The notes below the pieces were generated by a model. The model did no database searches and was not told the DNA's origin. It saw only the letters and a program-made list of their open reading frames with translations. A DNA stretch of 64,000 nucleotides, from the IMG/VR virus record IMGVR_UViG_3300020579_000006, positions 1-64,000 of that record; one strand, given 5' to 3'. The stretch comes from a virus. The position numbers and the translations under genes are program-made. This document shows, in pieces, positions 1 to 64,000 of this stretch (the stretch's first letter is position 1; every line of letters starts with the position of its first letter).

Positions 1-165
1 CCGCGAGTTTTCCCCAAGCTACTATATTAATCCAGTGGGTAGACTTAGTTTCTCCAAACCCGTTAACTACCGCTAACCCGAAATTAACAACTGGCCGACT
101 CGATTGAGTATACTTTAAATCAATATCTTGGCCTAAACGACCTTGTAAGACTACTAAATTTGTGC

Positions 166-486
166 TCATCCAGCTACCTTTCTTGATTCCTCATACCGTT
201 TTCTTAGTTTTTCTATATTAAAAATCCCCACTTCATCCAGTGTATATCCCAGTTCTTTTGCGGTTGCTGCAATATACCAGAGGCAGTCAGACAATTCGTC
301 CATTAAAACTGCATTATCTGGTTCAGTGCCTGCCCGCAGGTGTTTCTTGAGTTTATTAGCTAGTTCGCCAGCTTCACCGCATAAAGCTAAAACAGTGTAA
401 GTTAGCCCACCGAGAAAGGCTCCTCCGGTTTTATCTTTAAAAACTGCTGTGCCTAATGCTTTTTCTTGATAAGTGTTTAAATCCAA
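166..486 (-). CDS. MazG-like nucleotide pyrophosphohydrolase
   Basis: 'YQEKALGTA...LALCGEAGELANKLKK...DELSDCLWY...NIEKLRKRY' is the typical phage MazG-like all-alpha NTP-PPase signature. Confidence 0.9.
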   Translation of the reverse strand: MDLNTYQEKALGTAVFKDKTGGAFLGGLTYTVLALCGEAGELANKLKKHLRAGTEPDNAVLMDELSDCLWYIAATAKELGYTLDEVGIFNIEKLRKRYEESRKVAG

Positions 487-521
487 TTTGTTCTCCTTAA
501 AATTAAGGGGCCAGCCCTAGA

Positions 522-597
522 GTTCTCAGCGGGCATCGAACCCGCACATACCATCCCTGGTACCGGGAGGTGCTCTACCATGTTGAGCTATGAGAAA
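522..597 (-). ncRNA. tRNA-like element (degenerate; nominal anticodon TAC, no CCA)
   Basis: D-arm GCTC-AACATGGTA-GAGC and T-arm GCGGG-TTCGATG-CCCGC are canonical. The anticodon loop GGTACCA lacks U33. Enclosed by the inverted repeat GGGGCCAG/CTGGCCCC (507-514/598-605). Confidence 0.55.
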
Positions 598-613
598 CTG
601 GCCCCAACCCGTA

Positions 614-1597
614 CTAAAGCGTTACTAACTCTACTAAAGTCCCGGTTTCTTTAGCTGCATCAAGAGCGGTCAAAAGTTTATTCCAGTTTTCACGAGTCCA
701 TTCTTTCGAGTTTTCTATACCCGTAAACTTGACCGCAAACTTCTTAAAAACTTCTTCCGCGTTTTCTACACCAGCTTTAGGTAAAAGAGTTTTCATGTAA
801 TAGCTGGCTCGATTTACAAAAGTCTTACGTTCTTCCTTAGTAGGAAAATCGCCGGGATTATCCGGCAGTAAGTCCTTTGGAATGATAGCTTTAGGAACAC
901 CGGGGTTTACTTTCGCTCCGGTTGCAGTTTGAGGATAGTTTTCACTAAATTGTTCAGTTTCCGGATTTACAAAACTACTTTCAAAAATCGAATATTCCGG
1001 TTTTGGAGCAGGCTTGTACTTCGGTTTCACGTTCTCAACCGCAGCATTTCCGTCGTCGTCATCTTCTGCGACCGCCCCAATCAAACCGGTATAACTATAG
1101 CGTTTTGAATAAGTTATAGCCGATGCGATACTGTGGGCGTCGAACTTATCCGGTTTTCCGGGCATGGAAGTAGGTAAAAGCAACTCGTTCTCAATAAACT
1201 CGCCCGACTTGTGAGAAAGCCTCGATAACGTGCCTGCCGTTCGGTCTCGAACTATTGGAGCTTGGAAAATTACTAGTCCTTGCGCCGCCAAAGCAGGCTG
1301 CGTAGCATCTACGATTTCTTGTAGGTCCGCGTACTTGGAACTCGTATGCGGGTTTAGCTTGTTTTTAGTGATTGTTTTAAAATCTTTTTGTGCTTCTGCT
1401 AGAGCTTCCGTGAGTTGCCCGGTCGTTAAGCTAAATCTTACGGACGAAATAGCTGTCTGAAAACCTTGATTTAAACCACCAGACAGACCGCCATAACTCT
1501 GACTGCCCTGACTCAACTCCTGTAATGATAAATCTCCACCCATTGTTAGCTCCTCTTTTAATTTTTGTATCCATTCATCAACTGAAAACCATTTCAT
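614..1597 (-). CDS. erf: ERF-family ssDNA-annealing recombinase (true start may be ATG at 1543)
   Basis: 'LTEALAEAQKDF..ITKNKLNPH..SKYADL..I...GL...Q' and 'SAITYSKRY...G...EDDDDGN' are ERF family motifs. Confidence 0.88.
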   Translation of the reverse strand: MKWFSVDEWIQKLKEELTMGGDLSLQELSQGSQSYGGLSGGLNQGFQTAISSVRFSLTTGQLTEALAEAQKDFKTITKNKLNPHTSSKYADLQEIVDATQPALAAQGLVIFQAPIVRDRTAGTLSRLSHKSGEFIENELLLPTSMPGKPDKFDAHSIASAITYSKRYSYTGLIGAVAEDDDDGNAAVENVKPKYKPAPKPEYSIFESSFVNPETEQFSENYPQTATGAKVNPGVPKAIIPKDLLPDNPGDFPTKEERKTFVNRASYYMKTLLPKAGVENAEEVFKKFAVKFTGIENSKEWTRENWNKLLTALDAAKETGTLVELVTL

Positions 1598-1610
1598 TTT
1601 TTACCCAAAC

Positions 1611-1685
1611 TGGCTGTAGGGGTAGGATTCGCACCTACATCTTATTCCTTAACGGGGAAGCGTCTTACTATTAGACGACCCTACA
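1611..1685 (-). tRNA. tRNA-Asn(GTT), atypical (C33, T-loop TGCGAAT)
   Basis: Cloverleaf with TGTAGGG/CCCTACA acceptor stem, anticodon loop CCGTTAA, encoded CCA. Confidence 0.8.
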
Positions 1686-1760
1686 TTTGAACTTTTGGGG
1701 GCCTCAGATTATCACTTTAGCTTGGCCCAATCTTCACGCGAAGGGTACCCCCAAAAATCT

Positions 1761-2132
1761 TTAAATCTGAATCTGCTTAAAAACCCCATTTTCATCTATA
1801 AACCTGACAGCCCGCACATTAGATTCTTTAATTAGATGCAGACAAGTTAGGCATGGTTTCGAACATGCTGGTTTTCCGTCAGCTAATTCTCGATATACAT
1901 ACATGATGAGGTTCTGGTCAGTATAGTACCTTCTCTTAATAAGAGCACTGTGTTCTGCATGAATACCCCATTTAGCTTCGGGATGGGTGTAATTGTAACG
2001 GTTCATGCCTATTGCTACGAGTTTTGAACCCGAAAATAGTGCCGCCCCTACTTGACGGCTTTTTCTCGGAGCTATTCCGTGAAGAGATGCGGTTTTTGCG
2101 ATTTCAAAACCCCTAAGCCAGTTTTTAGTCAT
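1761..2132 (-). CDS. Zn-dependent cytidine/dCMP deaminase-like protein
   Basis: HAE motif and PCxxC (SKPCLTC). Confidence 0.85.
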   Translation of the reverse strand: MTKNWLRGFEIAKTASLHGIAPRKSRQVGAALFSGSKLVAIGMNRYNYTHPEAKWGIHAEHSALIKRRYYTDQNLIMYVYRELADGKPACSKPCLTCLHLIKESNVRAVRFIDENGVFKQIQI

Positions 2133-3262
2133 TTTTCGGAATTAAGAAATTCATTTGAAACTACTTTTAACTGAACTCTTCCCAAATGCCGTAACTGCCT
2201 TTCGAAAACAGGTTTCACTACAATACCTTCCCGTCTGTGGTTAGCTCCGGCTACTTTGGAAGGACCGTCAGACAAAGATTTGACTGTCGCTTCCTGGTAC
2301 AATCTTTCATCTAAAATAGGTACCCAATTATTAAGTACGGGTTCATACCTTGGGTCGCGTTTTAACTCAATCCAATCTACCCAAGTATCGTCCGGTTTCC
2401 GGACATCGAAAACAAAAAACCGGATTTCACCGGGTTTATTCCCGTAATTATACCCGTCCTGCGTTGGAGTGATTTCACCATAAATCGCGTAACCCGGATT
2501 TTGACGGCACCAAGTTTCTATCCACGGATTTTGTTGAAGTCCTTTTCTCCAAATACAGCCGGAACTTTCTTTCTTCCACAGTTTCCGGCTTCCCGCCCAC
2601 ATTTTTCCGTCTATAAAAACATACCGGGCGTTCGAACCGTGTATTTTTTCAGTGATTACTACTTCTTCACCTAGTTCGAATGCGTGTTGGTGAGCTTTTA
2701 AAGCTTCCACGTCGTAAACCGGCAAACCCGAATTTGGCCCTCTTTCACGACCGGAATCAGTAGTTCCGTATTTATCGAAATAATTAAACGTAGCTTTGCG
2801 AAGCAGGAAGAAAAACCAACCTTTGAAGCTGTGAGGCCATCTGCGGCCATAACTAGGGCCTTTTTCGCAGTCCGCAGCCAAGTTCGTCGGCTCTGGCGGT
2901 TCGTAGTGGGTAATTCCCAAAAACTCTGCTAAATCGCTTCCTACTTCGTAAACTTGATTGTCTGGAACAGGCATAAGCAAACCTTCGGACCATTCCCCGC
3001 GAAGTTTCTTGGCTTTAATTCGCCTATACTTGACCGGTACTTCGCCCTCAAAGCCTCTGCCTTCCCACAAAAACTTGAATTCATCCGTCTGCGGCACAAC
3101 ACTATCCGGGAAAATGTAATACCCCAAATCACCTGTTTTAAACTGGCCTTTCGGTACGACCGCCTGATAATCGAAAACTTTTATGATATCGAGTTTGTCC
3201 GCGTTTGAATGTAGTTGTATATTATCTATCTTGACAACGGGAACTTTATGATGTTCAGGCAC
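2129..3262 (-). CDS. ATP-dependent RNA ligase, Rnl2/DRB0094 family
   Basis: N-terminal 'HSNADKLDI...YQAVVPKGQFKTGD...RIKAKKLRGEWSEGL'; nucleotidyltransferase motifs EKIHG, YGE, FFVFDV, REGIVVK, LKVVS. Confidence 0.9.
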   Translation of the reverse strand: MPEHHKVPVVKIDNIQLHSNADKLDIIKVFDYQAVVPKGQFKTGDLGYYIFPDSVVPQTDEFKFLWEGRGFEGEVPVKYRRIKAKKLRGEWSEGLLMPVPDNQVYEVGSDLAEFLGITHYEPPEPTNLAADCEKGPSYGRRWPHSFKGWFFFLLRKATFNYFDKYGTTDSGRERGPNSGLPVYDVEALKAHQHAFELGEEVVITEKIHGSNARYVFIDGKMWAGSRKLWKKESSGCIWRKGLQQNPWIETWCRQNPGYAIYGEITPTQDGYNYGNKPGEIRFFVFDVRKPDDTWVDWIELKRDPRYEPVLNNWVPILDERLYQEATVKSLSDGPSKVAGANHRREGIVVKPVFERQLRHLGRVQLKVVSNEFLNSEK

Positions 3263-3263
3263 T

Positions 3264-3485
3264 TTATTCTCCCGCCAATTCTAGGCCGTTATTTTTAATC
3301 CACTCTTTATATTTCTTGTCCCCGTCCAGACCTTCGAAATAACCTTTTGGATATTTTTCTCCATCCCAAGGAAGTTCGCGTCGTATTAGTTTTCCCGGAC
3401 AGCGAGTACAATATGTTAACGGATGATGATATGCTATGCCGCAGTTGTTTGAACAAACATAAACTGCCCGAGTTGTTCGATTCAT
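3264..3485 (-). CDS. small Zn-ribbon protein
   Basis: CxxxC...CxxC; tightly packed in the operon. Confidence 0.55.
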   Translation of the reverse strand: MNRTTRAVYVCSNNCGIAYHHPLTYCTRCPGKLIRRELPWDGEKYPKGYFEGLDGDKKYKEWIKNNGLELAGE

Positions 3486-3685
3486 TTCTTACTCCTGATT
3501 ATATTTATCCATCTGAAACCCAAAAGTGCTATTGCCGCTGCCGTTACCACGACTGCCCACGAGTTGTCCGGAAAGTGAACTCCTATCTCAAACCCGAAAA
3601 AACCCGCAGTAATAAAAGTCAACGCTAAAACCCCCAGTACTTGCCATGTTTTGTTATTCATGTGTCCTATCTCTAGACTAATCAC
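3482..3685 (-). CDS. small membrane protein
   Basis: Two hydrophobic segments; 4-nt overlaps with neighbours. Confidence 0.5.
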   Translation of the reverse strand: MISLEIGHMNNKTWQVLGVLALTFITAGFFGFEIGVHFPDNSWAVVVTAAAIALLGFRWINIIRSKK

Positions 3686-3963
3686 GAGTTTATCGTTTTA
3701 TTGAGTTCTTCAGCGCACTCTTGCAATCTCTGTTTCAATGCAGATTCCCAAGCGTCATTCGGTCGAAAGTCGGCCATATCATTCCATTTTTGGATTAAAA
3801 TTTGAATTTTACCCTTCAACCGGTTACTAAAACATTTTGATTTGTGATTTTCTATAGACTCATCTACAAATAAATCCATTCCGCACACATGAAAACTGTT
3901 GCAGTTAGAACAACTCCAAGTTTTTGTTTCTCTATATCCGTGTGTATTAAACCAAATTTTCAT
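3682..3963 (-). CDS. hypothetical protein
   Basis: GGAGG RBS; operon packing. Confidence 0.55.
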   Translation of the reverse strand: MKIWFNTHGYRETKTWSCSNCNSFHVCGMDLFVDESIENHKSKCFSNRLKGKIQILIQKWNDMADFRPNDAWESALKQRLQECAEELNKTINS

Positions 3964-4096
3964 ATTACCTCCAAATTTTCCATTAATATGACTGCCTTAA
4001 AATGGTCGTGGATGAAAGTGTCGAGCTTTCCCGTCGCTCCAATCTAGAGCTTTCGGGTGGGTATAAGCCACCCCCGCACAGCCGGTGCTATCCACG

Positions 4097-4462
4097 TTAT
4101 TCTCCTAATACAATTCCAAATCTGCTCCGCTCGTCGTTGTCCAGTCCGAAACGTTGAATGTCTCCAAGACTTGACGCTACATCGCCGGAATTACTGGCTT
4201 GGCAATCCCAACCTGTATAATCGCAATGGCCCCGAGCTACGAAAAACCGACCACCCTTTAACTGGCCGTATACGACCCAACTACGTTCGTCTCTTTCCCC
4301 TTCACTTAGTCCGAAAATTACTTCAACATCCTCTCTAGAAAAAGTCGAGTTTGGAGTAACCGTGTCTCCAGGTCGGCGGTTTGGTATAATTGGAGTACAG
4401 TTTCCCCCGCCTCCTTCTCCAAAAACTTCCGCCCAGTCGTAATTATCGAGTTCTTTGAACAT
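4097..4462 (-). CDS. hypothetical phage protein (CDYTGWDCQ motif)
   Basis: AGGAG RBS; directly downstream of rtcB. Confidence 0.65.
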   Translation of the reverse strand: MFKELDNYDWAEVFGEGGGGNCTPIIPNRRPGDTVTPNSTFSREDVEVIFGLSEGERDERSWVVYGQLKGGRFFVARGHCDYTGWDCQASNSGDVASSLGDIQRFGLDNDERSRFGIVLGE

Positions 4463-4463
4463 T

Positions 4464-5723
4464 TTATTCTCCTAATCCTTTGACACACAAAATCTGTTTC
4501 AGAATATGTACAGGTTTGACCAAATCTGTCTGCGCAGCCATTACGGAATCTATAGATTTATACGCTCCGGGTGTTTCGTCTAAAACTTCAGCACCTTTCC
4601 AGCATTCTACCCCTGCCGTTGCAGCTTCGTGGTCAGCCAGTGTAAACCGTTTTTTGGCCTCAGTTCTTGACATCGCTCGTCCCGCGCCATGACTGCACGA
4701 TTTAAAACTGTGCGGAGACCCCAATCCTTGACCGATTATTGTTTTTGCCCCCATGCTTCCGGGAATAATAACCCAGTCGCCAATATCGGCTTTAACCGCT
4801 CCCTTACGAGTTAGTAAAACTTTTTTACCGAAATGGGTTTCCTCCGCCGCGTAGTTGTGGTGTAAATGAACCTCAAAATCTGAATACGCGATATTCAGAA
4901 GGTTAGACGGCCAGAGTGAAGGATAGATAGCTTGTAAAACCCGACCCATCATAATTTGCCGGTTTTTCCAAGCGTATTTTTGAGCTAAATTCAGCGCTTT
5001 TAGATAATCGTTGTATTCTTCTGTGCCTTGCGGGAAATACGCAAGGTCGGGGTCCGGTAAATGAACAAACCACTGCTTGCAGCGTTCCTTCGCTAAATTC
5101 GTGAAGTATGTACCAATCCTGTTCCCAAAACCCCGACTGCCGCTGTGTAAAACCACCCAAATCCGGTTTTCTTCATCTTCTGAAACTTCAATGAAGTGGT
5201 TTCCAGTACCAAGAGTACCAAGGTGTTTTTCTGCGTTTTTGCTTATTGCATTTGGGTGTTTTTGCTCTAAATGCCAAAAATGAAAATCCTTTTCCCACAC
5301 GTCGTGAATATCCGCCGGAACGTTATGCCAAGCTCCCCGGTCGCCTTCGCCCCCATTATTTGTCCGACCGTGTGGAACGGCGTCTGAAATTAATTTGAAC
5401 AAAAGCGGGAGACACTGTTTAACCCGGTCTGCTTCGAGTAAAGTACGGACTGCGTACATCCCGCAGCCAATATCGACGCCCACAGCCGCTGGAATGACCG
5501 CTCCCACCGTCGGGATTACAGAGCCTACTGTGGAACCTAAACCCCAGTGACAATCAGGCATGGCTGCTACGTAAGGTTTAACGAAAGGGAGTCTACACGT
5601 ATTTTTAAGCTGCTCTACGGCTTTTTCTTCGAAAGGAACGCCACTATTCCACATCTTAATTTGGCCGAAATTACCTCTAGCGTCGTAATCCGCTTGTAAA
5701 AACTCGAATTTATTTTCAGTCAT
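4464..5723 (-). CDS. rtcB: RtcB 3'-phosphate/5'-OH RNA ligase
   Basis: MPDCHWG, AVGVDIGCG, LGTLGTGNHFIE, LHSGSRG, HHNYA, RKGA, IPGSMG, SCSHGAGR, DETPGAYK. Confidence 0.97.
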   Translation of the reverse strand: MTENKFEFLQADYDARGNFGQIKMWNSGVPFEEKAVEQLKNTCRLPFVKPYVAAMPDCHWGLGSTVGSVIPTVGAVIPAAVGVDIGCGMYAVRTLLEADRVKQCLPLLFKLISDAVPHGRTNNGGEGDRGAWHNVPADIHDVWEKDFHFWHLEQKHPNAISKNAEKHLGTLGTGNHFIEVSEDEENRIWVVLHSGSRGFGNRIGTYFTNLAKERCKQWFVHLPDPDLAYFPQGTEEYNDYLKALNLAQKYAWKNRQIMMGRVLQAIYPSLWPSNLLNIAYSDFEVHLHHNYAAEETHFGKKVLLTRKGAVKADIGDWVIIPGSMGAKTIIGQGLGSPHSFKSCSHGAGRAMSRTEAKKRFTLADHEAATAGVECWKGAEVLDETPGAYKSIDSVMAAQTDLVKPVHILKQILCVKGLGE

Positions 5724-5964
5724 ATTTCACCTGTTCTAAGTTCTCTGCGTACAAAAACCACCCTGTATTTTTATCCAACATATCAAAAAGCAAGCGATGA
5801 CCTTTTTCCCATGAAACGAATTCAACCCCAATAATAACCCGACCGCAAAAAGACTCGAAAAGTAACCGGACTATGCCTATCTTGTCTACTAACTGTAAAT
5901 CCCACACGTTCTTATGGGTTTTTATTACCTTTACTAAATCACCGACTTTGGGGACTTCTTTCAT
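5716..5964 (-). CDS. hypothetical SH3/KOW-like protein
   Basis: 'PKVGDLVKV' start; overlaps the rtcB start. Confidence 0.55.
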   Translation of the reverse strand: MKEVPKVGDLVKVIKTHKNVWDLQLVDKIGIVRLLFESFCGRVIIGVEFVSWEKGHRLLFDMLDKNTGWFLYAENLEQVKYD

Positions 5965-6096
5965 TGGGTTCCTTCGGTGGGTTTGTCTCCCACGTAACCG
6001 TAAGCGGAATATTCTTAAAGTGACTTCTCCAGACAGTGACGGTCAAAATAATGAACTGTCCGAAGCTACTTAGTGAACCGAGTATAATAAAAAATT

Positions 6097-6525
6097 TCAC
6101 GAGTTTTTCTCGAAAAATAGAGTTGGATTTAGGTCTCCATTTATTAATCTGGCGAAACTTAATATTTCTCGCATACGGTCACTACCCATGACCGCTTGTA
6201 ATAAAATCCTACGTTCTGCTGAAATCGGTTGTTTCAGACGAATAGTTATGTGTTTTCGCCAAGACAGCCCGCTCTTTGACGGCCATTCTGAACAGTCTTC
6301 GATACCTAAAGTTTTGTCGAGAATATCTTTGTGACGTTTGAAAGTTTCGTATGCGTCTGCTGAATCAATGTCGATTTGCAAAGCATGTTCGCTTGGAAAA
6401 ACTACACTCCAATTGTTCTTTTCAGCGAGTTTTATAGCTTCTTCGCTACTTCTGCCGATTTCTCCATCTTCATTAATAGAATCTTCGGTTTTAGAAACCA
6501 TCAAATCATCGAGATTTTCAGACAT
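6097..6525 (-). CDS. hypothetical protein
   Basis: 142-aa ORF, TAATG-coupled to the upstream gene. Confidence 0.6.
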   Translation of the reverse strand: MSENLDDLMVSKTEDSINEDGEIGRSSEEAIKLAEKNNWSVVFPSEHALQIDIDSADAYETFKRHKDILDKTLGIEDCSEWPSKSGLSWRKHITIRLKQPISAERRILLQAVMGSDRMREILSFARLINGDLNPTLFFEKNS

Positions 6526-6887
6526 TATTTAGTTTCTCCTGGAGTTGAAACCACCCGTACTTGCAGTTCAACTACTCCTTTTTTAACAAAATCGAGTTTT
6601 TTAGCAACCGCGAGCGAAACGTCCAATTCCCGGTCTTTCACAAAAGGACCTTTATCGGTAATAACCGCGTAAACACCCCGTCCGTTTTCCGGATTTTCGA
6701 TGAATATAAGTGTACCTAATGGTAACGAGTTCGAGGCCGCCGTGAAAAACTCGCAATTCATCGGTTTTCCGTTCGCCATCCGTTTTCCGGACTCGCAATA
6801 CCAACTTACGAGCATTTTCCGACTGTCCGGTTTTTGCTGAAAACCCGTAACAAGAAAGAGTCCTAGTACTAGTAAAGATTTAGTCAT
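6525..6887 (-). CDS. RlpA-like DPBB lytic transglycosylase with signal peptide
   Basis: 'SWY....RMANG....FTAASNSLPLGT....NPENGR.V...ITDKGPFVKDRELDVSLAVAKKL...G'. Confidence 0.9.
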   Translation of the reverse strand: MTKSLLVLGLFLVTGFQQKPDSRKMLVSWYCESGKRMANGKPMNCEFFTAASNSLPLGTLIFIENPENGRGVYAVITDKGPFVKDRELDVSLAVAKKLDFVKKGVVELQVRVVSTPGETK

Positions 6888-7095
6888 TAATTTTTTCTAC
6901 TGTCGAAGTTCTGGTTGTTATTTTCCGATATTTCTCTACCGCAACTAAATGATAAACACCCACAACATGTTCACGTCCGTTGTCGGAAACTCGGCTGTCT
7001 AAAAACTCGCTACCAACCAAATGTTTTATTTCCGGAAAGTTGTAGTAGTCGTATACAGGTTCTTCAGTTACGTATAAAATTTTAGGATACTCCAT
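6880..7095 (-). CDS. hypothetical protein
   Basis: ATG at 7095 (MEYPK) with GGAG upstream. Confidence 0.5.
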   Translation of the reverse strand: MEYPKILYVTEEPVYDYYNFPEIKHLVGSEFLDSRVSDNGREHVVGVYHLVAVEKYRKITTRTSTVEKIND

Positions 7096-7341
7096 ATTAG
7101 CTCCAAATAAACCCGCATTTGCAAACTCGAATTTCACCAGTTTTCTTAATTAGATGCTCTTTACACCGTGGACAGGTACGTTCCCAATTACCGGTTGTAC
7201 TTGATGTCGAACCCACAAGGCTTGATTTTTCCGGTAGGGCATCTCCAGAACCACTTATCGTGTTTTTCATTGTAGATAGCTTTGTGGTCACAATAATAGC
7301 ACTTTAGGCAGTCAGAACAAATGTGGCGATAGTGGTCGTGA

Positions 7342-7623
7342 TTAGCGGGTCCGACGCCGGTCATAAATTACTACCTGTCCAAACTCGTCACGCGAAATTG
7401 GCGAACTTATATTAATATGCAGAAGTGCGAGTTCAGACAGTATCTCTTTTCTTTCAGATTTAGTCATCCACGGACGCAAACCCGCCCTAATTTCTGACCG
7501 TTTTTGTCTTAACCACCGGTCAGCCGTGTTTTCGGCTTCTGTATTAGATGCTAGATTTATATAAATAAGTTCCGGTTGTCCGGAAAATGAACCTGCGTAT
7601 AATTCAAACTCGTACTTTACCAT
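7342..7623 (-). CDS. hypothetical protein
   Basis: Operon packing. Confidence 0.5.
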   Translation of the reverse strand: MVKYEFELYAGSFSGQPELIYINLASNTEAENTADRWLRQKRSEIRAGLRPWMTKSERKEILSELALLHINISSPISRDEFGQVVIYDRRRTR

Positions 7624-7967
7624 AACTTTTTCATAGCTCCTTGCTTACAAAGTTTTAACATTCGGGCGTGAAATTTAGGTCCGTGAGAAGTTTTGTCGTT
7701 TGTGTGTTTCAAATCGAGGTGAACCATCTCGTGGAGTAGTACCTGTTTAGTAATCTTACTCGAAAAATTAAGTTCTTTAGCTATGTAAATTTTGTACACA
7801 TCTTTGTGTTTTTTGGGTTTACAGCCGCATCTATACGTCGATAAAACCCCTAAAGAATCTTCGCGGCGCAGTAACTTCTTGTCCCATTTCACCTTGGCCG
7901 TCGGTAGTTTATTCTTAAAGTACTTCTTATTGTAATAATCAAAGAACCACTCCAGTTTATTTCTCAT
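7617..7967 (-). CDS. SprT-like Zn metalloprotease
   Basis: 'FFDYYNKKYF..LP...W' and 'LLHEMVH...HGPKF'. Confidence 0.88.
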   Translation of the reverse strand: MRNKLEWFFDYYNKKYFKNKLPTAKVKWDKKLLRREDSLGVLSTYRCGCKPKKHKDVYKIYIAKELNFSSKITKQVLLHEMVHLDLKHTNDKTSHGPKFHARMLKLCKQGAMKKLW

Positions 7968-7975
7968 AAAATTAG

Positions 7976-8069
7976 TTCCGGTTTTGGCTGAATTTAAGGC
8001 TCTTGGGTAACTTTATCCTGAGCAGTTTTGTATTCAGCGCCAATGGTGTTACCCCTTACAAAACCGGAA
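7976..8069 (-). ncRNA. unidentified structured RNA with pseudoknot potential
   Basis: 11-bp terminal stem (7976-7986/8059-8069); inner helices 7987-7993/8032-8038 and 7999-8002/8020-8023; loop GGGTAAC 8005-8011 complementary to GTTACCC 8048-8054. Confidence 0.5.
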
Positions 8070-8071
8070 AT

Positions 8072-8154
8072 TGGTAGCGGAGCATGGGAGTCGAACCCAT
8101 TATTGAAAGTTTATGAGACTTCCGTGATTTATTTGTCCGTTTCACTCGCCCGCA
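8072..8154 (-). tRNA. tRNA with CAT anticodon (Met/fMet/Ile2), atypical acceptor stem and long D-loop
   Basis: GAAGT-CTCATAA-ACTTT anticodon arm, ATGGG-TTCGACT-CCCAT T-arm, CCA end. Confidence 0.7.
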
Positions 8155-8156
8155 AC

Positions 8157-8245
8157 TGGTGGATAGGGTAGGATTTGAACCTACTACGTCGCTAGGACGG
8201 CCAGATTTACAGTCTGGTACGGCTCCCCGTCTCCGTCGCCTATCC
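8157..8245 (-). tRNA. tRNA-Tyr(GTA)
   Basis: GGATAGG/CCTATCC acceptor stem, CCAGA-CTGTAAA-TCTGG, long variable arm, CCA. Confidence 0.9.
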
Positions 8246-8386
8246 AAAATCAGGCTACGTCAATCGTGTCAATCATAGCCTCGATTTCTTCTCGCAAAGC
8301 CTGTAAATCTTCTAAAGTCTCTTGTGGCGAGTTTGCCACGTTATTAAAAACCGCTTTTATGGCTTCGAGTGCTTTTTCGTATTTAT

Positions 8387-9277
8387 TCATGCGAGTTCTC
8401 CTGCGATTTTCTCTATATATGGCCGGTCATAGTCTTTGCCGGTTTGAGCGTAAAGCCCGAAGGTTAGTCCAGGTAATCCGTGGCCTAATCTTGCGGCAGC
8501 TACAGTCTCCGGGATGCACAGATTAGCCATTATAGTAGAATTTCCCCGTCTGAAACTATGGAATCCTCCGACTGAGAGACCACTGTTCCGCATACAAGGA
8601 TGGAGAGCCGAAACCAATACGGAGTTAGCATGCAAAGAACTGCCTTTATTCGTTCTAAAAATGAAAGAGTCCCGAAGAATGTTTCCCTGTAAAACAGTTC
8701 TTTGTCTTCTGTGTACGGAGAAAGTGTCACAGAGCCTCCTGGATGTAGACAAACTGCGTATAGAGTTGCTGGTTTTAGGTTCTTGGGTTTTTCCACTGAA
8801 TAAACTCCTTTGAATTAACAACTTACGGTTTTCAAAATCAATATCCTGCCACTGTAACCCGAGTGCCTCGCCTATTCTCATTCCGGTTTCAGCAAGCAGA
8901 TAAAACAAAACTTTATACTGACCTTCGCTAATATCTACGAGTTTACGCATTTCAGCCGCCGTCAGCCAAGGTTGGGGTTTTTTTACGAGTTTTGGTAGCT
9001 CAGGGTCAGGTACGGCTTGAATTAATCCTTCTTTTCTTGCTCTATTTAGGACTAGCTTTACGGTTCCTACGTAGTTTTTAAGACCTTTTGGACTTAGAGT
9101 TTTAGCGAGTTCGCAAACGTGGCCCTGAAAACGAGATTCTGTCAAGTCTGAAAGTTCAGTTTCCGGAAAACTCGCATTTAACTTCCTGATATGACTGTTC
9201 ATAGTGACGATAGTGGCGGGTTTTTTGAGTTGTAGAATGCTTCCCCGCCACTTGTCGGTGTATTCAGATAACAGCAT
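8387..9277 (-). CDS. int: tyrosine recombinase/integrase
   Basis: TGMRIGEALGLQWQDID, PKT..S.R, HSFRR, LGH, terminal Tyr. Confidence 0.92.
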   Translation of the reverse strand: MLLSEYTDKWRGSILQLKKPATIVTMNSHIRKLNASFPETELSDLTESRFQGHVCELAKTLSPKGLKNYVGTVKLVLNRARKEGLIQAVPDPELPKLVKKPQPWLTAAEMRKLVDISEGQYKVLFYLLAETGMRIGEALGLQWQDIDFENRKLLIQRSLFSGKTQEPKTSNSIRSLSTSRRLCDTFSVHRRQRTVLQGNILRDSFIFRTNKGSSLHANSVLVSALHPCMRNSGLSVGGFHSFRRGNSTIMANLCIPETVAAARLGHGLPGLTFGLYAQTGKDYDRPYIEKIAGELA

Positions 9278-9705
9278 TAGTAAACATCTGGGTTTGCGTA
9301 CTTTCTTACAAACTTTTCAGGGTCTGAAATAAGCAGGTCAATTTTTCTGACCGCCTGTTTTACTCCTGCTTTTCCTGTCCATTTAGTCTGATTATCAGCA
9401 GAAAAAAGTGCATCTCCCTGCTTCACAGTCAAACCAAGCAACTTTCGAGCTTTTCTCCCAAAATCTATGTTATAAGTTTTTTGGATAATTTTATCCCATT
9501 TTGACTTTGGTTCGGTCAAGAACACTGCCCAACCTGCAATACAACCCTGGGTACCGCAGGCAGGGGGAGCCGCACCCTCGAATCCATCTTCCTTAGTTGC
9601 TTTATTAGCCCACCAACCTTGATAGTACCTTTTGGGTTCTTCAAGCAAGTGCTTCTTGACACGATTTAGTAACTTTACGTTCAATTTAATTGTTGCTTTT
9701 GCCAT
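9277..9705 (-). CDS. hypothetical phage protein (CGT.GCIAGW motif)
   Basis: AGGAG RBS; motif 'ACGTQGCIAGWAV' recurs in phage proteins. Confidence 0.65.
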   Translation of the reverse strand: MAKATIKLNVKLLNRVKKHLLEEPKRYYQGWWANKATKEDGFEGAAPPACGTQGCIAGWAVFLTEPKSKWDKIIQKTYNIDFGRKARKLLGLTVKQGDALFSADNQTKWTGKAGVKQAVRKIDLLISDPEKFVRKYANPDVY

Positions 9706-9731
9706 ACTTCTCCTTTATTTCGAGTTTTTAG

Positions 9732-10094
9732 TTACAGAGCCGGTGTAATCTCGTTATTTGGGTTTTCTACCCACCAAGCTTGTTGGTACTTTTCTCCACT
9801 TAATTGACCGTCTTGGACAGCCAAGATTAAGGCGACTTCATCTAGCATTTTTGCAGCTATCGCAGAAACTAAATAATTAGGACCGTGTACATAAAAATAC
9901 AGCCCGTTAAAATTCCGGTTTTGAAACGCTTCGTCCAGTTCCCGGACTGTGTAAGGGTTTAACTTCCAGTTCGGAAAACTCGCACTTAAATAAAAGGCCA
10001 ATCTCTCAGCAGGGGTTTTCTGCTTAACAGCGACCACCTGTATTTCCACTAATTTCTGTTTTTCTTGGAGGTATTCTTGCCATGTTTGAGTCAC
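9732..10094 (-). CDS. hypothetical protein
   Basis: Operon packing. Confidence 0.5.
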   Translation of the reverse strand: MTQTWQEYLQEKQKLVEIQVVAVKQKTPAERLAFYLSASFPNWKLNPYTVRELDEAFQNRNFNGLYFYVHGPNYLVSAIAAKMLDEVALILAVQDGQLSGEKYQQAWWVENPNNEITPAL

Positions 10095-10385
10095 AGTTGA
10101 GCCTTCTGGGCGAGAGCGGCGATGCGTCTTCCTCTACAGCCGCAGTAACCAGCGACAAATGTCTCCCTGCGTGTCTCGCACCGTTCGTCGTGAATGTCCC
10201 TTTGCGCTTGCGCCAGCGCCGCTTGGGCTTGCTGCCGGGTCACGAAGTTAGCCAATTTCACGCATTTGTCGCACAAGCAATTGAATGGCATTCCTTCGAT
10301 GTCATCCAAATGATTGTTGAATTCTCGCGCTGCTTGGAGCGCCAGCGCCGCCGCCCGTACCTCTTCGCTTGGCATCTTTTCCCTC

Positions 10386-12533
10386 CTATGCTTTCTTATA
10401 AACTTGAGCCTCAAACCCCTCTGCTCCAAGTGGAAAATCCATTCCCCACGAAGGCGGAGTTTTCATGCACTCAACTAACTGTTTGATGCCCAACCCCGAG
10501 TTTTGGTCTACTTCGCAAACAATTTCATCATGGAAATGGCCGACAATCGTAAAGCCCGTGTTATCAGCTAGTTGCATACCGTTTACTAACACATCGCGGC
10601 TAATTGCCTGAACAATGTTTTCAGTCAGTTTGCCGCCGTACGTATAAACCGGTCCCCAATTTGCTTTCGTGTCGATTGCGCCGACACCATGCCCAATTCC
10701 ATCGTACATGATAGAAGTTTGTGTGTAAGTTCTACCTTTTTTACTCGTTTTTTCTGTTTCGACGAGTCGGGCATTAATATAGTGCAAGTGCCGACCAGAA
10801 GGGAGCAAAATCCGCAAAATGAACTCTCCGTTAGCTCGGCGTTTACGGTCAAAAACTACAGGGCCAACCGGAACCTGACCGCCTTGTTTTAAGACGGTTT
10901 TTGCTGCCCGTTCTAAATTAGACCATAGTCCATAGTCATAATCCGCTATTTTTGGCCGTTTCTGTCTGAAAACTTGTATGGCGTCTCTGGCGAGTTCATA
11001 AGGAAGTTCTACACCCATGTTGAGAGCATATCCCATTAGACCAGTCCACCTAAGGTCGCCATACTGATTTAATTTAAGTTCGCCCACTCCTAATTCATAC
11101 CCGGCTCCTAAAACAGCCGGTTTCGAGTTTTGGCGCATTTCAGCCGCTTCTTTGTCTTTGGCTTTGTGAATTCCGTCCACTATGGTAGTAATATTCCAGT
11201 ATGGAATTCCATAAAGTTCTGTAGCAAAGTCTAAATACGGGCATTTTCCTTCTTTAAAAACGTTTAAAGTAAGTTCGCAACCCGCTACCCATCCCAAACC
11301 CCGATTCTCAATCGCGTTTAAATCGGCAATTACGAGTTTCTTCCCAGGAGACGCTTGGAAGGCCGAACGCAGGCAACTGGTGGTCATCCCTATAACAGAG
11401 CTAAATTCGCTCTCTGCGGCCTTGTAATCGGCCTTAGCGATGATTTCTAGCGCCCGGTCGTACTTCTTTTCGACTTCTTTCATCGGGCGGGTTAAATTCT
11501 GGACTTGGACACCTGTTCCGCTCCACCTACCGGTTCTCGCGGCACCTAAGTATAAAAACTGATTTCTTAGTCGTCCGTCAGAACTAACGAAATTATGTAG
11601 TTTTTCTAGTTTCTGGTAAGATTGTTTAGCCGCTTCTTGGCGGATTTTCAGAACTTCTCTGCCTAATTCAGTCAGTTTTGAGGTTTCAGACGACTCGTTT
11701 AGTGCTGAAACCACAAATTCTTTTTTTATGCTTCCGAAGTCATAGCCCTGGGTTTTTGCCCAAGCTAGAAATTGTTCGTTTGAATTCGGGTTTTCTAAAC
11801 CCGTCTTCTCCTTAATTCTAGTTAAAAGCTCGTTTTTAGCGCGACTTGCCATCGAAAACATATTTTCAGCAAATTCTCTGGCGGTCGGTAGCCCGGTTTC
11901 ATTGATTTTCTGGTCTAAATACCAGATTTTTTGTTCACTTTCCGGAATTAATAGCGATTTCATCCGGTTGAATAAAACCCGTTCTGAAACCACGTCCTGT
12001 TTACAATACTCGCAAAAAGCATCCCAATCTCGCGGATTGGTGTTCCAGTCCCTAAAATATGGCTGACTAGTCCCGAATAAAGTTTGTTCACCCCCAAGGT
12101 GGGCTGGATAGCAGAACATATTTTTAAGGCGGGTGCCATTCTTGTCTTTAGCCTCATCGGGTGCTAACCCGAGAATAGCACCGACCTTATCCAACCCACC
12201 GGGCAAACTAAGATATCTAGCTTGTACTTGTATGTCAAACCAAAACTCGATTGGTATATCTATTTTTAAGACGTGTCTAAAAATGTTAATTTCGAACGGG
12301 CAGTTCCATGCGAGTTTTTTCGTTTGAGGGTCTATTAACGCTTCGGCCAGTTTAGCAGGTAATTTCGCGCTAAGATGTGGCTGCCAGAGTTCTACCGGTT
12401 CCTCGTCCAAAGCCCATCCTAGCATTAAAACCCGCGTTGATGGATGTTTGGCATAATTATCCAAGCCGACAGTCTCAAGGTCAACTTCACTAGCTGTCTC
12501 GAAGTCTAAATATAAATTAGTCAATATTACCAA
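10386..12533 (-). CDS. family A DNA polymerase with 3'-5' exonuclease (Leu762 variant; start probably TTG at 12524)
   Basis: LDFET (ExoI), RTGRWSG..VQVQN, ADLNAIENR (motif A), RQNSKPAVLGAGY (motif B), HFHDEIV (motif C). Confidence 0.95.
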   Translation of the reverse strand: MVILTNLYLDFETASEVDLETVGLDNYAKHPSTRVLMLGWALDEEPVELWQPHLSAKLPAKLAEALIDPQTKKLAWNCPFEINIFRHVLKIDIPIEFWFDIQVQARYLSLPGGLDKVGAILGLAPDEAKDKNGTRLKNMFCYPAHLGGEQTLFGTSQPYFRDWNTNPRDWDAFCEYCKQDVVSERVLFNRMKSLLIPESEQKIWYLDQKINETGLPTAREFAENMFSMASRAKNELLTRIKEKTGLENPNSNEQFLAWAKTQGYDFGSIKKEFVVSALNESSETSKLTELGREVLKIRQEAAKQSYQKLEKLHNFVSSDGRLRNQFLYLGAARTGRWSGTGVQVQNLTRPMKEVEKKYDRALEIIAKADYKAAESEFSSVIGMTTSCLRSAFQASPGKKLVIADLNAIENRGLGWVAGCELTLNVFKEGKCPYLDFATELYGIPYWNITTIVDGIHKAKDKEAAEMRQNSKPAVLGAGYELGVGELKLNQYGDLRWTGLMGYALNMGVELPYELARDAIQVFRQKRPKIADYDYGLWSNLERAAKTVLKQGGQVPVGPVVFDRKRRANGEFILRILLPSGRHLHYINARLVETEKTSKKGRTYTQTSIMYDGIGHGVGAIDTKANWGPVYTYGGKLTENIVQAISRDVLVNGMQLADNTGFTIVGHFHDEIVCEVDQNSGLGIKQLVECMKTPPSWGMDFPLGAEGFEAQVYKKA

Positions 12534-13174
12534 CCACTAAACATTTTATCAAATGGTACATAAACTTGCACTTGAGTCCGTATTTCATCTTTTGGCGGTC
12601 TTTCGTTTCCAATTGTTAACCTTACAAACGCTCGCCAACCGTCTTTAGTAGCAGGCATACCCCGGTGAAAGTCTGTAGAAGTAAACCTATACAGAGTTTC
12701 AGATTTTACTACTGTTTTTGGCAAACCCGAACTTTCTATTACTTTATCGTAATAGCCATAAACAGTTCCGGTTTCGGGAGGTAATCCGAGTTGGGTTTCT
12801 CCGCTTAAAAACTCGGTTAAACTTGAATCTCCATACAAAGTCATAAAATGCGTAGAAAGATGTTCATTCAAATTCTTAATATCTGGCTGTTCTCCGGTTG
12901 GTCTGTAAAAATCGTCAAGATGCCAGCCAGGAATACAAGGCCACCAACCTTTTTTCAACATTGCTATTTTTACATCCAAAGATTCGTATTTATGTGGTGG
13001 AAGCCATGTACTTTTTACACTGTCTACAAACTCCTGGAGAGTCGGAGCGTGTTCCAGTGCAAATGGAATCGAGGCTCTATAGAGCATTGGAATCGTTCTA
13101 ACTTGGTTTTGAGAAATTGGTGATAGCGGGTTCATTTCTTCAAAACTGCCACCAAACCATCTTAATTCAGACAT
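12527..13174 (-). CDS. 2OG-Fe(II) dioxygenase-like protein
   Basis: PGWHLD (HxD), distal FHRG (H) and R.F.R; adjacent to the polymerase. Confidence 0.6.
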   Translation of the reverse strand: MSELRWFGGSFEEMNPLSPISQNQVRTIPMLYRASIPFALEHAPTLQEFVDSVKSTWLPPHKYESLDVKIAMLKKGWWPCIPGWHLDDFYRPTGEQPDIKNLNEHLSTHFMTLYGDSSLTEFLSGETQLGLPPETGTVYGYYDKVIESSGLPKTVVKSETLYRFTSTDFHRGMPATKDGWRAFVRLTIGNERPPKDEIRTQVQVYVPFDKMFSGW

Positions 13175-13376
13175 AGCCTTCTACTCCGCTATCCAATAGT
13201 TGCTCTATCCGCTTTCCGGACAGAGGTTCTTTCGGGTTTAACAGCCGGTAAAGTTCGGCAGCCAAGTCCGGGTTTTTCTGCAAATAAACCCGTATTTTAA
13301 TCATGCCACTCCTAAAATCCCGTCTAGCTGACTGTTCGGTACATCCGAGTTTTTTAGCGATATCAACGAATTCCAT
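13167..13376 (-). CDS. small HTH DNA-binding protein (sigma region-4-like)
   Basis: 'MEFVDIAKKLGCTEQSARRDFRSGMIKIR'; AGGAG RBS preceded immediately by the 15-bp motif. Confidence 0.7.
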   Translation of the reverse strand: MEFVDIAKKLGCTEQSARRDFRSGMIKIRVYLQKNPDLAAELYRLLNPKEPLSGKRIEQLLDSGVEGYV

Positions 13377-13419
13377 TGGTCTCCTGTTCAGTTTCCGGAT
13401 TTTAAAAACTCGAACTAAA

Positions 13420-13713
13420 CTACTTTCTCCTCCAAGGCTGTCTGTTATTAATCGGTCGGTAATTTTGACGATAGCGGGGGAACCTTTCGCGGATTCTTTG
13501 CCACAACTCGTCGTCGTCCAACCCGAAAATCCGTTCTATGACCGATTCAGTTCTTCCGCTATCCCGGTTACGCTGGATTATATTAAAAATTGCTTCGAGC
13601 GTGCCGCCTACTTTACGGATAATCACTTCCCCTCCAAAACATCTTGAGCGAATTTTATGGCTTTTTCCGCGTTTTGCGTTAACCCGAATTGGACTGCATA
13701 AGGAAGCAGCCAT
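13420..13713 (-). CDS. hypothetical protein
   Basis: ATG ORF flanked by 15-bp motifs. Confidence 0.45.
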   Translation of the reverse strand: MAASLCSPIRVNAKRGKSHKIRSRCFGGEVIIRKVGGTLEAIFNIIQRNRDSGRTESVIERIFGLDDDELWQRIRERFPRYRQNYRPINNRQPWRRK

Positions 13714-13780
13714 CTAACAGCTTTTTCGAGTTTTATTATGCGGTCGGTTTGGGTGTCCGGTTTCCGGACTTCTATGACGG

Positions 13781-14410
13781 TCATGGTTTTGGTCCTCTAC
13801 TTTGATACCGGTCTGGGTGCGAAATAAATTTCTGAAACTCGACCGGCATGTAATTAGTGTACTCAAGTGCAAACAGTCGTTGCCAAGGTTTTTTGAGCTT
13901 CGTAGGTTTGACTTTTATATTAATAGGACACTCGCGTTCGTGTTCGTCTCTTCCTAGCAAGTGCGGAATAGAACTACAGGTACAGATAAATTCTTTCTGG
14001 TTTTCAGCTACAAACCCGTCCCAAATGTTATGTAAATGACCGTGTAAATTTAGCTCGCAACCGTCAGCCAAGGAAGTGGACGGTTCGCGGGTAATCCAAC
14101 AATTTCTGAATTTCAGACCATCACAGGCGAAGTCAAACCCACCTTGGTCCATCCACCAAGAATTAGATTTAGCCCGGTCGTGGTTGCCGCGTATTAATAT
14201 CTTTCTTCCCGGCCACATTTTAACCATCCAAAGCCAATCTTCGGGTTTTGCGATTCCTACATCACCCATATGAATTAATGTAGTATCATCTCGAAGCGTG
14301 TTCATGCAGTTTTTATGTTTTTCTAATTCCGTAAAATTTGACGGTCTCTGGCAGTAAGTTTTCATTTTCTCGTGTTTCAGGTGAGAATCTGCCATTAAAT
14401 AAAAATCCAT
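13781..14410 (-). CDS. calcineurin-like metallophosphoesterase
   Basis: ADSH, HMGD, RGNHD, HGHLH; likely start MDFYL at 14410. Confidence 0.85.
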   Translation of the reverse strand: MDFYLMADSHLKHEKMKTYCQRPSNFTELEKHKNCMNTLRDDTTLIHMGDVGIAKPEDWLWMVKMWPGRKILIRGNHDRAKSNSWWMDQGGFDFACDGLKFRNCWITREPSTSLADGCELNLHGHLHNIWDGFVAENQKEFICTCSSIPHLLGRDEHERECPINIKVKPTKLKKPWQRLFALEYTNYMPVEFQKFISHPDRYQSRGPKP

Positions 14411-14445
14411 TTTTCCCTCTTCGATGTAACCGTCATACCAATCTT

Positions 14446-14763
14446 TTATTCGATGTTCCAAGTGTGTCCGTCTCTACAACTCAATTTCTTAGAACCACAT
14501 TGTGGGCATTGAGGTACTTTCTGAATTCTTCGAATTGCTTCTTCTACAGGTCCGGGTTTCAGATATTCAGATTGTTTTGAGTCTATAGCGTCTGCAATCG
14601 CTCTTAATAATCCAGAAGCTCCGTTAGAACGAAGATGCTCATCTATTTTGCCTGCCCAAATTTGTTGATGGTTTACTCCAACCCAAACATCATATTTAGC
14701 AAACCCTTTTTCATCTGAAAGTTTGCCGTCTCCCGCGATATTTCCGGCGGTCAGTATTAGCAT
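14446..14763 (-). CDS. hypothetical Zn-finger protein
   Basis: ATG at 14763 with GGAGG; C-terminal CPQC..C..H. Confidence 0.5.
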   Translation of the reverse strand: MLILTAGNIAGDGKLSDEKGFAKYDVWVGVNHQQIWAGKIDEHLRSNGASGLLRAIADAIDSKQSEYLKPGPVEEAIRRIQKVPQCPQCGSKKLSCRDGHTWNIE

Positions 14764-14945
14764 TATTCCTCCGAATGTGGACAAAAACCCGCATCTAAAC
14801 ATCTTTCCTGACAGTCATGGTCACGGCGGCAGTTACCTGTACAGTTTCCGGACTTTTTGTTAATATCTGCTGCTCCAATTATAATCATTAAACCCACCAC
14901 AATTATGGCGAAAATTCCGAATAGAACCCGTTCTTTTAGTGTCAC
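14763..14945 (-). CDS. small membrane-anchored Cys-rich protein
   Basis: TM helix plus five cysteines. Confidence 0.5.
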   Translation of the reverse strand: MTLKERVLFGIFAIIVVGLMIIIGAADINKKSGNCTGNCRRDHDCQERCLDAGFCPHSEE

Positions 14946-15418
14946 AAAACCTCCTGAAACCTGTCTTTAAGATTGTGGATACCCCTGAACCGGTTGGCTT
15001 TTCTGCTTCCCCGGTTTTCAGAACCGATAGACTCGCCAATAGTCCACAAAAGGACTTCTTTTCTCTGTTTAGGTGCGAGTTTTAAGATTAAATTAACCGC
15101 TTTTTGCTTAATTTCTTTTCTGAAAGCGAGTTTTTCAGGATTAAACTCGAATTTCTGAATGTTCTGAATTTCTTCTATTGGCAATAAAAGTCGAGTTTTC
15201 TGCTTTCTTAAAAACATTAGAGCTTGATTTTCAGCAATCTTGTAAAACCACGTAGAAAACCGGGACTTACCCTCGAATTTATAGAGCTTTCTCCACGCCT
15301 GCAAACTCGCATTTTGTAAAACATCTTCTACATCGTTGGGAAACCCCGAAAGAATATTCCTTACTTTTGGTCGCGCTATTTCAATCGCAGTTTTTATCTC
15401 GTCTTCGAAGTTAATCAA
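14942..15418 (-). CDS. ECF-type RNA polymerase sigma factor
   Basis: 'DVEDVLQNASLQAWRKLYKFEGKSRFSTWFYKIAENQALMFLRK' (sigma-70 region 2, RpoE-like). Confidence 0.88.
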   Translation of the reverse strand: MINFEDEIKTAIEIARPKVRNILSGFPNDVEDVLQNASLQAWRKLYKFEGKSRFSTWFYKIAENQALMFLRKQKTRLLLPIEEIQNIQKFEFNPEKLAFRKEIKQKAVNLILKLAPKQRKEVLLWTIGESIGSENRGSRKANRFRGIHNLKDRFQEVL

Positions 15419-15705
15419 TTAGATACTCCCGCATAAACCAAACCACCGATTAAAAACCCGCCAATAACAGCCATAATAATATTACCCGGCCAATCTGCGG
15501 GTGTAGACAACCCAAAAATAACCATTCCGGTTACAACTCCTAAACCAATAGCTGCCCGTTTTGCTCGTCTATTTTCCGGACGTTCGGGTTTCCAAGGGTT
15601 TCCGTTGGAATAAAGCATCAAAAAACCCGCTTGTTTATAGCTCAGGGTCAATGGGTTTTTCCTTGTTTTTAGCAATTTCTTGGGCGAAGGCAGCTTCGTC
15701 TTCAA
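15415..15705 (-). CDS. membrane protein
   Basis: Two C-terminal TM segments. Confidence 0.5.
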   Translation of the reverse strand: MKTKLPSPKKLLKTRKNPLTLSYKQAGFLMLYSNGNPWKPERPENRRAKRAAIGLGVVTGMVIFGLSTPADWPGNIIMAVIGGFLIGGLVYAGVSN

Positions 15706-15780
15706 TTTCAGACAGTTCTTCTAACCGTTTTTGCTCTTTTTCGTTCAAAACTACTAATTCGTCAATTCCCCACATAGTTT

Positions 15781-16461
15781 TTATCCCTCTTCTCTTAGGT
15801 TTTTCAGACAGTCATCGAAACTCGACAAAATCTTGCCATCCGGGGTTTTTGTTTCAGCTTGCCGGATTATTTCTTGACCGACTTCTACGAGTTTTTTAAT
15901 ACGGTCAAGTACAGTCGAATCTCCGGTTTTTAGATTTTTAGAAAACCCGTAATTATATGTGTAGTATGCAGGATTTGTTTTCAGAGCTTTTTCATCCGCG
16001 AAAATATCGGGCATTTTTGGCAGCGCCCAAGTTGTGTAATATTTACTTGGTTTGGGCGCACCTTCTAGAATTTCAACCGCTTTTTTAATATCGTTTTTGC
16101 TTAGTGGCGGGTTGCCCGAACAACCCCAATCTTGTACAGTTTCCGGACTTTGTAGGCCGGTCGGGTTAATAACAATTTTGTTTTCAGTTTGTTTTTTCTG
16201 AAAATATGCATATCCCCGTACGTGGTTTTCACAGACAACAAATGGAAATTTTCCGCAGTAGTTTACTATTTCGTAAAGCCAGCCAAAATGGTCATCGAAT
16301 TTGCCATTCCCACCCAGGAATTTTTCATTACAGACAATGTTCGATTTGATTTTTTCGGGTTTTTGTGGGACCTCGTTTTTAGGACAGTAGTCACATTTAA
16401 TGCAACTGTTTAACCCGTGAAATTTACACGGAGGACCCGTAAACTCATGAAAACAAGCCAC
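15781..16461 (-). CDS. hypothetical protein (N-terminal Cys cluster)
   Basis: 226-aa ORF in operon. Confidence 0.55.
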   Translation of the reverse strand: MACFHEFTGPPCKFHGLNSCIKCDYCPKNEVPQKPEKIKSNIVCNEKFLGGNGKFDDHFGWLYEIVNYCGKFPFVVCENHVRGYAYFQKKQTENKIVINPTGLQSPETVQDWGCSGNPPLSKNDIKKAVEILEGAPKPSKYYTTWALPKMPDIFADEKALKTNPAYYTYNYGFSKNLKTGDSTVLDRIKKLVEVGQEIIRQAETKTPDGKILSSFDDCLKNLREEG

Positions 16462-16749
16462 TTAGATTATCTCCACTTCTACCTCAGTTCGGGTTATAAG
16501 TACGGATTTTTGTTCATTCGAGTTTTTCAGAAATTCAGCAAAAGTCCTAACTTTACTGTAGTTAGGATGGGGACCGTCGCCCCATTCTCTGTCTAAGATA
16601 ACCTCAATTACGAGCGATTTCTCTGACTGTCCTTCAAAAAACCCGTCAGTCATGTAAATAGTCGTCCCGTCGAAATAAAACTTTACAAGGTTTTTAATAC
16701 CATCTACGTTCTTTGCCTCTGTGTATATGCGATAACAAGTTTTGTTCAT
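16462..16749 (-). CDS. hypothetical protein (PII/DUF3574-like fold possible)
   Basis: 'G.T.....G.F.GQSEKSLVIEV...NEQKSVL'. Confidence 0.55.
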   Translation of the reverse strand: MNKTCYRIYTEAKNVDGIKNLVKFYFDGTTIYMTDGFFEGQSEKSLVIEVILDREWGDGPHPNYSKVRTFAEFLKNSNEQKSVLITRTEVEVEII

Positions 16750-16850
16750 TTTCCGGACTCCAAAAACTCGTATTTACTACTGGTTTGATGGTATCCATTT
16801 CGTTTTAGATACCATCTAATTATCGGGTTTTTTAAAAAACTGGAGAGAAC

Positions 16851-17093
16851 ATGCAATTCAAAGACATAGCAGGTAATAAATTAGAAATTGGGGATACAGT
16901 AAGCCTTGCAGTTGGCTCGGAGCTTGGCGCGGGAACCGTAGTCGCCGTAAACACCGGAATAGGACTAGAAGCAAGCCAGCCGTATATTACGATTCAGATT
17001 AATGTAGTTAAGCAGGCTTTTCCTAATGGGATAGTGCCTCAAATTCTGGCTGTCCGAAAACCGGACATTTCTAAAGCCATTATTGACGTTTAG
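16851..17093 (+). CDS. hypothetical protein (counter-oriented in left arm)
   Basis: GGAG RBS; 'KDIAGNKLEIGDTV' SH3-like start. Confidence 0.65.
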   Translation: MQFKDIAGNKLEIGDTVSLAVGSELGAGTVVAVNTGIGLEASQPYITIQINVVKQAFPNGIVPQILAVRKPDISKAIIDV

Positions 17094-17440
17094 AGACCAA
17101 AAGGAATAATCCGACCGTCAAGGTAGTGGATGTAGCCGTTAGGTCCATTTTTAATCCACTTAATTGACAAACCTTTTCCCTCAAATACGGAGCTAGCTAC
17201 AACTTCCTCGCCGTATTTTTCAGGTTTTTCTGTGCCTTCGTAAGCACGGTACCACCGGTCTCCGCAGCAACCACAATCCATGTCATCGGATACACCGTCA
17301 AAATATAAGCCAATTTCCTCGGCTCGAAGGTTTGCGTCCGTAGCATTAGCAGCTTCGATAATAACATCGCAAGAAATACCCTTCTTGGCGTCAAAAGTAA
17401 AATCACCCCCAGAGTTATTTTGGTCGTAAGTAAAAAACAT
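17090..17440 (-). CDS. conserved phage protein (QNNSGG...DCGCCGDRW)
   Basis: Recognisable phage motif 'F.TYDQNNSGG.F...IGLYFDG...DCxCCGDRW'. Confidence 0.7.
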   Translation of the reverse strand: MFFTYDQNNSGGDFTFDAKKGISCDVIIEAANATDANLRAEEIGLYFDGVSDDMDCGCCGDRWYRAYEGTEKPEKYGEEVVASSVFEGKGLSIKWIKNGPNGYIHYLDGRIIPFGL

Positions 17441-17576
17441 TATTTTATACCTTCCTTCCAAAGCAGATTTAATTCATCCATTGTCTTACCCAAAGCTAAA
17501 CACCAGCTTATTAAACCGGGCTGAGGGTCGTCAAGAAGTTGGTTAAGCAGTCTAACTTTTTCTTTCAGTAGTTCAA

Positions 17577-17765
17577 TCATCGTAACTCCAGTATTTTTTC
17601 TACTTGCTCAAAAGGAACGGTCAGGACAAAAGGGCTGAATTCCGAGTTTTTACGGGCAGGATGATAGTGAACCCGTTTAATAAATTCGAGTTTTTCCAGC
17701 CGTTTAATCTGGCCGTCTGTTAAATAAACTCGTGCTCCATCTTGGATTATATACGGGTTTTTCAT
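17577..17765 (-). CDS. hypothetical protein
   Basis: Operon packing. Confidence 0.45.
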   Translation of the reverse strand: MKNPYIIQDGARVYLTDGQIKRLEKLEFIKRVHYHPARKNSEFSPFVLTVPFEQVEKILELR

Positions 17766-17767
17766 GT

Positions 17768-17980
17768 TCAGTTTCCGGATATTTTTCGAAATGAGATAAT
17801 AAACCGGAGAGTTTCTAAGTCTGTTGGATTCCAGTTATCATCTCTTTGACCTAAAGTGTCGCCCGCTAACTCAACTTCTTGAGATTCTGGGTCAACTTTC
17901 TTCCACAGCTTAGTTACCAAAGTACTAAGCTTGTCTTCTGTTTTCTGAATGTTTTTCAGAAGTGCTTTAGTCCCATTCAC
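17768..17980 (-). CDS. hypothetical protein
   Basis: Operon packing; GGAGG RBS. Confidence 0.5.
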   Translation of the reverse strand: MNGTKALLKNIQKTEDKLSTLVTKLWKKVDPESQEVELAGDTLGQRDDNWNPTDLETLRFIISFRKISGN

Positions 17981-19635
17981 TTGGCTGCCTCCTTTACTTT
18001 AGCTTTCTTCTTTCTTGGCCACAAAGCTTTGTAAACTTCATCAATGTAAGATTCTTGTTGGGCAGTTTCTATCGCTTCTTTGCAATAATGCCGCCATATC
18101 CAGTTTTTGGCATCTACGGGTTTCCAGCCACAAGCTACCAGCAAACAAGCTACGGCAGTACCGGTACGCCCATGACCACCCATACAAAAAGTAAGCATCT
18201 TAGACTTAGTGCTTGATAGATGGTTTTTCAAATCCGTCCAAAAATGTGGGTCAATTACGGGTACACCTTGGTCCGGCCAGTCAAGCATAATTTCTTTTGT
18301 TTGCTGATTAGTATACTTTTGTGCCCATTTGAACGGGATTTCATGCTGCGGGACTGTCGCTAACCCGTTGGAAACATTGAGGATAACGTCAAATTTGAAT
18401 ACGTGGGCGGTACAGTCGTTTTTAGTGCCCGCCCAAACCTCCCAGTGCTTGCCGTCGATTACTTTCTGGGGTTTATGCCAACAATTGGAATAAAGTGTCC
18501 CAGAACCGCCGTAACTGCCGCCAATAGGGGTTTTAGGAACCGTTCCAGATGTGTTCGAGTACACACTCAAACCCGGTACATCTGAAACCCCGTTTTTCTT
18601 TTTCCACTCGTTAATTCGCTTTTGGACTTCTTCCGGGGTCATGGTACCGGTATTACCAATCTGTTTCAAAGCCTCTTGGTTTACTACTCTGGCATCTTCG
18701 CTATAGTCTTTAGGTGTGTATTTTTTACACGTTGAAACCCATCTTACTATTTCGTGTTCTTCAACCCGTTCTAGACACTCTGCGCAAGAATCGCCTTCTT
18801 CATCATCCCAATGACTGTCACAAGAATGCCCACAAACACAGTCAGGTTTAAATCTCTCCTCATTTTCAAGTTCTTCCTGCCACTTTTTTAGAGTAGGTCC
18901 GGTTTTTGGGGTACTTTCTACTCCATTCGGCCAAACCGGACAATCTTTTCCATGTTTAATCGAATTTACGGCAAGTACCTCAAATACACATTTAGTACAG
19001 GAAAGTTCAGTTTCCGGACTTTTTTCTTTAAGCAGCCTACAGTCACATTTATCACATTCGTTTTTAAAATATTTGTGAGTAACTTGACTATGGCCACACT
19101 CGCAAATTCTAAAAACGTTAAGATTTGAAGTAGGCTCTTTAAATTCTTTACAAGGACAACTCGCACCAACCCGGCATTCACCATGACCGCCAAGATGGTT
19201 TGCTTTGTAATGGCTACACTCGCAAACCGCAGTCGGAGCCGCTATTTTCTTAATTTCAGACATCTTTAGTTCAAATTTCTGACAATTACACTCTTTTCCA
19301 CGACAGGCTTTACAGTAATCATTATGCCAAGCTATGTCGTGACCGCAAGTACATTCTGCGAGTTTTCGGTCTACCATTTTTGGAGTTTCTCCGGTTTTCC
19401 AGCTTTTACAGGATTGTCCGCAAACCGGACACGGTAACAAACTTTCAGGAGTTACGACCGTACCGCCAACAATAGCATGTACTTCCCAAGCGTGTCCACA
19501 AGGACACAATCCTTCCCGATATTTTTGGCAGCCACAGACTTTGCCATCGTTTCCGGTTACTTGGACGCAAAAACTCGTACCCCAAGCATGACTGCCGTAA
19601 CTATGACCGCAAAGACAATTCGGTTTATCCGACAT
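17977..19635 (-). CDS. multi-Zn-finger repeat protein with C-terminal PTP/dual-specificity phosphatase domain
   Basis: Six CxC[GS]HxxxxH repeats; CX5R loop FCMGGHGRTG; WPD; 'AIETAQQ'. Confidence 0.8.
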   Translation of the reverse strand: MSDKPNCLCGHSYGSHAWGTSFCVQVTGNDGKVCGCQKYREGLCPCGHAWEVHAIVGGTVVTPESLLPCPVCGQSCKSWKTGETPKMVDRKLAECTCGHDIAWHNDYCKACRGKECNCQKFELKMSEIKKIAAPTAVCECSHYKANHLGGHGECRVGASCPCKEFKEPTSNLNVFRICECGHSQVTHKYFKNECDKCDCRLLKEKSPETELSCTKCVFEVLAVNSIKHGKDCPVWPNGVESTPKTGPTLKKWQEELENEERFKPDCVCGHSCDSHWDDEEGDSCAECLERVEEHEIVRWVSTCKKYTPKDYSEDARVVNQEALKQIGNTGTMTPEEVQKRINEWKKKNGVSDVPGLSVYSNTSGTVPKTPIGGSYGGSGTLYSNCWHKPQKVIDGKHWEVWAGTKNDCTAHVFKFDVILNVSNGLATVPQHEIPFKWAQKYTNQQTKEIMLDWPDQGVPVIDPHFWTDLKNHLSSTKSKMLTFCMGGHGRTGTAVACLLVACGWKPVDAKNWIWRHYCKEAIETAQQESYIDEVYKALWPRKKKAKVKEAAK

Positions 19636-19802
19636 GTTAATACCAGTGCTCCGTAAGTTTATTTACGAGTTTTCTTATTTCGTTATTTATTAAAACTTCC
19701 GCGTAAGAAAAATTGTCCTGCCATCTCTGACCAATCTCAAAAACTTCTTTGGCGGTATCGTCTATGTCTCTTTCCCAATCCGGTTCAACCGGTATTAACA
19801 TG

Positions 19803-22235
19803 CTATTTATCATAAGGTTTCTCTTCGAGTTCTAGAAGTTTGAAAGATTGTTGAGTTTCTGCGTTTATTAGACACCAACCAATATCATCAAATCGGTAAA
19901 GTTTAGTATACATCTTTTCAGAACCCGATAAACTCTTTGCTTTCTCACCGTACTCAATCAAGTCAAGTACGAGTTTTCCATTTTCCGGACTAACCGGTAC
20001 ATCCTTAGTGAAATATTCTGGTACGTTTATTCCATCAGATTTCCACTGAACGTGAACCGAGTTTAACCCGCTATGGAAAAAAGCTTGAGCGTAATTTACG
20101 GGTTGTGGTTTCTTGAGTTTTCTCTTGTTTCTGGTGCTTTGTTTTGCAGCTTCGCAACTCGAACAATTACAATCTTCGTGTTCTGGTTCTTCCTCCTCGG
20201 CTACTACTCCACCGGTTCCTAGATTCTCAGGAATCGCTAAAGCATGACGTTTCCAGAACGTTCTAGCCGCTGATTTCAGACTTTCAGTGTCTGTAAGAAT
20301 AGTCTGATACAATTCAGACGCGCATTTTACGCTGGCTGAAACCGGGTGTTTTGCGGTTTTATCGAGTGTATCTTCGTTAATAAACTTGTTAAAACCCCAT
20401 CCGTTATTGTGAACAGAGTGTACTAACTGATTAAGAGATTCAAGAGCTACAACGCCGTTTTTATTTACTAAAGCGTTATACATATTGACAGCGTTAACAG
20501 CAAACTTGTACCAAGACCTGCCGCCGAATGAACCTGACGGCCATTTATTACCATTTAAGAACAAATCTACTACTTGCATGAATTTCAAACGGGTGTATTG
20601 CGTATCGGTTTTCTTCCAAGCTTTTTCATAAACTTGGTCTCTTCCGGCCTTACTTCGGCGGTAACTACCGCCTCGATAATGACGGGCTTCGCCAAGAGAA
20701 GCAATTACGGTCAGTCTCCAGCCGCAACCCATCGCCAATCCAAGTAACAAATCGAATTTTCCACGCCAAACCGCTACGTGGTGACAACCCGCCAGCATAA
20801 TGTGAGTCGCGGTTTCGTAAGTCAGCGGCATGTTGCAAGCAAGGGCAAAACCGGCTCTCAGGGCCTGAATATCAATTTCATTTTCTTTCGTTTGGGTTGG
20901 TTCGAGGATTTGTCCAGTTTCCGGATGTTTGCTGATTAAAACCGGCACTTTATTAAGAACAGCATGAATCGCATAGTGAGACGCCAAACTTCCCCCAACA
21001 TGGTCTACGACCGTATTTGGAGGCACATGCTTCATTTTTTCTTCCCATTCCAGTAAATCGCCCTCAGCCACAATAATATTCTGAATTACGAGTTTTTCTG
21101 GAATATAGTCGGTTTCAGATGGGAGAATAGGTCCGTCTCTTAATTGTACATACTGAAGAGTAAAATCGTCTGAATGTGAGTATTGTTTATTCCAGAGTAA
21201 CTCAACGTAAGGTGCATTTTGAATATTCGCTTTTTCTTTCAGAAAAAGCGCGTTACTTTTACCTGCAACACTTTCGAGCAAATCGCCTAAAGCCGGTATC
21301 GTTATAGCGGTTTTTCCAGCCGTGGCACCGTCGTTTCCCAATCCAATAGCCAAGTGTCCGGGGGTCCATATTCCGGAAAAACTCGCATTAATAAAAGGCA
21401 TAGTTACAAATTCAGCATCCGGGTCTGCCGCCAGTGTTTCTTTAATAATAATTTCAGCTTCTTCGAGTGTCTGAATCTTGCGGGAATCCACAAATCCGTG
21501 TCTCGGTCGCATCGGGCACGGTCTCACAAATTGATTAAGTAGTACACTTGGCTCTATTCCTTCTGCATCCCAAATCTTAAAACTCGGAATATTGAAGTAC
21601 GAGTTTCTTAGAGCCAGAATACCTTTGGCTTTTTGGGTACGTACTGTCCACCCACCCGCTATTTTTTCCTTAGTTACCACTTTTGCTCCAACTTTTCTGA
21701 CCGGCGGTTTTTCTGCACAGAGTATTTCTTGTTCTGTAGTTCCGTAAGAGTGTTGAGTCCACCCCTCGCTAATCCACTTTTCCATGTGGTTTTCACATGC
21801 AAATTTTACGTTGTAACCGTCTAAACTTGGAATATTCAGTTTAAAAACGGTACCCCAATGTAATAAAGTACCATCAATCCCTCCGAAACCCCCGTCTGAA
21901 CAAAACCAATACTGGTTTTCTTTGTCTTTGTGTAGATGAGGGTCTTCGTATTTTTGGATATTTGGGTTTGTTTCAGGTTTTTCAAAAAGTCCGGAAAACG
22001 GACGAACCGAGTTTTTAGGATACAGGTCTCCGTGGTATTTACAAAGCGGATTACCCCAACCTTTTTTGAATATACCATCATTGTTAGTGCCTGCGGCGTT
22101 GTAATCATAAAAAATCCCGTCTGAACAAGGCCCGTACCTATCATTCCATCCTTTTTTAACAAAAAGGCACACGAGTTCAGTTTCCGGATTCTCGCTCATT
22201 TCGGGTTTTTTAGCTGGACAACTCGTATATTTCAT
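19803..22235 (-). CDS. PEP-utiliser-like enzyme (ATP-grasp-like region plus phospho-His mobile domain)
   Basis: 'FVRPCPMRPRHGFVDSR', 'YVQLRDGP', 'GGSLASHYAIHAVLNKVPVL' resembling GG.TSHAAI.AR..GIP. Confidence 0.65.
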   Translation of the reverse strand: MKYTSCPAKKPEMSENPETELVCLFVKKGWNDRYGPCSDGIFYDYNAAGTNNDGIFKKGWGNPLCKYHGDLYPKNSVRPFSGLFEKPETNPNIQKYEDPHLHKDKENQYWFCSDGGFGGIDGTLLHWGTVFKLNIPSLDGYNVKFACENHMEKWISEGWTQHSYGTTEQEILCAEKPPVRKVGAKVVTKEKIAGGWTVRTQKAKGILALRNSYFNIPSFKIWDAEGIEPSVLLNQFVRPCPMRPRHGFVDSRKIQTLEEAEIIIKETLAADPDAEFVTMPFINASFSGIWTPGHLAIGLGNDGATAGKTAITIPALGDLLESVAGKSNALFLKEKANIQNAPYVELLWNKQYSHSDDFTLQYVQLRDGPILPSETDYIPEKLVIQNIIVAEGDLLEWEEKMKHVPPNTVVDHVGGSLASHYAIHAVLNKVPVLISKHPETGQILEPTQTKENEIDIQALRAGFALACNMPLTYETATHIMLAGCHHVAVWRGKFDLLLGLAMGCGWRLTVIASLGEARHYRGGSYRRSKAGRDQVYEKAWKKTDTQYTRLKFMQVVDLFLNGNKWPSGSFGGRSWYKFAVNAVNMYNALVNKNGVVALESLNQLVHSVHNNGWGFNKFINEDTLDKTAKHPVSASVKCASELYQTILTDTESLKSAARTFWKRHALAIPENLGTGGVVAEEEEPEHEDCNCSSCEAAKQSTRNKRKLKKPQPVNYAQAFFHSGLNSVHVQWKSDGINVPEYFTKDVPVSPENGKLVLDLIEYGEKAKSLSGSEKMYTKLYRFDDIGWCLINAETQQSFKLLELEEKPYDK

Positions 22236-22239
22236 TATT

Positions 22240-22680
22240 CCTCTTTATTACGGGTTTTCCGGAAACTGTACAATCTGTCCGGAAAATGAACAAAAACACT
22301 CAAAAACCCGAAAGAATCCCTGACCGCCAAACTGCTAAGTGCTATCGAATCAACATATTAAGGACAAGTGGACAGTGTAAAAATTGCACGGTACTCAAAA
22401 GTGAACAGTATCAAACTTTTAAGTCGTTTAGAATCAACAACTTGAAAGCAAAGTTGCACCAAAATAGTGCAAAATCAGGGGTTCGCTGTGTAATATTATG
22501 GGGATGTAAAAAGTTTCCATACCGATTTTCAGGCACGGCGCGTTCAAACCCTCAAACCCATGAATGTCCAAGGATTTCGCCGTCCTGCTATTAAAGCAAA
22601 ATAGTGCCTGTAAAATCCCTTAAAATCCGGAAAATGGACAAATATGATTGTTTATTTGGTAACCAACAAAATAGGCGTTG
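22240..22680. promoter_or_regulatory. non-coding control region with IHF-like sites and 15-bp motifs (attP/origin/promoter candidate)
   Basis: AATCAACATATTA 22348-22360 and AATCAACAACTTG 22432-22444 match WATCAANNNNTTR; 15-bp motifs at 22257, 22277, 22625. Confidence 0.5.
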
Positions 22681-22897
22681 TATTGCGGCGTCCTGGGAAC
22701 GGAGTATGCCGTAGCCGACACAAATCGTAAGAAGTTACTCCGTCTAATTATCGCGGGTGCTGAAAGCACCGTAGAACCACGCCAAAAACTCGAATTTCTC
22801 AGATTAGGGGTGTTACTACTTGGTATTAAACTCCCTAAAAACCTGACTGAAATACCAGAGGACATGCAGAAACTTTTGGGTTTATAGGGGTTTTTGT

Positions 22898-23281
22898 TCA
22901 GTTTCCGGACTTTTTAATCAGTTTTGATTCTATACCACAAAGTAATTGACCTGCTTTGCAAAGTCCTTCATGTTCTTCGCCAGTTCCTTGCCAGTCAAGT
23001 AAATGATACTTTGCCCCTCGAATCCAGTCTAAGGGACTTTGTACTAACCAACCGTTTTTGATTTTTCGATTTCTTATTAAAGATGTTCTAACATACTGTA
23101 GGGCGATAGATACTAAAGCGTTACCAACTTCTTGTAACTGTTCTTCGGAGTAAGAAGCATCGGCAGCGGCGCGAAAAAGCTTTTTAGCTTCTTGAGTATC
23201 TTGTAGGTTATTATCTTCTAACATGCGTTCATAATAACCCAACATAAAATTCCATTTTCCTAAACCCGTTTCTTTTTTCAT
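22898..23281 (-). CDS. hypothetical protein
   Basis: 127-aa ORF ending within a 15-bp motif. Confidence 0.55.
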   Translation of the reverse strand: MKKETGLGKWNFMLGYYERMLEDNNLQDTQEAKKLFRAAADASYSEEQLQEVGNALVSIALQYVRTSLIRNRKIKNGWLVQSPLDWIRGAKYHLLDWQGTGEEHEGLCKAGQLLCGIESKLIKKSGN

Positions 23282-23719
23282 GACGGTTCACCAAATTCTA
23301 ACTCCTTTACGAGTTTTCTGCAATCTAAGATTGCTAGATTAATACACTCCCATTCGTGCTGTTCGTGCCGGTTAAAACCAAGAGAAACCCGTCTTAATAC
23401 GAGTTCCAGAATGATATTTTCGAGTTTCTGAATACCGGTTTCTTTCATTAAATCCTTATTCAGTTTCCGGACTTTTGCGAGTTTTTACGTAAATCCGCCA
23501 CTCGCTACCAAAAGCAAGTTTGTATTCTTTTCGCAAATAATCAGCATCTTCCTTTGTTTCGGCGGAGTCAATTTCTTCCGGGTCATCTAGACGATATTGG
23601 CCCCAAATAACATATTTCACGACCGTTCCTCCTAGATGCACTATCCCGCCCACTAATTATTACGAGTTTTTATGATAATGGGCGGACTATTGAATCCAGA
23701 AAACCCGAACTAAAACTAA

Positions 23720-23938
23720 CTACTCCTGAGAATTCACCAATGGGTCAAGATGAGTTTGTAGATTCTCCCAAGGCTTTGGCTGAATTGCTGGTTTTTCAGA
23801 ACAATTCCCGCAAATTTCTTCTTCGAATTGTTTCATGGTTTCATCATCGGGAAATTCTACTTCGCCATCGCTTTCCAGAAAGTCCATGAAATCGTTGTCA
23901 TTCATTTTGACTAATTCAGCAATTGACTTGTTTTCCAT
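23720..23938 (-). CDS. small acidic protein
   Basis: AAGGA RBS preceded by a 15-bp motif; D/E-rich. Confidence 0.55.
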   Translation of the reverse strand: MENKSIAELVKMNDNDFMDFLESDGEVEFPDDETMKQFEEEICGNCSEKPAIQPKPWENLQTHLDPLVNSQE

Positions 23939-24097
23939 AGTTTCATCCTTTGTCCGGAAACCGGACTGTTTGGAATAACTTCAACAAAACCTGTCGGGCG
24001 GCCATATTAATTGACTGCCAGTATGCGGCAATAAAAGCTATATTGTCGGGACGAAACAAACCGTGCTGGCTGCAAAAGAAAAACTCGTAGATAAAAC

Positions 24098-24280
24098 TCA
24101 GCATTGTTCAGTTTCCGGACTTTCGTAAACCACCCAATGATGTACATGTGTTAGTGGCAAGTAAAAAATTTCGTTTTGTGAAGTAACTTCTAAAACATCT
24201 GTCTCAGTTTTGCACGAAATAACGTTTTCAATCTTCACTCTTTCAAAATCATCGGTAAAATACACGAAAACCGTTTTCAT
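24098..24280 (-). CDS. hypothetical protein
   Basis: ATG (MKTVF) with GAGGTG RBS. Confidence 0.5.
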   Translation of the reverse strand: MKTVFVYFTDDFERVKIENVISCKTETDVLEVTSQNEIFYLPLTHVHHWVVYESPETEQC

Positions 24281-24395
24281 AGCTGTCACCTCAAAGTCAA
24301 ACAATACAAGATTATTCCGCTGATTAAGAAAAACCCGAAAAGAATCTTCAGACACAAATTAGCGGTTTTATGCGCTCGAACTAAGTACGGGTTTT

Positions 24396-24854
24396 TCATT
24401 TCAGACGGTTCAATTCCCACGTTATCTCCAAGTCTTTTATAGAGATAAATTCGTCTTCGTACCAACGCATGTTTTTGATACAAAAAACTCCCAGTAACTT
24501 TGCATCCGGCGCAAATTTTTTAACTTCATCGTAAATGACTTTAGTAGTATGACCAGTATCTACTCGGTCATCTACGATAACATATTTCTTCGCGGCTCTG
24601 TCTCCTTCTACTTTCATACAACTGTGGGTTTTTCCTTCTTTGTCCGGTTTCCGGACCATGATTAAAGTTTTATTGAGCGCTAATGCCAGCGGGGGAGCTA
24701 TTAAAGCTCCACTCATTCCGCGAAAAGCTATGGCGTCAAACTCGTACTTTTTCAGTTCTTTCTTCGCGAGTCTGACTGATTTTCTTAATTCAGCCGTAGG
24801 TAAGAGATAATTCAGATAACCCGCATGGTCATATTCGGGTTTATGATTACTCAT
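24396..24854 (-). CDS. type I phosphoribosyltransferase
   Basis: 'DAIAFRGMSG...LALAL' and PRPP loop 'VIVDDRVDTGHT'. Confidence 0.85.
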   Translation of the reverse strand: MSNHKPEYDHAGYLNYLLPTAELRKSVRLAKKELKKYEFDAIAFRGMSGALIAPPLALALNKTLIMVRKPDKEGKTHSCMKVEGDRAAKKYVIVDDRVDTGHTTKVIYDEVKKFAPDAKLLGVFCIKNMRWYEDEFISIKDLEITWELNRLK

Positions 24855-25118
24855 TGTTAACCTCGAATTTAATGTTCGGAAACCGGATTAAACCCCCGCT
24901 GCTTTCGCCCATTTTTTAGCGGGCGTTTCAACCCGTTTTACCTTGACTGCCTCTCTAAGTTGTTGTAAAGAATAAGTTTGTTCCATAGCGCCGAATGTTT
25001 CGAGTTTTTTGTCCCATTGTAGCGGAGAGTTAGATTTAGGCGCGAACAGTAAAATTTTGAACATATAGGCTCCTACTAGTGTCCAGAATTGTTTCTGGAC
25101 ACGGATTGAAGTCTATTT

Positions 25119-25805
25119 TTAGTAATGGATTGCTTCTGCTTTTGTAATAAAGAAGTGAATACCGCCGGAACAAACATTAAAACGGTCCTCATCCCATTTG
25201 TCACAGGTTACTGTTTCGCCAACCCGATAAAGAGTAATTCCATCGTGTTGGCTTATTCCTTCGGTTGCGCCGATAACTTCGAGTACTTGAACATGCGAAG
25301 CTCGGCACTTGCGTTCCATCCCATTTGACCGTTTTGCATCTTCTGGAATAAGAACTCGTACTAAAACGTTGTTTCTGCATTTCTTCCAGCCAGTAAATGC
25401 GCCATGTTCTGGAACAATGTTTAGTTTAGCTAAAACTAGGTCAGTCAGTCCTAAAGCGCCTCGCAAGTCAGCGCGCAAGTCAGCGCCTTGCAAGTAAGCG
25501 CCTCGCAAGTAAGCGCCTCGCAAGTAAGCGCCTCGCAAGTCAGCGCCTCGCAAGTCAGCGCGCAAGTCAGCGCCTTGCAAGTAAGCGCCTTGCAAGTAAG
25601 CGTCTCGCAAGTCAGCGCCTCGCAAGTCAGCGCCTCGCAAGTCAGCGCATCGCAAGTCAGCGCCTTGCAAGTAAGCGCCTTGCAAGTAAGCGCCTCGCAA
25701 GTCAGTTTTAACTTTTACGGCGGCTAAAATCAATGCAGAAAAGCTAGTAGCTTCATCTGCAAGGATAGTAACCCCTGTATAGTAGTTTTTTATTTCATAT
25801 TTCAT
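25119..25805 (-). CDS. pentapeptide-repeat protein with DUF5758-like C-terminus
   Basis: A(D/Y)L(R/Q)G repeats; 'GWKK...IPEDAKRSN...KCRAS...CSGGIHFFIT'. Confidence 0.9.
   Translation of the reverse strand: MKYEIKNYYTGVTILADEATSFSALILAAVKVKTDLRGAYLQGAYLQGADLRCADLRGADLRGADLRDAYLQGAYLQGADLRADLRGADLRGAYLRGAYLRGAYLQGADLRADLRGALGLTDLVLAKLNIVPEHGAFTGWKKCRNNVLVRVLIPEDAKRSNGMERKCRASHVQVLEVIGATEGISQHDGITLYRVGETVTCDKWDEDRFNVCSGGIHFFITKAEAIHY
25455..25707. repeat. 15-bp tandem repeats encoding the pentapeptide units
   Basis: Units like CAAGT(C/A)AGCGCCT(C/T)G. Confidence 0.9.
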
Positions 25806-26775
25806 GTTTATTCCTTTCGGGTTTTACCCGGTCTATCTTAGAAACCTGAAGTAAACAGAGTTTTCACAATAACAAGAAACACCTTGAGTATAATCATCGG
25901 GTTTTCTCCCTTTGTACGGAAAGTGAATTCGCTGAATGGAATCGAACCATTGCCGTCTGTCTAATTCTGTGATAATAGACAGACATTCCCTCCCACTCAC
26001 TCACAGTTAAGTTTGAGTCAGCGAACAAGTCGGGTTTATCGTGGAGCGCGAGAAGTTTAGCGCGAATTAGCATCTTCATTACCACAGAATAAACCCGTAG
26101 CAATCCCCTGTCTCCAAGAGATTGCGACTGACTTACTCACGCCTTGGAAGATTACTTGTAGTCCAAAACCCGCCATTCACCGTTCTTACCCACGATGTAA
26201 CGACGGTCACTGCAAACGATTATTGTTCCGGGTTCATACACAGGCTATCTCCTTTGTTTAGAGTGAGTTACAACGCTTTCCGGGCATGGCGACACCTAAG
26301 ACAACGCCACCATTTACCCTCTGCAAACTCGAACTTCCGCTGCTTACTACACGACGGACAGAATAGCCAGCGAATCATGGTTTCACCCCATTAACTGACT
26401 GACAGCCAAGATTATGGCCGTTGAGATTAGCAATAACCCGACAAGCATGGAAGCATCGAGTATTGCTGAGAGTAGTTCTTCCGGGTTTATCACAAGTTTA
26501 CCTCGTTCAGTTACCGGACTTTAATTCTCCAACATGGTCTATTTCAAAGTCTCCCGGTTCGAGCGTAGTCCAATCGTCCGAGTTTTTGGCAAGCTCCTCA
26601 GCCTCTTCTGAGCTATTAGCTTGCACGTCAATAAACTCGACGTGAGACACTATGGCCTGAACCCGATAAGTTTTCATGACTGTCTCCTATAAACCCTTAT
26701 CAAAGCGTATCTGAGGAACTACCGGGCAAGGTAGCGATACGCTTGGGAAGGATTTATGGCCGGAACGACTGAAGA

Positions 26776-26985
26776 TTAATCTTGTGTATCGTCTGTGGAA
26801 AGTTTGATTATGGGTTCACCTTGAGCATAGCCCAAGACTTCCATCCAAGAACCATAATCTAACCCCTCAGACTTGCAACGATTGCAGGGTCGGCTACAAA
26901 AAGAAGAAGTTAATTCTTTGGTCTGGTCCGGTTGTTTATCTGACTGTCTGTGTCCACACTCTTGACAGGTTCTAATCCAAGTCAT
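26776..26985 (-). CDS. small Zn-ribbon early protein
   Basis: MTWIRTCQECGH...CNRCKSEGLDYGS. Confidence 0.6.
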   Translation of the reverse strand: MTWIRTCQECGHRQSDKQPDQTKELTSSFCSRPCNRCKSEGLDYGSWMEVLGYAQGEPIIKLSTDDTQD

Positions 26986-27247
26986 TGTGACACGCTCCAA
27001 AGGGTTACAGAATAAACCCAAGCAGAGGGACTGACTAAGGCCAATCCCCTAGCTTGGAGTTACTCTCCTTACTTATTCCCGGACTTATTCCCGGTTTTCT
27101 TGGCGTCTGCCTTTTGAGTAGCTTTGGCAATCGCCCGTAGTTCAAACCACGTTTCCTTGGGTACAACTCAAACTACAGTCATAGTCTTGGTCTCCTCAGT
27201 GTCCGCTTAACGGACAGACAGGGGATTTATTCCCCTGTTTCGACCTG

Positions 27248-27523
27248 TTATTCCTTGACCGGCTTGACTGACAGCTTGGAGCGATTCGCTTCGATGAATG
27301 CCTTGAGGTTAGAGTAGTTCTCGCCCCAAATCTCCATGAGCTTTTCGGCTTGAGACACGTACAACGTGACCGGAAACCGGCCAATGCCATAGGTCGAGAT
27401 AGCGCCCTTGTCGGAGACCTTGAGTCCGCCGTTGGTACGCTTTGACTGACTTGCTTCAAGCTCTGCAATCCTCGCCAGCAATTGCTCGCGAGTCAATTCC
27501 GTTGCTTGTGTTCCGGTTTGCAT
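27248..27523 (-). CDS. small conserved protein (KVS.KGA.S.YG.GRFPVTLY), first gene of left arm
   Basis: GAGG RBS; GC-richer codon usage; followed by a hairpin. Confidence 0.7.
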   Translation of the reverse strand: MQTGTQATELTREQLLARIAELEASQSKRTNGGLKVSDKGAISTYGIGRFPVTLYVSQAEKLMEIWGENYSNLKAFIEANRSKLSVKPVKE

Positions 27524-27529
27524 ATAACC

Positions 27530-28655
27530 TCTTTCGTTTCAATGAGATACAGTGTGTTAACACACTGATTTAGATGGGAAAACCCATCGGGACGCCTATC
27601 GGAGTAGCCAGTAGATACACTGACAGTTAAACCCGATAGACGTGATGTTGGGTTCTCATGTTGTTAGCTTCTAACTCCTCGCCCCTAGGTCTAACCTAGG
27701 CTGTGCGGTATGTATCTTTGGCGTATGCGGCTGACTAGCAAGCACACCGATACTCTCCGCTCTCGGACGGCGATTGTCTGCTACAAAACGTGGGCTTAAT
27801 CCGTATTCCGCTTTTCGGCGTCTAGGGTATTCTCGCGTTGGTTCGCGGTACTGTCGGTTCCAACGTTCCCGAATCCCTGTTCTGTCCGTGCTGCCATTTA
27901 GCGCGGCGTTTTGTCCGTCGCATGGTCTCTTCCGGTTACTACATCCGGTCTTTCAATGCCATGCGGCAACCCGACTAGTGCAAACGGAGCGCCAACCCGT
28001 ATGTCGTTGAAAACAAACGGTCATGTGAGTACCAGTACGACATGAAAGTGACACAAAATGTCTTCGCTTTTTTTTCGCTTTTTGTTCGCTTTCACTTGTA
28101 AACACCCTGTTTTCAGCGAGTTAACTGTGACACAAAATGTCAGTACTAGTACAACAAAAAACGTCAAGCGTCTGAAAACAAACGGGTTAGCGATGGCATC
28201 TGAATTGCTCTAACGCGAGTCTTAAACAATGAATTCAGACAGTCATAGACATGGCTGTTGTCTTAATCGTGGGCTTAATCTTACTCGGCATAAACTACTA
28301 AATTTTCTCGCCATATATGATGCAAGAAAAATTTGCAACGTGTTGAAAACAAAAGACTTAGCGCATATTCGCTTTTTGTTCGCTAATTCGTGTTAGTTGA
28401 GTTCATAGCTCAACTAACAATCTAGTATGATGGCTGTAAGTTGTTGATTTTATTGGGGTTAGTAGTAACATTATCAATTTTTCTTCGAGGCCGGGGGTGG
28501 AGAGTCCCTGGGGGGTCGTGTCCAGGAGTAAACTCACCTAGTAAAAACAATCATTCTCTCTACACACTAACTATACCTCGTCTTAATCCCGTCTTAAAAA
28601 CGTCTTAATTCACACTATCTAAAAACTAAGCACGAATAAAATCCATTCTAGGAGC
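27530..28655. promoter_or_regulatory. divergent switch region with LexA-like direct repeats, IHF-like sites and a 15-bp direct repeat
   Basis: TTCGC with 11-bp period at 28063/28074/28085 and 28368/28379; GTGACACAAAATGTC at 28048 and 28127; IHF-like sites at 28111, 28336, 28437. Confidence 0.6.
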
Positions 28656-28659
28656 CAGT

Positions 28660-29034
28660 ATGTCATTCGATTCAGAAATTAACAAACAAGAGAAGATTCA
28701 GCTAGACGAAATTGATTCAGTCGCTGCTCGGGCGGCTTATAGTCTATCTGAATTCAGAGGAGAGCAGGTTTCAGAACTTGCTGAAAGTCGTAGACGAGAT
28801 TCAGCGGCTCAGAGCCAGCAAGTCCAATCTACTATCCGTCAGCAAGAAGAACAGCATGCTATGTACATGCGGCACCAAGAGCAGAACCACCTCCTTTGGA
28901 CGGCTGTCTTCTCTATCGTGCTGAGTAACCTTTCCGGTAATCAGTCTATAAGCCGGTCAGATAATTCGGCTTTGGCTGGAAACCTATCCCAAGTTTTAGC
29001 TAAGTTAGCGGAGACCGTTCCGCCTAAGAGTTAA
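28660..29034 (+). CDS. hypothetical protein
   Basis: AGGAG RBS; first gene of right arm. Confidence 0.6.
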   Translation: MSFDSEINKQEKIQLDEIDSVAARAAYSLSEFRGEQVSELAESRRRDSAAQSQQVQSTIRQQEEQHAMYMRHQEQNHLLWTAVFSIVLSNLSGNQSISRSDNSALAGNLSQVLAKLAETVPPKS

Positions 29035-29037
29035 ACT

Positions 29038-29289
29038 ATGAACTGCCAAGACGTGACTTGTCCGGAAAATGAACAATCAACTCTAGATATGGTTAGTGAA
29101 GGTTTAGATGCTTTCAATAAAGCTACTAAGGGTAAACGTATATTGGACGGAGGATTGCCTACTCGCTCAGGTAGAAACATTCAGTTTTTTCGGTACGAGT
29201 TAATTCCGGAAATTGAACAGGTGGTCCCCTGGGCACCGCAGTCCTATCCAGGTGAATGGCCAACCCTTGGACCTGGATTTTTCTGCTAG
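29038..29289 (+). CDS. hypothetical protein
   Basis: Operon packing. Confidence 0.5.
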   Translation: MNCQDVTCPENEQSTLDMVSEGLDAFNKATKGKRILDGGLPTRSGRNIQFFRYELIPEIEQVVPWAPQSYPGEWPTLGPGFFC

Positions 29290-29298
29290 GAGGTCTTA

Positions 29299-29499
29299 AT
29301 GACCAAGTGGCTTATCGAGTATATAGGTCTTGGTACCCCGCCGGTTTATATAGCTGGACCTATTTACGGTCATGACTGGTGTATCTGTTTTAGTCCTCAT
29401 AAAGCTCTACAGTTCAATACCAAGGAAGAAGCAGAAGCTGAGATAGTTCGGCTTAATGTCAAGTCTAAGTGGAAACCAACCGAACATAGTTTCCTATAA
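29299..29499 (+). CDS. hypothetical protein
   Basis: GGAGG RBS. Confidence 0.55.
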   Translation: MTKWLIEYIGLGTPPVYIAGPIYGHDWCICFSPHKALQFNTKEEAEAEIVRLNVKSKWKPTEHSFL

Positions 29500-29579
29500 G
29501 TTCAAGTATAAAGTTTCGAGATAGAATGCGAGCGTTGCTCACTAATCTCTGGTTTTAATAATTCAATAAAGGAATAAAA

Positions 29580-30200
29580 ATGTCTAATCAAAATACAGTA
29601 GCCGGGTTTTATAACATCCCCGCTCAGGTAATCACAGTATCAACCGAAGTAGCTTTACTGGTTCCAGCCGCAGGCGTCTATGCTGGTCTACCTTCTCCTG
29701 TTCTTCCCGCAGCTTCCGGTCTAAGTGCCAGCCCTTCCCCAGATATTACCGGTATTGGGTCTACTCTTGACGTACACCGCTTTAACGTTCGTTTGACCGG
29801 TAAAGTAGCTAACCCAGGCGGTGGTAACTTAGCTCTAAGACTATATCAAGTTCCATTTGCAAACGTCGGAGTTATTAGCGCTGCCGGTTCTGTTACTTCT
29901 GCTGGTGCCCCCGGTTCCGGAGACGTAATTCTTGTTACATTTACTTCTATTACCGCTCCAGCTAATCCTTCGACATTTTCTGTTGAGGCGGACCTTGTTT
30001 GGAGTTCTTCGGTCAATCGTATTGATGGTTATTTCTTCGGTAATGCGAACGGAGTCTTTATGGATTTTGCTGAAGTAACCGCCGTAACTTCGGGAGTCGC
30101 AACGGCAAACCAGTTAAACTTTCTGCCATCTTTTCAGTTTAGCGTTGCTAATGCTACAAACTCCGTTCAGTTGAGCGAGTTTGTTGTGGAAAGAGTTTAG
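29580..30200 (+). CDS. putative virion structural protein (likely paralogue of 56190-56888)
   Basis: Strong RBS; A/G/S/V-rich; shared pattern F.VR..G...L.L..YQ...EA...W.S. Confidence 0.6.
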   Translation: MSNQNTVAGFYNIPAQVITVSTEVALLVPAAGVYAGLPSPVLPAASGLSASPSPDITGIGSTLDVHRFNVRLTGKVANPGGGNLALRLYQVPFANVGVISAAGSVTSAGAPGSGDVILVTFTSITAPANPSTFSVEADLVWSSSVNRIDGYFFGNANGVFMDFAEVTAVTSGVATANQLNFLPSFQFSVANATNSVQLSEFVVERV

Positions 30201-30259
30201 TTCGAACTAATGGTCGGGGGTAGCCGACACTACCCCTGATTCTCTTGTCGGAGAGAAAG

Positions 30260-30826
30260 ATGATAATTTATTTACTTCGTTGTACAGTTTCTGGAAAAGC
30301 ATATATAGGTCAATCTATTCATTCTTTAGAAGATAGGTGGAAGATTCATCTCAAAGATGCTAAAAGAGGTGCTCCATATATGCTACACAAAGCTATTCGT
30401 AAATATGGCCCGGAAGCTTTTGAGAAAACCGTTCTTCAAGAAGTCTCTGCGGTAGAAGAATTAAATACCTTGGAAATATACTATATTAAGACTCAAAATA
30501 CCAAAGTCCCTTTCGGCTATAATATGACCGATGGTGGAGAGGGTCATAAAGGTCAAGAATTTAGTTTAGAACATAGACGTAAATTGAGCGAGTCCTTAAT
30601 TGGAAACAAACACACTGCCGGTCATGTTTTAACTGAGGAACATAAATCTAAAGTCAGTATTGCGCTTAAAGGAAAAACTCGTTCTGCCGAAGCTAGAGCA
30701 AACATGAGTATCGGTCAAAAAGGTAATCAAAAATGGCTTGGTAGAAAACACTCTCCTGAGACCATAGAAAAATGTAGGATTGCCCGAACAAAGTATTGGG
30801 AAAGGAAAAAAACACTATGTCAATAG
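30260..30826 (+). CDS. GIY-YIG homing endonuclease with NUMOD3 repeats
   Basis: 'IIYLL...GKAYIGQS...RWKIH...AIRKYG..F...E...GYNMTDGGEG' plus repeated HS.E...K.S. Confidence 0.9.
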   Translation: MIIYLLRCTVSGKAYIGQSIHSLEDRWKIHLKDAKRGAPYMLHKAIRKYGPEAFEKTVLQEVSAVEELNTLEIYYIKTQNTKVPFGYNMTDGGEGHKGQEFSLEHRRKLSESLIGNKHTAGHVLTEEHKSKVSIALKGKTRSAEARANMSIGQKGNQKWLGRKHSPETIEKCRIARTKYWERKKTLCQ

Positions 30827-30972
30827 TAATCGCTTTTGTTGTAGGAGTTTTCGGCGGAGGTTGGGCCGGATATTCTTATGGTTCTAAAGTACAGAAAGCA
30901 GTAGAAGCTAAAGTCGCATCCGTTGCGGGTTCGGTAGCTGCTTCTGCTAGTTCTGTAGCAAAGAAAGTCTAA
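30817..30972 (+). CDS. small membrane protein (51 aa)
   Basis: MSIVIAFVVGVFGGGWAGY...; AAGGA upstream. Confidence 0.5.
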   Translation: MSIVIAFVVGVFGGGWAGYSYGSKVQKAVEAKVASVAGSVAASASSVAKKV

Positions 30973-30995
30973 CTAATTGTCCGGTTTCCGGACAT

Positions 30996-31072
30996 GCGAG
31001 GCTAGTGTTTAAAAGCCAGCACACCGGTCTTCCAAACCGGTAGTATCGGTGCAACTCCGATGCTTCGCTCCA
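30996..31072 (+). tRNA. tRNA-Gly(TCC)
   Basis: GCGAGGC/GCTTCGC acceptor stem, CCGGT-CTTCCAA-ACCGG, U73, CCA. Confidence 0.88.
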
Positions 31073-31077
31073 TTTAA

Positions 31078-31151
31078 GGAGTCGTCGTCTAGTGACAAGA
31101 CGCTCGACTGTCGCTCGAAGAACGAGGGTTTGATTCCCTTCGACTCCGCCA
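31078..31151 (+). tRNA. tRNA-Asp(GTC)
   Basis: GGAGTCG/CGACTCC acceptor stem, loop CTGTCGC, G73, CCA. Confidence 0.85.
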
Positions 31152-31163
31152 TTTTGGTGTTAA

Positions 31164-31562
31164 ATGAAAATCCCATACTGGAAACTCGCCTTCGGTCCAG
31201 CCATACTATTTGTTCTCGGGTTTTTAATGAATGCAATAGTAGTAGCCGACAACAGCGGGACTATGCCTGTCCTAGTTCATAACTGCACCCAAGAATTAAT
31301 GGGCGAAGATGATGACCTTCATGTGTGTATGGGCGAGGAAGCTCATCTTAAAATCCTGGCAGACTGGATACTGTGGAATCACGTAGGGGTTTTTAGTCCC
31401 GGTGATTTTTTGGAGATAGCAGGAGAGCTAACCTTTAACCCGTTTTTAATAGCGTGGCTAGCGTTCGTAATAAGAGATTATAACCGTAGAGGAATAGATG
31501 GCGGTAGAACACATTCTTGGTGGGAAAGAAAACAAACAACTAGAACGCCCTATCCTGATTGA
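31164..31562 (+). CDS. DUF5317-like membrane protein
   Basis: 'N.IVV..N.G.MPV...L.DWI.....FSPGD'. Confidence 0.7.
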   Translation: MKIPYWKLAFGPAILFVLGFLMNAIVVADNSGTMPVLVHNCTQELMGEDDDLHVCMGEEAHLKILADWILWNHVGVFSPGDFLEIAGELTFNPFLIAWLAFVIRDYNRRGIDGGRTHSWWERKQTTRTPYPD

Positions 31563-32097
31563 CCCGGTTGATGATGAAGGATATTTTCTATTACCCGAAG
31601 AATTTAGTCCTAAAGATGAAGTAAGATGGGCTAAACGCCGTCAGGATTCTATTCGTGTCGCCCAGTATGCGGATTCTAAGTGCGGGCTTCCTAATACCTA
31701 TGACCCCGAAGGCGCTTATTTATGCGGTGGGTGTGGAGACGGCAGTTCGAAACCTTGTAACAAACTAGTAATTGAAAATAGTGAATGCTTAATTCGCATA
31801 GCTCCTATAAATAAACCCGACCTACAAAGTTGTGGCTATTGGGAGATACAAAACGCAGGAGACCCCGAGGGTCGATACTGCGATAAAGGAAAGTTAGAAG
31901 ACGACCGTATAGGGTTTGGTGAAACCGAAAACCCCAAAGGATTTGGCTGCATAAGATGTGAATATGGTCAGCAAGGAATGCCCCGTCCTGATAGCGAAGG
32001 TCGTACTCTGTGGTGTAAGAAAAAAGGACACCCGGTAGAAGAAAACGCCTGCTGTGAAGATAACGAACCTCTAGAAAATGAAGAGAGCGAAGAATAG
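31498..32097 (+). CDS. Cys-rich hypothetical protein
   Basis: GAGGA RBS; multiple Cys clusters. Confidence 0.6.
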   Translation: MAVEHILGGKENKQLERPILIDPVDDEGYFLLPEEFSPKDEVRWAKRRQDSIRVAQYADSKCGLPNTYDPEGAYLCGGCGDGSSKPCNKLVIENSECLIRIAPINKPDLQSCGYWEIQNAGDPEGRYCDKGKLEDDRIGFGETENPKGFGCIRCEYGQQGMPRPDSEGRTLWCKKKGHPVEENACCEDNEPLENEESEE

Positions 32098-32546
32098 TGA
32101 GAGCGGACCAACTAATCTATCACCAAGGAATGTGGCGGGCCGAAGTCGGTGGTAAGCACTATTGCGCTCAAACCAAAGAACTTCTAAAACTCGGCTTAAA
32201 GCATGTAGGTATCTCAGTAAGTGAACCACAGTATATCGAGTTTGATGACCGTACTCCAACCGAAGTTTATATAGACGTGCTTCGTAGCCCTGAATCTCCT
32301 CTACTAGTTAAACAAGAAACCCTGATACGTTTGTTTACGTTAGCTAATCAGGGCGACCCACTAGCCGAAGAACTCGTAAATGCCATTCCTACTGACCGGT
32401 CGTTTGATGCTCAGTACTATACTAAACAAATAGGTAAAACTGATTTTCTATTTGTGGGCGTTGCCGAACTACATGAGTACGTAGATAACATAGTGCTACG
32501 GTCTAAGCTTATAACAGAGCTTGGCAATTTATATAAGAGAATCTAA
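32097..32546 (+). CDS. hypothetical protein
   Basis: TAGTG coupling. Confidence 0.55.
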   Translation: MRADQLIYHQGMWRAEVGGKHYCAQTKELLKLGLKHVGISVSEPQYIEFDDRTPTEVYIDVLRSPESPLLVKQETLIRLFTLANQGDPLAEELVNAIPTDRSFDAQYYTKQIGKTDFLFVGVAELHEYVDNIVLRSKLITELGNLYKRI

Positions 32547-32548
32547 AG

Positions 32549-33190
32549 ATGCCAATAGGACCGTCAAATGCACTTGCCCCGTATATAGGCCCCGGAGGGT
32601 TAATAGTAGTTATTGACCCCGCAGTTATCATTAGTAATAACGTACTAAATGTGCTTCCTCAAACTAATGTAATAGTAGCTCCCAACACTACTAATTTTAT
32701 TTTCTATAACGCGGTGTCTAACGCAATTCAAGTTAATACCTCCGGTTTTCCTAGTCAAGTTATTCCTATCGCTACCGCCACTACATCTATGAATGGCAAC
32801 ATGGTTCTTCTTGATAATAGACCAGATTTCACTATTATCAGTCTTCCTACTGCTTTAGTTAACGCTCCGGGTACTTCGCTAACAACAGGTAATTTTTCAT
32901 TTTCCGGATGGGGAACCGGAGCCAGTCTAGTAGTTAATTCCGGCACTCAAACCGGATTTTCGATTACTATAACCGCCGGTACTAGTCCTAGTCAACGTCC
33001 CACTATCACCCTAACTTTTAATACGTCTTATTCAAATGCTCCTATCACGATAGCTCAAGTCAATGGTGGAACCGGAATGGTAACTGATATTACTGCTGCT
33101 AACACTACTACTCAATCAGTCATGACCTATGACGGTCTTCCAGTAAATACAAAAACATATACTATACAGGTTTTTACCCTTGGTCAATAA
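32549..33190 (+). CDS. putative virion/tail-fibre accessory protein
   Basis: T/S/N/G-rich beta composition. Confidence 0.55.
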   Translation: MPIGPSNALAPYIGPGGLIVVIDPAVIISNNVLNVLPQTNVIVAPNTTNFIFYNAVSNAIQVNTSGFPSQVIPIATATTSMNGNMVLLDNRPDFTIISLPTALVNAPGTSLTTGNFSFSGWGTGASLVVNSGTQTGFSITITAGTSPSQRPTITLTFNTSYSNAPITIAQVNGGTGMVTDITAANTTTQSVMTYDGLPVNTKTYTIQVFTLGQ

Positions 33191-36100
33191 ATTCATAAAA
33201 TTTATATTTGGGTTGGCATTACTACTCGGGATAACCCTGCCTACTCGTGGCCAAACCAGTTTAACAGGCCGTATAGTAGAAGACGTAGCGGCTAATCGTC
33301 CCACTACTTGCACGACCGGCGATGTTTATGTAGATACAGATGATGCCAATAGTTGGAGATGCTTTCCTAATAATGTTTGGGTTAGTTTCGGTGGCGGTTT
33401 AGTAAGTCCGATTACTGCTCCTAATCCTTTACAGTTTAATGTCGATTTAATATTTAAAGGTCCTAATCCTGCGTATGATGCTCGTGTTTCAGGCGTTCGG
33501 TCAGTTAGTGTTGGTTCGGTACCGGCTATCCCCGGAACTACCGTATCTATTAATGCCGGTTCTGCTTCCGCTATAATTTCTAGTTCTTCTGGTTTTCAAA
33601 CCGGAGACGGCGTTGTTATTTATGGTGCGGGCGTCACTAATCCTATTTCAACCCCTTCCTCCCCGACTGTTACTCCTGTTAATGCAGTTGGCCTGACCGG
33701 CACACTGTTAGACACCGCCAGTCCTAGTGGTTCTACTACCTATCAATATTGTGTAGCAGCCTGGGGCGGACCTGTCGGCCAAGCAGTTACGGCCTGCAGT
33801 GCTAATACTAGTATAAGTACGGGTCAGGCGTCTCTAGGACCGCAAAGTGTTTCGATTACTTCAATCGCTAACTCTAATGGTACTTTTTCAATCGTAACAT
33901 CTTCTGCCCACACAGTTGCGGTGGGTGCTTTAGTGCAAATACGAGGGGCGCTCCCGGCAAATTTTAACGGATATTTTCGTGTATTAACTGCTGTAGATAA
34001 CACCCATCTAACCGTAAGTACTTCTTACGATACCCGAAACGGAGCTTTGGTTGCGCCAACCACGGCAGGCACTTTGACTTGGTGGAATTCTAATAGAATT
34101 ACAGTCGCCGCCGCTACAGGTTCTAGCAACGGTACTAAGTACCTAGTATACGGCCGTACCTCTGGTTCTATGACTTTGCTCGGAGTGATGTGGCCACAAA
34201 ACTCTAATTTTAACACCGACCCCACATATCTCGCTTTTGATGATTACGGACCTACTTTTACTGTTGCGCCAAACCTGCCGTTTTATATTTCATCTTCCCC
34301 TCCTGTTTCCTCTACAAATGACTCTTTAGTTACTACCATTGTTTCTGGACTACCGAGCACCACGATTATCTTAGCTGCTACAGCTAGTAATTCGGTGTCT
34401 GGTGCTACAATTCTATTCGACGACGGCGTAACACTAGCTGCCGCATCTCTAGCCGCTAAAAACGAAGGAGCCAAATTAGTACTTCCGGCTGGAGGTACAT
34501 ATCCTATTAACTCGCCAACAACACTCGCTAATAGCGGAGAGCTGGATTACTATGGCGGATTAAACCTAAACGAAACTTTAAATATTAGTACGAATACGGT
34601 TTCCGGACAATATATCCCAAACGGTTCAGCAGCATCGTTTGGATTGAACCCCTCCCCGGTGATAAATGTACTTCGCGGTTGGCCCGGATTATACGCCACT
34701 AATAACGTCTATCTTCACTATTTAACTATTAGTAGTGGCGAGTCAGCAAATTTATTTATGCAAGACGGTGGTACCGGTCAAATTCCGGCCAGTACTTTTG
34801 ACCGTACACAGTGGACTCTTAGTGGTAACGGGTATACTAGTACCGCACAAGTATTTCGTACTAACCATACGAACTCTTTTGCGGATATTTTTTATAGTGG
34901 TACACTTCTTACAGCCGGTCAATTAGGTTCCGGTTCCATGTCCACACCTGGAATTTTTTGGAGTGGGCCGGGAAATCCGGTAATGCGAGATACTTTCCTA
35001 AGCGGTAAAGGTATGCTGCTTCGTCCTGCGGTATCGGGTTCGACCTACGTAATGGACTGGGTTTATAGTCAAGCTAACTACATGCCGTACTTATCAGTTA
35101 TTGGCGTGGATGGAGGCGGAGTAGGAATAACCGGAAGAATCAACACCGTTTTATTTGACACTACACAGGCACCGCTAATAGCGAATCTTGGCGGGGTCAT
35201 TCTCTCCTTAGTGACCGATAGTATTCCAAGTCAAACATTGATTTCTTCTCCTAATAGCGACACCTCTATCGTAGGTCCACCCGTAGGAAGTCTTGGAACC
35301 AATGTTAGTACGATATCAAACGAGCCGACTTTTTTTTCTGTGAACGATGGAACGTTTAATGCGGGGGTTATTCAGGCTAATCAAGTAACACCACAGTATC
35401 CAATTAATTCTTTTGTTCCAATTGGGCCAGCCTTTGCAGTATTTGTTGAAGACCTTCCAGGAACTGCCCCTACTTGTTCTGTAGTCAATAGTGGCACTTT
35501 CTTTCCGTCGGCGGGCACATGGTTTTTTGAATATGCATATAAATACGCTAATGGAGGAATGGGAACTCCTTCGTTTCCGAGTACCGGTTGTACTGTTAAC
35601 GGGACTAGCCAGGATATAAACGTAGTTTTACCGACAGCTCCTGCTACTATTGGTTTAGGCGCGTATATTATGGCGGCAAACGCGGCTAATGGACCTTACT
35701 TTTATATTGGAGGGTCAGACCCGACAACCCAAGGAGCCGCTTGGAATGCGTCAACTAACACGTATTTATTTTCAGGTTTTGCGTCTATTCCGTCTCCTAC
35801 ATCAGCAGGTTCAGGACCGTCAGGGATAAGTAGTGGTTTAATCTGGGGTAAAGTGGTTTCTATAGGCTCAAGTACCATTAGTGCCCCGAATAATACAGTT
35901 CCCCGCAATTTAACTCTTCCCGATACTTCTGGCACCGTCGGGATTATGACTGGTTCTTTCACCAATGCTCACTGTTTACAGGCTAGTGTTATTGGAGGAG
36001 TTCTATCAATAGCAGATACTGGCGCTACTTGCGGAAGTGGCGGCGGTGGCGCTACCTTTCAGGTTAATGGCACTAATACTAGTAGCCAAACTACTATAAA

Positions 36101-38789
36101 TTTTCAAAGTGCTGCTACCTTTAATGGTATAACCGCAGCGTTTTCTAATCCTTCCGCTGGAAACGTCCTTCTTACTTTAAGCGGCGCGGCAACAAATGCA
36201 TTTCTTCTAAACTCAAGTGTAACTATCAATACGGCTTTACCTTTAACCGGCGGAGGAGTACTCGCCCTTGGTGGAACGTTAAATCTTACTTGTCCAAATT
36301 GTAGTTCTGGAGGAGTTAACTCTCGTACTACGAATTATAACCTCGTATCTACTGACGATGGATTCTTGGTATCTTCTAATGGCACTAGTTTAACTGACAC
36401 ACTTCCTTCTACACCTCCTAGTGCTTTTTGGGATGTAGATATTCAGAATCTGAATGCTACAAACCTGACTATTAGTAGAAACGGACTTCTTATCAATGGA
36501 GCGGCTAATAATATAGTAGTTCCTCCATTCCAATCGGTTCGAATTTTTACAGATAGCGCTAACTATTTTAACCCTAATCCTCCACTTATAGCCGGGACTA
36601 ATATTACAATTACCGGAGCACCAAACGGTATTACTATTGCAGCTTCTGGAACAGGAGTAGGAGGTTCTGGTACAACAGGATTTTTCTCTTGTTGGACTTC
36701 TTCATCTAATCTCGGAAACTGTCACATGGATGACGGTGTAACTACGGCGGCTACTATAACCGCTACAGAACCTATAGTAGCTCCAAGTGTTACCGCTAAT
36801 GGCTTATGCAATGCTGGAACTACAGGTTGCGTAATATTAACCGCCGGTACTGCCCCATCTTCTTTTAATACTAACTCGTTTACTCTATATGCGCCTACAT
36901 CTATCTCTACTCCATATGGTTGGGTAGTACCTAGCGCCGCTGCTACTGGTATTCTACATCTTACTAATGCAGCTAACGTAGTTACCTTATCTGTTAGCGC
37001 CATTAATCTAGCTGGTGCTGATGTAACCGGAAACCTGCCTTTCAGTCAGTTAAGCGCGGCTACTAACTCAAATCCCGGCACTTTTGCGGTATCTAGTAAC
37101 ACATGGGATTTTAGTGCTGCCACCTTAATTAAGATGCGCACTGCCGCAGGTTTAACGACCACGGTTAACGGTGATATAGGATACGATACTACTAATAAAA
37201 ACTGGCATGCGTTTCAGAATGGCGTAGATAGCTATCAATTTGGCGGTCCAGTTTCCGGAACTTACACTAGCGGAGACTGCGTAGAGTTTAGTAAAGTATC
37301 TAACGTTATTACACTAATTGATGCTGGTGCCGCTTGCGGGTCTGGAGGCGGTGGAGGAGCTACTCTTCAAACTAACAGCGTAAATAATACTAGTCAGACT
37401 ACGCTCAATCTTATTAATAGCGCCGCTACAAACGGTATTACTCTAACTGTTACCAACACTTCTGGTGGTACAGTACAACTGGGATATACTGGTACTCTAA
37501 ATAACTCTGGTTTAACAAATTCATCTACTACTATTGATGGGGTTACTTGTACTCTTGGTTCTACCTGTACTCTCACTCTAGATGAAATTAGCAACCCAGT
37601 TGCATCTAAAACCTTTACTTTTCCTGCTACGAACGTACTAACTATTTCTGGTACTGCTCCTGCTAGTCAAAGCGGAGCAGGCCTTAACGCCGGTACTTTA
37701 TTTAGCGTAACAGGTGTTACTGGTTCAGCTACAACCGGGTCGGCTACTACCGCCGGTAGTGGGTCTTTTATTTCTCTAACTTGCGGTAATGGCGGGTCCG
37801 GTTCTGGAGGCACAAACGCAGTGGGTGGTCAAGGCGGAGACTGCACTATTATTGCAGGTAATGCGGGTGTTTCCGGTGGTACGGCAGCTAATGCAAGAGG
37901 TGGTAATATAGTACTAACTTCTGGTTTAGCAGGTAGCGGTGGTTCAGGAGCCGCTGGTGCAGCCGGTATTATTCAACTTAATGGAGCTACAATACTTGCT
38001 ACTCCAAGCACATCCGCTGTTAATAACTCCTGGTCATTTCAAATCCAGGGTGAGTATCAAAACTCCGGAACACCAACGTTCACTACAGATACTTGGACTG
38101 TTCAGGATATAATCGGCTCTGGTACTAACGGTACTAGTACTTTAACTTTTAGTCATTTAGGTTCCACCGGGTCTTCGGCAGTTAACGTACCTTTACTAAC
38201 AGTCGGTACCGCTCCTGCTTGTGTACCAGGAACCGCTGGTGGAGAATGTTTTACCCAAGGTACTGCATTTACTAACGTAGCTGGTTCTGCTGGTTTTTAT
38301 CCAGATTCAACCACAAACGAATTCATGGCCGCTACAAATGGCTCTAGTTCCTTTGGTATGCTAGTACGCAGTCAGCCATCTCCTATACATCAAACTGGTA
38401 AAACGGCGGCTATTTCTACCGCTACTTTGTGTGCTGCTTCCGCAGGTGCTTGTAACACTGCTGGTGAATATCACTTACATTTTGATTTTATAGAAACCGG
38501 AACCGCTTGTACAGTTCCCGGAACCGGCGGTGTTACATTCTTACTAACTTGGACAGATAGTAATGGAACGGCCCACTCAGCAGTTTCGCTAGGAATGGAC
38601 GATGCGTCTACTATTAATGCTGTTTCGCAGACCTTCCACTTTCAGACTTCACTTGGAGCGGCGTGGGGAAGCGGAGACTTTAACATCTCGACCAACGGTT
38701 CGGTAATTCAATATGCTACGGGCTATACCGCTTGTGGTACTGGAACCGGTACATACCAACTAGATGCAGCTATAACGAGACTACAATAG
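33180..38789 (+). CDS. giant tail fibre/adhesin-like protein (1869 aa)
   Basis: T/G/S-rich modular sequence with internal duplicated module (CGSGGGGAT.Q.N..N...QTT.N); N-terminal signal-like segment. Confidence 0.7.
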   Translation: MVNKFIKFIFGLALLLGITLPTRGQTSLTGRIVEDVAANRPTTCTTGDVYVDTDDANSWRCFPNNVWVSFGGGLVSPITAPNPLQFNVDLIFKGPNPAYDARVSGVRSVSVGSVPAIPGTTVSINAGSASAIISSSSGFQTGDGVVIYGAGVTNPISTPSSPTVTPVNAVGLTGTLLDTASPSGSTTYQYCVAAWGGPVGQAVTACSANTSISTGQASLGPQSVSITSIANSNGTFSIVTSSAHTVAVGALVQIRGALPANFNGYFRVLTAVDNTHLTVSTSYDTRNGALVAPTTAGTLTWWNSNRITVAAATGSSNGTKYLVYGRTSGSMTLLGVMWPQNSNFNTDPTYLAFDDYGPTFTVAPNLPFYISSSPPVSSTNDSLVTTIVSGLPSTTIILAATASNSVSGATILFDDGVTLAAASLAAKNEGAKLVLPAGGTYPINSPTTLANSGELDYYGGLNLNETLNISTNTVSGQYIPNGSAASFGLNPSPVINVLRGWPGLYATNNVYLHYLTISSGESANLFMQDGGTGQIPASTFDRTQWTLSGNGYTSTAQVFRTNHTNSFADIFYSGTLLTAGQLGSGSMSTPGIFWSGPGNPVMRDTFLSGKGMLLRPAVSGSTYVMDWVYSQANYMPYLSVIGVDGGGVGITGRINTVLFDTTQAPLIANLGGVILSLVTDSIPSQTLISSPNSDTSIVGPPVGSLGTNVSTISNEPTFFSVNDGTFNAGVIQANQVTPQYPINSFVPIGPAFAVFVEDLPGTAPTCSVVNSGTFFPSAGTWFFEYAYKYANGGMGTPSFPSTGCTVNGTSQDINVVLPTAPATIGLGAYIMAANAANGPYFYIGGSDPTTQGAAWNASTNTYLFSGFASIPSPTSAGSGPSGISSGLIWGKVVSIGSSTISAPNNTVPRNLTLPDTSGTVGIMTGSFTNAHCLQASVIGGVLSIADTGATCGSGGGGATFQVNGTNTSSQTTINFQSAATFNGITAAFSNPSAGNVLLTLSGAATNAFLLNSSVTINTALPLTGGGVLALGGTLNLTCPNCSSGGVNSRTTNYNLVSTDDGFLVSSNGTSLTDTLPSTPPSAFWDVDIQNLNATNLTISRNGLLINGAANNIVVPPFQSVRIFTDSANYFNPNPPLIAGTNITITGAPNGITIAASGTGVGGSGTTGFFSCWTSSSNLGNCHMDDGVTTAATITATEPIVAPSVTANGLCNAGTTGCVILTAGTAPSSFNTNSFTLYAPTSISTPYGWVVPSAAATGILHLTNAANVVTLSVSAINLAGADVTGNLPFSQLSAATNSNPGTFAVSSNTWDFSAATLIKMRTAAGLTTTVNGDIGYDTTNKNWHAFQNGVDSYQFGGPVSGTYTSGDCVEFSKVSNVITLIDAGAACGSGGGGGATLQTNSVNNTSQTTLNLINSAATNGITLTVTNTSGGTVQLGYTGTLNNSGLTNSSTTIDGVTCTLGSTCTLTLDEISNPVASKTFTFPATNVLTISGTAPASQSGAGLNAGTLFSVTGVTGSATTGSATTAGSGSFISLTCGNGGSGSGGTNAVGGQGGDCTIIAGNAGVSGGTAANARGGNIVLTSGLAGSGGSGAAGAAGIIQLNGATILATPSTSAVNNSWSFQIQGEYQNSGTPTFTTDTWTVQDIIGSGTNGTSTLTFSHLGSTGSSAVNVPLLTVGTAPACVPGTAGGECFTQGTAFTNVAGSAGFYPDSTTNEFMAATNGSSSFGMLVRSQPSPIHQTGKTAAISTATLCAASAGACNTAGEYHLHFDFIETGTACTVPGTGGVTFLLTWTDSNGTAHSAVSLGMDDASTINAVSQTFHFQTSLGAAWGSGDFNISTNGSVIQYATGYTACGTGTGTYQLDAAITRLQ

Positions 38790-40186
38790 TGAAACGTTTA
38801 TTATTGACTGTCCTATTCATAGTTTCATTTGGATTTCCGGCCAAAGCTGCAAATCCTACTTTTGTAGGTAGCGCAACTCCAGTTACTAGTACTAATGGTA
38901 CTGACACTTCAATAACTATAACCTACAGTCCTTCTTCTGGAAACTGTGTACTTATTGCTTTAGGTTCTAATGTTAGTACTCTTTCTATCTCATCCGTAAA
39001 AGATAGTAGTAATAACGTAATCCCTCTCTTAGTTTTAGATACTAATGGAAGCAAATTTTCTGCTATTTATGGTACTACTGGTGTCGCTTCTGGAATAACG
39101 TCTTTTACGGTCACGTTTACTGCTGGACCACATATTTGGGGCACAGTAGCGGAATATTCCGGTGTATCTAACTTCGGTCAAATAACCGACGGAGATACGG
39201 CTGGAACGGTAACATCTGCTAGCCTAAGTATAACTACTCAAGCCAACAATAACATATTTGTTGGAATGTTTACTATATACGGTAGTGCTACAGGTATTAC
39301 TGGTACCGGGTCCACTAACGTTCGTCAAACCAGTAGTTTTTCTGATGTAGGCGCTTTTGCGGACACCGCTCTGGCTACTGCTGGTTCTATATCGACCGCT
39401 ATTAGCTGGACCGTGGCTTCGCCATATGCGGCGGTAGGACTTGAACTATCTAGTAATCCTATGAATATAGTACAGTTTATCGGGGCTAATTGCAACTCCG
39501 CTACTACTTGTTCCGCCACATTTACTCAGGCAGTTCAAATAAGTAACTATGTTATTCCTGTTTCATATGATGGTACATCGTCTTCAGCAAATGATACTTT
39601 TTCAGACGGTACAAATAGTTATACTCAAGTAATGCCTACTACTGGCGGCACTCCCCACTCTTTTTGTGGTCTGTCAGTGGATGGAGATACTGTAGCTATG
39701 TCTTATGCTAAAGCCACCACTAACGTTGCTCTGACCGTTACTATAGCGAATGGTGGGACAAGCGGTCATAAAATCATCTTATTAGCGGAAGTTAACGGAC
39801 TTGCATCTTCTAGTCCTTTAGACCAAACGTCTAGTTGTATTAATACTTCTGGAGTTACTTCTTTAACTACTGGTAGCGTAACTACGGGTTTTACAAATGA
39901 AATTATACTAGCAGTTTTTGGTTTAGCTGCATCAGCTACTTTTACTCCAGGAACAAACTATATACTATTATCTCAAATACCTAGTGGAGCAGGCAACGGA
40001 GTGGAAGGAAATGAGTCTAGAGAAGTAACGTCTATAGCCAGCTACAACGCTTCTATGACTATTAGTGCTTCCCAAGAAATGGCCGGATTTTTAGCTACTT
40101 TTAAAGCGGCTATTCAGCCTGTTCCTACTACGGCTTCTATGACATTCGGACCAACAAAAGTACTAGGAGGCACTACTAAATGGTAA
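38789..40186 (+). CDS. beta-rich adhesin-like protein (GTG start at 38789)
   Basis: TAGTG coupling; signal-peptide-like N-terminus; two repeated domains. Confidence 0.6.
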   Translation: MKRLLLTVLFIVSFGFPAKAANPTFVGSATPVTSTNGTDTSITITYSPSSGNCVLIALGSNVSTLSISSVKDSSNNVIPLLVLDTNGSKFSAIYGTTGVASGITSFTVTFTAGPHIWGTVAEYSGVSNFGQITDGDTAGTVTSASLSITTQANNNIFVGMFTIYGSATGITGTGSTNVRQTSSFSDVGAFADTALATAGSISTAISWTVASPYAAVGLELSSNPMNIVQFIGANCNSATTCSATFTQAVQISNYVIPVSYDGTSSSANDTFSDGTNSYTQVMPTTGGTPHSFCGLSVDGDTVAMSYAKATTNVALTVTIANGGTSGHKIILLAEVNGLASSSPLDQTSSCINTSGVTSLTTGSVTTGFTNEIILAVFGLAASATFTPGTNYILLSQIPSGAGNGVEGNESREVTSIASYNASMTISASQEMAGFLATFKAAIQPVPTTASMTFGPTKVLGGTTKW

Positions 40187-42798
40187 GAGCACTCCTAGCA
40201 ACGATTATTCTCCTTTTAACTAGTATATCGGCTTTTAGTCAAACTCAAATAACAGGGTCTACTACTATAGCCGGAAACATTTCTCTTGGTACTGCTGTAG
40301 CAATAGGCCCTAATACTGGTTTACCTCCCGACCAGCTTCCAGTAGGTTCTGGTTGGCACGACCTAGGAGTCCAGAGTTCTCTAAACGGAAGTGGTCAATG
40401 CTTTACTCCCGCTCCTCCTGGTTCTACTGGTTGCGAATCCGTTCTTGGTTCTTGGGGTAGTGGAGCCATGATGCAAATGTCTGCCCAAATGTGCGTAAAT
40501 GGCGGCGGGCACGTAAACTATAGCGGTAACGAAATATATTGTTTAACTCTAACCGGTTCTAGTGGCTGGACATGGGTACGTATAACAAATCCTACTTCTC
40601 CTTACTCCACTACTAGCCAAGACTGTTTACCAGAAGGGTTTAATTGCAGTTCTTTAACTGTAGGGTCTACAAACGGATTTCCGCAGTCTGTCCATCCATA
40701 TAACGGATTAACATCCATTCCTAACCAAAATCGTATGGTACGCTGTATGGGTTCTAAGGCCGTTAGTGGAAACACAACTCTGTGGTGCTGGTCGTATGAT
40801 TTTACAAATAATTTTTGGACTTTAGAAGATAAGTCAGTTGTTGGTAGTAATTGCTCTGGCGCTACTGCACAAGGACTTGGTGGTCACGCAGTATACGATA
40901 ATTATACAGGTCATGTTTTTATAAATAGTGTTGGGTGCTTATACGAACTCGACCCAGTTGCACACACAACGATACAACTGGTTTCTTTTGATAACGTAGC
41001 TATAGATGACCACTTAACGTCTGATATAGACCCTATTCGTCATTTAATGGTGTATGTTGGTTGTGCCGGATGTAGCGGCAGCCCTAGTGGTATTGTTACT
41101 ACAGATATTACTCCAGGCAGTGCTCATACTCACACCAATCTAACCTCTTCCATGACCGGTTGCACCGCTATTGGCGGTCAAAGTTATAATGGTATTGCCT
41201 ATGACCCGGTAACTACTCTCATGGTTGTGTTGCTTACTGACGTTTCGCACATGTATTACGTAAACGTAAGTGCGAATGCGGTACTGACACAACAAGGTTC
41301 AATTGCAGCTAAAAGCTGTGTCGAGATTACTGGTTTTACCGGCGGACCAACTAGTGCAGGTCTTTCAGGTAATTATAACGGTCTTTTTAAGCGCTGGTCT
41401 TATGCGGCATTTTGCGACTGTTTTGTTTATGTAGGAGACTTTAATCAGGATAGTTTTATCTTCCGGCTACCAAGACTTCCTGTTGACCAGCAACAGTTCG
41501 TGGCATCTTCGGCTAGTCCGCAAGTGTTCCGCGCACTTGGCCTAAACGTGGCTTGCGACCTGACAGATGGCTGTGATGGCACGTTCGATGGTTTCAAATC
41601 GAACGACCTACCCGCCAATCCGCCGGTATTAGATAACGCTGTCGCAGGAACCGTAGGAGCCATCAAGTTTACGGTACCAGCGCAAGGCGGACCAAATGAC
41701 GCAGGGTCTATTCGTTACAATTTTAATCCTATCGGTGCAACTACAAACCAGTTCGGAACCGGCGGAGAGTTCTGGGTAAAGTATCGCGTCCGTTGGGATA
41801 ATTGGGGAACGTGGGCCGTCACCGCTGGACAGAGCGCAGCGGGGCCAAAGTTCGATATAACCGGTGCTGGACAGTCAGCAAGCGATGTTAGCCTAGAAGT
41901 AGGTTCCTGCACCATTCTTGAACAGACCACGCAGGATGTTGCAGGACGTAAGTTTATTCAGATGTACACTTCTTGCGGAAATTTTATCAGCTACGAGGCT
42001 CCCGCTGTTGGTTCTACATTTGACCTTGAACCCGGTTTGAACGGGCAGTGCCTATACCAATCCACACAAACTGACTGTTACAAATATCTAAATAACCTAA
42101 ACACATGGGTTGACATTGTAAAACATGTCAAAATTAACGAAATGTCTGGTCCTGGTAAAGGAACATCGAAGATTGAGCTATGGGCAGCACCGGACGGCCA
42201 ACCACTGCAAACCTTGGTTAGTGTTTCTGACGCAGGAATATATCCAGATAATACCGGCTCCGACCCGCATAGTTCGCTATTGTACGGTAAGGTCTGGCTA
42301 CTTCCCTACATCTCGAATCGCGACAACACGGTCAACGACGGCTTCGTGACGCACGTCTGGTACGACAAGCTTGAACTCTCGCGGGGCTGTATTACCGTTC
42401 CCGGACCGCTCATCTCCGTGCAAGGTATTTGCCCGGCGACGCTCATCAAGGCGACAGACGTAGATAGCACGCACGTCACCGTGACTTGGCAACATAACGA
42501 CCTTTATGGGCTAGACACCTATATAGTGGAGCGTTGTCCCGGTGTAATTAACGATTGTGGCAAGAACCCGGCAGCGAACTTTACGCAAATTGCTATTACT
42601 GATACCGCGAATCACATTTGCACCAACCTTTTGGCCTGTAGCTTTACGGATTCGACTGTAACAACCGGTCACACTTATAGTTACCGCGTTCGTCCTGTGC
42701 GGCTTATCTATGGCATTACTTATAAAGGACCATACACCGGCGGATTGTGCTACCTTGGTGCTACTGGAACTTGCGACCCCACAACTACAACACCATAA
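40180..42798 (+). CDS. receptor-binding/depolymerase-like protein (propeller, lyase/LamG-like and FN3-like domains)
   Basis: 'GGGH.NYSGNE.Y', 'G..FWVKYRVRWD', 'W.D...V', C-terminal 'FTD.TV..G.TY.YRV'. Confidence 0.6.
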   Translation: MVRALLATIILLLTSISAFSQTQITGSTTIAGNISLGTAVAIGPNTGLPPDQLPVGSGWHDLGVQSSLNGSGQCFTPAPPGSTGCESVLGSWGSGAMMQMSAQMCVNGGGHVNYSGNEIYCLTLTGSSGWTWVRITNPTSPYSTTSQDCLPEGFNCSSLTVGSTNGFPQSVHPYNGLTSIPNQNRMVRCMGSKAVSGNTTLWCWSYDFTNNFWTLEDKSVVGSNCSGATAQGLGGHAVYDNYTGHVFINSVGCLYELDPVAHTTIQLVSFDNVAIDDHLTSDIDPIRHLMVYVGCAGCSGSPSGIVTTDITPGSAHTHTNLTSSMTGCTAIGGQSYNGIAYDPVTTLMVVLLTDVSHMYYVNVSANAVLTQQGSIAAKSCVEITGFTGGPTSAGLSGNYNGLFKRWSYAAFCDCFVYVGDFNQDSFIFRLPRLPVDQQQFVASSASPQVFRALGLNVACDLTDGCDGTFDGFKSNDLPANPPVLDNAVAGTVGAIKFTVPAQGGPNDAGSIRYNFNPIGATTNQFGTGGEFWVKYRVRWDNWGTWAVTAGQSAAGPKFDITGAGQSASDVSLEVGSCTILEQTTQDVAGRKFIQMYTSCGNFISYEAPAVGSTFDLEPGLNGQCLYQSTQTDCYKYLNNLNTWVDIVKHVKINEMSGPGKGTSKIELWAAPDGQPLQTLVSVSDAGIYPDNTGSDPHSSLLYGKVWLLPYISNRDNTVNDGFVTHVWYDKLELSRGCITVPGPLISVQGICPATLIKATDVDSTHVTVTWQHNDLYGLDTYIVERCPGVINDCGKNPAANFTQIAITDTANHICTNLLACSFTDSTVTTGHTYSYRVRPVRLIYGITYKGPYTGGLCYLGATGTCDPTTTTP

Positions 42799-42806
42799 GG
42801 AGAAAC

Positions 42807-43202
42807 ATGAAAAAGATATTACTTATTGTCGGATTTTTAATTTTAGCGGGTTTTGCTTCTTATAAATACGCATATGGTCAAGGTCCGAATCCGGTTCCCT
42901 TACAGCTAACTTTATCAGGGGTTCATACTCAGTGTGTTCCTAATGCGGCTACTACTCCCGCTCATTTAGATGTTTGCGGAGCAGGAGATGGAATATTTCT
43001 TGCTAATAATGGCGGTGCTTTTGTACAAGTAGCAACTGTTACGGTAACTGCTCAAGGAGTAACACAAATTACTATTTGTAACGCTGCCGGTGCATCTTGT
43101 GGTGCTGCTCAAACCGGAGCAGTTAGTATAAATATCCCTAAGTCAGTCGTGGTAACTGCGCCCGCTACTACGACCGTAACTCCTACTGCGACACTACAAT
43201 AA
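42807..43202 (+). CDS. secreted/membrane-anchored protein
   Basis: AGGAG RBS; MKKILLIVGF signal-like start. Confidence 0.55.
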   Translation: MKKILLIVGFLILAGFASYKYAYGQGPNPVPLQLTLSGVHTQCVPNAATTPAHLDVCGAGDGIFLANNGGAFVQVATVTVTAQGVTQITICNAAGASCGAAQTGAVSINIPKSVVVTAPATTTVTPTATLQ

Positions 43203-43435
43203 TGGTACCAGATACATTCATCAAAGAGATATTTAACGAAGAGAACGGTAAAACCAGCTTTGCTCGAATAGGCAGTTTCCTTTCTCTTCTTGCGGGCGTG
43301 GGATGGGTATCATACTTAGTGTATAAAAACCACGTTCTTCCTGACCTGAGTGGTATCTCTTTATTTATAGGAGTGCCTTATGGTACTAATAAGTTCACTA
43401 ATTTTATCGGCCAGTTTACAGGCAAAGGACAATAA
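43202..43435 (+). CDS. holin-like membrane protein
   Basis: 'G..S..RI' followed by two TM segments. Confidence 0.55.
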   Translation: MVPDTFIKEIFNEENGKTSFARIGSFLSLLAGVGWVSYLVYKNHVLPDLSGISLFIGVPYGTNKFTNFIGQFTGKGQ

Positions 43436-43473
43436 ATACTTGTCCGGTTTCCGGACTTTAAAGGAGTACTTCC

Positions 43474-43854
43474 GTGGCAAACAGCTATAACAGCAACCCT
43501 CTAATTTTCGATACCGATACAACACAGGGTTGGCGTTCATTACAAACTCTTAATACCGGAAACCTACCTACGACCGCACAACAACTTTCTGGAGCCGTAA
43601 CTAGACAGTGGGGTGTTCGAGTCACTAAGATTGTTCTAGAGTCTAATGGAACTACTGTTGCAGGAGTAGTAACAGTAGCAGACCCAAATGATGGAACTAT
43701 TTTATGGAATTCGGGCGTGGCAGCGGCTGCCGGGGCTACCGGTACCATACTAACACGAGAAGATTTTGCTGACCACTTTCCCGCTTGGAGAGATTTTAAG
43801 ATAACAGGCTTAACCGCGACTGTTACAAAAGTATACATATGGTATAGAAGTTAA
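43474..43854 (+). CDS. putative structural protein
   Basis: AAGGAG RBS after a 15-bp motif. Confidence 0.6.
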   Translation: MANSYNSNPLIFDTDTTQGWRSLQTLNTGNLPTTAQQLSGAVTRQWGVRVTKIVLESNGTTVAGVVTVADPNDGTILWNSGVAAAAGATGTILTREDFADHFPAWRDFKITGLTATVTKVYIWYRS

Positions 43855-43863
43855 AGGACTTAT

Positions 43864-44139
43864 ATGGCTAAAGATAGAGTATCAGAAGTAATGGGTGGAA
43901 AGAAATCCAGCAAGAAACCGGCCAAGAAAAAGGGCGGGAAGAAAACCAAAGGTATGCATGTACGAAAAGCCACTAGCGGTGGTTACATTGCCAAGCATGA
44001 CGCACCCGAACCCGGTGCGGAGCAGGAAGAACACGCCCTTCCAGACATGGCCGCCCTTCAAGAACACATGGCTCAGAATCTACAAGGCGAAGAAGAACCC
44101 GGTGGCGGCATGCCCGCACCCGCCCAAGCGATGGCTTAA
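43864..44139 (+). CDS. small protein with Lys-rich N-terminus
   Basis: AAGGA RBS. Confidence 0.6.
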   Translation: MAKDRVSEVMGGKKSSKKPAKKKGGKKTKGMHVRKATSGGYIAKHDAPEPGAEQEEHALPDMAALQEHMAQNLQGEEEPGGGMPAPAQAMA

Positions 44140-44402
44140 TGTCTAGGTTTAAAGCTGCCCGCCATGTTCTTGGCGGTAAATCTCGCAAGAAAATTCGTTC
44201 AGTTCGTGGTCGCCGAAAGATTAAGAAAACTGTGGATGAGTGGAAAGCGGGAACTCTGCATAGCGGGTCTAAGACAGGTCCTGTAGTTAAGTCACAGAAG
44301 CAAGCGGTCGCAATTTCGCTCTCGCAAGGTCGCAAGCACGTAAGGAAGGGTAGTCCGGAAAATGAACACAATAGAACCAGCACCTCCGAAACAGGGGTGT
44401 AA
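44139..44402 (+). CDS. DUF6496-like protein
   Basis: 'EWKAGTLHSGSKTGPVVKSQKQAVAISLS'. Confidence 0.75.
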   Translation: MSRFKAARHVLGGKSRKKIRSVRGRRKIKKTVDEWKAGTLHSGSKTGPVVKSQKQAVAISLSQGRKHVRKGSPENEHNRTSTSETGV

Positions 44403-44480
44403 GCCAGTAAATGGAAGCTGTCCGGTTTTGGAAACCGGTGTCGCAAGACTTTAGAGGTTCGAGTCCTCTCACCCCTACCA
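44393..44480 (+). tRNA. tRNA with TGG (Pro) anticodon but long class II variable arm
   Basis: AGGGGTG/CACCCCT acceptor stem, CCGGT-TTTGGAA-ACCGG, variable hairpin GTC-GCAA-GAC, A73, CCA. Confidence 0.75.
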
Positions 44481-44484
44481 TCTT

Positions 44485-44559
44485 TGCTCTGGAGAACCGG
44501 CAGTTCAAGCAAGCCTCATAAACTCGCCTCCGTGGGTTCGACTCCCACCCGAGCAACCA
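44485..44559 (+). tRNA. degenerate tRNA with CAT anticodon
   Basis: GTGGG-TTCGACT-CCCAC T-arm, loop CTCATAA, CCA; mismatched acceptor and anticodon stems. Confidence 0.6.
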
Positions 44560-44574
44560 TCTTAAAGGCAGAAA

Positions 44575-46437
44575 ATGGAATATGTAGAGTTTTCAGATGA
44601 CGAACTATACGAAAAAATGGCGGACGTTAGACAGAAGTTTCCTCCTAAAGATACCGCTGAATTTGAAAACTACAAAAAGCTATTACCTCTGACCGACTTA
44701 GGAAAAGAAGTCCGCCGTAGGGCGGAGACAGATTTATTCTTTTTTGCTAAGTATTTTATAGGTTATGACAATCAGAAAAATGACATGATTGTTGACCATG
44801 TTCACCGCCGGTTGTGTGAACTGTTCGTAAAAAAAGATAAATCAAAAGATATTAAAAGTCAGGACACCCGCAAGGAAAGACTTGTTCTTTATCCTCGCGG
44901 AAGCTTAAAAAGTACCATAGATGTCATAGACGCGGCCCAATGGATTCTGAATTTTCCTAATATCCGAATCCTGTTCCTGACTGCTGCCGATGACCTAGCT
45001 GTTGGTTTCGTAGACCAGTTAAAGAACTTTTTTATTATCAGAATGGATTCTCCGAGTTTTATGAATCTGTTCTTTCCCGAGTTTTGTATACCGGATACTA
45101 AAACCGCACTAGGGAGCGCGTTTACTTTTAACTGTCCTAAGCGCACTATCTTTGACGATAAAGATTCTACAGTCAGAGCACTGTCCGTTCTTTCGACCGG
45201 TTCGGGTTTTCACTTTGACGTAATGAAAGCTGACGACGCGGTATCTGACCGTAATTCTGAAAACGAAGAACAGTGCATCAAAGTAACTAAAAAGATTAAT
45301 CTAGCTCGCAAGATGCTGATGGCTTGGGGTTTTTTCGACCGTATCGGAACCCGGTATCACGAAATAGACAACTACGGACAGACACTTGAAAAAGAACTTA
45401 TTGGCGAAGTCGAACGCCATAGCGGACCTTGTTGGGAACAGATAGACGTAAAATCGTCCGGTTTGCGGATTTTAATTGGCCGCGCTATTGTTCTGAAACC
45501 CGGCAACGAAAATAAGACTTATGGTGATGCAGGCGAAGAAGGCTGTAATCTTCTGTTTCCTGAATACATGAGTTTTAGTTGGCTGATGAATGAACTCCAT
45601 AAAGACGAGTTTATTTTTGAAGGCCAGTTAAACCAGAATCCCCGCCCTAAAAGCCACATTACTTTTGACCGGCCTTTACTTCTAAGTCATACAGTTCCTT
45701 TTAAAGAACTTCCGGTAAACGGACCAATTGCTATAACCTGGGATTTTGCTTTCAGTCAGAAAAAAGACCGGGACTATAGTACAGCAGCAGTTGGTATTTG
45801 GAACGACAAAGGCCAGCTTTTCATTTTAGATTTAGTCCGGGCTAAATTTAATCACACTACCTTAGCAAAAGCCATAGTTGATTTAGCAGCACACTGGCAT
45901 CCTATGATTATAGGAATTGAGGATGCTGCGGGTTCTAGATTCCTCGAACCTACTATTATTAATGAAGCTCGTAATCGCGGAATGGCAGATGTACTAGCTA
46001 TCTGTAGTAAGATAGACTGGTTTCCGCCGGAACAACAGAAAGATGCTAAGAAATCGCGTATGGCAGCCCTTCATCCTTGGCTGGTTAACAACATGCTTTA
46101 TTTCGCTGCCCATCTTCCGTATCTGGAAATTCTTTACAGCGAGTTTGAGAAGTGCTTAGTCAGTCATCATCACGACGATATACCAGACGTGATTTCTCAG
46201 CTTCCTCGTTACGCACCTCGCATGAATAATATGATTGCTAAGAATGAAGTCGTGACGATGACGCGCGAGGAAGCCGCGTTTAATTTAATGTTTAATGAAG
46301 GAACCGACCCATATGGCCGAATTGGTCTGGGTTTTGTACCTCAACCTTTAACACCCAGTATTACAGATGTAGGACCAGAAGCGCAAACACCTCATGGAGA
46401 CCTAGCACCATTACTCGGGGCCGGGTTATGTGGATAA
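44575..46437 (+). CDS. terL: terminase large subunit
   Basis: Walker A-like 'YPRGSLKST', 'G.HFDV..ADD', 'IGTRYH..D.YG', nuclease 'WDFA...DYS', 'HDDIPD'. Confidence 0.92.
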   Translation: MEYVEFSDDELYEKMADVRQKFPPKDTAEFENYKKLLPLTDLGKEVRRRAETDLFFFAKYFIGYDNQKNDMIVDHVHRRLCELFVKKDKSKDIKSQDTRKERLVLYPRGSLKSTIDVIDAAQWILNFPNIRILFLTAADDLAVGFVDQLKNFFIIRMDSPSFMNLFFPEFCIPDTKTALGSAFTFNCPKRTIFDDKDSTVRALSVLSTGSGFHFDVMKADDAVSDRNSENEEQCIKVTKKINLARKMLMAWGFFDRIGTRYHEIDNYGQTLEKELIGEVERHSGPCWEQIDVKSSGLRILIGRAIVLKPGNENKTYGDAGEEGCNLLFPEYMSFSWLMNELHKDEFIFEGQLNQNPRPKSHITFDRPLLLSHTVPFKELPVNGPIAITWDFAFSQKKDRDYSTAAVGIWNDKGQLFILDLVRAKFNHTTLAKAIVDLAAHWHPMIIGIEDAAGSRFLEPTIINEARNRGMADVLAICSKIDWFPPEQQKDAKKSRMAALHPWLVNNMLYFAAHLPYLEILYSEFEKCLVSHHHDDIPDVISQLPRYAPRMNNMIAKNEVVTMTREEAAFNLMFNEGTDPYGRIGLGFVPQPLTPSITDVGPEAQTPHGDLAPLLGAGLCG

Positions 46438-46651
46438 TATGGAAGATAAAAGAAATCGACTCACTACAAAAGCTGTGGTCTATGACGATTTAGATACAGA
46501 CGAAATAGAGATTAAAATAGTATTGAAAGAAGGAAAAACCTCTAAGGATTGTAGTCCATTTGTAATGGAGAGAGTGTTACTCAATCATATGTTTCGCAGT
46601 TGGCCAACTTGGTGGGAATATTGGATGAAACCAGGAAGTACACTAGGATAA
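46430..46651 (+). CDS. hypothetical protein
   Basis: Operon packing. Confidence 0.45.
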   Translation: MDNMEDKRNRLTTKAVVYDDLDTDEIEIKIVLKEGKTSKDCSPFVMERVLLNHMFRSWPTWWEYWMKPGSTLG

Positions 46652-46652
46652 T

Positions 46653-46880
46653 ATGGAACATGAAACGCCAGACAGTTTTATTGTGAACCCCCCAGTAGGA
46701 AACTCGAACTTAGAGTTCAGAGCGGAGTGCATAAAGTATGTGGAGCCGTACGTACGAGAAAACGGTATCCCACTCGACTGGAATAAATTTAATGCATTAG
46801 TTTTCGACGGTTCTTTAGAAGGAATTGTTTCAGGAGACCCTGAAGTAATAGAAAAATCTTTACATAAGATGAAAGAATAG
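46653..46880 (+). CDS. hypothetical protein
   Basis: AGGA RBS. Confidence 0.5.
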   Translation: MEHETPDSFIVNPPVGNSNLEFRAECIKYVEPYVRENGIPLDWNKFNALVFDGSLEGIVSGDPEVIEKSLHKMKE

Positions 46881-47413
46881 TCTTTAAAATATATTTGGTT
46901 ACTAACATTGTTAATGGCAAAGTCTATGTTGGCAAAACAGGTCAGACCATAGATGCTAGATGGAAAGAACATCTTAAATTGGCCAGACTAAACTATCCTT
47001 CTTACTTTTACAGAGCAATGAGAAAATATGGACCGGATATGTTTAAGGTAAGAGAAATAGATTGTGTAGAGACCAACGAACTTGCTAACGTACGAGAAAC
47101 TTACTGGATAACTCAAGTCTTCAAATCCCACTGTTCGGAAAACGGATATAATTCAACACTTGGTGGAGAGGGAGTTATAAGAAACGAAGAGTCAGAAAGA
47201 AAAAGAATAGATGCCCTACAAGGTAGAAAAGTTTCTGAGGAAACTAGAAGAAAAATTAGCGTTGCAAATTCAGGGAGAAAATTTTCTGATGAACACAGAA
47301 AGAAATTAAGTGATGCAAAATTAGGGGACAAACACCCTCTTTTTGGTAAGCATCATTCAGAAGAAACTCGTAAGAAGATGAGTAAAACTCACCTACGACG
47401 ACAAGAGTTATAG
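46877..47413 (+). CDS. GIY-YIG/NUMOD3 homing endonuclease (start uncertain: ATA 46877 or TTG 46895)
   Basis: FKIYLVTN.VNGKVYVGKT...GYNSTLGGEG; NUMOD3 repeats; close paralogue of 58182. Confidence 0.88.
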   Translation: MVFKIYLVTNIVNGKVYVGKTGQTIDARWKEHLKLARLNYPSYFYRAMRKYGPDMFKVREIDCVETNELANVRETYWITQVFKSHCSENGYNSTLGGEGVIRNEESERKRIDALQGRKVSEETRRKISVANSGRKFSDEHRKKLSDAKLGDKHPLFGKHHSEETRKKMSKTHLRRQEL

Positions 47414-47434
47414 TAAAATTCAAGGAGTAATAAT

Positions 47435-48073
47435 ATGAAAGTTGTTGCTGGAAAAGGTACGAAAGTAGACCCTAAGAAACCAAATCGGGCATGGGAAAAT
47501 GAATCCTACGAGTTGGTTGAAAATGTAAACCAAGGTCCGGCTGGTGCTCGCAAAGGTAAAGTTATGGGTGGGCATAATCAGACCTCCGATAACATGGCTG
47601 AAAAGAACCAGTTAATCGGAATAGACGGTGCTAAACAAGACCCGTATCGCGCCGAAGGTTCTGACTGGCCTGACGGCAAAACTAGCGCTGACGCCGACCA
47701 CGGTCAAGGTGGGGGGGCTACGTATGAAAACCCCAATGGCGGCGGCAAGAACGAGTTAGTTATCGATTCCGAGAATCAATGCGGGCCGCGTCACGTCGAA
47801 GATGATGGTTCTGGAGAACACGGTGCTGGTACACCCGTACCCGGCAATCGCGCTGCCCGAGTTGCATCGAACTTTCCTATTGACTGGAATGATGGCGAAA
47901 GCCGTTCAGATGGCGGAGAAATAAGCATCTGGCAATCTGTTGACCTACAAACCGGTCATATCGTTGGTGGCGAACAAACCAGAGTTATGGATGTTCCTGA
48001 TTTCAACGTTCACATACCGTCGGCTAAATCTGCCGGTTCTAAATCAGGCCGAGTAGCACGCGACCTAAAGTAA
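47435..48073 (+). CDS. hypothetical (possibly virion internal) protein
   Basis: AAGGAG RBS; Gly/Asp-rich. Confidence 0.6.
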   Translation: MKVVAGKGTKVDPKKPNRAWENESYELVENVNQGPAGARKGKVMGGHNQTSDNMAEKNQLIGIDGAKQDPYRAEGSDWPDGKTSADADHGQGGGATYENPNGGGKNELVIDSENQCGPRHVEDDGSGEHGAGTPVPGNRAARVASNFPIDWNDGESRSDGGEISIWQSVDLQTGHIVGGEQTRVMDVPDFNVHIPSAKSAGSKSGRVARDLK

Positions 48074-48117
48074 TAGTCCGGAAACTGAACACTTAGAAGG
48101 GGCGGAGACAGCACAGA

Positions 48118-50190
48118 ATGTTACTGGATAAACCGAGCGTAGACACCCACGCCCCTATTCTTTTGGACGAAGCCAAACAGGTAATGTCTACAGGAGTTTG
48201 GGGGGACGATGCCGCCCTCAAGCTTGTAATTAAAGATGCTATTACTGCCGAGAACTTCGAACAAACTAAGCAATGGGTAGCTCTTTGGCCGACTGCTACT
48301 ATTCTTTACCAATCACCTTTTACTGCCCGTTATTGGGAAGGTACTCAGGTAGAAAAAGCCAACATTCCATTTTTTACGGTTGCTACTGCCGTAAACTCGT
48401 TATCTCCTAAAATCTTGAACGGTCTTTTCTACGAAGACCCCCCGTTTATGATTCGTAAACGGCCAGGAACTACAGAAAATGCTACCCGAGCAGTAGGAGC
48501 TATTCTAGCATACCAACTCGAAGACATTGGTTTCAAAGAGACTCTTCGTCTCGGAGTTACTAATGCTATCCTATTTGGAACGGCTATATGGAAGTGGGGT
48601 TGGGAAACGTATACGGAAGAACGTACTGTCTACAAACGTAAAACTCCTCCAGTAACTATTCCAAATGCTCCTGGTTTAGAAGACATACAAATTCACCCGG
48701 TCGATGAGGAAATCGAAGAAGAAGTAATCGAAGAGTATATCGACCGGCCTACTTTCGAACACATAGTAAATCTCCGCCACGTTCTGCCCGACCCCGGTCT
48801 TAATTTACCGGATATTAGAAAAGGTAAGTACGTAATCCACCGGATGTATCCGACTTGGAATGACTTAGACAAGTTACGCGACCGTCCTGGATTTAACATA
48901 CCGTCTCGTGAGAAACTGCTTGAATTATTCTTTGCTCCTAAAGAAGTAGCCGAAGCTAACGCGGCGGAACTATCGGTTCAGAATCCACTATATGATTTAA
49001 GAGCAGCACCTCGTTACGAAGTCACTACAGAAGACCCTTTTGCTCAACCACTAGAGTTACTAGAGCGTTGGGATAAAGACCGGTATATAGTAGTACTTAA
49101 TAAAAAACTCGTAATTTGTAGTGACGAAAACCCATACGGAGTGATTCCATTCCTATCCGTCAACTGGTGGGATGTACCAGAAGCTTTTTGGGGTATGGGT
49201 CTTGCGAAAACCATCGGTTCTGAGCAGAGACTCCAGCAAGGTATCACAAATGCTTGGCTAGATAACGTAGCGCTAAATCTTAATGGCGTCTACGTTCGTG
49301 TTATGGGTAAGGGCGTACCTACCCAAAGTATTCGCGTATCTCCGGGTAAAATCGTTAATGTTGATAACAAAGACGACTTCAAACCGCTGGATAGACTTCC
49401 TGCCGTGCCGGAAGCTGGCGCAGCCTTATCTATATCGCAAGCTAGAGCGGAGCAGGTGTCAGGAGCCAATGAGCCGGTTGTACAGGGCAGTATGGGCGGA
49501 CCAAAGACAAGCATGGGACGCACTGCTACTGGCGCAAATCTTATTGCCGGTGGTTCGGACTCTCGAATCCAGGATTTTGTAGAGAAAATAGCCAATCAAG
49601 TTTTTATACCGTTTTTGTACCAAGCCCATATTCTTAATTGTGGATTATTACCCTTATCCACAGTCCGCCATATTCTTAACGACGAACTCGAACATGAGTA
49701 CGTAAAAGAGAAACAAGGCGACATACTAGATATCATTAATGCACGAGTTAAGTTCTCTATTGGTGCGGGTGCGCGTTTAGCTGCCCGTCGCAATATGGCC
49801 CAGTCCTTACCTTTGATTATGCAGTATCTAGCCAATCCCGAAGTAGTCCAGTCTTTGGCCGTCGAAGGTAAGAAAGTAGACCATGACGAGTTAATGGCGA
49901 TGGTTTGGGAAGTTTCAGATTGGAGAAACTTCAGAGACGTAATCAAGCCTATGGATAAACAAGACATGCAGAGATGGCAGTTAATGCAACCGGGAGCCAA
50001 GGCTCAAGTACAACTCCAAGGTAAAGCCCAATTACAACAACAGAAATTTGAACAAGAACAACAACTCCGGGAAGATGATAACTTCGGACGTGCTGGCCGT
50101 GAAATTCTACGGTCGGCCATAGAAAAGGCTGGAGAACCAGACGCGATAACCGGGGTTCCGGGTGGCGTCGGGTTCGGAAGTAACACATAA
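48118..50190 (+). CDS. portal protein (podovirus/N4-P22-like)
   Basis: 690 aa after terL; 'FGTAIWKWGW', 'ENPYG.IPF....W..P..FWG.G', 'RTATGA', Q-rich C-terminus. Confidence 0.88.
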   Translation: MLLDKPSVDTHAPILLDEAKQVMSTGVWGDDAALKLVIKDAITAENFEQTKQWVALWPTATILYQSPFTARYWEGTQVEKANIPFFTVATAVNSLSPKILNGLFYEDPPFMIRKRPGTTENATRAVGAILAYQLEDIGFKETLRLGVTNAILFGTAIWKWGWETYTEERTVYKRKTPPVTIPNAPGLEDIQIHPVDEEIEEEVIEEYIDRPTFEHIVNLRHVLPDPGLNLPDIRKGKYVIHRMYPTWNDLDKLRDRPGFNIPSREKLLELFFAPKEVAEANAAELSVQNPLYDLRAAPRYEVTTEDPFAQPLELLERWDKDRYIVVLNKKLVICSDENPYGVIPFLSVNWWDVPEAFWGMGLAKTIGSEQRLQQGITNAWLDNVALNLNGVYVRVMGKGVPTQSIRVSPGKIVNVDNKDDFKPLDRLPAVPEAGAALSISQARAEQVSGANEPVVQGSMGGPKTSMGRTATGANLIAGGSDSRIQDFVEKIANQVFIPFLYQAHILNCGLLPLSTVRHILNDELEHEYVKEKQGDILDIINARVKFSIGAGARLAARRNMAQSLPLIMQYLANPEVVQSLAVEGKKVDHDELMAMVWEVSDWRNFRDVIKPMDKQDMQRWQLMQPGAKAQVQLQGKAQLQQQKFEQEQQLREDDNFGRAGREILRSAIEKAGEPDAITGVPGGVGFGSNT

Positions 50191-50405
50191 TGAAAAGAAT
50201 AATTGAAATAGTTAATGAACATGATGCATTCGAATATTGTATAGATGGTTCTGGTCCTAAAATAGAAATTACAGAAGATACAACGGTTGTTTCGAATTCA
50301 GACCCGACACGTCCTATAAAAATAACAACCTTGCATAAATATCGTATACCAGAAGGTTACAAAGTTAGTATGTTTGAAATAGCGAAAACCGAAGTATATA
50401 AGTAA
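50190..50405 (+). CDS. hypothetical protein
   Basis: TAATG coupling to portal. Confidence 0.5.
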   Translation: MKRIIEIVNEHDAFEYCIDGSGPKIEITEDTTVVSNSDPTRPIKITTLHKYRIPEGYKVSMFEIAKTEVYK

Positions 50406-50437
50406 AGTCCGGAAACTGAACGCGAAAGGTTCAAGAG

Positions 50438-50806
50438 ATGCAATCAGAAGTAGCTTACAACCGTATTGAAAAAATGCGTGGGGAGGAACTAACCCCCGAA
50501 GAAAAATATGAGATAGACCAGTATTTTCGTGGTCGAGCGTTATCTCAAATAACCGTTACTGAAGGATACCAAGAAATTTTAAGTATGCTTCAAAGCTACG
50601 TAGTAGACGCGGTTGAAAAACTCGTAGCGGTGGACCCGGCTGAAACCACAGAAGTACTGGCTTTTCACGCGGTAGCTTATGCAGCCAGTAAAATACACTC
50701 GAAGTTTCAACAAGATGTAAATGCGGCGGTTGATGCATCAAGAACAACCCCGTCAGCTATTAAACAGTTTGCAAAAGCGGCCCCGGTACCCGCAGGAAGT
50801 TTGTAA
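50438..50806 (+). CDS. head-morphogenesis region protein
   Basis: Position between portal and scaffold. Confidence 0.6.
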   Translation: MQSEVAYNRIEKMRGEELTPEEKYEIDQYFRGRALSQITVTEGYQEILSMLQSYVVDAVEKLVAVDPAETTEVLAFHAVAYAASKIHSKFQQDVNAAVDASRTTPSAIKQFAKAAPVPAGSL

Positions 50807-50854
50807 CCGGAAATCCCGTAGTCGTTTCGGATTAAACGATACAAGGAGAATGAT

Positions 50855-52054
50855 ATGAGTGAACCACTCGCAGTAAATAGAACGCCCGTAGACCCGTTTA
50901 GTTTTGAAGACCCTCGATTTGCAGGGGTCGATACAGCAGTGCGCAGAGAAGATTTACCGGTCGCAGACGATGACGGTTGGGAAGACCCTGGATTTCAAGC
51001 TACACAACGGGTTCCAGCTAGTAACCAATTTTTTAAAGACCTAAGCGATATCGCAGACGAGACTCCTGAAGTACAGGAAGTTCTCGATGCCGAAGTACTA
51101 GCAGCTACTCCTCCGCCTCCCGCTCCAGCGGTTGCCACAGTTGTAGTACCCGACCAACCTGAAGTTATCGAATATGACGATGGTTCCTCAGTCACCATAG
51201 AAAAGACAGCCAAGGGATGGAGCGCTACTTTAGATAGTAATACATCTAGTGGCGTAGAAATCTTCCGTGGTAAAACCAAAGACGAAATGTGGCGTAATCT
51301 AGCGGCAGGCAAAATTAACGCTACCCGTAAGATTAATTCACTGAATCGTCAGATTAAGTTGGGTCAACCCGAGGTTTCTCAGACTCAACCTGCCGCACCA
51401 AAAGTCCGGGAACTGACCGCCGACGAAGTGTTCGAGCTTAAAACTCAACTTCAGAATAACCCCGACCTAGCATTCCAAAGTTGGTTCCAAAAGAAAACCG
51501 GTAAAACTGTGGAACAACTAACCACTCTAGCTGAAAAAGGCGAAGAGGCTAACGAGAATCTTCGTCAGGAATATGAAGCTAAATCGTTTAGAGCTGAATA
51601 TCCTGAATATTTTAATACTGACGAAAACTATCAGTCACTTCTAGCTTGGCTCAGAAAACACAAAAACCTAGATAAAGATATTTTACAGTTTAACGCAAAG
51701 AATTTAGGAGAAGCTTTTGAAGACCTATCCTCTGACGGATTGTTAGATGAAGCTCCGAAAGTAGCTCCAGTAAGACGAGCATCTGCACCACAACCTACCC
51801 CAGTAGCCGCTACCCCAGTTCCTGATGTTGTGCCTGCACCCGCTCCAGCGCCTGCTCCCGACCCACGGATTGTGGGAACGACAAAGCGGCGAGTACGTGG
51901 TAATTTCGGTATACCTCAGAGCGCTATTACCAACGCTCAACCGGTCGCTGAAACCGCACCTACAGACGAAGAGTTGGATAATCTTTCTAACGATGAAATC
52001 AACCAGTTATTCTCTGGTGTTCGACGTTTAAGAGCACAATCCGCTCGGCGCTAA
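50855..52054 (+). CDS. capsid scaffolding protein
   Basis: Acidic, Pro/Ala-rich, helical; immediately upstream of the capsid gene; C-terminal 'DEELDNLS.DEI' helix. Confidence 0.7.
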   Translation: MSEPLAVNRTPVDPFSFEDPRFAGVDTAVRREDLPVADDDGWEDPGFQATQRVPASNQFFKDLSDIADETPEVQEVLDAEVLAATPPPPAPAVATVVVPDQPEVIEYDDGSSVTIEKTAKGWSATLDSNTSSGVEIFRGKTKDEMWRNLAAGKINATRKINSLNRQIKLGQPEVSQTQPAAPKVRELTADEVFELKTQLQNNPDLAFQSWFQKKTGKTVEQLTTLAEKGEEANENLRQEYEAKSFRAEYPEYFNTDENYQSLLAWLRKHKNLDKDILQFNAKNLGEAFEDLSSDGLLDEAPKVAPVRRASAPQPTPVAATPVPDVVPAPAPAPAPDPRIVGTTKRRVRGNFGIPQSAITNAQPVAETAPTDEELDNLSNDEINQLFSGVRRLRAQSARR

Positions 52055-52081
52055 GAACTAAACGACTCTAAAGAGAAATCT

Positions 52082-53773
52082 ATGAGTTATTCTCCCGCGA
52101 GTATTCAGACTTCCGGTGCGCTTCCTAACTTGGTTGCGATTTACTACGAACGTCAGAGTATTCCTAACCTGAAGGCCCAAACACCCTTCTTATCCATGAC
52201 TATTTAAGCTGCTTGGTCATGCAAACCGAAGTGGTAGATATTGAAGCAGAAACCACTTCCGCTACGGTCAGGAAATCAGATTCAATTTTTCACCTATGCT
52301 CTATTGGCGGCTAATACCAACCAAGCGGCAGAAGGTACTGTTGGGTCTCCAATTTCCGAAAGCTCCACTAAAATCATAGCGACAATTGGTCAGTTGAAAT
52401 CATCGGCTGACTTTAAATTTGGCTATATCCGTTAACCCCTTATTAGCATCTAATATAAGAAGAGACGGAGGTAAGATTCCAATGGCTATTATAAGTAAAA
52501 CGAAATGGGCATACGTCGCCGCAATGGTGGACGGAGAAGGTCACATTTCCATAGCAGGGACCAAATCAGGGCAAGGCTATAAAGGCAAACCCTATTGGTT
52601 AATAGATTGTAAGATTGGTATTTCAAACACTTCTGTGGAACTAATGAAGTGGCTAAAAGAGAATTTTGGCGGCGAATATCATGACGGTGGACAAGGTTCT
52701 AGAAGAATTTGTTATAGATGGAACCTTCAAAACTACAAACAAATGGAAAAATTTGTTCTTGCAATCCTGCCTTATATGGTTATTAAGAGAAAACAGGCAC
52801 TTTTAGCTCTTGAGTTTTTTCGTATGTTTGGGCAGAAAAACCCGGCTAAACGATTAGAACTAGCTAGAAGATGCCAAGCTCTTAATAGAGGAATAACCCC
52901 AGAGACTAATACGCCAAACCCGGTTTTAGAACCGGTGAAGATAGAGTCCGAACTTACTAGTGATAGTAAGAGTGCAGCAGTAGTGATACTGCCAGATAAC
53001 GTCGATTTTAAAGTACGCTATCTTACCGCAGAAAACTCGGTAGCCTAAACACATTTGACGCTGACTTTATTAACAGTTCCGACCTAGCTATGGACGTAGC
53101 GATTGACGACCCGTCGTTACTTCAGAACCTAGCAACCGAACTAAATTATCGCCTTGCTCTTACCCTCAACTCGCTCGTTCAGCTTACCTCTGACAGCGCG
53201 GTTGGTGTTGATGGCACGGTTAACATCCAGTTAGCAAACGGTTCATACCTTACTGCTAACAACCTCCGTACCGCTACTCAGCAATTGGCTGGCGTAAATG
53301 CCCGTCCACTTACTAAGGACGGTTACTGGGGCGGAATTATCCATCCGTTCGTTGTACACGACGTGCTAAACGACACGTCCGTCAATGGATTGACTGACAT
53401 CCTAAAGCGCAACGGTGATTCAGCACAAAAACTATTTGCGCCCCTGTCAAACGAGGAAGTTATCGAGTTCGCTGGCTGCCGTTTCAAACAGACCACGACC
53501 GCACCTTCCGTAACCATCTCCAGCAACACGTACTACAATACGTATATTTATGCTGATGATGCCCTCTTTAGTGTCTTCCTTGGAAAAAATCCTGAGTCCG
53601 GTGAAAAGAACTACCGACTTATGATACAAGAAGCTCCTAGCCAGGGTTCAGTGAGCGACCCCGCACGACAGATAGGAGGTTGGGTTTCGTACAATGTTAA
53701 GTATACCAACACTCTTCGTCCCGGTTCCACTATGGTTCTTCGACGCCTACAATCGGAAACTTCGAGTTCGTAG
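52082..53773 (+). CDS. major capsid protein, N4-gp56-like, three exons: join(52082..52201, 52244..52394, 53058..53773) = 328 aa
   Basis: Spliced product reads MSYSPAS...YYERQSIPNLKAQTPFLSMT|KQKPLPLRSGNQIQFF...EGT...IATIGQ|YADFINSSDLA...GIIHPFV..D...GCRF...DP..Q.G.VSY; 120+151+716=987 nt. Confidence 0.9.
52202..52243 (+). other. 42-nt core-less group-I-like mini-intron in capsid gene
   Basis: Two in-frame stops (TAA 52205, TAG 52235); internal guide CTGCTTGGTCATG complementary to the ligated junction CATGACT|AAGCAG; exon-terminal U, intron-terminal G. Confidence 0.8.
52395..53057 (+). mobile_element. group I self-splicing intron (663 nt)
   Basis: P1 GTCAGT/GCTGAC with U.G; P3 TTTGGC/GCCAAA; R element CCAGAGACTA; S element AAGATAGAGTCC; P8 CCGGTT/AACCGG; P9 hairpins with GTGA loops; terminal G; removal restores Q-Y-A-D-F. 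Confidence 0.93.
52482..53048 (+). CDS. intron-encoded LAGLIDADG homing endonuclease/maturase
   Basis: 'WAYVAAMVDGEGHI...ISNT...WL...FGG...ILPYMVIKRKQA'; starts in the P6 region and runs through the core. Confidence 0.92.
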   Translation: MAIISKTKWAYVAAMVDGEGHISIAGTKSGQGYKGKPYWLIDCKIGISNTSVELMKWLKENFGGEYHDGGQGSRRICYRWNLQNYKQMEKFVLAILPYMVIKRKQALLALEFFRMFGQKNPAKRLELARRCQALNRGITPETNTPNPVLEPVKIESELTSDSKSAAVVILPDNVDFKVRYLTAENSVA

Positions 53774-53782
53774 GAGTAACCT

Positions 53783-53871
53783 TTTCCACTTAGTTAGCAT
53801 CTAATTAAGTGCGGTTCAGTGCAGAGAAATCTGCGCTCCACTCTGGTCCCAGAGTAATGGGCAACTGGAAA
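53783..53871 (+). ncRNA. multi-hairpin structured RNA downstream of capsid gene
   Basis: Closing TTTCCA/TGGAAA; hairpins CACTTAGTTAG-CAT-CTAATTAAGTG, GTGCAGA-GAAA-TCTGCGC and ACTCTGG-TC-CCAGAGT. Confidence 0.45.
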
Positions 53872-53918
53872 CGGGGGTGCCTCGAACACCCCCTATCCAA
53901 CTCTTTCGAGGAGAGAAA

Positions 53919-54455
53919 ATGAAGTTTATTATTTATATTGTAAGAAACAAAATTAACAATAAGGTTTACGTTGGCAAAACATCTCAAAAACTCCGTCGCA
54001 GATGGTCCCATCATATCTCCCATGCTCCCGGCGACCCGTATTACTTCCACAGAGCTATTTGTAAGTATGGCTCAGAGAACTTTGAAATATCTGAAATTGA
54101 CTGCGCCGAAGAACTAACAACTGCAAATCAGCTAGAACAACAATATATACAAGAGTTTAAATCTTATAACCCCGAGTTTGGTTATAACAGTACGTTTGGC
54201 GGGGACGGGGTGCCTTGTACTCCCGAAGCAAAAGAAAAACACCGTCAATCAATGATTGGCAAACCCAAATCTATAGAATCTCGGCAAAAACAAAGTATTT
54301 CCGTAACAGGTGTAAACAACCCTCGTTATGGCTGTCCGGTTTCGGAAGAAACCCGTTTAAAGAGAAGTCTAAAATTAGCAGGCAGACCGAGACCTAAAGA
54401 AGTTATAGACAGAATCACATTAGCCAAGTTTCTTAAAACAGTAGCTTGGGGTTAA
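53919..54455 (+). CDS. GIY-YIG/NUMOD3 homing endonuclease
   Basis: FIIYIVRNKINNKVYVGKT...GYNSTFGGDG. Confidence 0.9.
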   Translation: MKFIIYIVRNKINNKVYVGKTSQKLRRRWSHHISHAPGDPYYFHRAICKYGSENFEISEIDCAEELTTANQLEQQYIQEFKSYNPEFGYNSTFGGDGVPCTPEAKEKHRQSMIGKPKSIESRQKQSISVTGVNNPRYGCPVSEETRLKRSLKLAGRPRPKEVIDRITLAKFLKTVAWG

Positions 54456-54658
54456 GATGTATAAATGCTTTGTTCTACACAGCATGAGTTCTCTTCTCCA
54501 ACGAGCATATTGGAGAAGTATAAACGAGTTTTTTGAAGTACAACCGCATCATTTAGCGTTTAAAGAACATAGAATTAGCGAATTTGGAAACTGCCAGAGA
54601 TGTGGCTGGCGTCCTAAAGTAAAGGAGTAACATGACTTAGTAACCAATGGAGGTTTCT

Positions 54659-54976
54659 ATGTCACGGTCATATCGTCGGCCTGCTAGCGCAATTACTACG
54701 TGTAATAGTGCGAAACAGGATAAGATTTTAGCTCATCGTGGAGTACGTCGGGCGCAAAACCATGCTCTACGTACCTGTCAAGATTGGGACGAGTTGTTAA
54801 TTCCCCATAAATACGAGTGTTCTTGGAACGAAACGTATTGTTGGGGTCGAGACGGAAAACAAAGATTATATTTTCTATCTGATTTTGAATACCTATGGGT
54901 TCACCCAATCACAGGAATAATTGAACCGTTACATGAAAATGGAGCGGAAATGTTTGCAGCACTAAAAAGAAAATAG
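54659..54976 (+). CDS. conserved hypothetical protein (MSRSYR.P...WGRDGKQ)
   Basis: GGAGG RBS before MSRSYRRP. Confidence 0.6.
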   Translation: MSRSYRRPASAITTCNSAKQDKILAHRGVRRAQNHALRTCQDWDELLIPHKYECSWNETYCWGRDGKQRLYFLSDFEYLWVHPITGIIEPLHENGAEMFAALKRK

Positions 54977-55005
54977 CAAAAAGCATATCAGAAGGATAAT
55001 TAGAA

Positions 55006-55488
55006 ATGGCGCATCCTAAAGAACATCTAGTATACGACTCCAGAGGGGTTGTTACTTACAATACAGAGACTAACGGCCAGTTGACATTGGGGCATTTGTC
55101 CCCGGAAGTTTTACGCGACCTAGCCCGCAATGAAGCCGCCAGTCATGAATGGCGGAAAGCTGCTGTCGAGTTGCTGCTGGAAAAACAACACCCGCACGCT
55201 AACCATCCTGAGTTGCGCGAACTAGTGTTTCAGATTAAAGCTGAAAAAGAAGCTCGGGTTGAAGTCGAAGCTTTGGCTGCCGAAGCCAAGCATGAAGAAC
55301 CATTTGCTAATGACCAGACTGCGGAAGCTTTGGTTGACGAGTTTATAAACCAGCCAGAAGCTCGGGCCGAGTTAGTGAAGGAAGAAGCGGTTCCAATTGA
55401 GGAGCACCCGTTTTTTAAACAAAGTCCGGTTTCCGGACAATGTGAAGCTCAAGATATCGAATCCTTGGAAAAACTCGCAATAGAATAA
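55006..55488 (+). CDS. hypothetical protein
   Basis: RBS and operon packing. Confidence 0.6.
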   Translation: MAHPKEHLVYDSRGVVTYNTETNGQLTLGHLSPEVLRDLARNEAASHEWRKAAVELLLEKQHPHANHPELRELVFQIKAEKEARVEVEALAAEAKHEEPFANDQTAEALVDEFINQPEARAELVKEEAVPIEEHPFFKQSPVSGQCEAQDIESLEKLAIE

Positions 55489-56120
55489 TGGACGGTCAGA
55501 AACATCTGCTTGTTCTAGCTGTCCGCCACGGCCAGACAATCCTTAACGCTAAAGATGCTTTCAGGGGACCGATAGATGCGCCTTTGGACGCACAGGGTTT
55601 TAGAGATGCTAACGAAGTAGCTCACTATCTAGAATCAGAACCAGTTTCCGCTATATTCCATTCTGATAAAAAAAGAACTCGCGCTACTGCCGAAACTATC
55701 GCCCGTCTAAAAAAAATGGAAGTTTACCCAAACCCGAATTTAGCGGCTTGGAATGTAGGGGACCTTGGCGGTCAACCTAAAGATGAAGAGAATACTGAGT
55801 TAGTACACTGGCATGTAGAACACCCAGATGTACCGCTTCCTGGTGGCGAATCGTTAAATCAGTTTAAAGCTCGTATCCACCCGCTAATTATAGATGCTAC
55901 AGACCTAGCGATGAAAACCGGTTTACCGGTAGTACTAGTAGTACACTCCAGCGTAATACATGAAATCGGCAATATGATTGGCGGCCATCACGAATACACC
56001 CTTGTCGAACCCGGTGGCGTAGCGGCTATTTATATACAAGATGGTAAACTCGACGCCTGTCCTATATTCAAGGCAAGACCTGAAAGCAAGTCCCGCCGTC
56101 GCGCCGATATAATGACTTAG
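55488..56120 (+). CDS. histidine phosphatase (phosphoglycerate mutase family)
   Basis: RHGQT, 'D.PL...G', 'S...R...TA', PGGES, VVH. Confidence 0.9.
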   Translation: MDGQKHLLVLAVRHGQTILNAKDAFRGPIDAPLDAQGFRDANEVAHYLESEPVSAIFHSDKKRTRATAETIARLKKMEVYPNPNLAAWNVGDLGGQPKDEENTELVHWHVEHPDVPLPGGESLNQFKARIHPLIIDATDLAMKTGLPVVLVVHSSVIHEIGNMIGGHHEYTLVEPGGVAAIYIQDGKLDACPIFKARPESKSRRRADIMT

Positions 56121-56189
56121 TTGTAAAACCTCTCAAGTTCTTACCCGTTAAAAGGTACCGTTTTTCAAATCTAATTAAAGGATAAACTC

Positions 56190-56888
56190 GTGTCAAATTC
56201 TGATACCATCTTTGCATTACAGGGACTAGGCGTTGCTACTCCCCCTCGAAATCAGCTAGCTACCCTGACTGCTTTAGGTACTGGCGAAACTCTACTTACT
56301 ATGGGTTCTGATGCCGGTACTAACGTAACCGCGTTTCTTCCGTTTCCCGGACAGTCGGATATAGTGGGGTCTTCTAGTCCCGCAGACGTTAATGCTAACG
56401 CCGCGATTCTTCTAGATAATACGGGCGGAAAAACATCGTCTAATCGTGGAGCTAGTCGTCCATATTTTAATACACTAAGTTTTGACGGTCGAGCCTTTCG
56501 AGTACGAGTGCAGGGTCGTTTTGTTTCCAGTGCGGCTGCTAATACCTTAACTCTAAAGTTTTATCAAAACACTAAAGCTGCTGGTCCGGTCACTGCTGGC
56601 GCAGGTTTATTTGCTACAGTAGCTATCGGCGCTGCCGCTTTAGGTTCTGTCAGTGGAAACTTCATCGCAGAAGCCGCTGGTGAATGGGATTCCGTTAGCG
56701 CCAAGATGCAGGGAGCAGAAGCTTGGGGAGCTGCCGCCGGATTCTACGCTGCTAGGGCTGTAGGTCAGTCCACACCTTTTGCGGTGGCTGCCCCTCTTAG
56801 TAACTCCCTTATGTTCATTTCTGCTACCTTCGGCGCGGGCGCTGCTAACGCAATCACACCCGTCGAGATAAGTTTTGAGGATATTTAA
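56190..56888 (+). CDS. putative virion structural/decoration protein
   Basis: Ala/Gly-rich; resembles 29580-30200. Confidence 0.6.
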   Translation: MSNSDTIFALQGLGVATPPRNQLATLTALGTGETLLTMGSDAGTNVTAFLPFPGQSDIVGSSSPADVNANAAILLDNTGGKTSSNRGASRPYFNTLSFDGRAFRVRVQGRFVSSAAANTLTLKFYQNTKAAGPVTAGAGLFATVAIGAAALGSVSGNFIAEAAGEWDSVSAKMQGAEAWGAAAGFYAARAVGQSTPFAVAAPLSNSLMFISATFGAGAANAITPVEISFEDI

Positions 56889-56918
56889 AATCACAAATTT
56901 TGCGCGAAAGGCAAAACG

Positions 56919-57596
56919 ATGCATGAAGTATTACCCGTTCCAACAGAAGTGTTGGACCAACGCAACACCCGTCTTCATTGGAAGGAATGTTGCAGTTGTT
57001 TTAATGTAAAACCATTCGGCCAGTTTAGAACTGATTCCAGCTTCCGTGAGGGAGTAAGGGACCAGTGCTACGAATGCGAGTCTACCCCTCGATTATCCAC
57101 AATTGAACACACTCACAGGCTTCGGGAGAACACGTACTCTTCTGAAGCCGTGCGTGCTCAAAGATGGGGTAAGGACCAACTCGACTGTATAGACGAAGAA
57201 GCCCGTCAAGGTAGATATAGGTATTCGTCTGAAATATACGGGTTTTTGAAAGATGAAATTCCTAGTCTATACTTTACAGATGGCAATTTTATCGGCGATG
57301 TGTCCATTTACCGGACATATGGCTGCCCGCAACCGCAACTAGAAGGTAGAACATTCCAGTACCTTTTTTACATGCCTTTAGGCTGGATGCGTGAATACTC
57401 TATTTACGAGTTTGACCATAGGGATGTACCGGTCAGGGAAAAAGAGCGAGGTTGGAGAACCGTTTTATTGCGGTTTATAAAAACCCGATTACTGAGTGAA
57501 TCACGAGTTAATAATACTTTTGGAGAACCTTACGGACCCGGTTCTATACACTACCAGAGACAACTTTGGCGGTGGAGAAACAATAAGTCCGATTAA
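56919..57596 (+). CDS. hypothetical protein with N-terminal Zn finger
   Basis: C..C...KP...F...C..C. Confidence 0.6.
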   Translation: MHEVLPVPTEVLDQRNTRLHWKECCSCFNVKPFGQFRTDSSFREGVRDQCYECESTPRLSTIEHTHRLRENTYSSEAVRAQRWGKDQLDCIDEEARQGRYRYSSEIYGFLKDEIPSLYFTDGNFIGDVSIYRTYGCPQPQLEGRTFQYLFYMPLGWMREYSIYEFDHRDVPVREKERGWRTVLLRFIKTRLLSESRVNNTFGEPYGPGSIHYQRQLWRWRNNKSD

Positions 57597-57633
57597 ATCC
57601 CGCGCCATTCGGATTAATGGCAGGAGAATGAAC

Positions 57634-58164
57634 ATGTTTGAAAATGAAGAATCAGAAGTAAAGGGAGTACTAGGCGGAAAACCCGCGCCTAAGAACTCCA
57701 AAGTAGAAATGTCTTTAGGCGAACTCGAAGGTCTGATTAGTAAGATTACCGAACAGTCGGATAAGAAACTGGAAGTTTTCGCCAAGATGCTTTCAGAAGC
57801 TTTACTTGAGTCGCGGAAACCTTACGTTTCTGAAGCTCAGAAGCAAAACGAATCGAGCATGCGCGAGTCCATGAAGACTCAGCGTGAACGGATTATGGCG
57901 GATATTCGCGCCAGCCAGGACGTTTGCCCGCATCTTCAAGGTTCTAATGCTCTTAGTGAGATGTCTGGTCAGTTAACTTCGATTATTCATCACAGGTTGG
58001 ATACCGGTCAAGTTATAGGTATTTGTACTAACTGCCAGCGTTTGTTTAGACCCGGCGACCCGGATTATCTACAGCAGATGAAGCGTAAGAGTGGAAACAA
58101 GATTTCCTCTGCTGGAGTCCGGTTTTTCCTTGACCCCCGAGCAGTAGCCGCAGCGGGTATCTAA
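57634..58164 (+). CDS. conserved head-region protein (CPH.QG...CTNC)
   Basis: AGGAG RBS; ATG at 57628 or 57634. Confidence 0.6.
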   Translation: MFENEESEVKGVLGGKPAPKNSKVEMSLGELEGLISKITEQSDKKLEVFAKMLSEALLESRKPYVSEAQKQNESSMRESMKTQRERIMADIRASQDVCPHLQGSNALSEMSGQLTSIIHHRLDTGQVIGICTNCQRLFRPGDPDYLQQMKRKSGNKISSAGVRFFLDPRAVAAAGI

Positions 58165-58181
58165 AGTCCGGAAACTGAACA

Positions 58182-58913
58182 ATGTTTAAAATATATCTGG
58201 TTCATAATCTGGTTAACGGTAAAGTTTATATAGGTAAGACTTCTCTAACTATTGCCGAACGTTGGGCAGAACATTTAAAAAGAGTGAAGAATGGTTCGAG
58301 TTTTTACTTCCACAACGCTATCCGAAAACATGGGCCAGATATGTTTAAACTTAGAGAAATCGACCTGTTAGAAACCGAAGATTCAGCTAACAAGCGCGAA
58401 ATTTACTGGATAACGGAGATTTTTAAATCCCATTGTCCGGAAAATGGATACAATCTTACTCTCGGTGGAGATGGAGTTAGCCCCAACGAAAACACCAAAA
58501 ACAAAATTCGTAACTCCAAAAAAGGTCATAAATCTTATAACTACATTCACAACATGACCGAAGAAACTCTTAGAGAGTTATTTGATAAACAAAACTTAAA
58601 TATCACTCAGATATCCGAAATATTTGGTTGCGCGATTTCCACTGTTTGGTCTAGATTAAAACTTTTGGGTTTAGATACACATAAAAACACTTATACTAGA
58701 AAAAGAACGTTTCCCGGAAGAGTGCTGTCTGAAGAACATAAAACAAAATTGAGTGCGGCTTTTAAAGGCGAAAAACACCCTTTTTTTGGTAAACATCATT
58801 CTGAAGAAGCTAAACAAAAAATGCGAGTCGCTAAACTAGGAAAACATCTATCGGAAGAACATAAAAAACATATAGGTGAATCTCTATTACAGAGAGCAAA
58901 TGCCGTCAACTAA
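58182..58913 (+). CDS. GIY-YIG/NUMOD3 homing endonuclease with HTH insert
   Basis: MFKIYLVHNLVNGKVYIGKT...GYNLTLGGDG; NUMOD3 repeats. Confidence 0.9.
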   Translation: MFKIYLVHNLVNGKVYIGKTSLTIAERWAEHLKRVKNGSSFYFHNAIRKHGPDMFKLREIDLLETEDSANKREIYWITEIFKSHCPENGYNLTLGGDGVSPNENTKNKIRNSKKGHKSYNYIHNMTEETLRELFDKQNLNITQISEIFGCAISTVWSRLKLLGLDTHKNTYTRKRTFPGRVLSEEHKTKLSAAFKGEKHPFFGKHHSEEAKQKMRVAKLGKHLSEEHKKHIGESLLQRANAVN

Positions 58914-59625
58914 TACTTTACTAAGAGCTGTGAATTTAAGTTCGGCATTTTGCAACTTGAGACCGCTAACCGGAATAGGCGGGTTCATTGACGAACCGGC
59001 GTTCTCTATAGGAGATTGGTGTCGCCAATTTATTTTAGGCCCGCCGTTCTCTTGGAGATGGAATCGTACTTTTGTTCAGTTTGCTCTATCTCCTGGGGTA
59101 CAAGACTATCCGCAGAATCTCCCACTATTTGGCTGGATGGAAAAAACCACTATTTTTGATAGCACAGTGAATCCGAGTGTTACTAAAGAATTAAACGTAA
59201 AGCTGAATTTAGGAGAAAGTTCCGTCATTGAATCTCCGGTAGAAGTTTCTCCTCGACTAGATGATGATAATGGAAATATAACGTTCCGTTTCATGCCGGT
59301 ACCCGATAAAGCGTACACAGCGGTAGTTACCTATCAGATGGCCGCTCCTATATTTAAAAGTATTAACGATACTTGGGCACCTATTCCGGACTATCTTTCG
59401 TATCTTACTAACCAAGGATTCCTAGCTAAATCTTACGAGTTCATTAATGATGAACGTTGGGGTCCAGCTATGCAGTTATTTGTCCGTCAAGTCATAGCGG
59501 CTAATCAAGGTCTTTCAGATTCTGAGGTTAATATCTTTCTAGGCGAGAGACTCGATAGCGCTCGCCAACAGCAAAACGTACTTGGTAATAATCAATCTGC
59601 CCGACAGGGTAGAGGAGCCTTCTAA
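58900..59625 (+). CDS. head-tail adaptor-like protein
   Basis: 'W.WNR', 'F.PVPD.AY...V.Y...PIPD'; position after head genes. Confidence 0.65.
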   Translation: MPSTNTLLRAVNLSSAFCNLRPLTGIGGFIDEPAFSIGDWCRQFILGPPFSWRWNRTFVQFALSPGVQDYPQNLPLFGWMEKTTIFDSTVNPSVTKELNVKLNLGESSVIESPVEVSPRLDDDNGNITFRFMPVPDKAYTAVVTYQMAAPIFKSINDTWAPIPDYLSYLTNQGFLAKSYEFINDERWGPAMQLFVRQVIAANQGLSDSEVNIFLGERLDSARQQQNVLGNNQSARQGRGAF

Positions 59626-60905
59626 TCGCTACTACTATAAATCTTCAGCAAATAATTACAAGTGCTCGCGCTTATCCTGAATTAACAGTAGTATTGGGTA
59701 CAAGCGGTTGGGAACGGGAACCCGCATTAACTATCGCTAATGATGTAATGCAGCGGTTTCTAAGCAATCAACTCGACTGGAAATTTAACCGGTCGAACGT
59801 ACCGCCTTTTCTGACCGTAGCTCTCCAACAAGATTACGTAATGAATGTAGTAGACCTTTCGTGGTTAGAACAAATGTGGCGGGTTGATATTAATAATAAT
59901 CAAAACCCACAAGGTCCTAAACCGATTTTTGCTATGGAAGCGGTCAGAGATTTACAGCAGACGGCTTATCAGGCTACTCCTTTTAATTGTTCGTGGGTAC
60001 CTAATTACTTGGCCGTCATGGGTGTATGGCAAGCTAATACACTTTATCAATCCGGATATGGACAGGCGCAAACCCCTGCTTCGCCACTTCAGCAGTTTAG
60101 AGATGTTAACGGAAACATACTTTTTATAGACAGCGGTTCACTCGGCTTAAATATTAGCAGTCCCGGCGTATCCGGTAGCGGAGGTTCTGTACCTCTACCC
60201 CCTGGAAACCCGTATGGTATTAGTGGGTCTATCCAACCATCTCTCCCGCCTAATTCGTGGGCAGCTATAAGTTCCGTGTCTATTTCCGGTAACATAGCTA
60301 CATACATCGCTAATAACAATTTCATAGCCGGACAAAGCGTTACAGTTAATGGTATTCGTGGAAACGGTTCGGTTTTTAATGTTATTAACCAACCTATTAC
60401 TAGTGCTACTCCTACTCAATTTCAAGTAGCTATCAATAATGGCAACATGACATTACCCTCTGTTTCTGAAACCGCTAGTGCAGGTCTAAACGTAATCGAC
60501 GGCACTGTTCGTTGGACTGTTGCTAACCCTAATGGAGTAGCAATGCGAGTAGCACCTTTACCAGCGTTTTCCGGCATTACTTGGCTGTTATTTCCAGTTT
60601 ATCAGCGCAAACCGCCCATACTTACTTCTCTACAACAACTGATATCCCCTATTCCGGATGAATATGGATATCTTTTTCGTCAGGGGTTTATCGCACTTTG
60701 TAAAGAGAACGCAGGGTCTAAAGACTCGCGAGATGCTTATTTAAAATGGGAAGAAATGATTATGAACGCTCTGCGGTCAGGAGACCGGGAACGCGAGCAA
60801 GCGAGTTTCTATCCGACCGAAGGTTTAGTTAGTGGTAGTAGTGGTGGTTATTACCAAGGCATACCCATCGGGCCGGGTTTCCCATATAGTCCTTATCCTT
60901 TCTAA
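59625..60905 (+). CDS. head-tail adaptor-like paralogue (probable ATC start)
   Basis: Gapless N-terminal alignment to the 58900 gene; AGGAG 7 nt upstream of ATC. Confidence 0.65.
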   Translation: MATTINLQQIITSARAYPELTVVLGTSGWEREPALTIANDVMQRFLSNQLDWKFNRSNVPPFLTVALQQDYVMNVVDLSWLEQMWRVDINNNQNPQGPKPIFAMEAVRDLQQTAYQATPFNCSWVPNYLAVMGVWQANTLYQSGYGQAQTPASPLQQFRDVNGNILFIDSGSLGLNISSPGVSGSGGSVPLPPGNPYGISGSIQPSLPPNSWAAISSVSISGNIATYIANNNFIAGQSVTVNGIRGNGSVFNVINQPITSATPTQFQVAINNGNMTLPSVSETASAGLNVIDGTVRWTVANPNGVAMRVAPLPAFSGITWLLFPVYQRKPPILTSLQQLISPIPDEYGYLFRQGFIALCKENAGSKDSRDAYLKWEEMIMNALRSGDREREQASFYPTEGLVSGSSGGYYQGIPIGPGFPYSPYPF

Positions 60906-60936
60906 CCCTTTTATTTTCAGTAACTTACAGACAAAA

Positions 60937-61590
60937 ATGAACCGTATAGAAAAAGAAAAACAAATAATCTCAAATCTGAAGTTTTGTATTAGTTGTGAAA
61001 TTTCTAAACCCATCAATATGTTTAGTATTAATAATACTACTTGGGATAGCGTTCTCTATCAATGTAAACAATGCCGAAGAGAATATGAACGGTCAAAATG
61101 GGTGATGAGCGATAAAACTAAAAAGTTTAGACTAAACCAAGAAATGCAAGTTATGCTGGGAATGAAAACTTGTACTTGTTGCGGACAACCAAAACCTTTG
61201 AATATGTTTCATAATAACAGGGATAAATGGGATGGATTAGTAGATGCTTGTAAACCCTGTAACAGATTAAAAGTTAACAAGTGGCGCAAGGATTTTCCTG
61301 AAAAAGCTAAAAACGCAGATATCAAAAAGAACTACGGTATTACACTATCTGACAAACTTAACATGCTCGAATCTCAAGGTCGAGTTTGTGCCGCCTGTGG
61401 CACCGACCAACCCGGTGGTAAATACAACGAGTGGCATATAGACCATAATCACGCTACAGGAAAAGTAAGAGAACTTCTTTGCGCCGACTGCAATATGGCT
61501 CTCGGGGTTGTAAGAGAAAGCATCCCTCGTTTAGAAGGACTTGTCCGGTATATGAACAAACACACTCAAGCGGCGGTGGTTTATTCCTAA
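60937..61590 (+). CDS. endonuclease VII-type HNH homing endonuclease
   Basis: 'YGIT.......Q...CAAC...HIDHNHATGKVRELLC..CN.ALG'; two N-terminal Zn fingers. Confidence 0.9.
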   Translation: MNRIEKEKQIISNLKFCISCEISKPINMFSINNTTWDSVLYQCKQCRREYERSKWVMSDKTKKFRLNQEMQVMLGMKTCTCCGQPKPLNMFHNNRDKWDGLVDACKPCNRLKVNKWRKDFPEKAKNADIKKNYGITLSDKLNMLESQGRVCAACGTDQPGGKYNEWHIDHNHATGKVRELLCADCNMALGVVRESIPRLEGLVRYMNKHTQAAVVYS

Positions 61591-62665
61591 GACCATAAGC
61601 GGAAATTTTCAGTTCCCAGACGGCACTCCAGCCGCCAATGCTATCTTGTATCTAAAATTATCTCAAGATGCTATAGCTACGGGTATTAGTCAAATAGCCC
61701 CTCGGGTTTTAGCGATTGGTCTAAATTCTCTTGGACAAATTCCTGCTGGTACTACTATCTATGCTAATGACGAATTGACGCCTAGTGGTACGGTTTACAT
61801 AGCGTCAGTCATAGCTCCGGGTGGAGGTTTAGTCTATGGACCCGAACTTCTTGCTCTTATTGGCACATCTCCCATTAATTTGAACAGTTTAATCCCAACC
61901 AATGTTGGAGGAATAGTGATTAGTTTTCCAAGTCCGGTTTTACAGAATCCATCGGCTCCGCAGACAATTACTGGTCAGTCTCTGACCTTAACTAACACTG
62001 CACCACTTTTTGTAAACAGTGCTCTTACTTTCGCCAATCTTATTTCTAATTCTCCGAGTCCTGCTCAGTCTGGAAATATTCGCCTAGCTAGTGCAGACGC
62101 TATTAGCTGGAGAAATATTGGCGGTACCGGAGACTTAAGTCTCAGTAAAAATAATTTAGACCAGTTAGTATGGCCTACTGGATTTATAATCGCTAACACC
62201 ATTATTAATAGCGGCGGCATAATAAGCAATTACGCAGGTGTAAATACTGTAGCAAACGGGGTACCGAGCGAGGTAGCTGCCGTAAATCTGACTGCTCAAA
62301 CTGCCGCTATTGCTACTACTACTTTATTTTTTTTAACCCCTTTATTTGTAGCTTCTGGTCAATACCGACTATCCTGGAACGCCAAGGTAACAACCGCCGC
62401 AGGCACTAGTTCTACTCTCGGCGCGTTAACTATAGTATACACAGACCCCGATGGAGTAGTACAAACCATTACGGCGGCTGCCCTGTCTCACGCAGGAGCA
62501 GTAGAAACAACGGATACCGGTAACTCGACTACTACAGTTTTACTCGGCATTCCTATACTAATGAACTGTAAGGTTAGTACTTCAATAACATATGCTTTCG
62601 CGTACGCTAGTAACGCCGCCGCAGCGATGAACTATAATCTAAATCTTCTCTTAGAGAGAATCTAA
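61583..62665 (+). CDS. virion structural/tail protein (start ATT 61583 or TTG 61646)
   Basis: Frame open from 61556; 'I.G.FQFPDGTP.AN..L...LS' structural N-terminus. Confidence 0.6.
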   Translation: MPKTISGNFQFPDGTPAANAILYLKLSQDAIATGISQIAPRVLAIGLNSLGQIPAGTTIYANDELTPSGTVYIASVIAPGGGLVYGPELLALIGTSPINLNSLIPTNVGGIVISFPSPVLQNPSAPQTITGQSLTLTNTAPLFVNSALTFANLISNSPSPAQSGNIRLASADAISWRNIGGTGDLSLSKNNLDQLVWPTGFIIANTIINSGGIISNYAGVNTVANGVPSEVAAVNLTAQTAAIATTTLFFLTPLFVASGQYRLSWNAKVTTAAGTSSTLGALTIVYTDPDGVVQTITAAALSHAGAVETTDTGNSTTTVLLGIPILMNCKVSTSITYAFAYASNAAAAMNYNLNLLLERI

Positions 62666-64000
62666 TCTCGGACCCTGCCATTTTACAATTAGAAGGGTCA
62701 CAGCCTAAAACGGCTGTGCGTTTCGTACCGCTATCTTTACAGAAGTTTTTTACTGGTTTATGGACCCAACGCTCTCCTTTTAATTCGCCAGACAATCGCT
62801 ATAATACCCGGTTTCTTGGCGGTCGGCCAGAACTTTTGACCGACGGATTGAACGTAGAGATTACTAACTACGGTACTATAATCCGCCGTCCGGGAACTGT
62901 ACAATATTCTACTGCGGTTTTATCGTCTAAAGGTCTTGCTTTTTATTCATTTCACGACTTAACCGGCGCTATCCGAGTTATGGCAGATACAGTTTTAGAT
63001 GTCTCAGTTTTAACTTCTACTAGTGACACGGTTATTTTTACTAAGACGGCTGGTTCAGGTCAAACAGATTTTATAGGAGTTGGCAACACACTTTTTTTTG
63101 GTGATGGTATAGACCTTCAGGCATACCAGCCAAACAATAACCCGGCGGCAACCCGTAACTGGGGAATAGCTATTGGTTCCATGAATGATGCGGTTGGGCC
63201 AACTATTGCTGGTACTGGTACTAACGTCACAAGAACCGGGTTTGCTACTAACTGGACTAATCCAAACAATGTTACTGCTACAGATACTGTAAATTTTGCA
63301 GTAGGAACTGCAAACACTAATTACTTATTTGCTAGTAATTTCGGGTTTTCTATACCTTTTACAAGTGTTATTAATGGTATACAAGTTAGTTTTTCAGGGT
63401 TTAGAGGCTCAACAAACGCAGGTCTTCCTATAGATGTACAGTTAGTAAAAAATGGTAGCCCTGTAGGAACAATAAAAAACACAAGACTTAACCCTACCCA
63501 AAGTACTTACACTTTAGGAGGTACTTCTGATTTATGGGGCACTACTTGGTCTCCTAATGACATCAGTCAGAGTACTTGGGGGGTTTATTTTTTCATTCCC
63601 GGTTCTGCTCTTTTAAGCGCTAACATAAATAATGTTCAGGTAACTATATTCGGCACCGGCGGGCCTACCGTAGTTCTGCAAACAGGAAACGGTACTCTTG
63701 ATACCTTTAACGGCGGTTGGGAATATGTAATAGCCTACGGGAATTCAGTTTCCGGACATATCTCGAATCCAACTTCAGCTTCTGCATCAACAGGTAATTT
63801 TGGTGGTCAGGGCTTTGTAAATACTTCGGGTACAGCGGTTACACTGGTTTCAGGTGCGAATTTTATACAGGGTTCTACTTGGAACGGTCGTACTATAGTT
63901 ATTAACGGTACTAATTTTACCGTTTCTGCTGTTACTGGTCCAACTACTCTAACATTAACCACATCTGCCGGTACTTTGACGGACGTAACTTATTTAGTTG
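62665..64000 (+). CDS. tail tubular/stabilisation-like protein, truncated by window end (probable ATC start)
   Basis: Long frame 'FFTGLWTQRSPF...DGLNVEI...GT..RRPG'. Confidence 0.6.
   Translation, partial: MSDPAILQLEGSQPKTAVRFVPLSLQKFFTGLWTQRSPFNSPDNRYNTRFLGGRPELLTDGLNVEITNYGTIIRRPGTVQYSTAVLSSKGLAFYSFHDLTGAIRVMADTVLDVSVLTSTSDTVIFTKTAGSGQTDFIGVGNTLFFGDGIDLQAYQPNNNPAATRNWGIAIGSMNDAVGPTIAGTGTNVTRTGFATNWTNPNNVTATDTVNFAVGTANTNYLFASNFGFSIPFTSVINGIQVSFSGFRGSTNAGLPIDVQLVKNGSPVGTIKNTRLNPTQSTYTLGGTSDLWGTTWSPNDISQSTWGVYFFIPGSALLSANINNVQVTIFGTGGPTVVLQTGNGTLDTFNGGWEYVIAYGNSVSGHISNPTSASASTGNFGGQGFVNTSGTAVTLVSGANFIQGSTWNGRTIVINGTNFTVSAVTGPTTLTLTTSAGTLTDVTYLV

What the first reader, a model, noticed from the sequence alone, without database searches (positions are those of the whole stretch)
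52195..52259. A 42-nt core-less group-I-like mini-intron (guide sequence plus terminal G only) splits the major capsid gene
Seen in sequence: the capsid ORF (ATG 52082) stops after ...FLSMT-I at TAA 52205 and again at TAG 52235, then resumes in the same frame at KQKPLPLRSG. Removing exactly 52202-52243 (ATTTAAGCTGCTTGGTCATGCAAACCGAAGTGGTAGATATTG) gives ...PFLSMT|KQKPLP..., the expected N4-gp56-type segment. Inside the insert, CTGCTTGGTCATG (52209-52221) is a contiguous 13-nt complement of the ligated exons. GGUCAUG pairs with the 5' exon CAUGACU, with a U.G wobble at the cut site (P1), and CUGCUU pairs with the 3' exon AAGCAG (P10). The insert ends in G. GAAGUGGU (52228-52235) can also pair with exon ACCACUUC (52252-52259) around the 3' splice site. 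Established: these are the substrate-recognition rules of group I introns, but a catalytic core (P3-P9) needs roughly 200 nt and is absent here. Inference: this is a non-autonomous, substrate-only intron spliced by another ribozyme core, most plausibly the full group I intron starting 151 nt downstream. Both introns end in UUG, so the mini-intron could form P9.0 with that core. An essential gene would then depend on the neighbouring intron, locking it and its endonuclease in place. I know of no described natural example of this arrangement.
Basis: partly seen in the sequence, partly recalled or inferred. Interest (0 to 1): 0.97.

Follow-up and report, generated by a model that had tools for sequence, protein, structure and literature searches.

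The report
Core-less mini-intron in phage capsid gene
A 42-base insert that breaks this soil phage's only capsid gene keeps the splice-site helices of a self-splicing group I intron but has no catalytic part, so it probably needs another intron's ribozyme; the environmental RNA contigs I could check still contain it.

Summary
Window 52202-52243 is a real 42-nt insert with two in-frame stops in the only N4-gp56-type capsid gene of a 94.9-kb soil phage. It appears in DNA contigs and in separate RNA libraries. Removing it exactly restores ...SMT|KQK..., as in uninterrupted homologues.

A 13-nt internal guide pairs with both exon ends: P1 with U.G at the cut, and P10 (0 of 2000 shuffles match). 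The insert ends in G, and a third helix clamps it to the 3' exon.

Related capsid genes carry 16 such minis (32-52 nt) at seven sites, with the same rules and with compensatory changes. They occur only in genes that also hold full-size group I introns. Four split the invariant Trp codon T|GG, which only RNA joining can restore.

New here: in two soil metatranscriptomes the 663-nt neighbour intron is spliced exactly at 52394|53058, but the assembled RNA keeps the mini. No spliced mini junction was seen. Contigs cannot exclude a minority spliced form.

Best reading (about 0.5): a non-autonomous group I remnant, excised slowly by a borrowed ribozyme core. Excision itself is not shown.

The scan noted the same phenomenon earlier in other genomes, without RNA data. 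I found no published natural example.

The parts
52082..52201 (+). Capsid exon 1 (codons 1-40, ends ...ATG ACT)
   Evidence: Spliced alignment to P0004.
52202..52243 (+). 42-nt core-less mini-intron (in-frame TAA 52205, TAG 52235; last base G 52243)
   Evidence: Homologous 51-nt mini at the same codon in L072/L073. Retained in RNA contigs.
52195..52201 (+). P1 exon strand CATGACT; its last U pairs with G 52215 (wobble at the 5' cut)
   Evidence: P1 = 7 bp; in the MFE fold. Compensatory C-G vs A-U at position -7 against L072.
52209..52221 (+). Internal guide: P10 strand CTGCTT (52209-14) directly followed by P1 strand GGTCATG (52215-21)
   Evidence: 0 of 2000 shuffles. 12 of 12 nt identical in L072 although linkers diverged.
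52244..52249 (+). P10 exon strand AAGCAG (first 6 nt of exon 2)
52228..52235 (+). Clamp helix S3, intron strand GAAGTGGT
   Evidence: Absent from full-size introns at this site. This kind of helix is specific to minis.
52252..52259 (+). Clamp helix S3, exon strand ACCACTTC
   Evidence: Exon nt 121-143 are 23/23 identical to L072 against 47% third-position identity overall.
52244..52394 (+). Capsid exon 2 (151 nt)
52395..53057 (+). Full-size group I intron (663 nt); own P1 is 52388-94 with 52406-12; Rfam core match 52645-52970; ends TTTG
   Evidence: RF00028, about 30 bits, below the gathering score. Splicing seen in RNA exactly at 52394|53058 in two runs.
52482..53048 (+). LAGLIDADG homing endonuclease ORF inside the large intron, overlapping the ribozyme core
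   Evidence: PF00961, E = 0.006, below cut-off.
53058..53773 (+). Capsid exon 3 with stop

Best explanation
The 42 nt are a non-autonomous remnant of a group I intron. An ancestral full-size intron at codon 40/41 lost everything between its P1/guide region and its last few bases. What remains is substrate only: a hairpin presenting the 5' cut site as a U.G pair (P1), a guide that aligns the 3' exon (P10), a terminal G, and a newly evolved clamp helix to the 3' exon (S3). It cannot hold a guanosine-binding site or the P3-P9 core. The two transesterifications must therefore be catalysed by a group I core made elsewhere, most likely the 663-nt intron 151 nt downstream, which is the only core detected in this genome. 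The RNA contigs show the large intron already gone while the mini is still present. So I infer that the mini is removed later and more slowly than the large intron, by the released ribozyme acting on a pre-formed P1, and not before that intron leaves. Shown: the anatomy, its recurrence and covariation, selection on the helices, the link with full-size introns, and splicing of the large intron. Inferred: that the mini is excised at all in this phage, which core does it, and the order of events.
For: (1) P1 + P10 + terminal G in the window: 0 of 2000 shuffles reach this pairing. (2) The same design appears in 16 non-redundant minis at seven codon sites; 12 have p <= 0.005, and guide sequences change with the exon sequence (for example GAAGGCA/TGCCTTT in L047 against GAAGGCT/AGCCTTT in L075). 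(3) Four minis at codon 298 split the invariant Trp codon as T|GG, so only joining of the RNA restores the protein. (4) WIN and L072 capsid genes have dS about 2.4 and dN/dS 0.04. Even so, guide (12/12), S3 (8/8), terminal ATTG and the first 23 nt of exon 2 are identical, while the linkers differ by substitutions and indels. So the helices are under selection in the core-less state. (5) The clamp helix averages 7.9 bp in minis against 5.0 in 71 full-size introns, p = 3e-8. (6) Minis are found only in genes that also have full-size introns (13 vs 0 of 37, p = 9e-6). Eleven of 16 have one within 40 nt downstream (p < 5e-5). The base before the terminal G matches that of the downstream intron in 10 of 14 (p = 0.003), and both preceding bases match in 6 of 14 (p = 0.0006); here both end UUG. 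(7) There is one capsid gene and one detectable group I core in the genome. (8) The large intron is an active ribozyme in nature: the RNA junction 52394|53058 appears in two runs. (9) Engineered group I ribozymes can remove an intron from another RNA in trans (PMC4509937, abstract seen). Fungal 56-81-nt degenerate group I introns with P1, P10 and an intron/3'-exon helix are reported to splice only when long flanking RNA is present (PMC3160393).
Against: No spliced 52201|52244 junction was seen in three RNA runs. The assembled RNA form in two of them keeps the mini while the large intron is out. A database protein, P0001, starts at the TTG that ends the mini and lacks the large intron, which points the same way. 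If the core had to act in cis before its own excision, these RNAs would be dead ends. In this window the clamp helix lies 128 nt from the large intron's P1, unlike the abutting arrangement in most relatives, and I found no special exon-2 helix bridging them. RF00028 is insensitive here (30 bits for a proven intron), so another core in the phage or its host cannot be excluded. The statistics rest on a few lineages that share ancestry.
Confidence: 0.5

Rival explanations
1. Minimal self-splicing intron: the mini, helped only by flanking exon RNA, catalyses its own excision, as claimed for the 67-nt PaSSU intron of Phialophora.
For: It shares P1 with G.U, P10 and an intron/3'-exon helix (PM there, S3 here) with the fungal small introns, which are reported to splice in vitro when about 300 nt of extra exon is present (PMC3160393).
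Against: The fungal introns keep a small P7 with a guanosine site. Here 21 of the 42 nt sit in P1, P10 and S3 and the rest are short A/U-rich linkers, with no second internal helix. It does not explain why minis occur only beside full-size introns.
Confidence: 0.1
2. The insert is not removed. Either the capsid protein is made in two pieces (residues 1-41, plus a restart at TTG 52241), or this genome is defective and is carried by co-infecting relatives.
For: The RNA contigs keep the mini. The insert ends in an in-frame TTG just before Lys41, as do the minis of L072 and L074.
Against: There is no convincing ribosome-binding site before the TTG. Most other minis offer no in-frame start, and four split a Trp codon. 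dN/dS is 0.04 downstream of the mini and the RNA helices are conserved across dS about 2.4. The same allele is present in DNA and RNA of several samples.
Confidence: 0.12
3. Protein-mediated excision: a nuclease cuts at both ends, which the guide holds together, and an RtcB-type ligase joins the exons.
For: The three helices bring both cut sites together. Nothing in my data identifies the catalyst.
Against: U.G at the 5' cut, a terminal G and a contiguous P1/P10 guide are specifically group I signals. The match of the last bases to the neighbouring intron and the strict co-occurrence with full-size introns are unexplained by this model. No candidate enzyme was looked for.
Confidence: 0.07
4. 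Programmed translational bypass (ribosome hop), as in T4 gene 60, over an intron-derived gap.
For: The insert stays in the mRNA. A stop (TAA) follows codon 41. L072 and the L047 mini at codon 30 happen to have matching codons before the stop and before the resumed frame.
Against: In the window the codon before the stop is ATT, while the only in-frame landing codons are ATA or TTG, so there is no match and extra residues would be added. The stop lies before the guide in WIN but after it in L072, so the geometry is not conserved. A bypass cannot rebuild the split Trp codon of the codon-298 minis.
Confidence: 0.06

Closest known systems
Small 'degenerate' group I introns of fungal nuclear SSU rDNA (PaSSU of Phialophora, Arthonia, Porpidia; 56-81 nt; Harris and Rogers 2011, PMC3160393)
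   Same: Tiny. [quoted passage not shown]
   Different: The fungal introns keep a small P7 guanosine site and end in U. They sit in rRNA, form one lineage essentially at one site, and are not described as paired with a full intron. The phage minis are smaller (32-52 nt), have no P7, end in G, interrupt a protein-coding gene at seven sites, and always accompany full-size introns.
Self-splicing group I introns of phages (T4 td, nrdB, sunY; Twort orf142; recalled from memory) and the full-size introns of this capsid family
   Same: Splice-site rules (U.G in P1, P10, terminal G). The mini's first ~25 nt are homologous to full-size introns at the same codon.
   Different: No P3-P9 core and no ORF, so it cannot be autonomous.
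Engineered 'spliceozymes': Tetrahymena group I ribozyme variants that remove an intron from a separate pre-mRNA in trans (PMC4509937)
   Same: A group I core acting on an intron that has no core of its own. This shows that the proposed chemistry is feasible.
   Different: Artificial. The guides sit on the ribozyme, whereas here the guide sits in the intron and presents a ready-made P1.
T4 gene 60 50-nt coding gap (translational bypass; bioRxiv 10.1101/2022.08.31.505936; PMC5462505)
   Same: An insert of about 50 nt in an essential phage gene, with a stop codon at its start, retained in the mRNA, possibly derived from a mobile element.
   Different: No matched take-off and landing codons here. 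The conserved features are splice-site helices. Relatives split a codon, which a hop cannot repair.

Membership tests
Group I intron (Rfam RF00028) | P1 helix with U.G wobble at the 5' splice site formed by an internal guide | tested here: met
   CATGACT/GGTCATG, 7 bp, U52201.G52215.
Group I intron (Rfam RF00028) | Terminal G and P10 pairing of the guide with the 3' exon | tested here: met
   G52243; CTGCTT/AAGCAG, contiguous with P1; 0 of 2000 shuffles.
Group I intron (Rfam RF00028) | Catalytic core P3-P9 with a guanosine-binding site in P7 | tested here: not met
   Only 42 nt, 21 of them in P1, P10 and S3. No Rfam match in 52202-52243 even at E <= 1. The fold shows no further helix.
Group I intron (Rfam RF00028) | Excision from RNA with exon ligation | tested here: inconclusive
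   No 52201|52244 junction in contigs of three RNA runs, and the mini is retained in the assembled form. Contigs drop minority variants.
PaSSU-type small degenerate group I introns | P1, P10 and an intron/3'-exon helix (PM) | tested here: met
   against the description in PMC3160393.
PaSSU-type small degenerate group I introns | Residual P7 with a guanosine site; terminal U; common descent with the fungal clade | tested here: not met
   No P7-like helix, and a terminal G. It derives from phage introns at the same codon.
T4 gene 60-type translational bypass | Identical take-off and landing codons that give the correct protein | tested here: not met
   ATT-TAA ... TAG ATA TTG|AAG. Relatives split a Trp codon.
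T4 gene 60-type translational bypass | Gap retained in the translated mRNA | tested here: met
   RNA contigs of X3 and X4 keep the 42 nt. Translation of that RNA was not tested.
Non-autonomous intron dependent on a neighbour's ribozyme (proposed class) | Occurs only together with a complete core in the same gene or genome | tested here: met
   13 vs 0 of 37 loci (Fisher 9e-6). One core in this genome.
Non-autonomous intron dependent on a neighbour's ribozyme (proposed class) | Excision requires that core | not testable with these tools
   Needs in vitro or in vivo splicing assays with core mutants.

The most novel reading that the evidence does not exclude
A natural two-part group I splicing system. 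Substrate-only mini-introns (guide, terminal G and an exon clamp) have been stably maintained in essential phage capsid genes and are excised by the ribozyme of a separate full-size intron after that intron's own release. That would be a natural counterpart of engineered spliceozymes and the first non-autonomous class of group I introns. It would also make the host gene hostage to the neighbouring intron and its homing endonuclease.
Probability: 0.4. Interest if true: 0.9.

Novelty: new variant of a known kind. Interest (0 to 1): 0.8.

Why it matters
Group I introns are textbook autonomous ribozymes. An intron reduced to its substrate helices that still persists in an essential gene would show that their catalysis can be shared between introns in nature. 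It would give a simple model for how a trans-acting splicing machine and dependent introns can arise from self-splicing ancestors. It would also explain how a selfish intron and its endonuclease become fixed: the host gene needs their ribozyme. In practice, such minis break gene calls in phage metagenomes, where capsid genes are annotated as fragments. The RNA result matters too. It shows that the insert is not cleared together with the neighbouring intron, so capsid expression may be limited or timed by a slow second splicing step, or something other than splicing rescues the gene.

Tried and rejected
- A metagenome scan for the window's exon 2|exon 3 junction found nothing.
- Scans for the codon-40 mini motif returned only the L072/L073 contig family.
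- blastn of the gene against isolated phages found nothing. The nearest isolate capsid is Tunturiibacter phage Tunturi_3, at 35% identity.
- No database protein is identical to the conceptual product of any mini-bearing locus, so no spliced RNA contig could be recognised that way.
- I looked for an exon-2 helix that would bring the mini next to the large intron's P1. The 5 bp in the window is no better than in uninterrupted relatives.
- My first junction-enumeration scripts failed where two interruptions lie close together. I replaced them with my own spliced protein-to-DNA alignment and a corrected refinement script.
- Readthrough of both stops, frameshifting and a split protein were considered and rejected as general explanations, because relatives have minis of 32-52 nt in all phases, four of them inside a Trp codon.
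- Literature searches for a natural core-less or helper-dependent group I intron in phages found none.
- Read laying showed no spliced mini junction. This is absence in contigs only.

Full report
**What is there**

The window belongs to a 94,864-base IMG/VR virus record. Its nearest cultured relative by capsid protein is an Acidobacteriota phage, at 35% identity.

The capsid gene (N4-gp56 family, named so by sources) runs from ATG 52082 to the stop at 53771-73 and is in three pieces.
- Exon 1 ends at ...ATG ACT (52201).
- 42 nt follow, with in-frame TAA (52205) and TAG (52235).
- Exon 2 (52244-52394) resumes in the same frame.
- A 663-nt intron (52395-53057) with a LAGLIDADG ORF follows, then exon 3.

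More than 100 homologues of 326-329 aa read straight through as ...PFLSMTKQKPLPL.... A search of the whole genome with such a homologue finds only these pieces, so there is no spare capsid gene.

**Is the pattern more than chance?**

I anchored a search on a G that pairs with the last exon U. The insert then gives 7 bp of P1 and 6 bp of directly adjacent P10. None of 2000 shuffles of the insert reaches 13. The local fold is the P1 hairpin plus a hairpin between GAAGTGGT and exon ACCACTTC.

**Relatives**

A scan of viral contigs gave 80 capsid loci. I aligned a full-length homologue to each with my own spliced protein-to-DNA alignment. About half of the loci are uninterrupted. The rest carry one to six interruptions in three size classes: 574-1057 nt (plus one of 2265 nt), 195-292 nt, and 32-52 nt.
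- For 82 of 89 non-redundant interruptions, boundaries with U before the cut and G as the last base fit the protein as well as any other.
- Sixteen non-redundant minis lie at seven sites (codons 30, 32, 40, 187, 268, 297/298, 309/310).
- Twelve have an anchored P1 + P10 guide at p <= 0.005. Two more are interrupted by one U-U mismatch, and one needs a 4-nt boundary shift.
- The guides differ from site to site and follow the exons, for example GAAGGCA/TGCCTTT in L047 against GAAGGCT/AGCCTTT in L075.

L072/L073 carry a 51-nt mini at the same codon as the window. It shares the guide (12/12), GAAGTGGT (8/8) and the terminal ATTG. The linkers differ by substitutions and indels, and P1 shows a C-G to A-U exchange. 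The first ~25 nt of both minis align with the 5' ends of 715-nt and 988-nt introns at that codon in L047 and L062. The mini is therefore an internal-deletion derivative of a full intron.

**A third helix**

Every mini pairs its 3' part with the 3' exon just after P10. This helix averages 7.9 bp in minis and 5.0 bp in 71 full-size introns (p = 3e-8). It has no counterpart in the full-size introns at codon 40, so it arose in the core-less state. Harris and Rogers describe the same kind of helix (PM) in the 56-81-nt degenerate group I introns of fungal rDNA (PMC3160393).

**Selection**

The capsid genes of WIN and L072 differ at 25% of bases. Third positions are 47% identical, dS is about 2.4 and dN/dS is 0.04, both before and after the mini. 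Yet the first 23 nt of exon 2, which hold the partners of P10 and S3, are identical, as are the paired blocks inside the mini.

Recent transfer would have kept the linkers identical too. The simplest reading is long-term selection on the helices and on an in-frame capsid protein downstream.

**Splicing or hopping?**

Four minis at codon 298 (L039, L040, L047, L077) split the invariant Trp codon as T|GG. No TGG is available otherwise, so only joining of the RNA restores the protein.

In the window the codon before the stop is ATT, while the only in-frame landing codons after TAG are ATA and TTG. In L072 the first stop lies after the guide, not before it. The gene 60 rules are therefore not met.

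**Link to full-size introns**

- Minis occur only in genes that also have full-size introns (13 loci against 0 of 37, Fisher 9e-6).
- Eleven of 16 have a full-size intron within 40 nt downstream (randomisation p < 5e-5).
- Two more sit at the edge of their locus.
- The window, L072 and one L075 mini are 151-182 nt away.
- The base before the terminal G equals that of the next downstream intron in 10 of 14 (p = 0.003), and both preceding bases match in 6 of 14 (p = 0.0006). The window has UUG and UUG.
- In ten micro-exon cases the exon strand of the clamp abuts or overlaps the P1 strand of the downstream intron (gap -5 to +5). The two helices partly exclude each other, which suggests the downstream intron goes first.
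- This does not apply to the window, where the gap is 128 nt, and I found no bridging helix there.
- The large capsid intron is the only group I match in the window and in the whole genome. The model scores it at only about 30 bits, so sensitivity is limited.

These lineages share ancestry, so the p-values overstate independence.

**RNA**

Public runs holding this stretch include soil metatranscriptomes. I laid Logan contigs of three RNA runs and one DNA run on 51800-54000.
- X3 and X4 each contain a contig that joins 52394 to 53058. This is the first direct evidence that the large intron splices, and it does so exactly at the predicted sites.
- The same X3 contig runs without a gap from 51825 through the mini to 52394.
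- An X4 contig covers 52178-52357 without a gap.
- No contig joins 52201 to 52244.
- Unspliced large-intron junctions are also present (X3 52584-53087, X4 52909-53059, X6 52290-52437), so the RNA pool contains many incompletely processed molecules.
- There is almost no cover of 52395-52583 in X3, which argues against DNA carry-over.
- The database protein P0001 (JGI, 1604-nt contig) starts at the TTG that ends the mini and lacks the large intron, which fits the same RNA form.

Contigs keep the majority path, so a minority spliced form cannot be excluded. What is shown is that the mini-retaining, large-intron-spliced RNA is at least the commoner assembled form in two samples.

**Reading**

Anatomy, covariation, the split codon and selection all say the mini must be removed at the RNA level by group I-type chemistry that it cannot provide itself. 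Co-occurrence and the matching 3' ends point to the neighbouring intron's core. The RNA says the neighbour leaves first and the mini stays longer. This fits action by the released ribozyme, or very inefficient cis action, and it is also what the overlapping helices in relatives suggest. Excision in this phage is still not demonstrated. I put about 0.5 on the borrowed-core model and give the rivals separately.

**Novelty**

Searches of the held literature found no natural phage case. The nearest items are the fungal small introns and engineered spliceozymes (PMC3160393, PMC4509937). This scan had already noted the same phenomenon in other genomes and in this one, always without RNA data.

Noticed in passing
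L062:3970-3979: A 10-nt frame-breaking insert (TTATAATTTG) in a relative's capsid gene sits at codon 293, where L081 and L082 have ~219-nt introns. It has U before it and ends in G, but has no room for any guide. A 214-nt intron lies 29 nt downstream. How this one could be removed is unexplained.
   Followed up: partly
window 52584-53087 (RNA run X3): An RNA contig covers the 3' 470 nt of the large intron (its catalytic core) plus 30 nt of exon 3 at the same depth as the exons, while the intron's first ~190 nt have almost no cover. This could be a stable core-plus-exon-3 RNA lacking its own P1/guide, an endonuclease mRNA, or an assembly gap.
   Followed up: no
window 53919-54455: A free-standing GIY-YIG/NUMOD3 homing endonuclease gene lies directly after the capsid gene (Pfam E = 2e-12), preceded by a terminator-like hairpin around 53873-53893.
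   Followed up: partly
window 52482-53048: The LAGLIDADG ORF reads through the Rfam-matched ribozyme core and stops 9 nt before the intron's last base, so the core doubles as coding sequence.
   Followed up: no
L047, L065, L082 and other loci: Capsid genes of this soil phage family carry up to six interruptions, with micro-exons of 16-39 nt between a mini and a full intron. Gene callers report them as fragments of 170-290 aa.
   Followed up: yes
window 1614-1685, 8160-8245, 30998-31148, 44393-44477: Five tRNA genes in the window (Rfam RF00005).
   Followed up: no
window 52936-52974 (DNA run X1, record 2): A 39-nt stretch of the large intron's core matches, with 2 differences, a different 70.9-kb contig of the same soil sample. 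A related intron is probably present in another genome there.
   Followed up: no
L060:1725-1740: A 16-nt gap in my spliced alignment near codon 310 does not fit the U/G rule. It may be an alignment artefact in a divergent (about 63% identical) relative.
   Followed up: no
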